The notes beneath the pieces were generated by a model. That model made no database searches and had not been told where the DNA came from. It saw only the letters and a list, made by a program, of their open reading frames with translations. Both the position numbers and the translations under genes were made by a program. From an uncultured Chloroflexia bacterium (lineage in GTDB: Bacteria; Chloroflexota; Ktedonobacteria; Ktedonobacterales; JADMIN01): a stretch of 28,394 bases of DNA. The stretch covers positions 1 to 28,394 of the forward strand of contig CAVRAI010000017.1 of assembly GCA_963718915.1 (NCBI GenBank), in the 5' to 3' direction. Shown here piece after piece: positions 1 to 28,394 of the stretch (its first letter is position 1; every line of letters begins with the position of its first letter).

Positions 1-281
1 GTTCTCCCTCGATGTAGTGAAATGCCCACCACTCGCCTCAAATCGGGCCCATCTGAAATTCTGAACCACCCAACCGGATTCCATGCGCAGGCTTCAGCCA
101 AGCAATGGAAGACGCAGCGAGCCGCCACGGCGAGTCCGTCATGGGCAAGGAAGAACAGACGTCAACCAAATGCAGAGTCATCCCCGCCTCGACCCTGCCA
201 ATCCGGAACATGAAAAACAACCTTCGGCGCTCGACTTGGCGTATCTGCGATTACTAATAGTCCTAGCTTGCCCAGTGCCCG

Positions 282-290
282 TGATATAGT
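282..290 (+). promoter_or_regulatory. putative extended -10 promoter element (TGATATAGT)
   Basis: TGnTATAGT matches the extended -10 consensus about 60 nt upstream of the ATG at 350. No convincing -35 box. By-eye match only. Confidence 0.2.
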
Positions 291-349
291 GGGCGTGGGG
301 AGAGTGGGCCGTGTCCCGCTAGCAGCAACCTACCCAAACTCGTGAGGGG

Positions 350-490
350 ATGAGCAGCAACATCACAGCCCTCACCTTGCGAGAGGGTCTTCCTGATGTC
401 CAAAGAAACGGAGCAACGTCTCTTCAATCTGTGACGGTTCTCATCGGACTCACCACCCTGATTGTGACGCTGATCCAGTTGACTCACTAA
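350..490 (+). CDS. 46-aa peptide with a C-terminal hydrophobic helix (MSSNITALTLREGLPDVQRNGATSLQSVTVLIGLTTLIVTLIQLTH); type I toxin- or holin-like small membrane peptide, hypothetical
   Basis: ATG-to-TAA ORF below the 60-aa cutoff of the ORF track. A GAGGGG purine tract sits immediately upstream, closer than ideal for an SD. The ORF is followed 15 nt later by a strong intrinsic terminator on the same strand. The hydrophobic tail VTVLIGLTTLIVTLIQL is long enough for one TM helix. Confidence 0.3.
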   Translation: MSSNITALTLREGLPDVQRNGATSLQSVTVLIGLTTLIVTLIQLTH

Positions 491-504
491 TCCGGGTCAC
501 AGCC

Positions 505-538
505 AGCCAGGGGGTAACTCCTCTGGCTCGTTTTGTTT
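505..538 (+). terminator. rho-independent terminator (9-bp GC-rich stem, 6-nt loop, TTTTGTTT tail)
   Basis: AGCCAGGGG (505-513) pairs with CCTCTGGCT (520-528), including one G-U pair. The loop is 514-519 and the T-tract is 531-538. The T-tract is present only on the + strand. Confidence 0.45.
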
Positions 539-573
539 GCCTGACGCCATTCTACCGCACTGCACAACTAGCC

Positions 574-813
574 CTATGCCGCCTGGAATGCCTTTGACGC
601 ATATAGGAAGGCTGTCACATACGCCTGGAACACACGCCATCCCTCACGGCAAGAGATGCCTCTTTTCAATTCCTCCACAAACATCGCTGCTAACCCTGTT
701 GCAGTCTCGTCTTCTGGTGCGTCTGGCAGTGTTCCATCCACCACATCTCTCCCAGCCGCAACCCACGCCTCCGCATCGGCTAATAGACACAATTGATCGA
801 GTTTGGATGCCAT
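574..813 (-). CDS. hypothetical acidic 79-aa protein
   Basis: ORF-track entry. On the minus strand the ATG is preceded by AAAGGAGGG with 8-nt spacing, a near-ideal SD. The composition is protein-like (helical, acidic), unlike neighbouring R/P/S/C-rich ORFs. I recognise no family. Confidence 0.5.
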   Translation of the reverse strand: MASKLDQLCLLADAEAWVAAGRDVVDGTLPDAPEDETATGLAAMFVEELKRGISCREGWRVFQAYVTAFLYASKAFQAA

Positions 814-987
814 CAGGTCTTCCCTCCTTTGCTACATCTGCCCCGCACAACACGACGCCCTACGAGACGGTGTACCTGATGTTGTGAAAGAAAGCAAGTA
901 GACAAAGATATTACACCAAGCCCACTGGAAAACCCGATAGCACGCAGGTTTGGCGAAGGTGGTTAGTGAAGGAAGAGCATCTATCGA

Positions 988-1238
988 GAGGTTCAAGAAG
1001 GATAGCTGAACCTGGCGCGGAGGTTGGGGACCTCTTGATAACCTCACGAGAACCTAGCCGGTAGTTCTCATACCTTCTTCACACCTTCCCCGCACGTCTC
1101 TCGGGGTCTCGGAGAGGTTGCCTGGAGGTTGCGATAGCCTTGATCTTTACCTCATCTTCTGTCGAGGTTTCATCGAGGTTTCGGGATGTTTCTGCACTCT
1201 TTTTCGATGGTCCTATGAGGTTGCCAAGAGGTTGCCAG
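988..1238 (+). repeat. iteron-like array of GAGGTT(G/T)C repeats: three tandem 11-bp pairs plus solitary copies
   Basis: Pair 1: GAGGTTGCC 1114-1122 and GAGGTTGCG 1125-1133. Pair 2: GAGGTTTC 1164-1171 and 1175-1182. Pair 3: GAGGTTGCC 1217-1225 and 1228-1236. Solitary copies are GAGGTTCA 988-995 and GAGGTTGG 1020-1027, with an inverted AACCTC at 1040-1045. Period within pairs is exactly 11 bp, and pairs are about 50-53 bp apart. Confidence 0.65.
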
Positions 1239-1772
1239 CCACGGTGATACCAGGAATGGACCTCCAAGAACCTACCGAAACTACGCAAGAACATGCATGT
1301 ACTACGTGACACACATCACCAGAACGTAGAAGCGAGTCAGCTAGTCCTTCCCAATCTTGCTGGCTACCTCCCCTGTGTCTTGTGTACACTTTGTGTGGTT
1401 CTCGCTGCTTCGGATGTGCTTATTGACTATCTCATACTTCAACTAAACCGTGATTAGTAGCAGTTCCAAATGAGTACTTTCCGTGAGGCAGGAGACGTGG
1501 CCAGCAGCAGAAACAAGGTGATGCGTCGGCGCTCAAGTGGGAGGGTGACGTGGCGAGGTAGTCCCTACTAAAAATCGCCGAAACCCCCAACTTTGCTGTT
1601 GCTCCGATGGGACCGTGTGTCGATTGAAGGTGGGACGGCGAAAGATGCCGTAGCCGACTCCAACCCCGGTTCTTTCTGCACCACCACCCGTGCCACTTAG
1701 CCCTACACCTACACCTTCTCCCCTGCCAAGGTTGCGGTGGCCACTCATAGGAGTAGGTAGTGAATCCTGTCC

Positions 1773-2108
1773 CTAGTACCCAGGCCCAGCCACATGCTCG
1801 ACGACAAAATCTATCATCGGTTTCTTAGGCTTTCGGCTTGGGGGTGTTGCGCCCGGCTCGCGCGCCAGCACGGCATCTACCAACACTCCCAGCGTTCTCA
1901 GAGATTCTCTGGTCACCACCGCGCGGAACTGGCTGTGTCCGTACCACTCAAGCAGCTTATATGGGTCTGGTTTGGCATATGGGTTGTGGTGATCAAGATC
2001 AGGGCCGGTAATAGGTACAGGTTCTGGAGTCGTCTCTGCCCCCAGCTTCTTCCCTTTCAGGTCTTCAAGCTCAGTGTATCGTTCACGTAGTCTTCGACCC
2101 ATCTCCAC
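1773..2108 (-). CDS. hypothetical 111-aa protein; last gene of the Mrr-ParA operon and a possible ParA partner or DNA-binding adaptor
   Basis: ORF-track entry with a GTG start 2 nt after the stop of the preceding 39-aa ORF, so tight operon packing. It has a basic N-terminus (GRRLRERY) and a basic patch (PSRKPKKP). No recognisable family. Confidence 0.45.
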   Translation of the reverse strand: MEMGRRLRERYTELEDLKGKKLGAETTPEPVPITGPDLDHHNPYAKPDPYKLLEWYGHSQFRAVVTRESLRTLGVLVDAVLAREPGATPPSRKPKKPMIDFVVEHVAGPGY

Positions 2109-2110
2109 AT

Positions 2111-2230
2111 CTAATGGAAGCCATTATTTGATATTTCAATCGCTGCTGTCGATGCCGCATCTTTGTCTGTCGCATCGATGGCATGTAATAACTGCTCGTT
2201 CGCTAGCTTCTTTCGTTGAGCAAAGGTCAT
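2111..2230 (-). CDS. hypothetical 39-aa ORF (MTFAQRKKLANEQLLHAIDATDKDAASTAAIEISNNGFH)
   Basis: Hand-translated ATG (2230-2228) to TAG (2113-2111), lying between the ParA tail and the 111-aa ORF. No clear SD. It is below the ORF-track cutoff. Confidence 0.2.
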   Translation of the reverse strand: MTFAQRKKLANEQLLHAIDATDKDAASTAAIEISNNGFH

Positions 2231-2261
2231 CGGACGAGTACTGATTGGTCGTGTTGTTCAC

Positions 2262-2423
2262 CTACTTGGCATAGTTTAGTACCTCCTCGGCGAGCGCGCT
2301 GTAAGCTTTGGCTCCATTGGTTCCCGCACCAGGCTGCAACATCTCCAACTGATTGTCGATTGGGACGCGGTGTTCAAGTATTCGGCCACCATTCCGCACG
2401 ATCATCGGACTCAGGCTATTCAA
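2262..2423 (-). pseudogene. out-of-frame C-terminal segment of the ParA domain (...SLSPMIVRNGGRILEHRVPIDNQLEMLQPGAGTNGAKAYSALAEEVLNYAK)
   Basis: Hand translation of the frame shifted by one relative to 2444..3571. It gives the canonical ParA/Soj C-terminus: an (I/V)-R-N segment and a GA-x-AY-x-x-LA-x-E-(V/L)L ending. The frame stays open back across the annotated stop to the C6 run at 2469-2474. Confidence 0.6.
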
Positions 2424-2443
2424 TACAACCTCCTTTGATAGCT

Positions 2444-3571
2444 CTAGGTTATCCCAATGAGTGATAAGCCCCCCATAAAGTCCGCCTCAGTCCCCATAAG
2501 CGCACTAACCGTCCTGAGTGTCGTTAGCATATTCCTTGTACCTGCCTCAGACGACCTGCGAGGGCGCAACGGCGCAATCACGTACTCGGCGGCACACAAC
2601 CCACTGCGTGTAAAGACTGTCATAGCTGGAGGTGTGTCGATAATAATCCAATCAGGCGGCCCTCCCAAACTAGCGATCTGCCTAGTACAAATCTTATGAA
2701 CATCCTGAACGAACTGCAATTCAACATTCGGACGACCGTTGCCGCCATAGTCACGTAGCGTAAGGAATGGGTCTGCGGGGATGATGCTCAGGTGATCAGT
2801 CGCGGTTGGCGTGATCAAGTCCACGAGGTGCCGCTCACCTGCAAAGTAGTGGGTGATATTGGGAAACAGTTCACCTTCAATCGTTCGTTTCTCTACTTGA
2901 TCAGGTAGACATCGCTCAGTCAGGTTTCCTTGTCCATCGAGGTCAATGAGGAGAACTCGCTTACCATATTTCTTCGCCAATTCAACACCCAAGTAATATG
3001 CTGTCGTTGTCTTACCTACCCCGCCCTTGTTGTTAGCAATAGTGAGAATCCGTGTGTCGCCAACCCGACGCGGGCGAACACTTTCTCTCCCAGCAAAGTG
3101 CTCTGGCGAAATCGTGGCGATGGTCTCTTCATCGTCATTCCGCGAGTTCCTCACATAGTCGATGTAGCGCACAAGCTGCATTCCGTTCATCAAGTAGACG
3201 CGCCGTGCCCCAGTTTCAGCCATTTGGTGAGCGGCCTTATTGAAGTCGCTGGTTGTGATCACAAACGGTTTTGCGCCTGCCCGGTCAACGGCTGGAGCGC
3301 CTCGTACTCCTCTGATGGTTGACGTAGTTACCAATTGTTCGGGAGCATAACGTTTACACTCAATCCCAGCGACGATACGATTGCTTCCCCGCGAGCGAAC
3401 CTCCAAGTCCACTCCTCTGAGAAAGTGCAACCCAACCACCCTAGTCTGATAACCAGCCCGGCCCAATACATACGCAACGAAGCGCTCGAATTCCTTTGGG
3501 GTCAAGGCATATATCGCTTCCACTGTGGGCACTTTGAATAGCGCCGCAAATTTATCTAGTTCGGTTGGCAT
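2444..3571 (-). CDS. fusion protein: N-terminal Mrr-type restriction-endonuclease (PD-(D/E)xK) domain plus a ParA/Soj-family deviant Walker-A ATPase, C-terminally truncated by an apparent frameshift
   Basis: The N-terminal half carries FERFVAYVLGRAGY, GVDLEV, GIECKRY (D...ExK) and FVITTSDF, matching the Mrr_cat pattern. The C-terminal half carries ILTIANNKGGVGKTTT (deviant Walker A), VLLIDLDGQGNLT (A') and WIIIDTPP (Walker B). Third codon positions are more A/T-rich than in the rest of the window. Confidence 0.85.
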   Translation of the reverse strand: MPTELDKFAALFKVPTVEAIYALTPKEFERFVAYVLGRAGYQTRVVGLHFLRGVDLEVRSRGSNRIVAGIECKRYAPEQLVTTSTIRGVRGAPAVDRAGAKPFVITTSDFNKAAHQMAETGARRVYLMNGMQLVRYIDYVRNSRNDDEETIATISPEHFAGRESVRPRRVGDTRILTIANNKGGVGKTTTAYYLGVELAKKYGKRVLLIDLDGQGNLTERCLPDQVEKRTIEGELFPNITHYFAGERHLVDLITPTATDHLSIIPADPFLTLRDYGGNGRPNVELQFVQDVHKICTRQIASLGGPPDWIIIDTPPAMTVFTRSGLCAAEYVIAPLRPRRSSEAGTRNMLTTLRTVSALMGTEADFMGGLSLIGIT

Positions 3572-3680
3572 AGAGTTCGGCGTCCCTTCTAGAGATGTGC
3601 TATTCGCGACTTGTACAAAATAAATGTCAGATTGGTGTTTGCGGTTTGCCGCCCTGGCTTCCTGCTTGTAGTGCCCTTGA

Positions 3681-4205
3681 CTACTTCGGGATTCTTATTA
3701 AAGGTATTGAGTTACTGCCTTTCCATCTGTGTTGTGTCATCCCTGCGTCTGCCATATGAAACGTTCCCTTGTTGAATGATATTCTGTACCGACCAGACTC
3801 CATAGTAGTGGTTTGGGTTCCAGGTGTCAATCGGGTTAGGAGCAGGTCAATACATCCGCCGTCTTCTTTACGTGCAAAGAAGCGTTGCGTGAAAGTCGCG
3901 ATGAAGACTATTTCGATCAGCGGGCCGACGATGGCTTCGGCGGCGGCTAACGCTATTATGGGGGCATCGAGGGCCAATCCACCACCTTAGGAAGAAACAA
4001 CGTCCGTGAAACGATGTAACGCTGAATACAAATGCAGAGAGTGGCGAGTTGATAGTATCGTGGACACCTATTCCCCAAACGCCGGAGCCAAGCGCGAAAT
4101 AGGCCGCCGAAAAAATGCCGATGACGAGGATGTAGACTAAAAGACTGCGTAATGACTTGTTTCCGATTGTGAGAGGTGCTACACTAGTTGCGAGGTTATC
4201 TGCTC
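3681..4205 (-). pseudogene. remnant of a small polytopic membrane protein (possible two-TM channel-like protein) lacking a start codon and needing at least one frameshift
   Basis: ORF track 3681..3977 encodes ...LDAPIIALAAAEAIVGPLIEIVFIATFTQRFF (TM-like). Hand translation of another frame upstream (about 3985-4205) gives SLRSLLVYILVIGIFSAAYFALGSGVWGIGV...SPLSAFVFSVTSF with no ATG, GTG or TTG start. The two parts join only through a frameshift near 3975-3990. Confidence 0.3.
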
Positions 4206-4277
4206 AGTGAGGCGCTGAGTCATCAATTGATTACAGCCTCTCACCAGATGACTGCGTTAAAATGTAGACGTGTCAGC

Positions 4278-4422
4278 TTGCCTCTAGCTCAATTGGCAGA
4301 GCAGGTCTGAGCCGGAGTTCAACGCAGGCGAGAGACGATGTGGGACAGCGCGCAAGTAGCCGATGTCCCACGACTGACTCTTAATCAGCGGGTTGTCGGT
4401 TCGAGTCCGACGGGGCTCACCA
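4278..4422 (+). tRNA. tRNA-Lys(CUU)-like gene interrupted by a ~69-nt insertion (4305-4373) in the 5' strand of the anticodon stem; possibly a pseudo-tRNA
   Basis: - 5' part: TA, then D-arm GCTC-AATTGGCA-GAGC, then A-G (4285-4304).
- 3' part: CTGA, loop CTCTTAA, TCAGC, variable GGGTT, T-arm GTCGG-TTCGAGT-CCGAC, acceptor GGGGCTC, discriminator A, encoded CCA (4374-4422).
- Removing 4305-4373 gives a perfect GCTGA/TCAGC anticodon stem and U33-CUU-A37.
- The 5' acceptor strand TTGCCTC pairs at only 5 of 7 positions; positions 1-2 are unpaired. Confidence 0.5.
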
Positions 4423-4447
4423 AACACCTCAAATCGCTATAAGGTTT

Positions 4448-4483
4448 GGCCTCTTGCGAAACAGCAAGGGGCCTTATCTGTTT
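4448..4483 (+). terminator. intrinsic terminator downstream of the tRNA-like gene
   Basis: GGCCTCTTGC (4448-4457) pairs with GCAAGGGGCC (4464-4473) as a 10-bp stem with one G-U pair. The loop is GAAACA, followed by a TTATCTGTTT tail. Confidence 0.45.
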
Positions 4484-4615
4484 CCGCAATGGGTATCGCC
4501 ATAGCATCCTCCAGCATAGTGACCGGAGCAAACCACCGCGCATCGCAAACAACTGCCCCCAAAATCATGCCGCGATGGTGAACCACTATTCACTTGTTTT
4601 TCATGTAGAGCCTCT

Positions 4616-5557
4616 ATGCTGACGAAGCGGATTTCTCCCGCCAACACGACATCTACCACTATCAGGATAACTATTGCGATGAAACGGCGCTCATCTAGAC
4701 ATCAGCGGCGGCAGCGGATAAGCGGTCTATCACTGCTCGCACGATTGGCACGGGAAATCGCCTATGCCACCCAGGCAATCGTCAAGACCCGGACGTTCGT
4801 CTATCCACGCATGGTATGGCGCACACTGACCAGACCCCGCCTCTCCCCTGGCACGATACGATTGCCATTTGGCCGCATACGCTATGTGGATGCTGACTCA
4901 CTGCGAACCACCTACCACCAGATTTTTGTACAGGGTATCTATCAGGTGGATGGGCTGGGCGACGCGCCAACAATTATTGACTGTGGCGGCAATATTGGTT
5001 TGAGTGTGATCGCGTTTAAGCGAGACTATCCCCAGGCGCGCATTCTGGCCTTCGAGGCCGATCCAGCGCTGGCCACTCTGCTGCTCTGGAACATCAAGAC
5101 CCTGGGTCTGACCGAGGTTACCGTCGAGGCGAAGGCGGTGGGTGGGGTCAATGGTCAGGTGTTATTTCAGCCCGATGGCTCCGTTGATGGGCATGTCGTC
5201 GCGTCACCTGGAGCAGCGCCACAGGCGACGGCGATCAGCGTACCAGCAGTGCGCCTCAGTGAGATGATCAATGGGCCAGTGGACCTGCTGAAACTGGATA
5301 TCGAGGGGAGCGAGTATGATGTCATCGCCGACTTGAGCCAGAGCGGTCGGATCACCCAGGTGAAGACGCTCATCTGCGAGGTACATGGCAATCAATCCAC
5401 CCAGCGTCAGTTCGTCGAGATGTGGCGGCAGCTGATGGAGGCGGGGTTCCAGCTCTCCCTCTTCAATGCGCGGACGGGTGGAGATGCGCGCGAAACCCCG
5501 TTCCCGGTGATTCCGGGCAAGGACTATGCCATCATCATCTATGCCTGGCGCCCCTGA
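4616..5557 (+). CDS. FkbM-family SAM-dependent methyltransferase
   Basis: IIDCGGNIGLSVIAFKRDYPQARILAFEADP (SAM-binding GxGxG-type motif) and LLKLDIEGSEYDV are typical of Methyltransf_21/FkbM. The start is uncertain, with an alternative ATG at 4679. The 3' end overlaps the convergent GT4 gene by 19 nt. Confidence 0.85.
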   Translation: MLTKRISPANTTSTTIRITIAMKRRSSRHQRRQRISGLSLLARLAREIAYATQAIVKTRTFVYPRMVWRTLTRPRLSPGTIRLPFGRIRYVDADSLRTTYHQIFVQGIYQVDGLGDAPTIIDCGGNIGLSVIAFKRDYPQARILAFEADPALATLLLWNIKTLGLTEVTVEAKAVGGVNGQVLFQPDGSVDGHVVASPGAAPQATAISVPAVRLSEMINGPVDLLKLDIEGSEYDVIADLSQSGRITQVKTLICEVHGNQSTQRQFVEMWRQLMEAGFQLSLFNARTGGDARETPFPVIPGKDYAIIIYAWRP

Positions 5558-6855
5558 TCGGCTTGTCCATCCAGCACGTCATGGTACGCCTGCTCGATAT
5601 GAGGCACGACGTTGCTCACCGTGTAGTTTTCAGCGCGATGAGACGCCTCCTGGCTCATACGCGCGCGCAATTCCGGGTCGGAGATAAGCCGCTGGAGCGC
5701 GCGGGCGAGATCCTCCGCGTCATTCGGTGTCACGAGGAGGCCCGTCCGTTCGTGCAGCACGATATCCGCCAGCCCGCCCGCTCGCGAGGCGACAACTGGT
5801 TTGCCCGCCGCCATCGCCTCGATCATCGCGATGCCAAATGGTTCGTCTGAGACCGATGCAAGCACGCCCAGCATACTCCGACGCCATGCCTCGATCACCG
5901 CATCGTGGGGCCACAGGTCGAATTGCATGACCCCTGGCGAGCGTTTGTAGGGTACCTCCGCGAATTGCCGACCGATGAGCACAAGCGGCGGCGCATCCTT
6001 GAGACGGGAGTACGCCTCCAGCAGAACTGGTACCCCTTTCTGGTATGTCTGGTCGCCAACAAACAAGATATATGGCTCTTGCGGGAGCAGCGCGAGATGC
6101 GGATCGGAGGTCTCTGTATCCCGGTTATCCACCAGATCATCCGGGACAAAATTGGGAATCACCCGAAACGGGGCCTTCGCCCGCACGAGGTCACATCCAC
6201 TCGCGACAGCATTGCTAACGGGCAAAAAGAGATCAACGGCGGTATGTTCGGCGTGCGCCCGGGTGCGTACTCCCGTGACGGTTACCGCGCCTTTTGCCCA
6301 TCCATACTGCTCGCGCGCGCACGCGAGACATTTCCGATATGCAGGGCCGGAGCACGGCGCGCCATGATACAACAGCGTCTTCGTCGCGCACACGAGACTG
6401 TAGTCGTGCAGGCTCAGCACCAATCGCGCGCCGCTTTTCGCGCTCAGCGGCACATAGGAATGGACAATCCAGTTGTGGGCATGGACGATGGCGGGGCGCT
6501 CGCGCTCCACGATTTCCCTGAGCGCGCGCATCGCGCCAGGATCGGGAAATGGCGGCAGATGCTGGCGCGCGGTCTCCTTATAGATCCCTGGTAGGCGCTG
6601 GGTCGTCGAGCGAATACGATACACCCGCACGCCGTCCTCGATGGCATATGGCGGCGTATCGGGCAGCCTGAGCGTTGCGACGGCGACATCATGGCCGCGA
6701 CTCACCAGTTGATGGCTCAAGTCATAGACATATCGTTCTTCGCCGCCGATGATTGGATGATAGAACTGCGCCAGCATCAGAATGCGCACAGGCAAACTCC
6801 CTCTTCCAAACCTTCCATGAGCAGCGCGAGCTACGCATTCATACAGCAGCGACAC
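5539..6855 (-). CDS. family 4 glycosyltransferase (GT4, GT-B fold)
   Basis: N-terminal RILMLAQFYHPIIGGEERYVYDLSHQLVSRGHDV and C-terminal SDEPFGIAMIEAMAAGKPVVASRAGGLADIV (E-x7-E region). The more likely start is the GTG at 6789, preceded by GAGGGA with 8-nt spacing. Confidence 0.9.
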   Translation of the reverse strand: MSLLYECVARAAHGRFGRGSLPVRILMLAQFYHPIIGGEERYVYDLSHQLVSRGHDVAVATLRLPDTPPYAIEDGVRVYRIRSTTQRLPGIYKETARQHLPPFPDPGAMRALREIVERERPAIVHAHNWIVHSYVPLSAKSGARLVLSLHDYSLVCATKTLLYHGAPCSGPAYRKCLACAREQYGWAKGAVTVTGVRTRAHAEHTAVDLFLPVSNAVASGCDLVRAKAPFRVIPNFVPDDLVDNRDTETSDPHLALLPQEPYILFVGDQTYQKGVPVLLEAYSRLKDAPPLVLIGRQFAEVPYKRSPGVMQFDLWPHDAVIEAWRRSMLGVLASVSDEPFGIAMIEAMAAGKPVVASRAGGLADIVLHERTGLLVTPNDAEDLARALQRLISDPELRARMSQEASHRAENYTVSNVVPHIEQAYHDVLDGQADQGRQA

Positions 6856-7097
6856 CCGTTAACGGCGCATTGCTTGAGGATACAGGGGATCACGCGGATG
6901 GTCAACTGCGCAGCGATGAGTACCTTATCCCTTCCGTGTTCAATCCGCATCACATGCGCATTTCATGCACATCACATCCACGTGGCGCCACGGCGCGCGA
7001 ACCATACCAGGAAATCAGGTTGACGTTACGGGGACCCTTCTCTACCGTCATTCTCTAAAGTGGAGTGGCGCTCTTCGCGAGGCGCTCGCTGGAACCA

Positions 7098-7121
7098 CGT
7101 GTGGGCGTGTGGGCGTGTGGG
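7098..7121. repeat. 3 x 8-bp perfect tandem repeat CGTGTGGG in a divergent promoter region
   Basis: CGTGTGGG at 7098-7105, 7106-7113 and 7114-7121. It lies between the divergently transcribed GT4 (start 6855/6789) and the 630-aa membrane protein (start 7209/7239). Confidence 0.7.
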
Positions 7122-7208
7122 AGCATCGGGGCAAAAGTAGGAAACAAGCCAACGCGAATGGTAGAGTGTGAGTGATGAGTCGGGCAGGAGTGGGGAGGGA
7201 CCTGAACA

Positions 7209-9101
7209 GTGTCATTGGAGGTGGCTCCCCAGGCGACAATGGAAGTCATTATACTTCCACCCTCAGGCCTCGGCGCGCGGACTCGTGTTGGCGGCTGGGG
7301 ATATCTGCCAGAGCTGAGCCTGCTTGGCGCTGTTGGGCTGCTGATGGTCGCCGTTGGCTATACCCGTTCGCGCGCCTCGGAAGGTTGGGGGGAACCACTC
7401 TTCTGGTGGGGACTGGTCATCATATTTGCCCCGATCGTCTTCCGCCTCTTCATTCTGCAGACACTGGACAGGCGCGAGCGACTCGGCTTGTTACTGGTAC
7501 TCCAGGTACTGCTCTACTTCGTCACGTCTTTGCAATATCCTCTGGCCTTCAAGGGATTCGATGAGTTCTCTCACTGGCGCACCGCGCAGGATATCGCGGC
7601 CACCGGCCATCTCTTCCAGGATAATTCACTACTGACCATCAGCCCTGTCTATCCAGGGTTGGAAATGGTCACCAACGCCGTCAGCGCTCTCACCGGCCTA
7701 TCTCTCTACCTTTCGGGGCGCATCGTGGTCGGCGTCGCACATCTGCTGCTGGTGCTGGCGCTCTACCTGTTCTTTGAGCGCGTGAGCGGCTCAGCACGGC
7801 TGGCGGGTATCGCGACGGCCCTCTACATGACCAATCCACATTACGTCTTCTTCGACGCCCAATACGCCTACGAGTCCATCGCGCTGCCGATGGCGATCTT
7901 CGTGCTGTTTGTGGCCGCGCGTGCGGTTCATCTGGGCGATCCACTACGCACACGACTCGGCTTCATCATCGCGGCCATCGTTGGCGTATGGACCGTGGTG
8001 GTGATGCATCATCTCACATCGTATGCGCTGATGGGCTTTCTGCTGCTGTGGATGCTCGCATCGCTCCTGCGCAGTCGTCGCACCTGGGATTCGGTCTCCC
8101 TGGGTATTTTCGTCCTCCTTGGTCTGGCTTCCGTCGCGTTCTGGCTCGTCTACACGCAGTCACGCGCGTTAGCCTATCTGACCCCTGTTGTCGCCGGTGC
8201 GGTGCTACAACTCCAGATGATTCTCGCAGGAGAGGCGGCGACAAGACAGTTATTTCACGACTATGGCGGCGAGGTCACGCCGTTGTGGCAGCGGATCGTG
8301 GCATCGGGGTCAGTTGGGTTGATTCTTATCGGGATCATGCCAGGGCTTTACTGGATCTGGCGCAAGCGCGTGAATGCGGGCATCCTCGCGCTTGCGGTCT
8401 GGGCGCTGCTCTACATTCCCAGTCAGGCCTTACGCCTGAGCCAGGCCGGCATCGAGGTGGCCGACCGCGCCACAGAGTTCGTCTTCCTGGGAATCGCCAC
8501 GGTGATCGCGATCAGCATGACGCAATTGAAGCCAGGCCTGCTGAACCGTCAGCTTGCCATTTGGGGATTGACCATAGGCATGACCATACTCTTCATCGGC
8601 GGCATTGTCGCCGGTTCTGGCCCTGACTGGGAGCGTTTCCCCGGCCCCTTCCTGGTATCCGCTGACGAGCGATCGCTCACCCAAGAGGGCATCTCTGCCG
8701 CGCAATGGGCCAGCGTCAGTCTGGGGTCGGGGCATCGTGTCGCCACTGACCGCGTGAATTCGATGCTGATGGCGACCTACGGCCGCCAGCGTGTGATTAC
8801 GAGCCTCGATGACAATCTTGACCCATCGCCAATCTTTACCTCGCTGACATTCGATGATACTGATCTTGGCATCCTGCGCGACGCGCATATCGAATATCTG
8901 GTCGTGGATCTGCGATTGAGTACGGGATTGCCGCGTCGAGGCTTTTACTTCAGCGAAATTGAGCCAGACGCGTTCAACTATACCGCTCCGATTAGTCGAG
9001 CGGCGCTTACCAAATTCGATGATCTGAGCAATGTTGACCGCGTGTTCGACAGCGGCAATATTGTCATCTACGACACCGGAGCGCTCCTGAATGGTTCGTG
9101 A
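7209..9101 (+). CDS. 630-aa polytopic membrane protein with a C-terminal soluble domain; putative GT-C-type glycosyltransferase or glycan polymerase
   Basis: At least 10 hydrophobic segments across the first ~470 aa, with an acidic loop motif FKGFDEFSHWRTAQD after the early TM segments, as in lipid-linked-sugar (GT-C) transferases. The C-terminal ~150 aa are hydrophilic. The cluster context is glycan synthesis. An alternative start is the ATG at 7239. Confidence 0.8.
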   Translation: MSLEVAPQATMEVIILPPSGLGARTRVGGWGYLPELSLLGAVGLLMVAVGYTRSRASEGWGEPLFWWGLVIIFAPIVFRLFILQTLDRRERLGLLLVLQVLLYFVTSLQYPLAFKGFDEFSHWRTAQDIAATGHLFQDNSLLTISPVYPGLEMVTNAVSALTGLSLYLSGRIVVGVAHLLLVLALYLFFERVSGSARLAGIATALYMTNPHYVFFDAQYAYESIALPMAIFVLFVAARAVHLGDPLRTRLGFIIAAIVGVWTVVVMHHLTSYALMGFLLLWMLASLLRSRRTWDSVSLGIFVLLGLASVAFWLVYTQSRALAYLTPVVAGAVLQLQMILAGEAATRQLFHDYGGEVTPLWQRIVASGSVGLILIGIMPGLYWIWRKRVNAGILALAVWALLYIPSQALRLSQAGIEVADRATEFVFLGIATVIAISMTQLKPGLLNRQLAIWGLTIGMTILFIGGIVAGSGPDWERFPGPFLVSADERSLTQEGISAAQWASVSLGSGHRVATDRVNSMLMATYGRQRVITSLDDNLDPSPIFTSLTFDDTDLGILRDAHIEYLVVDLRLSTGLPRRGFYFSEIEPDAFNYTAPISRAALTKFDDLSNVDRVFDSGNIVIYDTGALLNGS

Positions 9102-10041
9102 GTCGTTGGACCTGCTCGGTATCATGCTGATCGTAGCGGGCGAATTTATTTTGGTTGGCTCCGGGATAACCAGTGGTCCAGTCAACATCATCTTTGGCGT
9201 GTTGCTGGCGCTTGTCCTGCCCGGCTATGCGCTCTCGGCGGCGGCGTTCAGGATGCGTAGCGTGCGCACCGCTGAGCGGGCCGCCCTTACCCTGGGAATC
9301 AGTCTCTCGGTTGCGGTCCTTGGCGGCCTGGTGCTGGACGCGCTGCCGGGCGGCCTGGAGACGCAGACCTGGCTGTTTCTCCTCGGCGGCGTGACGGTCG
9401 GCGCATCGGTGGTCGCGCTCTGGAGACGCACGAGACATGCAAGCGCGACGCGCATCCTGGCGCCGCGTCCCATTGCGCTCCCTGCACCGGAAGCGCTCCA
9501 GAAAGCGCCGCAACTCGGGCTGAATCGAGAGAGCGTCGTCTATCTCGCCCAGGTTCTCCGGCGGGCGCTCCAGCGGATTCTTCGGCGCGTGCCATATCGC
9601 CCGATCCTCATTAGCGGGCTGGCCTTCGCGGTCTTCATGACGGGGATTGTTATCGCGGTGAATGGAGCCGTGGCGCAACAGACAGCGACACCCGTGACAC
9701 AACTCTGGATGCTGCCCGATAACAAAGCGCCCACCACGTTGCATCTTGGCATCCACACCGAGGCGGCGACACCCACGGAGTATCGCCTCGCGCTCTCGAT
9801 CAACGGCGTTGCGTATTCGTCGTGGAACCCGATTTTTCTGACCTCTACCGACACCTGGGAGGTGAGCGTGACGATGCCAGCCCCGGCGCCTGGGGATGTT
9901 GAGCAGGTCGAGGCCGATCTCTATCGCGCCGATCATCCCACGACGATCCTGCGCCACGTCAGCGTCGCCCTCAGCGGTGGCGCCGCGCCGACGCCGACAG
10001 CATCGCCCTCACCAGCGCCAACGAAGGGAGCGAAGCCGTGA
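9091..10041 (+). CDS. DUF1616-like membrane protein (N-terminal TM bundle, extracytoplasmic beta-rich domain, Pro/Thr/Ala tail)
   Basis: The start overlaps the upstream gene by 11 nt, suggesting translational coupling. N-terminal TM helices carry ...LALVLPGYALSAAAF..., which I recall as typical of DUF1616. The ORF ends in APTPTASPSPAPTKGAKP. The family call is from memory only. Confidence 0.75.
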   Translation: MVRESLDLLGIMLIVAGEFILVGSGITSGPVNIIFGVLLALVLPGYALSAAAFRMRSVRTAERAALTLGISLSVAVLGGLVLDALPGGLETQTWLFLLGGVTVGASVVALWRRTRHASATRILAPRPIALPAPEALQKAPQLGLNRESVVYLAQVLRRALQRILRRVPYRPILISGLAFAVFMTGIVIAVNGAVAQQTATPVTQLWMLPDNKAPTTLHLGIHTEAATPTEYRLALSINGVAYSSWNPIFLTSTDTWEVSVTMPAPAPGDVEQVEADLYRADHPTTILRHVSVALSGGAAPTPTASPSPAPTKGAKP

Positions 10042-10071
10042 ATGAGCAAGATATCGCCGGCTTGAGAGAGC

Positions 10072-11313
10072 GTGGCCAACAGCATGGGTGAGCGAACGGA
10101 AGAACGACGCGACGTAGCGCATGCGACGCAGCAGCGGCCAATGCGCGTATTATTCGTGACCCCTCGCTACTTTCCATTCATGGGCGGTATCGAGACGCAT
10201 GTGCACGAGGTTGCTCAGCGACTGGCTGCCGCTGGCGTTGATGTGACCGTGCTGACGACGGACCCCAGTGGCAAGCTTCCCGCGCGGGAAGACATCGCCC
10301 AGGTCACGATCAGGCGTGTGCGCGCCTGGCCCGCTCGTAAAGATTACTACTTCGCCCCAGACATTGCCCGTGTCATCGCGCGAGAACCCTGGGATCTCAT
10401 CCACTGCCAGGGCATCCATACTCTCGTCGCGCCACTGGCTATGCTCGCGGCGGTGCGCGCCAGAATCCCGTTCGTTCTGACATTTCACACTGGCGGTCAT
10501 TCATCTCGCATGCGAAATGCGGTGCGCTCCCTGCAATGGGCGACATTACGCCCGCTGCTCGCGCGGGCCAGGGTGCTCATCGGCGTCTCGACCTTCGAGG
10601 CGGACTCCTTTCGCCGCGCGCTACGATTGCCCGCGAATCGCTTCGTCGTCATTCGGAATGGCGGCCAGTTACCATCCCTCGAAAATACTCAGGACTCACG
10701 CGATACACACGACGATGCGCCAGTCGCGCCGGGAGAGGCTGCCAACCAGTCGCGGCCCTATCCACTGATTATCTCCATCGGGAGACTGGAACGCTACAAA
10801 GGGCATCACCGGGTACTCGCTGCCCTGCCATATGTGCGGCGGGACTATCCAGACGCGCGGCTGCTCATCCTGGGCTCCGGCCCCTACGAAGCGACATTGC
10901 GGCGGCTGGCGGAGCGTCTGGGCGTGGCCGATGTGACTGAGATCCGTATGATTCACCCAACCGACCGCGCGGGCATGGCGTCCACACTGGCCGCCGCGGA
11001 TGTGGTGGCGCTGCTCAGCGAGTATGAGGCGCATCCAGTCGCGGTGATGGAGGCGCTGACGGCGCGCCGTCCGGTCCTAGTGGCGTATACCTCTGGGCTG
11101 CGAGAACTGGCCGACGCTCAGCTGGCGCGGGCAATTCCCCTGCGCAGCCCGCCCGCCGAGACCGCGCGCGCAATCGTCGAGCAACTGCGCGATCCACTGA
11201 TTCCATCTGATGTCGCCGTCCCCACCTGGCAGGAGTGCGCCGACGAGCTGCTTGCCATCTATGAACGTGTCGTGGATGAGAGTATGCGCATGCAGCGAAC
11301 TGAGAAGGGATAG
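10072..11313 (+). CDS. family 4 glycosyltransferase (GT4)
   Basis: MRVLFVTPRYFPFMGGIETHVHEVAQRLAAAGVDVTVLT and SEYEAHPVAVMEALTARRPVLVAYTSGLRE. The probable true start is the ATG at 10141 (MRVLFV...). Confidence 0.9.
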   Translation: MANSMGERTEERRDVAHATQQRPMRVLFVTPRYFPFMGGIETHVHEVAQRLAAAGVDVTVLTTDPSGKLPAREDIAQVTIRRVRAWPARKDYYFAPDIARVIAREPWDLIHCQGIHTLVAPLAMLAAVRARIPFVLTFHTGGHSSRMRNAVRSLQWATLRPLLARARVLIGVSTFEADSFRRALRLPANRFVVIRNGGQLPSLENTQDSRDTHDDAPVAPGEAANQSRPYPLIISIGRLERYKGHHRVLAALPYVRRDYPDARLLILGSGPYEATLRRLAERLGVADVTEIRMIHPTDRAGMASTLAAADVVALLSEYEAHPVAVMEALTARRPVLVAYTSGLRELADAQLARAIPLRSPPAETARAIVEQLRDPLIPSDVAVPTWQECADELLAIYERVVDESMRMQRTEKG

Positions 11314-11490
11314 ACGACAGGCCTGATTGTGCCATCAGGTGAGACAGAAACGTTGCGTCATGCTATGGTACGGTTGCCCGAGAGACGGCAACCTGCGTAT
11401 GCGCCTCGGACATGATCCGCGCCCGCGAACGAACCAGCCAATTGCCTTGCCTGCCATGTCCGTGTCTGTGTGATGAGTTGAGGAGAAGAC

Positions 11491-12942
11491 ATGCCGAGAC
11501 CGCCAGCAGCGGAGTCGCCCGCCAGCGACGTGCGCTCCAGGGGCACTGACTCATCTCCGCAACGCGGCAGGCTCACCGCGGGGGTTCGCAGGGGGATACA
11601 CTGGGTCTCGCACTGGATTCAGATCGGGCGCAGAATCATCGCGGTCAGCGCGGCCCAGGTGGGCGCGACAGCGGTTACCTCCGCGCTGGGGTTTGTCTTC
11701 TGGTGGGCGGCGGCGCGTTTCTTCGCGCCAGATATCGTGGGGTTCAGCGCTGCGGCGACCTCGGCCATGATGTTGCTTGGCACGCTGAGTGTCTCGGGCC
11801 TCGGCACCATGCTCATCAAGGAGTTGCCAGGCCATCCACGAGAAAGCGGCCCGCTAATCCTCTCGTCCGCGCTGCTGGCGGGCGCCGTGGCGGGAGCGCT
11901 TGGCCTTGCGCTGGCTGAGGCCGCGCCACTCTTCTCGGATGCGTTGCGCCCACTTGCCGCGAATTGGGGAACCGCGTTGCTCTTCGCGGCAGGTGTGAGC
12001 CTGACGGCTATTACTATTCTCGTGGATCAGGCGGTTCTGGGCCTGCTGCGCGAACGTCTTCAGGTGGTACGCAACACCATCTTCGCGGCGACCAAACTCA
12101 TCGCATTAGTGGGGTTGGGGGTCTGGGCGCTTGGCGGGGCGCAGACCTCGGCGCTGGCGCTCTACGGCATCTACGCGACCTGGTTGGCTGGCAATGTCAT
12201 CTCGCTGGTTATTGTGTTACTCATCGTCCAGGGAAGGCCGTCGGCAGCGTGGCGCCGTCGCCCGAACTGGTCGCTGTTGAGGTCGTTGGGGCCAAGCGCC
12301 GCCGCACACCATGTGTTAAATATGGCCATGCTGGCATCTGGGCTGCTGCTTCCTGTGGTCGTCGCATGGCTCCTCTCCACAACCACCAACGCCTACTTTT
12401 ATACCGCATGGATGATTGCGGGCTTCGTGCGAACGGTGCCTGTCACGTTGAGCATCTCGCTCTACGCCGTGAGCGCGACGGACCCACGCGCGCTAGCGCA
12501 GAAGATGCGTTTCTCGCTCGCGCTTTCGTTCCTCGCTGTGATCGTAGCCAACGTGATTCTGTTCGCGGGCGCGGATCCAATCCTGTCTGTCTTCGGCGCC
12601 TCCTATGGCGCGCATGGGACCTGGAGCCTGCGCATTTTCGGGCTGGCCGTCCTTCCGTTCATCATCAAGGGCCACTATGTGGCGATTCACCGGATTCGGG
12701 GAACTGTCGGAAAGACTGTGCCACTCATGATTTTCGGTGGCGTTCTGGAAGTGGGTGGAGCAACACTGGGCGCCGTGCTGGGTGGACTGCAGGGACTGAG
12801 CATCGCCTGGCTCATCGCCGTCAGCATCCAGGTGATATTCATGGCTCCGACCGTCTATCGCGCAGCGGCAGGCTCGCCTGCTCTCAGTCCGCAAGCATCT
12901 GGGCGCTTCGGGCACGAGAGTACGGAACACGCGGAGGCCTGA
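11491..12942 (+). CDS. Wzx-like oligosaccharide/polysaccharide flippase (MOP superfamily)
   Basis: About 12-14 hydrophobic helices over 483 aa in a glycan cluster. The ATG is preceded by a GAGGAG SD. The family is inferred from topology and context only. Confidence 0.8.
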   Translation: MPRPPAAESPASDVRSRGTDSSPQRGRLTAGVRRGIHWVSHWIQIGRRIIAVSAAQVGATAVTSALGFVFWWAAARFFAPDIVGFSAAATSAMMLLGTLSVSGLGTMLIKELPGHPRESGPLILSSALLAGAVAGALGLALAEAAPLFSDALRPLAANWGTALLFAAGVSLTAITILVDQAVLGLLRERLQVVRNTIFAATKLIALVGLGVWALGGAQTSALALYGIYATWLAGNVISLVIVLLIVQGRPSAAWRRRPNWSLLRSLGPSAAAHHVLNMAMLASGLLLPVVVAWLLSTTTNAYFYTAWMIAGFVRTVPVTLSISLYAVSATDPRALAQKMRFSLALSFLAVIVANVILFAGADPILSVFGASYGAHGTWSLRIFGLAVLPFIIKGHYVAIHRIRGTVGKTVPLMIFGGVLEVGGATLGAVLGGLQGLSIAWLIAVSIQVIFMAPTVYRAAAGSPALSPQASGRFGHESTEHAEA

Positions 12943-12993
12943 CCGCATCAGACCGTTCCATTCAGGGCCAATTCAGAATAAAGCGGAACGCAA

Positions 12994-14400
12994 TTGGGGG
13001 AGACTGATTGCATGATAGAGACATCCACTCCAGGAGCGCAAACTCACAGCGTGCTGGCGAATTTACGACAACGCTGGCAGTTCTATCTCTCTATAGGGCT
13101 ATTGATCGGGCTGGTACTCGGCATCCCCGCAGCGCAACTCTTTGGCCGACTTGGGGCGCTTCTCCCCTGGTCAGGCAGCGGAAATCTGGTGCAAAACGGC
13201 TCGTTCGAGCATCTCGATGGCTGGAATTACGTTGTGCGCCCTGGATCAAGCGCGTCGTTTAACCAGGACAACACCCAGCAGGAAGACGGACTCTATTCGC
13301 TCAACATCGACGTCATGCTGGCCGCGCCGACCCACGCCTGGTACATCCAGGTTCTGCAGAGCAGCATTCCGCTGCAAGCCGGGCATGCGCTGGAGTTATC
13401 ATTCTATGCGAAAGGCGACGCGGGAACAGCTATCGAACCCCTGCTGCAACAGGCGATTGATCCCTTTGCGATTTATTTCGACCGAACGGCGCATCTGACC
13501 TCCACCTGGCAGAAATATAGCTTTACGCTGAAGCCGAGCGTCTCTGATCCCAAAGCCAACCTGGTATTCAATCTGGCGAGCGCGCCCGGCCAAATCTGGC
13601 TTGATAACGTGGTGTTGGCCGCTACCACTTCGTCAGCATCCGCAAACGCCGTCCAAATCCCTACGACAGCGCCCATCCCAACCGCAACGCCGCTCCCTAT
13701 CCAGGCTCCGGCAGGCTGGACGTTAGCCTGGCACGATGAGTTCGATGGCGCTACGGTGGATACGACGAAGTGGAATGTCGTTGACGATGCTCCAGGGGGC
13801 TATTACATTAGCAGTTTACATGACGGTTTGCAGGCCTGGACACCAAAGGCGGTGAGCGTTCAGGGTGGCATGCTGCGCTTCACAAGCTCTCAACAAAACG
13901 TAGATGGCCATAACTACGCCTCAGGCGCGCTCACCACACAGGGCAAATATTCCTTCCTGTATGGGCGGGTGGATGTCCGTGTCCGCGTCCCAAAAGGGGA
14001 TGGCATGTGGCCCGCGATCTGGACACTTCCAGTACACAACACTGCGGTAGGCATCGCTAGCTACGAAACCGATATCCTCGAGCTGCTCGGACAGGATCCG
14101 ACGACTGCCTATGTCGCTCAGCATTCGGCGGGGTATCCACGGAGCTTTTGCACAGCGACCGGCGTTGACTTCTCGGCGGGTTTCCATACGTTTACGATGG
14201 AGTGGGATCCCGGCAAGATCGTGTGGCTGGTTGATGGCGTGCAGCACTGTCTGATCACTGTTGGGGTGCCGAATATACCGATGTATCTCATCATGAACAC
14301 GTATGTCGGTGGCAGTTGGCCTGGCCCGCCAGACCGCACGACCGCGTTTCCCCAGTACACTGATTTCGATTACGTGCGCGTCTACACCCGCAGCTCCTAG
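12994..14400 (+). CDS. membrane-anchored or secreted CBM4/9-like carbohydrate-binding module plus a GH16 beta-glucanase
   Basis: - N-terminal anchor LSIGLLIGLVLGI.
- CBM-like NLVQNGSFEHLDGWNY...IWLDNVVL.
- Pro/Thr linker TTAPIPTATPLP.
- GH16 motifs WHDEFDG, GMWPAIWTLP and the catalytic E-T-D-I-L-E (ExDxxE).
- Alternative start: the ATG at 13012, with a GGGGAG SD. Confidence 0.9.
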   Translation: MGETDCMIETSTPGAQTHSVLANLRQRWQFYLSIGLLIGLVLGIPAAQLFGRLGALLPWSGSGNLVQNGSFEHLDGWNYVVRPGSSASFNQDNTQQEDGLYSLNIDVMLAAPTHAWYIQVLQSSIPLQAGHALELSFYAKGDAGTAIEPLLQQAIDPFAIYFDRTAHLTSTWQKYSFTLKPSVSDPKANLVFNLASAPGQIWLDNVVLAATTSSASANAVQIPTTAPIPTATPLPIQAPAGWTLAWHDEFDGATVDTTKWNVVDDAPGGYYISSLHDGLQAWTPKAVSVQGGMLRFTSSQQNVDGHNYASGALTTQGKYSFLYGRVDVRVRVPKGDGMWPAIWTLPVHNTAVGIASYETDILELLGQDPTTAYVAQHSAGYPRSFCTATGVDFSAGFHTFTMEWDPGKIVWLVDGVQHCLITVGVPNIPMYLIMNTYVGGSWPGPPDRTTAFPQYTDFDYVRVYTRSS

Positions 14401-14417
14401 TAGCCCGGTGGCGCTGC

Positions 14418-15656
14418 TCAGTTCGTCGTCTTGCCAAAGACGTATTTCGAGATGGTATGCCCGACGAAACCCTGAGCCGCTTTGAAAACCGGGGCTGGAT
14501 CGCGCCAGTCCATGTAATCGTAGCGCAACGGCTTCAGGCAGGAGGCGCAGAAGTCGGCCACCGCGCGAGCCGGTCGTGGTTGGCCGGGCCGGTTCGGCTT
14601 CGTCACCAGGTCGAATGTGGCACGGATGTCGCCGCCCAAATAGCGCATCCACACGCCGGGCCGGTACTGCTTCATGGGGTCGATTTTGTCGCCGCTCGCC
14701 CACTGAAACAACATGAATGGCACGTCAACGCCAGCGCTGACGGCGAGGTTGACATCTGCCGTCATCCGGGGATTGATCTCCATAAGGTATGGATGACCGT
14801 CATCGCCACGACGAAACTCAACCTTGCAGAATCCATCGAGGCCAATAGCGCGAATCAGGCGCTCAGCCTGCGCTCCGGTATCGTCGGGCGGCTCGATAAG
14901 CTGCCAGAGGACGGACGTGCCGCCGAGCGGCGGCTCCATACGGCGCGCCCACGTGGCGAAGCGCGCATAGATCGTGTCGTGCGCGTACATGAAGCTGACT
15001 GATTCGCGGCGGCCAAGCAGCAGTTGCTGAAAGGAGACCGTGGCGCCCAAACCAGTCAGGCGTTCGACGGCCGCTGCGGCTTCGTCTCTGGAAACCACCA
15101 GTTCCGAGACGACGCGCTGGTTGCCCTGCGACGACTCAGCCCACGACTGCATCGGCTTGACGACCGCTGGCAATCCGACCTCGTCGAGCGCTGCGGGAAG
15201 TTCATCCACGCCATGCAGGATCACACTGCGCGGCACATACAGCCCTAACTCCCGCGCCAGAGCAAGCGTTTTCTCTTTGTTCACCGCAAGCTCAAGCGCC
15301 GCTTCGTTGGCGAGGGCAAGCCCGACATGTGGACGGAGCCGCGCGCGCGCGCGTCGCAGGGCCTCGATGGTACCATCAGCCGCCGGAATCACGACCCGTA
15401 CACGATGCGTCTCCAGCAACTTTTCGACAAACGCGACGTAGGCGTCCGGGTCGGCATCGGGGTCGTCGCCCTGCTGTGGCGCGACAAATCGGTCAACACA
15501 CCAGCGTGACGAAAAGGCCGGGGCCGTCGCAATCGTGTCGGCGGCGGCAACACGCAAGCCCCAGCGGCCAAGCGAGCGAACGGTAGCCAGAGCCTGGCGC
15601 GCGCGCGCGTCGAGCATGAGCGCGTCATAGGGCTTGTTGGCGGTGCTCTTTGTCAC
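14418..15656 (-). CDS. ATP-grasp family carboxylate-amine ligase
   Basis: LPAVVKP (ATP-grasp lysine region), a glycine-rich loop region, and the PYLMEINPRMT motif (E-x-N Mg-ATP site). The overall size is about 410 aa, as in COG3919-type ATP-grasp enzymes. Confidence 0.85.
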   Translation of the reverse strand: MTKSTANKPYDALMLDARARQALATVRSLGRWGLRVAAADTIATAPAFSSRWCVDRFVAPQQGDDPDADPDAYVAFVEKLLETHRVRVVIPAADGTIEALRRARARLRPHVGLALANEAALELAVNKEKTLALARELGLYVPRSVILHGVDELPAALDEVGLPAVVKPMQSWAESSQGNQRVVSELVVSRDEAAAAVERLTGLGATVSFQQLLLGRRESVSFMYAHDTIYARFATWARRMEPPLGGTSVLWQLIEPPDDTGAQAERLIRAIGLDGFCKVEFRRGDDGHPYLMEINPRMTADVNLAVSAGVDVPFMLFQWASGDKIDPMKQYRPGVWMRYLGGDIRATFDLVTKPNRPGQPRPARAVADFCASCLKPLRYDYMDWRDPAPVFKAAQGFVGHTISKYVFGKTTN

Positions 15657-15771
15657 AGTGACCTTTCCTGGGAGGTTGTGTGGGGTAACGGGTTCATGAT
15701 CGTTGCGCGCCTTCTTTCGACTCTCTCAGCTATCGCCTGGCGCTCAATCATCATCGAGCGTACCATGCGCG

Positions 15772-16908
15772 TCAATAATGCGAGGGCGCGCCGTGCCGTA
15801 TGGTTGTTGCGCGAAGCACGCCGGGGAGTTTTCGCAGACGCGACAGGGCGAAGACGTGCCAGATACCCGCTGCCTGGGCCGCAAGCACGGAAATAGGCTC
15901 ATCGGGATCGGTGGAGATGCGCCGCAACAGGTGCGGCTCAGTGGTAGGCGTATTGTAGCCTGGGATCGTCGTGACCGCCCAGCGATAGCCGACCTCTCGC
16001 ACGGCCATCATCGCTCGCTCGTCGATATCTTCTCCCTTGCCGACCGGATACGCGAAGGCGGTTATCTGACGCCCCAGGCGCTGCTCGAGGGTCGCGCGGC
16101 ATGCGGCGACCTCATCGCGCACTTCGGCGGGGTCACTCAAGCAGGCAAGGATTGGGTGATGCATCGTGTGCGCGCCAAAGCTCACGAAGGGATTCGCCAG
16201 CAGCTCGTACGCCTCATCCCATCCAAACGGCAGGGTATCAGGATCGTCGCTGGTGGCGCCACCAGCGACGCCGAGTGCGGCGCGAGTTGACGTGATGACG
16301 CTCTCGCGCGCGCTGACCGCGTTCGCCGTGCGCACCTGGGCGTCAATCCACTGACGCAGGGCGCGCTGATCCGCTGGCCGGGCGAGCGAGTAGGTATGTT
16401 TCTCTACAGTCACCGCATTGTCGCGCGCGTCGCGAACCATCGCCTCGGCCTCGTACCACCAGAATCGCTGGCGTGATTCCATATATCCTGGGACGAGAAA
16501 GAGCGTGATCGGCACGCGAAGCTCGGCGGCAAGCCGCGCCGCGTGGGCATAGTTGTCGTAGTAGCCGTCGTCAAATGTAATCACCAGAGGGGTACGATGA
16601 TCGCGCTGCTGAGAAAATGGCGCTTCTGACGTGCTTTTCACTGTATCATGTGAGGGGAATCTATAGAGTTCCTCCAGGGCATGATCGAGCGAGATAACCC
16701 GGTAATGACGGCGTAGATAGCGGAGGTGAGCGCTCAGGTCGCCGATTGCCGCCCGGTGATAATTGAGAATGACGACATGCTGGCCCTGACGCCCGCGCCG
16801 ACGAACCCAACGCACCAGAGGCGTCAATCCGCTGAAGTAGAAGCAGGTCGCGACCAGCGTGAGGAACGTCTGGTATATCCGCATTCGTAATGGACTCCTG
16901 TGATGCAT
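15772..16908 (-). CDS. polysaccharide deacetylase (CE4) with an N-terminal membrane anchor
   Basis: TM segment TFLTLVATCFYFSGL, then VVILNYHR, LVITFDDGYYDNY (TFDD motif 1) and FGAHTMHHPIL (H-x-x-x-H motif 2). Confidence 0.9.
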   Translation of the reverse strand: MHHRSPLRMRIYQTFLTLVATCFYFSGLTPLVRWVRRRGRQGQHVVILNYHRAAIGDLSAHLRYLRRHYRVISLDHALEELYRFPSHDTVKSTSEAPFSQQRDHRTPLVITFDDGYYDNYAHAARLAAELRVPITLFLVPGYMESRQRFWWYEAEAMVRDARDNAVTVEKHTYSLARPADQRALRQWIDAQVRTANAVSARESVITSTRAALGVAGGATSDDPDTLPFGWDEAYELLANPFVSFGAHTMHHPILACLSDPAEVRDEVAACRATLEQRLGRQITAFAYPVGKGEDIDERAMMAVREVGYRWAVTTIPGYNTPTTEPHLLRRISTDPDEPISVLAAQAAGIWHVFALSRLRKLPGVLRATTIRHGAPSHY

Positions 16909-17040
16909 ACACGTCTGAGGGTCGCCGTATCACGTATAACGGGCGGGGTGAACCAGGGACTGGCAGATTGGGATAATCATCCCAGTCACGCCTGGTTCCT
17001 GTGTTACTACATCCGGTTGGACTGTTGTCATACGGAGGCA

Positions 17041-17100
17041 GGCCGGAGCGTGAACGCTCCGGCGAATTTCCATCCCGCTCTGGCCCATTCGCCGGGGCCT
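17041..17100. repeat. REP-like composite palindromic element (copy 1 of a family also seen at 19627-19783)
   Basis: Hairpin A is GCCGGAGCG-TGAA-CGCTCCGGC (17042-17063). The overlapping hairpin B is CCGGCGAAT (17059-17067) paired with ATTCGCCGG (17087-17095). The ACGCTNCGGCGAATTTCC...TCGCCGGGGCCTT core recurs at 19737-19783. Confidence 0.55.
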
Positions 17101-17362
17101 TTGGGCTTCCGGCACGCTCCCCACATACAACAACCCAGCCGGAATTGGTATGATTGCCAGCCGTGGGCCTCATGGGCAGCATCACGGGCGACATACGATT
17201 GGCCAGGTGAGTGACCCATCGCCAGTACCCGCGTTAAAATCTTCGAGTGGCCATAGCTCGCCAGCTTGATATGGGGCGGATCGCTTCAGCGGGCGGGAAA
17301 TCAGCCAGCCACATCACAGCGTCTCTCACCGGCTGCCTGGTACAGAAGAAGGATATGGCCGC

Positions 17363-18172
17363 ATGACCATAACGGCACGGACGACCCGCGTCCCTATCCT
17401 GATGTACCACAGCATCTCACGCTGCGAGAACCCGCGATTTCGCCGTTTCACGGTGACGCCCGAACGATTTGAAGAGCAGCTCGACTATCTCTCTACCCAT
17501 GGATACTCGCCGCTCACGGTGAGCGACTATGCGCGGCGGATGGAGGGTGAGCGCGAGTTGCCGCCGCGGCCTGTGTTGCTCACCTTCGACGATGGCTACG
17601 CCGACTTCTACACGGCGGCGCTTGCTCTCCTGCGGAAGTATCATGTCACCGCTACGCTCTATATCGTCACTGGCTACGTAGGCGAGACCAGCAGGTGGCT
17701 GGAGCAGGAAGGCGAGGCGGATCGCGCGCTCCTCACCTGGAGTCAGATTCGCGAGATCGCGTCAAGCGCAATTGAGTGTGGCGCGCACACCCATACACAC
17801 CGCCCGCTCGATGCATTGGCCGCCGCCGATTGCCGCGAGGAGATCGAGCTTTCCCAGCGCCTGTTAGCCGAGAACGTCGCTCCTCCGCACAGTTTTGCGT
17901 ATCCGTTTGGCTATTATTCACGCGCGGTGCGCGCGCTGGTACAACAGGCTGGCTACACCTCAGCCTGCGCGGTCCGCTATGCGCTCAGCTCGCCGCGTGA
18001 TGACCGATTCGCGCTCTCCCGCCTGATCGTTACCGCAGATACCGACCTGCCATCCTTCGAGAAGCTGCTGCTGTCAGGCGGGCGACAACCGGAGGCGACC
18101 TATCTGCGCGTGCGGTCCGCAGCCTGGGAGAGTGTGCGACGGAGCCGCCAGATAGTACGTCGTCATGTATGA
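17363..18172 (+). CDS. polysaccharide deacetylase (CE4), apparently cytoplasmic with no signal or anchor
   Basis: VPILMYHSI, LLTFDDGYADFY and CGAHTHTHRPL. The stop overlaps the next gene's start (ATGA, 4-nt overlap). Confidence 0.9.
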   Translation: MTITARTTRVPILMYHSISRCENPRFRRFTVTPERFEEQLDYLSTHGYSPLTVSDYARRMEGERELPPRPVLLTFDDGYADFYTAALALLRKYHVTATLYIVTGYVGETSRWLEQEGEADRALLTWSQIREIASSAIECGAHTHTHRPLDALAAADCREEIELSQRLLAENVAPPHSFAYPFGYYSRAVRALVQQAGYTSACAVRYALSSPRDDRFALSRLIVTADTDLPSFEKLLLSGGRQPEATYLRVRSAAWESVRRSRQIVRRHV

Positions 18173-19218
18173 GGAGTCAGATGGGAGCTGGAATGAGCCA
18201 AGGTGAACTCGACGTATCCGTGATTATCGCCACCTATACCGAGGAACGCTGGCAGCACCTTGTCAACGCGGTGGAATCGCTACGACAACAGACACTCCAC
18301 GTACGCGAGATCATTGTCGTCGTCGATGGCAATCCAGGTCTGCTTGAGCGCATCCGCCGGGAGCTTCCCGATGTTGTGGCGTCCGAGAACCTTGAACGAC
18401 CTGGCTCATCTGGAGCGCACAATACGGGAATTACCCTGGCTCAGGGCGAGCTGGTCGCCCTGCTCGACGACGACGCAACGGCTGACCCCGACTGGCTGGA
18501 GCGCCTGGCCGAACACGTGAGCAACCGCGACGTTATTGCCGCGGGGGGAAGTTCTATTCCAGTCTGGCAGCAGAAGCAACCGCGCTGGTTCCCGATGGAG
18601 TTTGCCTGGGTCGTCGGCTGCTCGTATACAGGAATGCCAGAGCAGGCCGAGGCTGTGCGGAACGTGTGGGCCTGCCTCTGCGCGCGGCGTGACTATCTCG
18701 TGCGCGCGGGTGGTTTTCGCGATGATCTGGCGCGCGTCGGGACACTTCCGACAGGCGGGGATGAGACCGAACTCTGTCTCCGTCTGGCTGAGATGATGCC
18801 CCAGGGGTATTTCATCTATGAGCCGCGCGCAAGTATCCATCACTTTGTCCCGCTGAGCCGCGCGCGATGGCGCTATTTCTTGAAGCGCTGCTATCAGGAA
18901 GGGAAGTCGAAAGCGCTGATAGCGCGCTATGTCGGCGCTCGCACAGGCCTGAGCACAGAGCGAAATTACACGGCGCGCGTCCTGCCGCACGGCATCTTCA
19001 AAGGGCTGGGTGATACGCTCTTGCATGGGGACATTTCTGGTCTCGCACGAGCCGGAGCGATTATGGCTGGACTCCTGACGACCACTGCGGGTTATCTGGC
19101 GCCAAAGCCCCGCGCGGGTAAGACCGAAGCAGGCGCCAGTACCATAGCCCAGCAAGACATGAAAGCCTCCGACATCGCCGTTGAGCAAGATGGCCATAGC
19201 CTGTCCGGGCGCCAATGA
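18169..19218 (+). CDS. family 2 glycosyltransferase (GT2, GT-A fold)
   Basis: VSVIIATYTEERWQHLVNAVESLRQQT, IIVVVDGNP and ALLDDDA (DxD). Confidence 0.9.
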   Translation: MRSQMGAGMSQGELDVSVIIATYTEERWQHLVNAVESLRQQTLHVREIIVVVDGNPGLLERIRRELPDVVASENLERPGSSGAHNTGITLAQGELVALLDDDATADPDWLERLAEHVSNRDVIAAGGSSIPVWQQKQPRWFPMEFAWVVGCSYTGMPEQAEAVRNVWACLCARRDYLVRAGGFRDDLARVGTLPTGGDETELCLRLAEMMPQGYFIYEPRASIHHFVPLSRARWRYFLKRCYQEGKSKALIARYVGARTGLSTERNYTARVLPHGIFKGLGDTLLHGDISGLARAGAIMAGLLTTTAGYLAPKPRAGKTEAGASTIAQQDMKASDIAVEQDGHSLSGRQ

Positions 19219-19344
19219 GCATGAGCAGGCATGCTGTTCGTCCGCATCTGGCGCCTCTCAATGAGATGTTGTTGTAGGGCGCGGTTGGCCGTAGCGTGAT
19301 GAGGTGTAAGAAATACCTCCGAACAGTGTGCTGGGGTGGGCATG

Positions 19345-19630
19345 CCGGAGCATGATGTGGTTTTACTAATTACGACGGACCGCCACGGCGGCTGGCGACT
19401 GAAGTCGCGCCTGAAGGGCCTCGCCTGCTGCGCCTGCTGCGCACGCTCCGCCACGACACCCGCCTGCGCGGGTTGCCCAGAACCGCTCGCCAGCGGGGAG
19501 CGCGTTGGGACACGATCTGGGAGTCCGCGACGGCGGACTTCGTGGCCGCAGGCCCCAAAGGCGCGGTTTGAACCGCCCGCGCTGCCCAGCGCATGTCCCT
19601 GGTAATTTCTAAAACTACATCATGCCCCGG
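19345..19630. mobile_element. MITE-like element: 36-bp imperfect terminal inverted repeats flanking a 214-bp GC-rich core
   Basis: The left arm is CCGGAGCATGATGTGGTTTTACTAATTACGACGGAC (19345-19380). The reverse complement of 19595-19630 is CCGGGGCATGATGTAGTTTTAGAAATTACCAGGGAC, matching at 30 of 36 positions. Weaker complementarity extends inward. There is no coding capacity. It lies between convergent genes. Confidence 0.4.
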
Positions 19631-19783
19631 CGAATTTCCCCCTCCGAATCACTCCTCCATTCGCCGTAGCGTTGACGCTACGGTCTGCCTCGCCCGCCAT
19701 AACGCGCGGTGTTCGGAAGAGACAGTGAACGTTCATTACGCTACGGCGAATTTCCCGCCCCACTCGCCGGGGCCTTCATACTC
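19627..19783. repeat. REP-like palindromic elements (copies 2 and 3) with shared CGGCGAATTTCC / ATTCGCCG / CGCTACGG modules
   Basis: - CGGCGAAT (19628-19635) pairs with ATTCGCCG (19659-19666).
- Perfect palindrome CCGTAGCG-TTGA-CGCTACGG at 19664-19683.
- CGCTACGGCGAATTTCCCGCCCCACTCGCCGGGGCC at 19739-19774 resembles 17055-17099. Confidence 0.55.
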
Positions 19784-19853
19784 CAGGACTCCAGGACATA
19801 CCCCAAACGACACCAAACGACACCATCTCACGCAAATTTGGTATAACCATCGG

Positions 19854-21089
19854 CTAGTCGCCTGGCTTCCACGTCCCGAGGTGGCGTTCGAGGATAGCCA
19901 TTTGGGGACGATCCTGGCCGGTATTGGTGGGTTCAACGGAGCTGATGTCGCCATAAGGGCCACCGTTCCAGTACGTCCCGCTGATCTGATGCTGATCGAG
20001 ATAGGCGAGGAAGTTGTCGAGGACGACATCCCACCGTGGATCGTTCGTGGGCGAGCCGAACGTGGTCTGTGCGTCCCCAGACGTCCAGCCGCCTGGAATG
20101 CCGTACTCGCCGACATAGCAGCGGAAGCCATAGGCCTGACACCACTGCACAAAGGGGCGGACTCGATCTACGCCCACCATAGGATATGCGCCCTCGTCGT
20201 CGTAGCTGCCAACGTACTGGCCGGAGCCATCGTGATCGAAGTAGATATGAATCTCATACCAAAGGTTGTTTACCGGATCATGATAACCCCGGAAGCCGTT
20301 TTGAAGATCGTACCCCGTGTTGCTCTCGTCCTCGGGCATGACGATGATGGGTTTGCTGATATCAATTGCCCGAATCGCATAGATGGCCTCTTGAGCATGG
20401 ACAGGCCACTCGGTATCGCTATAAGGCTCGTTCATCAGGTCATAGGCCAGAACGCCAGCATTGCCACGGTAATGAATCGCGAGCTGCTGCCAGACATTCG
20501 AGAAAGCTTTAGCAGGCGCCGCGTCTGACCCGACCGCGCTTCCGTCTCGCGCGGGATAGATGCCATGGTTGATGAGCGTAAAAATCACACACTCGTGGCG
20601 CGCGACCGCTTCGGCGACCAGCAAGTCCATCTTGCCCAGGTAGGTCGGGTCTAGCGGCCCCAGGAGGGTGGGCTGCAGATGTTCCCAGAGAAGTGGCACG
20701 CGGAAGGTTGTAAGTCCCTTCCTCCTGTAGTAGTCCAGTTGGGCGGTGGTCGGGAAGGCATCTGATTGACCCCACGCGCTTTGCCATGCGCCGAACAAGT
20801 TGACGCCGCGGAAATAGCCGGTCAGCGAGGGTGTGGTGCGAGCAGGGTATGGAAGCAGAAACGTATCGGCCGCATTGGGAGTCGTGATGTTGGATGGCCG
20901 ACCGGTGGTTACGCTGGCGTATGCGGCATGTGATGGGATCCGCGTGAGGGACAGCGACGCGAACAATGCCTGCGCGAGCAGGAGCAGCCCAAGGTGGATC
21001 AGCAGCAGGCGAATACGCGCTGTGCTAGCCCGCAGATGTGGGTCCAACCGGGTTGATGTCGCCACCCTTGATGTCGCCATAGGGGCCAC
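19854..21089 (-). CDS. GH5-family glycoside hydrolase (cellulase/beta-glycanase superfamily) with an N-terminal signal or anchor
   Basis: Signal-like RIRLLLIHLGLLLLAQALFASLSL, the acid/base motif YDLMNEPYS (NEP) and the nucleophile motif CYVGEYGIPGG. The start is GTG 21089 or ATG 21080. Confidence 0.85.
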   Translation of the reverse strand: MAPMATSRVATSTRLDPHLRASTARIRLLLIHLGLLLLAQALFASLSLTRIPSHAAYASVTTGRPSNITTPNAADTFLLPYPARTTPSLTGYFRGVNLFGAWQSAWGQSDAFPTTAQLDYYRRKGLTTFRVPLLWEHLQPTLLGPLDPTYLGKMDLLVAEAVARHECVIFTLINHGIYPARDGSAVGSDAAPAKAFSNVWQQLAIHYRGNAGVLAYDLMNEPYSDTEWPVHAQEAIYAIRAIDISKPIIVMPEDESNTGYDLQNGFRGYHDPVNNLWYEIHIYFDHDGSGQYVGSYDDEGAYPMVGVDRVRPFVQWCQAYGFRCYVGEYGIPGGWTSGDAQTTFGSPTNDPRWDVVLDNFLAYLDQHQISGTYWNGGPYGDISSVEPTNTGQDRPQMAILERHLGTWKPGD

Positions 21090-21126
21090 CGTTCCAGTAT
21101 GTCCCGCTGATCTGATGCTGATATCG
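21025..21126 (-). pseudogene. 3'-terminal fragment of a second GH5 paralogue (YQHQISGTYWNGGPYGDIKGGDINPVGPTSAG*)
   Basis: Hand translation of the minus strand. It parallels the GH5 C-terminus DQHQISGTYWNGGPYGDISSVEPTN. At the DNA level 21070-21122 matches 19944-19996 at 51 of 53 positions. It has no start codon or upstream coding sequence, and it overlaps the 5' end of the intact GH5 gene in another frame. Confidence 0.55.
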
Positions 21127-21153
21127 TATCAATTCGTATCAATTCGTATCAAT
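21124..21153. repeat. 3 x 10-bp perfect tandem repeat TCGTATCAAT
   Basis: TCGTATCAAT at 21124-21133, 21134-21143 and 21144-21153. It spans the GT2 stop codon (21149-21151) and abuts the GH5-fragment homology breakpoint. Confidence 0.8.
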
Positions 21154-22183
21154 GGGGAGACGCGCCCTTGCGCCGATCCATCTCCCGCTGCACCTCGGGG
21201 GTTATCGTGGCCGAGCGTGGTCTGGTGCGCGGCGCGTTCGGGCGAGTGCGTTGGCCCGCGGGCGGATAGGCCGCGGTCGTGCGCTGGCCGTTTGTACGCT
21301 TCGCCTTCGCGACCTGCGCATCGTGAACGGGCGCATGTTTCGGCTTCCAGTGGCGCTCGCGCAGAATGGCGCGGAGAATACGCCAGCCATCGCGCAGGGG
21401 CATGAGATGACTCTCCCCATGTCGCCGCGGCCTTTCGATGCTGGGAACCTCGATAATGCGCAGACCCGAACGCACGGCGCGGCAATTAAGCTGGGCCTCG
21501 ACCTCAAAGCCATCGCATTCGATGGGAATGACGGGGATACATTCACGCCAAAACGCATTGAATCCGTAGCAAAAATCAGTGAAGTGGGTATGGTAAAGCA
21601 GGTTCGCACAGGCATTCAGGAACCAGTTTCCCAGTCTGCGTATTGGCGTGAAATCTTCACTCCCGCCACCAGAAAGGTAGCGCGAGCCTTTCACATAATC
21701 GGCATGGCCGCTAATGAGCGCCGCCACGAACAGCTCGATCTCCTGGGGACGAGTTGAACCATCCGCGTCCATCAGGACGATGATCTCGCCGTGGCTGAGA
21801 GCTACCCCCGCGCGTAATGCGTCGCCCTTGCCGCGTCCAGGCTGTCCCGTTATCACGATATCTGGCCACAGCACCTTTGCCACATCCACGGTTGCATCGG
21901 TCGAGTTGCCATCAACCAGAATCACCTCAGTGACAAGATCTGGCAACTCCCGGAGCACATAGGGCAGGTTGCGCGCCTCATTGTGCGCCGGAATAACCAC
22001 CGTAATCGTAGGCCAGTGCCCGCGAGACCCGTAGCCGGAACGAGCAAAGCTTTTATCAAAGGGGGCATTCACGACCACCGTTGGCATCTCGCCGGTCTCC
22101 AGCGAGCCTACGATATCGAGAAATTCCGCCTCTGACCAACCATGCTTCTCCGGCATTTCGCTCTCCTCCGGGCCGTGCGCCAA
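21149..22183 (-). CDS. family 2 glycosyltransferase (polyprenyl-phosphate sugar synthase/DPM1-like) with a basic, Pro-rich C-terminal tail
   Basis: ITVVIPAHNEARNLPYVLRELP, VILVDGNSTDATVDVA, GKGDALRAG and IVLMDADGS. The last ~70 aa (KPKHAPVH...RTRPNAPRTRPRS...) are low-complexity and basic. Confidence 0.9.
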   Translation of the reverse strand: MAHGPEESEMPEKHGWSEAEFLDIVGSLETGEMPTVVVNAPFDKSFARSGYGSRGHWPTITVVIPAHNEARNLPYVLRELPDLVTEVILVDGNSTDATVDVAKVLWPDIVITGQPGRGKGDALRAGVALSHGEIIVLMDADGSTRPQEIELFVAALISGHADYVKGSRYLSGGGSEDFTPIRRLGNWFLNACANLLYHTHFTDFCYGFNAFWRECIPVIPIECDGFEVEAQLNCRAVRSGLRIIEVPSIERPRRHGESHLMPLRDGWRILRAILRERHWKPKHAPVHDAQVAKAKRTNGQRTTAAYPPAGQRTRPNAPRTRPRSATITPEVQREMDRRKGASPH

Positions 22184-22429
22184 ATCCAGGGTCTTCTGCT
22201 CAATTTGGACGGTTACGGCCCCGGTAATTGGACTGCGCTATACTACCACACGCCCCGCCAGTATGCTAGAGCAACAGGCAGGATGGCCCATTCAGATAGA
22301 GATGCCATGCCTATTCAGCGTTGGTAGAGGCGCTGCATGACATGGAGGGCAAGCAGGCTGCCACATTGATGGCCTTCATTTGGCAATTTGGCAATAGAGC
22401 GTTGGGTCAGCCTACCGCGAGACGATCAC

Positions 22430-22870
22430 TTATGACGGCTGCGCGGAATCCGTATGGGTCGGCTCGTCCTCCAGAGGATGTGTGAGAGTGTCGGGTACAT
22501 CAGCGTTCGAGACGGGAAGCGGGACATCGGCGAGATAGCGTTCGCCGAACGTTTTGATCGCTGCCATGATATCCGCGAGCGCGAAGCCTTTCTCCGTCAG
22601 GTCATACTCGACACGCGGCGGGATTTCAGCAAATGCGCGGCGTCGCACAAAGCCCAGTTCTTCGAGCAGCCTGAGCCGATGTGCAATTGTCTTGGGGCTG
22701 ACATCCTCCATAGCCGTGCGCAGCGCCCCAAATCGTCGCGTGCCGTGCAAAAGAGTAAAGATAATCAGGAGCGTCGGGGCATCTCCGAGCAAACGCAAGG
22801 CGCGGCCCATAGGATGGGTCGCACACGCTTCCATCTGCTCAGGTGACGGTTCGAGGATACTCATGTCCAC
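22430..22870 (-). CDS. HxlR-family winged-helix transcriptional regulator
   Basis: RRFGALRTAMEDVSPKTIAHRLRLLEELGFVRRRAFAEIPPRVEYDLTEKG is the typical HxlR wHTH core. It is divergent from a YceI gene, a common pairing. Confidence 0.9.
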   Translation of the reverse strand: MDMSILEPSPEQMEACATHPMGRALRLLGDAPTLLIIFTLLHGTRRFGALRTAMEDVSPKTIAHRLRLLEELGFVRRRAFAEIPPRVEYDLTEKGFALADIMAAIKTFGERYLADVPLPVSNADVPDTLTHPLEDEPTHTDSAQPS

Positions 22871-23063
22871 AGCATACCACAGGACTCCCTAGTGTCCTCT
22901 CCATCGCTGTACTTGACAAAAGTCAGTTCCATGGCTACTATTACTTCCACATGGGAAGTAATATGACATTCGGAACTCAAGGCGTAAAGCTGATGGTCGA
23001 GCAACGATGTCATGAGCCAGCAAGCCTGGCAAGATGAGCAGGATTGGCAAAGGAGTCTACTCG

Positions 23064-23642
23064 ATGGCAGAGGCAACAGAGGCGGGGACACAAACAGGAA
23101 CGGCAGCGGTTCAGGGCATCTGGCAGGCGGATCCCTTCCATACGCAGGTCGAATTCGCCGCCAAACATCTGGGCATGATGACGGTGCGCGGACATTTCGC
23201 CGAGGTGAGCGTGACTGGGATCATCGATCCCGACCAGCACGCGGTATCCTCGATTGAAGTCACTATCCAGACGGCGAGCATCCGCACCAATCATCCGCAG
23301 CGTGACAATGATCTGCGATCATCGAACTTCCTCGGAATTGACGAATATCCGACGATGACCTTCAAGAGCACCAGGATCGAGCATGTCGGTGGGGACCGAT
23401 ATACGTTGACTGGCGACCTGACCATCAAAGGCGTCACGAGACCGGTCACGCTGAATATGAACCGGCTTGGGGAGTTCAACGATCCGATGATGGGACACCG
23501 TATCGGCTATAGCGGCGAGACCAAAATCAACCGCAAGGACTTCGGCATGAACTTCAATCCAGTGCTCGATGGCAAGTTTGTCGTCAGCGACGAGATACAG
23601 ATTTCGCTGGAGGGCGAGCTCGTCGAGAAAAAGCCGGAATAG
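23064..23642 (+). CDS. YceI-family (polyisoprenoid-binding-like) protein
   Basis: WQADPFHTQVEFAAKHLGMMTVRGHF...LTGDLTIKGVTRPVTL...FGMNFN matches the YceI pattern. The ORF track opens at 23034, but the ATG at 23064 has an AAAGGAG SD 8 nt upstream. Confidence 0.9.
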   Translation: MAEATEAGTQTGTAAVQGIWQADPFHTQVEFAAKHLGMMTVRGHFAEVSVTGIIDPDQHAVSSIEVTIQTASIRTNHPQRDNDLRSSNFLGIDEYPTMTFKSTRIEHVGGDRYTLTGDLTIKGVTRPVTLNMNRLGEFNDPMMGHRIGYSGETKINRKDFGMNFNPVLDGKFVVSDEIQISLEGELVEKKPE

Positions 23643-23676
23643 GCAACTGAGGCATAGAGGGGACGGGCGCTCATCG

Positions 23677-25533
23677 CTACCGTCCCCGGCCACGGGGGAT
23701 GAGCGCTTCGATGGCCTCAAGCGGGGACACCAGCGTCCCCGTATCGCTGGCGTGGATGGTGGTATCGGGCGGTGGCAGAAGGATGTGGCCGCCGTCGCGA
23801 TCCAGCGAGAGGATCAGCAGGCGATACTTCGCGCGAATCTGCTTGACGGTCAGGCCGTTCAGCAGACCCGTGGGCAGGGCGGTGAATTCGTCGCTGGAGA
23901 AGATCCGGCCCGTGGCGGTGAAGGCGCGGTTGACACCACCATCGTCCAGCCCATGGAGTACAGCCGCAGCGGCGAGTGTGGGGCTGGCCAGGTTCGACGT
24001 GCTATAGGTCGTGCGAATCGCGAAGGCCGAGTTCAACTCATCGGCCAATGCGTCGCTAAAGACACGGACGACGAGATGGACATCGTGCCGGATGCCGCGC
24101 GCCGCCAGCCCAATCTGCAGATTGGTCAGATCATCGGAAGTCGCCGCAACCACAGAATAGGCGTGGTCGAGTCTGGCCTGAACGAGGGTCTCCGGGTCGC
24201 GCGCATCGCCCTGGATGATGGTGACGCCGGGGAGGCTGGAGACGCGCCGCAGAAACGCGCTATCGTCGTCGGAGAGGGAGACCGCGACAATCTCTGGCGG
24301 ATTCTGAAGGCGCGCCAGCCGCTCGACGACGCGATAGCCGACTTTGCCAATGCCACAGACGATGACGGTGTTGTGGCCGGGCGCGGGATGTTGCGGCGGT
24401 ATGGCAGCATCGCCGACAACATTGCGCAGGCGTGTGGCTTCGAGTGCGGGCAACGCGCCGATGAACGTCACGTGATCGCCGGTGTGGAAGACAGCGTTCG
24501 GGTCGTCGCGTAGCCGCCTGCCCGCGCTGGTTCGCTGGTCAAGAACCAGTACGCCGCTGCTGGCCTCGAAGTCACGCACGGAGCCGCTGAGCTGGCTGCC
24601 TTTCGCGATGGTGAGTTTGACGACGCCGACGAGGTCGTTGCCGATGGGCAGCGCATAGCTGATCTCGCGGCTGATGGCTGCTGCCGCGAGGGTTGGCGCG
24701 GCGAGGGCGGAATGGCTGAAGGCGGAATCGGGGCCAAATATCTTCTCCAGATTGCGATCCAGATCCTCATTGAAGGCGCGCAGGATCACGCGCATCCCCG
24801 GGCGGACACTCCGGGCGGCGAGCGCGATCTCGATATTGAGCTGGTCGTTGTTGATATCGGCGATGACGGCGCGGGCGCGTGTGAGACCAGCCTGTCGCAA
24901 CGATAGCGCCTCACTGGCGTCGCCCACGATGACGGGAACATGCATGCCAAGCGTGCGAGCGACGAAGCGCGACTGGAAGCTCTGCTCGATGACGACGACC
25001 TCATAGCCAGCTTCGATCAGCCGGGTAACGACGCGCACCCCAATGCGTCCCAGCCCGCAGACAATAACATGATTGCTGAAGGTGGTCGCCAGCGAGACCT
25101 GCCATGCCTCCTGGCGGCTGCCTTTGTTGAGCACACGGCGGCCAAAGTTGAGCGTGCTCTGCACGATGACCAGCAGGCCGAGGACCGGCAGCAGGAAGAA
25201 GAGCAACTGGCCCACCACATCGCCTGGAAATGGCTCGCTGCTCTGGAAAATTAGCAGCTGCAGGGTGTTATAGAGCGCCGAGGTCGCCTCAGGATGACCA
25301 TGCTGAAATTCGTAGCCAGCGCCCACCACCAGCACAATGCCGAAGAGCGTCAGGGTGAGCCAGGACTGCCGCAGCAACAGGGCGAGATCGAAGAGATTGG
25401 CGCGGAGCAGCCGCCAGAATCCGCGACGTTGCCGAATGGTGAAAGACCGCTGGCGTGCAGTCGCCGTTGTAGCGGATGCGTGCCGCTCCATGAGATTCCT
25501 TTCGGGAAGGAGAGAATCTGATGGTATCTCCAA
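23677..25533 (-). CDS. two-TM pore-type channel protein with tandem RCK/TrkA-N NAD-binding domains
   Basis: There are two Rossmann GxGxxG motifs, HVIVCGLGRIGVRV and TVIVCGIGKVGYRV, each followed by a TrkA-C-like segment. The N-terminus has TM1, a pore-helix-like SALYNTLQLLIFQSSEPFPGD, and TM2. No canonical TVGYG filter is present. Confidence 0.85.
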   Translation of the reverse strand: MEIPSDSLLPERNLMERHASATTATARQRSFTIRQRRGFWRLLRANLFDLALLLRQSWLTLTLFGIVLVVGAGYEFQHGHPEATSALYNTLQLLIFQSSEPFPGDVVGQLLFFLLPVLGLLVIVQSTLNFGRRVLNKGSRQEAWQVSLATTFSNHVIVCGLGRIGVRVVTRLIEAGYEVVVIEQSFQSRFVARTLGMHVPVIVGDASEALSLRQAGLTRARAVIADINNDQLNIEIALAARSVRPGMRVILRAFNEDLDRNLEKIFGPDSAFSHSALAAPTLAAAAISREISYALPIGNDLVGVVKLTIAKGSQLSGSVRDFEASSGVLVLDQRTSAGRRLRDDPNAVFHTGDHVTFIGALPALEATRLRNVVGDAAIPPQHPAPGHNTVIVCGIGKVGYRVVERLARLQNPPEIVAVSLSDDDSAFLRRVSSLPGVTIIQGDARDPETLVQARLDHAYSVVAATSDDLTNLQIGLAARGIRHDVHLVVRVFSDALADELNSAFAIRTTYSTSNLASPTLAAAAVLHGLDDGGVNRAFTATGRIFSSDEFTALPTGLLNGLTVKQIRAKYRLLILSLDRDGGHILLPPPDTTIHASDTGTLVSPLEAIEALIPRGRGR

Positions 25534-25586
25534 GGCCCCCGTAGAATAGCGTATAAGCCGCGAGGACGCAAGAAGGAATAGTGCGG

Positions 25587-26612
25587 CTATTTGGTGTATC
25601 CAGCGCGTTGCAATAAGAGGACGGGGGGAATGTTGGGCAGCAGTCGGTCGAGAAACGAGGGATCGAGCGCGACGCCTGCCGCACTGAGCGCCTGGAGCAT
25701 GACGCCGATAATCGGTTCGGCTGGACTGCGCGTAGGGCGAATATCAGGCGCGGCCTGGCGAACACTGGCAACGATCGCGTCCTCGAGGACGGTCGTCGGA
25801 TGGCGAAAGACACCGCCCGCCAGCACCAGTGGAACCGCGGCGTTCTCAAGCCCTACCTTGCGCATGGCCACGCATGCGATGCTCCCCAATCCAGCGCCAT
25901 GCGCGCGCACGACCCTCAGCGCGGCATCGTCGCCAGCGTCAGCCTCATCGAGCAGAATGGGAGCAAGGCTCCCAATATCATCGGGCGGTTCATGCAGCCG
26001 GTTGTGGAAGCGGTGCAAAACATCCTCAACTGACGCCGCGCCAAAGTGAGCCAGCACACGCTGTGTCAGCGTGGTAGGCGGTTCGAGTCCTAGCTCAGAA
26101 CGATAGATCGCGAGCAATGTCTTCTGGCCCAGATGCGTGCTCCCGTGCCATTCGTCCTGCCAGTAGCTGCTGTGCCAGATGCGTCCATCGGCGGAGCGCG
26201 CGCCGGTAGCCGCCCCGGTGCCGCAGACGATGGAGACGCCGACCGCGTCTGGCGAGCCAAGATAGAGCACGCCAAGAGCGTCATTCTGGGCGATGACCTG
26301 CTCACCGATGCCGCGTTCGGTCATCTTGTCCCGCCAGAAGACGATATCCTCCGGCCAGTCGGCGCCAGCCATGTTGAAGACGCTGGCCACGATATCTTCG
26401 TGCGTCACATTGGCCGTACGCAGCGCGGTTGCTACAGTCAAGTCCACGTTTTCCAGCGCGGCTCTCGTCGGGTCGGGCGCCGTCTCGGACGGTGTCGCGT
26501 TATAGATATCGCCGCACGCGCCGCGCTCTACGCTCAGAATTGTGCCGTTAAGCGTGGCGACCAGGGCAAGCGTTTTTGAGTTACCGCCATCAACGGCCAG
26601 TACGCAGCGCAT
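25587..26612 (-). CDS. BadF/BadG/BcrA/BcrD-type ATPase; N-acetylglucosamine-kinase-like sugar kinase
   Basis: LAVDGGNSKTLALV (phosphate-1 motif), VCGTGAATG (phosphate-2) and LAGGVF (adenosine motif) indicate the ASKHA fold. It lies in a sugar-utilisation operon. Confidence 0.85.
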   Translation of the reverse strand: MRCVLAVDGGNSKTLALVATLNGTILSVERGACGDIYNATPSETAPDPTRAALENVDLTVATALRTANVTHEDIVASVFNMAGADWPEDIVFWRDKMTERGIGEQVIAQNDALGVLYLGSPDAVGVSIVCGTGAATGARSADGRIWHSSYWQDEWHGSTHLGQKTLLAIYRSELGLEPPTTLTQRVLAHFGAASVEDVLHRFHNRLHEPPDDIGSLAPILLDEADAGDDAALRVVRAHGAGLGSIACVAMRKVGLENAAVPLVLAGGVFRHPTTVLEDAIVASVRQAAPDIRPTRSPAEPIIGVMLQALSAAGVALDPSFLDRLLPNIPPVLLLQRAGYTK

Positions 26613-26680
26613 ATACTATCTCTCTCAATGTTCCACAATGGTGACTGTGACTTTTGAATGTAGACCGGCTGTTACCGCGC

Positions 26681-27994
26681 TCAGGCGAGCAGACGCTCAG
26701 GCAGCAGATGCCGATGGGCAGTAGCGAAGTCGTCGTAGATCGTCTCGGCCGTGTGTAGCGAATAGACCAGTGGATGGCTGGCAAGCGCGCGAATAGCGTC
26801 GGTACGTGTGCCGCTCCAGGCGGCCTCGGCGGTCAATGCCTGATACTCACCCAGCATCTTGACCAGCCCGACGACATGGCGCGGCAGATGGCCCATCGCC
26901 AGCGGAGTGACGCCGTTGCGATCCACGAAACCCACTGTCTCGACGACCAGGTCATCGGGGAAATCTGGCAGCGAGCCGTGGTTTGGCACGTTGACATACC
27001 AGACCTCTTTCCGGTCGTTGAAGATCGCGTCCATCACGTCAATGCCCAGCTCCAGCTCGTGGATGCCGCCACGCGAGCGTGCGGGGTCAAGCTCTGGCTC
27101 GTCGCGCTCGGCCTGCTCGCGATAGTGCGCCCAGTAATCGGGGACGTTTGCCATGATGTCCTGCGCGCGGGTCGTCGGCTTCTGCTGTAGCTCGGCCAGT
27201 ATCTCATCTTTGAAGTAGTAATATTGAAAATAGGAGCTGGGCAGTGAATCCATGCGACAGGCAAGTTCCAGCAGCCGCAACTCTTCGCTGGCGATGTCGG
27301 TCTGTGTGTCCGCGCGCAGGCGCTCGTAGCCCGCACGCAGCAGCGGCATTACATCCTGCCCGTCATACTGGTGGCGCACCGTCCACGAGCCGTGATTCAG
27401 CCCGACGGAGACCGCGTCCAGCTTGTCAGGGTCCAACCCAACGAGCGAGACATATTCGCGATTCGAGACGATTGGCCCCTCACAGAGCGAGACCGTCGGA
27501 ATCGCCGTGTGATGTGTCACCGCCTCAGAGACGATGTTGACCGGATTGGTGTAGTTGAACAGGCGCGCGCTGGGGCAGACCGCCTCCATATCTTCGATGA
27601 TGCCCTTCATGACATGAATCGAGCGCAGCGCCATGAAGAAGCCGCCCGGCCCCTGTGTCTCCTGGCCGATAACCCCATATTTGAGCGGGATACTCTCGTC
27701 GAGATAGCGCGCCTCGAATCCACCAGGACGAAAGCTGGTCAACACCGCATCGCAGTCGCGCAGCCCCTCACGCCGATTGGTCGTGGTGGTGATGGTCAGG
27801 TCGAGGCCACGGGCGCGCGCCATCTTGCGTGCGATGGTCGCGACGATATTGAGTCGGTCGGCGTCGAGATCGATCAGCGTGACTTCCGAGCCGTTGAACT
27901 GCGCGCCCTGCCAGATGAAGCTCGCCATTGTCCCTGCCGCGCGCGTGCTGCCGCCGCCGACATAGGCCAGTTTGATGCGTGCCATGGGATACAA
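26681..27994 (-). CDS. GH4-family NAD+/Mn2+-dependent glycosidase (6-phospho-beta-glucosidase or alpha-glucosidase type)
   Basis: IKLAYVGGGSTRAAG (N-terminal NAD fold), FNYTNPVNIV, the VSLCEGP cysteine motif and GLNHGSW are all typical of GH4. Confidence 0.9.
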   Translation of the reverse strand: MYPMARIKLAYVGGGSTRAAGTMASFIWQGAQFNGSEVTLIDLDADRLNIVATIARKMARARGLDLTITTTTNRREGLRDCDAVLTSFRPGGFEARYLDESIPLKYGVIGQETQGPGGFFMALRSIHVMKGIIEDMEAVCPSARLFNYTNPVNIVSEAVTHHTAIPTVSLCEGPIVSNREYVSLVGLDPDKLDAVSVGLNHGSWTVRHQYDGQDVMPLLRAGYERLRADTQTDIASEELRLLELACRMDSLPSSYFQYYYFKDEILAELQQKPTTRAQDIMANVPDYWAHYREQAERDEPELDPARSRGGIHELELGIDVMDAIFNDRKEVWYVNVPNHGSLPDFPDDLVVETVGFVDRNGVTPLAMGHLPRHVVGLVKMLGEYQALTAEAAWSGTRTDAIRALASHPLVYSLHTAETIYDDFATAHRHLLPERLLA

Positions 27995-28002
27995 CTCCAG
28001 TC

Positions 28003-28394
28003 TCAGGAATGATTTGCGGATGTGGGCGCCGTTGGCGACGCGGGCGCGGAGGCGTCGTTGCCCTCGCCATAGAGAAAACAGTGCGTCCAGTGCCCGTTGC
28101 CCAGGTTGGTGCGACCGGGGAACCGCTCGCGACAGACAGGCATGGCATGCGAACAGCGTGGATGAAAGCGGCAGCCGCTGGGTGGTGTAATCAGACTGGG
28201 AATCTCGCCGCGCGCCTGGAAAGGAGCCTCCTCGGGGCGGTCAGGATCGGGCGCGGCGGAAATGAGCAGTTGCGTGTAGGGATGCTTCGGCTGCTGAATG
28301 ACCGCGTCACTCGGCCCGCCCTCCATCACCTGGCCCGCATACATAATCATCGTCTCCTCAGCAAAGTAGCGGGCACTGGCAATATCATGCGTGA
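28003..28394 (-). CDS. oligopeptide/dipeptide-type ABC transporter ATP-binding protein, C-terminal part (5'-truncated by the window edge)
   Basis: The frame is open to the window end (..THDIASARYFAEETMIMYAGQVMEGG..). HPYTQLLISAAPDP and PSGCRFHPRC form the OppD/F-DppD/F C-terminal signature. Confidence 0.85.
   Translation of the reverse strand, partial: THDIASARYFAEETMIMYAGQVMEGGPSDAVIQQPKHPYTQLLISAAPDPDRPEEAPFQARGEIPSLITPPSGCRFHPRCSHAMPVCRERFPGRTNLGNGHWTHCFLYGEGNDASAPASPTAPTSANHS

What the first reader, a model, noticed from the sequence alone, without database searches (positions are those of the whole stretch)
2444..3571. Mrr-type PD-(D/E)xK nuclease domain fused to a ParA/Soj partition ATPase
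- **Seen, nuclease half:** the first ~170 aa carry the Mrr catalytic-domain pattern, and the putative catalytic residues look intact. The motifs are FERFVAYVL..GY, then GVDLEV, then GIECKRY (D...E-x-K), then FVITTSDF.
- **Seen, ATPase half:** the rest is an unambiguous deviant-Walker-A ParA with KGGVGKT, DLDGQGN and IIIDTPP.
- **Established:** ParA ATPases form ATP-dependent sandwich dimers that bind DNA non-specifically. Type Ia ParAs carry an N-terminal HTH domain.
- **Inference:** here that position is taken by a restriction-endonuclease fold. This suggests either an ATP- or dimerisation-gated nuclease (defence, plasmid or prophage exclusion) or a nuclease fold reused as a DNA-recognition module in a partition system.
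- **Context:** the gene heads a small operon with two orphan ORFs in an A+T-richer accessory segment. I recall no characterised system with this architecture, but that is memory, not a search.
Basis: partly seen in the sequence, partly recalled or inferred. Interest (0 to 1): 0.72.

Follow-up and report, generated by a model that had tools for sequence, protein, structure and literature searches.

The report
Mrr nuclease–ParA ATPase two-gene module
The window holds a frameshifted copy of a conserved, uncharacterised two-gene module from soil Ktedonobacteria: a restriction-type nuclease fused to a ParA ATPase, followed by a dedicated small partner protein. It most likely acts as an ATP-switched DNA-cutting conflict or defence system carried on mobile DNA, and not as an ordinary DNA-partition system.

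Summary
ORF 2444-3571(-) encodes an Mrr_cat domain (Pfam E 2.9e-16) fused to a deviant-Walker-A ParA ATPase (AAA_31 E 4.3e-31).

The ORF is cut short by a 1-base loss in a C6 run (2469-2474). The full gene is 2262-3571. The repaired 436-aa protein is 100% identical to a protein on a 99.5%-identical contig.

The "two orphan ORFs" are two halves of one conserved ~150-190-aa partner gene, also broken here.

The fusion is a family of roughly 100 clusters at 50% identity. The four homologues that carry a source organism name are Ktedonobacterales. The partner lay directly downstream in all 21 loci examined.

Nuclease residues E29/D55/E71/K73 and the ATPase motifs are near-invariant. dN/dS is 0.07-0.26.

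Three distant members carry an extra N-terminal TIR domain and have lost the Mrr catalytic residues, which looks like an effector swap. Neighbourhoods are variable. Seven of the 13 loci with informative flanks carry mobile-element genes, and several carry defence-type genes.

No ParB, no centromere repeats, and no plasmid or phage copies were found. However, 3 loci sit beside DnaA-box clusters.

Best reading (0.45): an ATP- or dimerisation-gated nuclease conflict system. Main rival (0.3): a ParB-less partition system of secondary replicons.

The parts
2262..3571 (-). Mrr_cat-ParA fusion gene. The product is 436 aa when the frame is repaired. In this window it is split into ORFs 2444-3571 and 2262-2423.
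   Evidence: The repaired protein is 100% identical to P0001.
3164..3511 (-). Mrr_cat (PD-(D/E)xK) nuclease domain, aa 21-136.
   Evidence: Pfam PF04471, E 2.9e-16. Predicted alpha-beta-beta-beta-alpha-beta fold. Median pI 9.7.
3353..3487 (-). Span holding the putative catalytic codons: E29 (3485-3487), D55 (3407-3409), E71 (3359-3361) and K73 (3353-3355).
   Evidence: Codons verified. The residues are conserved in 94-97 of 97 full-length homologues and invariant in alignment A1.
3053..3163 (-). Acidic, lower-confidence linker between the two domains, aa 137-173.
   Evidence: pLDDT dips to 66 around aa 141-150. Median pI 4.4.
2262..3052 (-). ParA/Soj-type deviant-Walker-A ATPase domain, aa 174-436 of the repaired protein.
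   Evidence: AAA_31 E 4.3e-31 and CbiA. Foldseek top hits are Soj and ParA (2bek, 8ray). D210, D212 and D312 are invariant.
3008..3028 (-). Deviant Walker A motif KGGVGKT, with signature lysine K182 and P-loop lysine K187.
   Evidence: Both lysines are present in 97 of 97 homologues.
2469..2474 (.). C6 homopolymer (G6 on the coding strand). One base is missing relative to the intact relative L003. This frameshift truncates the fusion ORF.
   Evidence: blastn of L003 against the window. Three-frame translation.
1773..2230 (-). Partner gene, belonging to a family of ~150-190-aa helical proteins with no known domain. Here it is in two pieces: 2111-2230 and 1773-2108.
   Evidence: The pieces match profile positions 12-48 and 56-168.
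2118..2133 (.). Lesion in the partner gene: a 1-base deletion plus 3-4 substitutions relative to L003.
3802..3830 (-). Promoter-like site (TTGACA-17-TACTAT) about 230 nt upstream of the fusion start codon.
   Evidence: This is a consensus match only.
3870..4140 (-). Remnant of the C-terminal membrane part of a pentapeptide-repeat protein. Intact genes of this kind lie next to the module in L088 and L090.
   Evidence: tblastn and inspection. No gene is called here in L003.
4355..4423 (+). tRNA-Lys(CUU)-like 3' fragment. It lies near where GC begins to rise from about 0.53 to 0.61 (complete by about 5000), so it probably marks the end of an island.
   Evidence: Rfam tRNA, 20.7 bits, below the gathering score of 29. 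ARAGORN finds nothing here. GC profile.

Best explanation
The module is a two-gene biological-conflict system, for defence or exclusion. It is carried in accessory and mobile DNA of Ktedonobacteria.

**Shown.**
- The large protein joins a catalytically competent-looking Mrr-type PD-(D/E)xK nuclease to a complete ParA-class ATPase.
- A dedicated small helical partner is always encoded immediately downstream.

**Inferred mechanism.**
- ParA ATPases form ATP-sandwich dimers through the signature lysine, often on DNA.
- Here ATP-driven dimerisation, or higher assembly, would bring two single-active-site Mrr domains together. That would license double-strand cleavage.
- The partner would act like ParB, MinE or ParG. 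It would touch the ATPase and set its hydrolysis and turnover, or would couple it to a trigger. This would keep the nuclease off the cell's own DNA.
- In distant relatives the same ATPase scaffold carries a TIR domain while the Mrr site is dead. This indicates that the N-terminal position is an exchangeable effector slot, as in Avs/STAND immune NTPases.

**This window.** In this copy both genes are interrupted, so it is probably inactive. Assembly error cannot be excluded.
For: - **Domain calls and fold:**
- **Catalytic and ATPase residues:** E29, D55, E71 and K73 are conserved in 94-97 of 97 homologues. The ATPase motifs are invariant.
- **Purifying selection on all parts:** dN/dS is 0.15 for Mrr, 0.07 for ParA and 0.26 for the partner.
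- **Effector swap:** P0255, P0260 and P0283 are TIR_2 + Mrr_cat + ParA. They have lost D55 and E-x-K but keep the conserved TIR glutamate.
- **Partner linkage:** the partner family has 63 clusters among 5.8e9 proteins and no known domain. It is directly downstream in all 21 distinct loci with downstream sequence.
- **Neighbourhoods** are variable. Seven of 13 informative loci carry mobile-element genes and several carry defence-type genes:
  - Type III RM plus SocA/Panacea plus a serine recombinase in L102.
  - Phage terminase in L101.
  - Prim-Pol in L110.
  - TIR genes, integrase, large serine recombinase and transposases in L084, L086 and L088.
  - PADLOC candidate hits among neighbours.
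- **Not a canonical partition locus:** there is no ParB or RHH partner. There are no consistent centromere-like repeats. NCBIfam partition models score far below cutoff (68.9 against 180).
- **Island setting:** the module lies in a low-GC segment that ends near a tRNA fragment.
- **Dispensability:** it is disrupted here but intact in a 99.5%-identical relative. Another frameshifted copy occurs in L103.
Against: - No experiment exists, and the module matches no system-level PADLOC model.
- A ParA followed by a small downstream partner is the classic partition or positioning layout.
- DnaA-box clusters lie within 0.2-3.5 kb of the module in 3 of 21 loci.
- PMC13289182 reports parA without parB near predicted origins of Ktedonobacterial secondary replicons.
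- The TIR variants are distant (28-34% identity). The one with usable flanks lacks the partner within 411 nt downstream. Their function may therefore have diverged.
- The count of neighbour defence hits has no background control.
- The residue equivalent to Soj R189, which binds DNA, is not conserved. This rests on my own alignment from a remembered Soj sequence, so DNA binding by the ATPase half is unproven.
Confidence: 0.45

Rival explanations
1. The module is an atypical, ParB-less partition or positioning system for secondary replicons or for integrative elements of Ktedonobacteria. In this reading the ParA ATPase works on the nucleoid as usual. The small partner is the ParB/ParG-like adaptor that binds the cargo DNA and stimulates the ATPase. 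The basic Mrr domain replaces the N-terminal HTH of type Ia ParAs as a DNA-recognition, nicking or autoregulation module.
For: - The ATPase has a complete ParA motif set, including the signature lysine.
- A small partner is always directly downstream, often overlapping the fusion's stop codon.
- Its linker and C-terminal domain are basic, pI 9.3.
- Dense DnaA-box clusters lie next to the module in L086, L091 (two clusters flanking it) and L092.
- PMC13289182 reports parA near the predicted origin, with no parB and no canonical Rep, on chromid-like replicons of Ktedonobacteria.
- The family tree is star-like and highly diversified, as expected for incompatibility-driven par systems.
Against: - Strict conservation of nuclease catalytic residues is not expected for a domain that only binds DNA.
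- TIR-bearing variants are hard to reconcile with partition.
- No repeat arrays are shared by the loci.
- The three members next to DnaA boxes are not a clade.
- The other 18 loci have no DnaA boxes, and seven of the 13 with informative flanks lie in prophage-, island- or transposon-type contexts.
- No copy was found on 72,556 plasmids or 50,697 phages.
- The partner matches no ParB, RHH or HTH fold or family.
Confidence: 0.3
2. The module is an addiction (toxin-antitoxin-like) module that stabilises the mobile element carrying it. The nuclease-ATPase would be the toxin and the small partner its neutraliser. Loss of the element, or of the partner, would unleash DNA cleavage.
For: - The pair is tightly coupled, with a small second gene.
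- It sits at island edges and next to integrases, recombinases and other TA-type genes: PIN/HTH in L001, HipA-like in L002 and SocA in L102.
- In this window both genes are broken together. That is what one expects if loss of an antitoxin selects for loss of the toxin.
Against: - The gene order (large protein first, small one second) and the size of the ATPase are unusual for type II TA systems.
- Nothing shows that the partner is labile or inhibitory.
- This reading overlaps with the best explanation and cannot be separated from it by sequence alone.
Confidence: 0.12
3. The module is a DNA-processing factor for replication, recombination or repair at origins or element ends. It would be an ATP-regulated structure- or site-specific nuclease, with no role in conflict or partition.
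For: - Some members lie close to DnaA-box clusters.
- Some lie close to Prim-Pol or recombinase genes.
- PD-(D/E)xK domains also serve in repair and resolution. This point is general knowledge, supported by PMC3424549.
Against: - The genomic context is not conserved.
- The distribution is accessory and patchy, and copies are readily pseudogenised.
- TIR variants exist.
- The module is not linked to any repair operon.
Confidence: 0.08

Closest known systems
Chromosomal or type Ib ParA/Soj with a small partner (Soj-Spo0J; ParF-ParG of TP228; delta-omega of pSM19035)
   Same: - The ATPase half has the deviant Walker A with signature lysine, Walker A' and Walker B.
- Its predicted fold superposes on Soj/ParA: 2bek has TM 0.80 over the target and 27-29% identity.
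- A small protein is encoded just downstream, as in type Ib loci.
   Different: - It has a 170-aa N-terminal nuclease domain.
- The partner is all-helical and matches no ParB, HTH or RHH family.
- No centromere repeats were found.
- Scores fall below every NCBIfam partition cutoff.
Type Ia ParA (P1 ParA, F SopA, V. cholerae ParA2)
   Same: It has an N-terminal extension of 100 aa or more that contacts DNA, placed ahead of the ATPase core. Total size is similar, at about 400-440 aa.
   Different: The extension is a PD-(D/E)xK nuclease with conserved catalytic residues, not a winged HTH. Structural alignment to 3ez2 and 7npe covers only the ATPase (rmsd 15-20 A over the whole chain).
Mrr, a type IV modification-dependent restriction endonuclease
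   Same: It has the Mrr_cat catalytic domain with D...(E/Q)xK. PADLOC mREase_IV and PDC-S02 models hit the same domain.
   Different: - In Mrr the catalytic domain is C-terminal, behind a winged-helix sensor (Mrr_N).
- Here it is N-terminal, there is no Mrr_N, and it is fused to an ATPase.
- Plasmid-borne Mrr_cat relatives are ordinary unfused restriction enzymes.
Avs/STAND (NLR-like) antiviral NTPases with N-terminal Mrr-like or TIR effectors
   Same: The logic is the same: an exchangeable N-terminal effector (Mrr nuclease or TIR) sits on an NTPase whose nucleotide-dependent assembly could activate the effector by proximity. The TIR-for-Mrr swap is seen in this family.
   Different: The NTPase is a SIMIBI-class ParA, not a STAND NACHT or NB-ARC domain. 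There are no C-terminal sensor repeats, and a separate small partner is present instead. That Avs proteins carry Mrr-like effectors rests on my knowledge and on abstracts listed; I did not test it here.
MinD/ParA-like domains reported as effector domains in multicellular-prokaryote conflict systems (Kaur et al. 2020, PMC7159879)
   Same: A ParA/MinD-class domain occurs in conflict-system proteins of multicellular bacteria, including Chloroflexi.
   Different: [quoted passage not shown] Here all ATPase motifs are invariant, and the protein stands alone with its partner.

Membership tests
ParA/MinD (SIMIBI, deviant Walker A) ATPases | Deviant Walker A KGGxGK[ST] with an N-terminal signature lysine | tested here: met
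   KGGVGKT at aa 182-188. K182 and K187 are present in 97 of 97 homologues.
ParA/MinD (SIMIBI, deviant Walker A) ATPases | Walker A' (DxD) and Walker B aspartates; profile match above the curated cutoff; Soj-like fold | tested here: met
   D210, D212 and D312 are invariant. AAA_31 scores 108.7 bits against a cutoff of 27. Foldseek to 2bek and 8ray gives E about 1e-15.
ParA/MinD (SIMIBI, deviant Walker A) ATPases | ATP-dependent sandwich dimerisation and partner-stimulated hydrolysis | not testable with these tools
   This needs biochemistry or a multimer prediction.
Canonical ParABS / type I partition system | Cognate centromere-binding protein of the ParB (HTH + ParB/Srx) or ParG/omega (RHH) type | tested here: not met
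   The partner has no Pfam, PHROG, PADLOC or PDB match. It is predicted to be all-helical and has no significant fold match.
Canonical ParABS / type I partition system | Centromere-like repeat array next to the operon | tested here: not met
   No repeat family is shared by the 10 loci scanned.
Canonical ParABS / type I partition system | Location on a plasmid or prophage replicon, or next to a replication origin | tested here: inconclusive
   No copy was found on PLSDB plasmids or INPHARED phages. DnaA-box clusters lie beside 3 of 21 loci. There is a literature lead in PMC13289182.
Canonical ParABS / type I partition system | Reaches the curated equivalog score (NCBIfam ParA_partition, RepA, SopA, PrgP) | tested here: not met
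   The best score is 68.9 bits against a cutoff of 180.
Mrr-type (type IV) restriction endonuclease | Mrr_cat domain with catalytic D...(E/Q)xK at canonical fold positions | tested here: met
   PF04471 E 2.9e-16. D55 lies at strand 2 and E71-x-K73 in strand 3. The residues are conserved in 94-97 of 97 homologues.
Mrr-type (type IV) restriction endonuclease | N-terminal winged-helix DNA or modification sensor (Mrr_N), with the catalytic domain at the C-terminus | tested here: not met
   There is no Mrr_N match. The catalytic domain starts at residue 21 and is followed by the ATPase.
Mrr-type (type IV) restriction endonuclease | Modification-dependent DNA cleavage | not testable with these tools
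   This needs enzyme assays.
NTPase-coupled immune effectors (Avs/STAND-like logic) | Exchangeable N-terminal effector domains (nuclease, TIR) across one NTPase family | tested here: met
   TIR_2 + degenerate Mrr + ParA occurs in P0255, P0260 and P0283.
NTPase-coupled immune effectors (Avs/STAND-like logic) | STAND (NACHT/NB-ARC) NTPase core and C-terminal sensor repeats | tested here: not met
   The NTPase is ParA-class. The only STAND-related match is negligible (nSTAND_NTPase5, E 0.08). There are no repeats.
NTPase-coupled immune effectors (Avs/STAND-like logic) | Enrichment in defence islands; protection against phage or plasmids | tested here: inconclusive
   Several neighbours are RM, TIR, TA or PADLOC-candidate genes. 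There is no background control and no phenotype.
Any PADLOC v2 defence system | A protein-level match to a system component over most of its length | tested here: not met
   Only domain-level hits were found: PDC-S02 and mREase_IV on the Mrr domain, and PDC-M28B on 38 aa around Walker A.

The most novel reading that the evidence does not exclude
A ParA/MinD-class ATPase, the motor of DNA partition, has been recruited as the nucleotide switch of a previously undescribed two-gene immune or exclusion system. ATP-driven dimerisation on DNA would arm an exchangeable N-terminal effector, either an Mrr nuclease or a TIR domain. A dedicated ParB-like-in-role but structurally novel partner would control the cycle. 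As far as my searches show, this would be the first defence system built on a catalytically active ParA scaffold.
Probability: 0.4. Interest if true: 0.8.

Novelty: new variant of a known kind. Interest (0 to 1): 0.6.

Why it matters
- **If it is a conflict system,** it adds the ParA/MinD ATPase class to the NTPases (STAND, ABC, AAA+, SMC, OLD) known to gate immune nucleases and TIR domains. It would also offer a simple model: two genes, a dimer switch and a small regulator. This model could show how nucleotide-dependent dimerisation arms an effector.
- **If it is instead the ParB-less partition system of Ktedonobacterial secondary replicons,** it would explain how those chromid-like replicons are maintained. 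It would also show a nuclease fold replacing the HTH of type Ia ParAs.
- **Either way,** the partner is a new protein family tied exclusively to this ATPase. The family is large enough, at roughly 100 clusters at 50% identity, to support covariation and structural work.
- **For this window,** the practical message is that the copy is interrupted in both genes. It should be annotated as a probable pseudogene pair unless resequencing restores the frames.

Tried and rejected
- **Genome-collection scan.** The scan with the full-length alignment picked the generic Walker-A and DxDxQ motifs.
- **Viral contigs.** The N-domain found only 219-220-aa membrane-anchored Mrr_cat proteins. They lie next to what look by eye like tubulin/PhuZ-type genes, suggesting large phages. 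They are unrelated to the fusion. The partner alignment had no stretch conserved enough to scan with.
- **Plasmids and phages.** There is no full-length fusion for the core family, for the distant clade (P0325) or for a TIR variant (P0260). Plasmid Mrr_cat hits are ordinary unfused restriction enzymes.
- **Centromere or operator repeats.** None is shared across loci. A TATAGT-type promoter motif recurs in 5 of 10 loci, but not in the window.
- **Programmed frameshift.** I rejected this because the homologues encode the protein in one frame.
- **A DnaA-box clade.** I rejected this because the three members are scattered in the tree.
- **GC skew around the DnaA-box clusters.** It was uninformative.
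- **tRNA adjacency as a family trait.** It holds only for the window and its closest relative L001.
- **Literature.** I found no description of an Mrr_cat-ParA protein.
Full report
**1. What is in the sequence**

Pfam gives three matches:
- Mrr_cat at aa 21-136, E 2.9e-16, 60.1 bits against a gathering score of 21.
- AAA_31 at aa 174-357, E 4.3e-31.
- CbiA, E 2.4e-14.

The ORF stops early. Translating the three minus-strand frames shows that the ParA C-terminus continues in ORF 2262..2423 after a shift inside a G6 run, which is C6 at 2469-2474 on the plus strand.

A 3,373-nt contig from another data set, L003, is 99.47% identical to window 1037-4402. It has seven G at that place and an uninterrupted 436-aa gene. 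The window's repaired protein is 100% identical to that product, P0001.

The 39-aa and 111-aa ORFs downstream are not two genes. In relatives a single 149-189-aa gene lies there. The two window ORFs align to positions 12-48 and 56-168 of its profile. Relative to L003 the window has a 1-base deletion and 3-4 substitutions at about 2118-2133.

So both genes of the module are interrupted here. Twelve larger ORFs in the remaining 23 kb gave family matches that raised no sign of a frameshift: an FkbM methyltransferase, a GT4 glycosyltransferase and ten further ORFs, mostly polysaccharide-related genes. I did not test every gene for intactness. L003 also differs from the window by a 4-base indel. 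Real decay is therefore at least as likely as assembly error, but I cannot decide between them.

**2. Anatomy of the fusion protein**

AlphaFold2 with a 47-sequence alignment gives pLDDT 91.3 and pTM 0.91.

The N-terminal domain has the alpha-beta-beta-beta-alpha-beta order of PD-(D/E)xK nucleases:
- E29 lies in helix 1.
- D55 lies at the start of strand 2.
- E71-x-K73 lies in strand 3.

An acidic, less confident linker (aa 137-173) follows. Then comes a Soj-like ATPase. The best PDB matches are Soj and ParA (2bek, 8ray, 6iub), with E about 1e-15 and 27-29% identity. No solved chain covers both halves.

Among 97 full-length homologues:

| Residue(s) | Present in |
|---|---|
| E29 | 97 |
| D55 | 94 |
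| E71 | 95 |
| K73 | 94 |
| K182, K187, D210, D212, D312 | 97 each |

Comparing L003 with L001 (84% protein identity), dN/dS is 0.15 for the Mrr part, 0.07 for ParA and 0.26 for the partner. Both enzymatic halves are therefore under purifying selection with their active-site residues intact.

The Mrr domain is strongly basic, with median pI 9.7.

**3. The partner**

The downstream protein has no match in any resource I could search:
- Pfam, PHROGs or PADLOC.
- PDB sequences.
- Solved or viral predicted structures.

Its predicted structure (pLDDT 87.5) has three parts:
- An N-terminal three-helix unit.
- A basic, low-complexity linker.
- A C-terminal four-helix unit, which ends in a conserved ...HVAGPGY tail.

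Closer relatives carry a variable, Arg/Lys/Pro-rich tail ahead of a conserved (M/L)T..QRK.LAT motif.

A profile search of 5.8e9 proteins finds only 63 clusters. All are 83-210 aa long, all are unannotated, and many lie on contigs whose lengths coincide with contigs of the fusion.

The partner is directly downstream in all 10 loci fetched through the fusion protein. It is also downstream in all 11 distinct metagenome loci that have downstream sequence, including a member with only 33% N-domain identity. It is an exclusive, co-inherited partner.

**4. The family and its variants**

The word-indexed search listed 120 best hits. Most are 430-465 aa with both domains. The four hits that carry a source organism name (three here and one) are Ktedonobacterales MAGs.

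A full HMM search of 1.84e9 representatives puts roughly 100 clusters at 50% identity above the level of ordinary ParA, which is about 138 bits. Those clusters include:
- **A distant clade** at 23-27% identity, with the classical Mrr D...(Q)xK motif.
- **Three proteins of 585-598 aa** (P0255, P0260, P0283) with the architecture TIR_2 + Mrr_cat + ParA.

In those three proteins D55 and the E-x-K motif are lost, while the conserved TIR glutamate is kept. One of them (P0255) also lacks the P-loop lysine. The one TIR variant with usable flanks has no partner within 411 nt downstream or 226 nt upstream.

I read this as an effector swap at the N-terminal position. The swap concerns distant relatives, and its transfer to the window's clade is an inference.

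**5. Surroundings**

In the window the module lies in a segment with GC 0.527, against 0.608 for the rest. Three features lie upstream of it:
- A promoter-like site.
- A remnant of a pentapeptide-repeat membrane protein.
- A tRNA-Lys-like 3' fragment at 4355-4423, which neither ARAGORN nor Rfam accepts as a gene.

Beyond that fragment the polysaccharide genes begin. This looks like the decayed end of an island that runs off the left edge of the window.

Only the two genes are shared with relatives. L001 aligns to window 1773-3593 and nowhere else.

Neighbourhoods of the 13 loci with informative flanks:

| Locus | Neighbours |
|---|---|
| L001 | tRNA-Lys |
| L002 | HipA-like/DUF3037 |
| L084 | large serine recombinase, TIR gene, prohead protease |
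| L086 | transposases |
| L088 | tyrosine integrase, HTH_17, TIR gene, pentapeptide protein |
| L089 | HNH, pentapeptide protein |
| L090 | NB-ARC/TPR protein, pentapeptide protein |
| L091 | HTH-Peptidase_M78 regulator |
| L092 | metabolic and resistance genes |
| L102 | Type III RM pair, SocA/Panacea, serine recombinase |
| L101 (and its near-identical shorter copy L100) | phage terminase |
| L110 | Prim-Pol, helicase-REase |

PADLOC models hit several of 87 neighbour proteins: PDC-S35, a SAVED-TIR-like TIR, PDC-M66A, RmrA, mad1-3 and PDC-S45. I have no background rate for comparison.

No copy exists on PLSDB plasmids or INPHARED phages.

**6. Evidence that points the other way**

DnaA-box clusters (TTATCCACA with at most one mismatch; chance expectation about 0.2 per kb) lie close to the module in three loci:
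- **L091:** seven boxes and an AT-rich stretch directly upstream, plus a second cluster of eight boxes 2.3 kb downstream of the partner.
- **L092:** four boxes 220-300 nt upstream.
- **L086:** five boxes 3.3 kb upstream, beyond an insertion sequence.

The three proteins are scattered in the family tree. No dnaA gene lies within 8 kb.

A 2026 paper on Ktedonobacteria (PMC13289182) reports that chromid-like secondary replicons carry a parA near the predicted origin. It found no parB and no canonical Rep on them. It gives no domain detail. The fusion could be that parA.

**7. Weighing**

For a conflict role:
- The nuclease site is conserved.
- The TIR/dead-Mrr variants exist.
- The contexts are variable, and mobile-element and defence genes recur in them.
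- There is no ParB-type protein and no centromere repeats.
- Copies are easily lost.

For a partition role:
- The ParA-plus-small-partner layout is the classic one.
- DnaA-box clusters lie beside some loci.
- The literature offers the lead described above.

I put 0.45 on an ATP- or dimerisation-gated nuclease conflict system. I put 0.30 on a ParB-less partition system, 0.12 on an addiction-type module (which overlaps the first) and 0.08 on other DNA processing.

The mechanistic steps are inferred from what is established for ParA ATPases and for proximity-activated Mrr and TIR effectors. These steps are dimerisation bringing two Mrr sites together and the partner tuning ATP turnover. None of them is shown here.

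**8. Comparison with what is known, and novelty**

The protein is a member of the ParA/MinD ATPase class, and its N-domain is a member of Mrr_cat. Both were tested and met.

It is not a member of three other groups:
- Canonical ParABS, because the partner, the centromere and the curated scores were all not met.
- Mrr-type type IV enzymes, because it has no Mrr_N and the domain order is inverted.
- STAND immune NTPases, because the NTPase class is wrong and there are no sensor repeats.

It works most like the last group in logic.

Eight full-text searches that returned results and four papers gave no description of this architecture. Databases label it "AAA family ATPase" or "chromosome partitioning protein".

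I rate it a new variant of a known kind. Interest is 0.6. It is lowered by the broken state of this copy and by the unresolved function. It is raised by the size and coherence of the family, the orphan partner and the TIR swap.

Noticed in passing
L091 7355-7790 and 12060-12370; L092 7697-7781; L086 3512-3753: Dense DnaA-box clusters (TTATCCACA with at most one mismatch; up to 8 per 300 nt, with an AT-rich stretch in L091) lie beside the module in three related loci. In L091 they flank it on both sides. They may mark replication origins of chromosomes or secondary replicons. There is no dnaA gene within 8 kb, and the three proteins are not a clade.
   Followed up: partly
window 4284-4423: tRNA debris lies at the GC boundary. 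A 5' tRNA-like piece (GCCTCTAGCTCAATTGGCAGAGC...) at about 4284-4312 is followed by a tRNA-Lys(CUU)-like 3' part at 4355-4423 that ends in CCA. ARAGORN and the Rfam gathering threshold both reject it (20.7 bits against 29). It is probably an attachment-site remnant of an island that extends past the window's left end.
   Followed up: partly
window 3870-4140 (-); L088 5386-6900; L090 9960-11000; L089 6081-7115: Pentapeptide-repeat genes lie next to the module in 3 of 10 related loci. Those of L088 and L090 share a C-terminal membrane segment (...FHGR.FF...IE.VF.A....RF), and a decayed remnant of that segment lies just upstream of the fusion gene in the window. This may be a loose association or merely an abundant gene family in these genomes.
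   Followed up: partly
L092 7512-7640: A perfect tandem array of about 13 copies of the 10-nt unit AGCGGGGTCG lies between a response-regulator gene and the DnaA boxes, upstream of the module.
   Followed up: no
window 4616-28394: The rest of the window is a polysaccharide or cell-envelope gene cluster. It includes an FkbM methyltransferase, several GT4 and GT2 glycosyltransferases, two polysaccharide deacetylases, GH16 with a CBM, an ATP-grasp protein and a 630-aa multi-pass membrane protein with no family match. It is unrelated to the module.
   Followed up: partly
L103 502-1806; proteins P0191, P0194, P0118, P0085, P0006: Further truncated or frameshifted copies of the fusion occur on other contigs, some of them long (up to 1.6 Mb). 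This points either to frequent pseudogenisation of the family or to homopolymer errors in long-read metagenome assemblies.
   Followed up: no
L086, L088, L089, L091, L092: about 60-90 nt upstream of the fusion start codon: A shared promoter-like motif, (C/T)ATGCTATA(G/C)T, followed by a partly conserved leader, occurs in five loci. It is absent from the window and from L001.
   Followed up: no
L093 7809-8471 and L096 5413-6072 (IMG/VR contigs of 24-200 kb): Membrane-anchored 219-220-aa Mrr_cat proteins are encoded next to genes that look by eye like tubulin/PhuZ-type genes, on large viral contigs. They are unrelated to the fusion but form a conserved phage gene pair.
   Followed up: no

Follow-up and report, generated by a model that had tools for sequence, protein, structure and literature searches.

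A tRNA-Lys(CUU) gene split by 69 nt in a Ktedonobacteria-like genome is most probably an attachment-site remnant

Introduction

An attachment sublocation centred on the anticodon of tRNA genes (the "A" sublocation) was reportedly described by Williams in 2002. An integrative element that uses a tRNA gene supplies a copy of the 3′ part of the gene and pushes the original 3′ part out to its far end; Islander counts 3760 islands that have a 3′ tDNA fragment, and 2083 of its attP sites are anticodon-centred (Islander, PMC4383910). In the Mycobacterium phage Bernal13, the sequence CTGACTCTTAATCAGCGGGT..., which is tRNA-Lys from position 28 on, lies ~100 nt from the annotated Y-integrase gene.

Interrupted or extended tRNA-like genes of other kinds are also known. 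Group I introns interrupt several bacterial tRNA genes (tRNA-Leu, fMet, Arg and Ile); they are at least 200 nt long, lie in the anticodon loop and have a P1-P9 core. Archaeal non-canonical tRNA introns are short inserts outside position 37/38 that can lie in a stem, are cut at a bulge-helix-bulge by the splicing endonuclease, and leave a restored cloverleaf on removal. The archaeal splicing endonuclease is not known from bacteria. Rsr binds YrlA and the other bacterial Y RNAs, which mimic tRNAs (Chen et al. 2014, PMC4201824).

Here we describe a split tRNA-Lys(CUU) locus at positions 4278-4422 of a 28,394-nt stretch of bacterial DNA (the window). Like anticodon-centred tDNA att sites and Bernal13, the locus has a core that begins at position 28 and takes in the rest of the tRNA through its 3′ end. 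It further resembles tDNA att sites in having a displaced 3′ fragment beside foreign DNA, a G+C shift at the boundary and, downstream, what is probably the original terminator; among related contigs, there is one occupied and one empty site. It differs from them in that just 69 nt separate the 3′ fragment from a 25-nt 5′ fragment, which it abuts exactly in tRNA numbering, and in that neither an integrase nor a regenerated full-length tDNA was found in the window, the body of the element being apparently gone.

The resemblance to introns is more limited. As with group I introns, a bacterial tRNA gene is interrupted, but an insert of 69 nt in a stem is incompatible with a group I intron, and it has no Rfam match. 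With the archaeal introns the locus shares a short stem insert whose removal restores the cloverleaf; it differs in being bacterial (Chloroflexota-like), in its unconserved insert, encoded CCA and broken acceptor stem, and in having no bulge-helix-bulge that frames both junctions. YrlA and the variants from Herpetosiphonales described below likewise combine a tRNA-like body with extra structured RNA atop the anticodon stem, whereas the window lacks their module and an rsr gene and has a defective acceptor stem. We conclude that 4278-4422 is most probably a non-functional remnant, or att-site scar, of a tRNA-Lys(CUU) gene and not an intron-containing gene.

Results

Two perfect tRNA-Lys(CUU) pieces are separated by 69 nt

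All features from 4278 to 4483 described here lie on the forward strand. When the locus was aligned to intact tRNA-Lys(CUU) genes, the left limit of tRNA identity fell at 4278-4279, where TT stands in place of G1 and G2; the upstream edge reads ...GGGCCTCTAGC in the intact genes versus ...cagcTTGCCTCTAGC in the window. The 5′ fragment (4280-4304) covers tRNA positions 3-27, namely part of the acceptor strand, U8, the D arm and positions 26-27. Read from the TT, the order is TT-GCCTC, TA, the D arm (GCTC-AATTGGCA-GAGC, 4287-4302), A26 and G27, which brings the piece to 4304. Intervening DNA of 69 nt (4305-4373) then separates tRNA positions 27 and 28. The 3′ fragment (4374-4422) covers positions 28-76 including CCA and runs CTGA-CTCTTAA-TCAGC, GGGTT, GTCGG-TTCGAGT-CCGAC and GGGGCTC-A-CCA up to 4422, with the anticodon loop CTCTTAA at 4378-4384 and GGGTT as the variable loop.

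The 5′ fragment is identical to positions 3-27 of the intact gene at 25/25 nt and the 3′ fragment to positions 28-76 at 49/49 nt. Judged by sequence, the match of both pieces is far beyond chance. Neither piece carries a single point mutation, which implies that the event was recent or that the pieces have been preserved by something. No second copy of either tRNA half occurs in the 28-kb window.

The original prediction, made from the letters of the window, had listed the canonical elements of a tRNA, and every one of them was confirmed at its coordinates when 4100-4600 was re-read. The same holds for the 69-nt gap (4305-4373) between the D arm and the anticodon loop, for the similar borders GGTCTGA and CGACTGA, for the TT at positions 1-2 that cannot pair with C72/T71, and for a hairpin within the insert at 4340-4371, in which GTGGGAC (4340-4346) and GTCCCAC (4365-4371) form a 7-bp stem with an 18-nt loop. 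A GAGCC is indeed present at 4309-4313 and, as had been proposed, could pair with the 3′ acceptor strand, but nothing comparable exists in the related loci. Downstream of the tRNA pieces, a terminator-like hairpin (4448-4473) with a T-rich tail is located at 4448-4483; a comparable hairpin follows the intact tRNA-Lys genes in related contigs, and the hairpin in the window is probably the gene's original terminator.

Such an arrangement could in principle be an assembly artefact in which reads of an intact tRNA gene were wrongly joined to reads of an att site. Over 3.4 kb, 11 mismatches and 4 indels do separate the window from the Logan contig L053 (sample ERR11563127; 99.5% identity), which points to errors or strain variation in at least one of the assemblies. 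However, L053 matches the window exactly over 4230-4402, both junctions included, and since it is an independent assembly of the sample with the same arrangement, an artefact of one assembly is unlikely. A chimera would also not normally contain 69 unique bases between two short repeats. Taken with these points, an artefactual origin appears extremely improbable.

The locus is not recognized as a functional tRNA gene

The check with tRNA models went against a functional tRNA: ARAGORN called no tRNA in the unedited window, and the Rfam tRNA model gave a partial match of 20.7 bits, confined to 4355-4411 and below the 29-bit threshold. Pairs 1-72 and 2-71 are mismatched, which breaks the 7-bp acceptor stem, and no promoter-like site was found upstream of the tRNA remnant. 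The minimum-energy fold of the locus is not a cloverleaf; GAGCCGG of the insert pairs into the T arm, and the z-score of the locus is only -1.6. The locus should therefore yield no mature tRNA, and a working tRNA-Lys(CUU) would need to be encoded elsewhere in the genome. Separately, the intron mode of ARAGORN returned only a tRNA-Gly(ccc) with a 57-nt intron, which we rejected as spurious.

One reading offered by the original prediction was an unusual spliced or processed tRNA. The gene would then encode a functional tRNA-Lys(CUU) with a short intron in the anticodon stem, removed by an endonuclease and a ligase (e.g. RtcB) or by self-cleavage. In keeping with this, the tRNA elements are all intact and both exons are free of mutations; excision of 4305-4373 restores the tRNA as had been foreseen, ARAGORN then calling tRNA-Lys(ctt) with pairs 1-72 and 2-71 open; and the insert folded alone is more structured than shuffled sequence (z-score -2.8). 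On the other hand, the insert is missing from all ten contigs that share the tRNA 3′ half, four intact genes included, and the broken acceptor pairs and the lack of a promoter-like site do not fit a working gene. Rfam detected no ribozyme, group I intron or other family in the insert, either at the gathering threshold or at E ≤ 10. A search for bulge-helix-bulge motifs returned three weak candidates, about as expected by chance, none of which places both 4304/4305 and 4373/4374 in bulges. In addition, the boundary of exon 2 coincides with that of the att core defined below. A spliced or processed tRNA was thus unsupported in every test that was run, and we consider it highly unlikely. We attach equally little probability to a variant in which the locus would be transcribed from an unrecognised promoter and the insert excised or tolerated as an extra arm, to give a working or regulatory tRNA-Lys(CUU).

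Intact and partial copies define an att core from position 28 onwards

A metagenome scan with the tRNA 3′ half yielded ten related contigs. In four of them (L044, L045, L050 and L052) the gene is intact and uninterrupted, is called tRNA-Lys(ctt) by ARAGORN and reads GGGCCTCTAGCTCAATTGGCAGAGCAG followed by CTGACTCTTAATCAGCGGGTTGTCGGTTCGAGTCCGACGGGGCTCACCA. The comparison with orthologues that had been suggested along with the original prediction thus revealed related intact genes without the insert. The remaining six (L043, L046-L049 and L051) have only the 3′ part, with unrelated DNA before it, and ARAGORN finds no tRNA in them. Identity to the tRNA starts at G27 in L043 and L049, at C28 in L046 and L048, at T29 in L047 and at A31 in L051; in the window it starts at C28.

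Positions 1-115 of L043 are 100% identical to 1464-1578 of L045, a stretch of 115 nt that comprises the core and the downstream flank, while upstream of the core L043 has unrelated DNA as against the intact gene of L045. On this sequence comparison, L043 is an occupied site and L045 an empty one. The shared flank and the divergent upstream DNA imply that positions 28-76 serve as an att core for elements that would cross over in the anticodon loop. As the partial copies begin at about 27-31 and the tRNA-Lys sequence of Bernal13 at 28, what looks like exon 2 in the window starts exactly where the att core starts. The pair of occupied and empty sites is that of L043 and L045; the downstream flank of the window itself is shared only with L001, a contig of the same sample.

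The DNA 5′ of the displaced 3′ fragment is conserved over ~170-200 nt with 74-85% identity in four contigs (L043 116-310 on the reverse strand, L049 2800-2997, L046 760-952 and L048 1290-1486). Rfam searches of these four arms gave partial tRNA matches only, Pfam recognised no ORF in the conserved stretch, and Pfam and PHROGs searches of the arm-side ORFs of L043, L049 and L051 revealed no integrase or phage function. The arms of L043, L046, L048 and L049 presumably belong to one family of integrative elements, as integrase/excisionase sites or as a leader. A tRNA piece beside a full tRNA gene was also seen in L025, an Acidimicrobiia chromosome with an array of 13 tRNA genes (6278-7954, reverse strand), where the 5′ fragment of another tRNA (..GGTCCGTAGCTCAATTGGCAGAGCGCC) lies 36 nt upstream of an intact tRNA-Lys(CUU).

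The insert resembles the core-proximal part of an element arm

At the core, the insert ends in GTCCCACGA, and the other arms end in CCGTCCACTG, CCGTCCCCTG or CCGCCCCCAA. The arms of L043, L046, L048 and L049 are homologous to each other, whereas only ~7 nt are shared between them and the insert. A half-repeat, CCGATGTCCCACGA, at 4360-4373 abuts the core. The longest substring common to the insert and the attP arm of Bernal13 is the 12-mer CGATGTGGGACA (4336-4347); this length was reached in 2 of 5000 shuffles against the Bernal13 P arm, but the match was spotted post hoc, and as a sign of an att arm it is suggestive only. In a scan of IMG/VR, the 12-mer occurred beside a tRNA-Lys core only in Bernal13 itself, and scans of viral contigs gave no match to the 3′ half of the tRNA, to the hairpin of the insert or to the left junction. 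Alignment of the insert to tRNA was no better than that of shuffled sequence, and the same was true of the flanks. The insert is probably the core-proximal remnant of the arm of an integrating element.

An independent small insertion at 27/28, by a miniature transposable element, a REP-like hairpin or filler DNA, would make the match to the att boundary coincidental. It would agree with the strong hairpin in the insert and with the two tRNA pieces abutting exactly at 27/28 with neither overlap nor gap. However, the insert has no terminal inverted repeats, and there is no clean target duplication: CTGA recurs, but with two extra bases (GT) between. Both the target-site-duplication model of the left junction and microhomology at that junction (GCAG/GTCTGA), for which no clean case was found, fail on this extra GT before CTGA. 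Neither the window nor 344 kb of fetched loci contains another copy of the insert. Moreover, the point of insertion is the att-core boundary of four other contigs, and nothing would account for the missing positions 1-2 and promoter. We therefore regard an independent insertion as unlikely. It had been suggested earlier that the locus is the scar of a tiny insertion element; this is partly correct, in that the insert has the look of an element arm left behind, but it does not look like a small transposon, with neither terminal inverted repeats nor a clean target duplication nor further copies.

tRNA-shaped genes with an insert at the same position occur in Herpetosiphonales

Genomes were scanned for this D arm with the Lys anticodon loop 59-89 nt further on. 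The matches were mostly tandem tRNA genes, but they also included two Herpetosiphonaceae MAGs, L005 and L011. In both, a tRNA-Lys(CUU)-like gene has this D arm and an insert of 71-72 nt exactly at 27/28, and it lies in an array directly upstream of rsr. The arrays span 2828-3660 in L011 (rsr at 3716-5314) and 7605-8000 in L005, and similar tRNA-shaped arrays were found at 3743-3850 in L059 (rsr at 4001-5587) and at 3330-3985 in L060 (rsr at 4001-5599). The downstream gene encodes a Ro60/Rsr protein with TROVE and vWA_Ro60 domains.

The units of these arrays have acceptor-stem ends, a D arm and a T arm, and some keep Lys(CUU), Phe(GAA) or Gly(UCC) loops. All but one, a plain tRNA-Ile(UAU) in L011, contain a conserved ~47-nt module (CTTCYGCGCC..CCTC-loop-GAGGTGCTTGTRGGAG..CTTCG), which is located at 27/28 or in the D loop in some units and replaces the anticodon arm in others. 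The two helices of the module are 94% paired with two compensatory pairs, compared with at most 64% in slid controls. Herpetosiphon llansteffanensis and a further large contig also have this module 5′ of rsr. The units score 24-39 bits with the Rfam YrlA model, which is sub-threshold, and they resemble circularly permuted YrlA Y RNAs. They are probably Y-RNA-like tRNA mimics, in an array arrangement for which we found no account in PMC4201824.

Given the inserts of L005 and L011 at the very same position and their place upstream of rsr, the locus in the window could be read as a tRNA-shaped noncoding RNA of the Y-RNA type, in which the 69 nt would be a local version of the Herpetosiphonales module, itself probably a binding site for Ro60/Rsr. 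Against this, a profile HMM of the module (nhmmer) remained silent in 4305-4373 even at E ≤ 100, and the Rfam YrlA model had no match in the window. A tblastn search of the window with Rsr/TROVE gave nothing below E = 1, and the Pfam TROVE domain is absent from the scanned ORFs of the window. Whereas the Herpetosiphonaceae units have a perfect acceptor stem, that of the locus in the window is broken. A Y-RNA-type origin is thus exceedingly unlikely. The occurrence of 27/28 in both cases most likely comes down to a structural boundary that they have in common, namely the top of the anticodon stem.

The remnant lies at a compositional boundary

The G+C content rises at ~4500, from 0.50-0.54 on the left side to 0.57-0.65 on the right side. 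Immediately left of the remnant are ~700 nt without a convincing gene, then a fusion of an Mrr-type nuclease with a ParA-like ATPase (2444-3571, reverse strand; Pfam Mrr_cat and AAA_31/CbiA) and then another 1.7 kb; this fusion is the only gene found in the left 4.3 kb. It is 375 aa long in the window versus 436 aa in L053 (832-2142), as in P0121 (100% identical, 436 aa), and the shorter version reflects either indel errors or a frameshifted pseudogene. Searches of the ORFs of 1-4300, the 4.3 kb of presumed island side that the window contains, revealed no integrase domain; the window has indels relative to L053. Region 1-1772 has no ORF longer than 116 aa, no Pfam or Rfam match and no similarity to the fetched loci, and Pfam and PHROGs searches of the small ORFs of 1-1770 revealed no integrase and no phage function. 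The 28-kb window also contains no second full-length tRNA-Lys(CUU), and the island would run past its left end.

The contigs L054-L056 are homologous to the window only over 1773-3593, the homology of L054 and L055 stopping at 1773. The Mrr-ParA family is very abundant in Ktedonobacterales, with more than 3000 matches. In L054, a 572-kb contig, a tRNA-Lys(UUU) gene (5472-5546) with its own terminator is located 455 nt upstream of the Mrr-ParA orthologue, and no repeat of this tRNA gene was found within 13 kb. The orientation of Mrr-ParA relative to the tRNA is opposite in the window (CUU remnant) and in L054 (UUU gene). ARAGORN also called an 83-nt "tRNA-Asp(atc)" in or near a methyltransferase gene of L054 (12616-12698, reverse strand) and L055 (6976-7058, reverse strand); these calls are probably false positives.

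To the right of the remnant, an FkbM methyltransferase gene is followed by a long polysaccharide-synthesis cluster. None of 16 loci with homologues of this methyltransferase has a tRNA-Lys(CUU), and homologues of both flanking blocks occur elsewhere without this tRNA gene. Named homologues of both neighbour genes come from Ktedonobacterales or Chloroflexota MAGs. Further right, direct repeats at 19914-19996 and 21025-21122, 1.1 kb apart, share 54 nt at 96% and an adjoining 40 nt at 75% identity; they lie within or beside ORFs of the polysaccharide cluster and probably represent paralogous segments of genes.

These data are best explained by an att scar that marks an island boundary in the genome of a Ktedonobacteria-like bacterium. 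This agrees with the first reading of the original prediction, a decaying pseudo-tRNA at an island boundary, which is supported by the att core, the G+C shift, the absence of positions 1-2 and of a promoter, and the intact genes in relatives.

Discussion

In the standard signature of an island, the displaced 3′ fragment is not accompanied by a 5′ fragment, unlike in the window, and this counts against the att-site reading. An integrative element with a tyrosine integrase, crossing over in the anticodon loop, may once have inserted at this site, and the 69 nt directly left of the core would be a leftover of its arm. A later deletion could have removed the body of the element together with the copy of the core that would have restored the gene, joining the old 5′ part to the remnant of the arm, and a further rearrangement would have replaced positions 1-2 and the promoter. 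We give this specific history, in which the 69 nt are an arm remnant left by a deletion, about even chances. It needs a breakpoint exactly at 27/28, for which the chance is roughly a few per cent. The low-G+C block left of the remnant is probably what remains of a mobile element.

A genuine short intron in the stem of a bacterial tRNA, if true, would be the first that is not of group I and would overturn the view that all bacterial tRNA introns are self-splicing group I introns. The evidence instead favours an ordinary kind of feature, the remnant of an integration site, in an unusual arrangement. For annotation, the locus is a caution that tRNA halves flanking DNA of an att arm can mimic an intron almost perfectly. 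If events linked to integrases can leave a scar of the arm at the core boundary, "split" pseudo-tRNAs would be a recurrent by-product of failed excision. As a marker, the remnant points to tRNA-Lys(CUU) as an integration hotspot in Ktedonobacteria-like soil bacteria.
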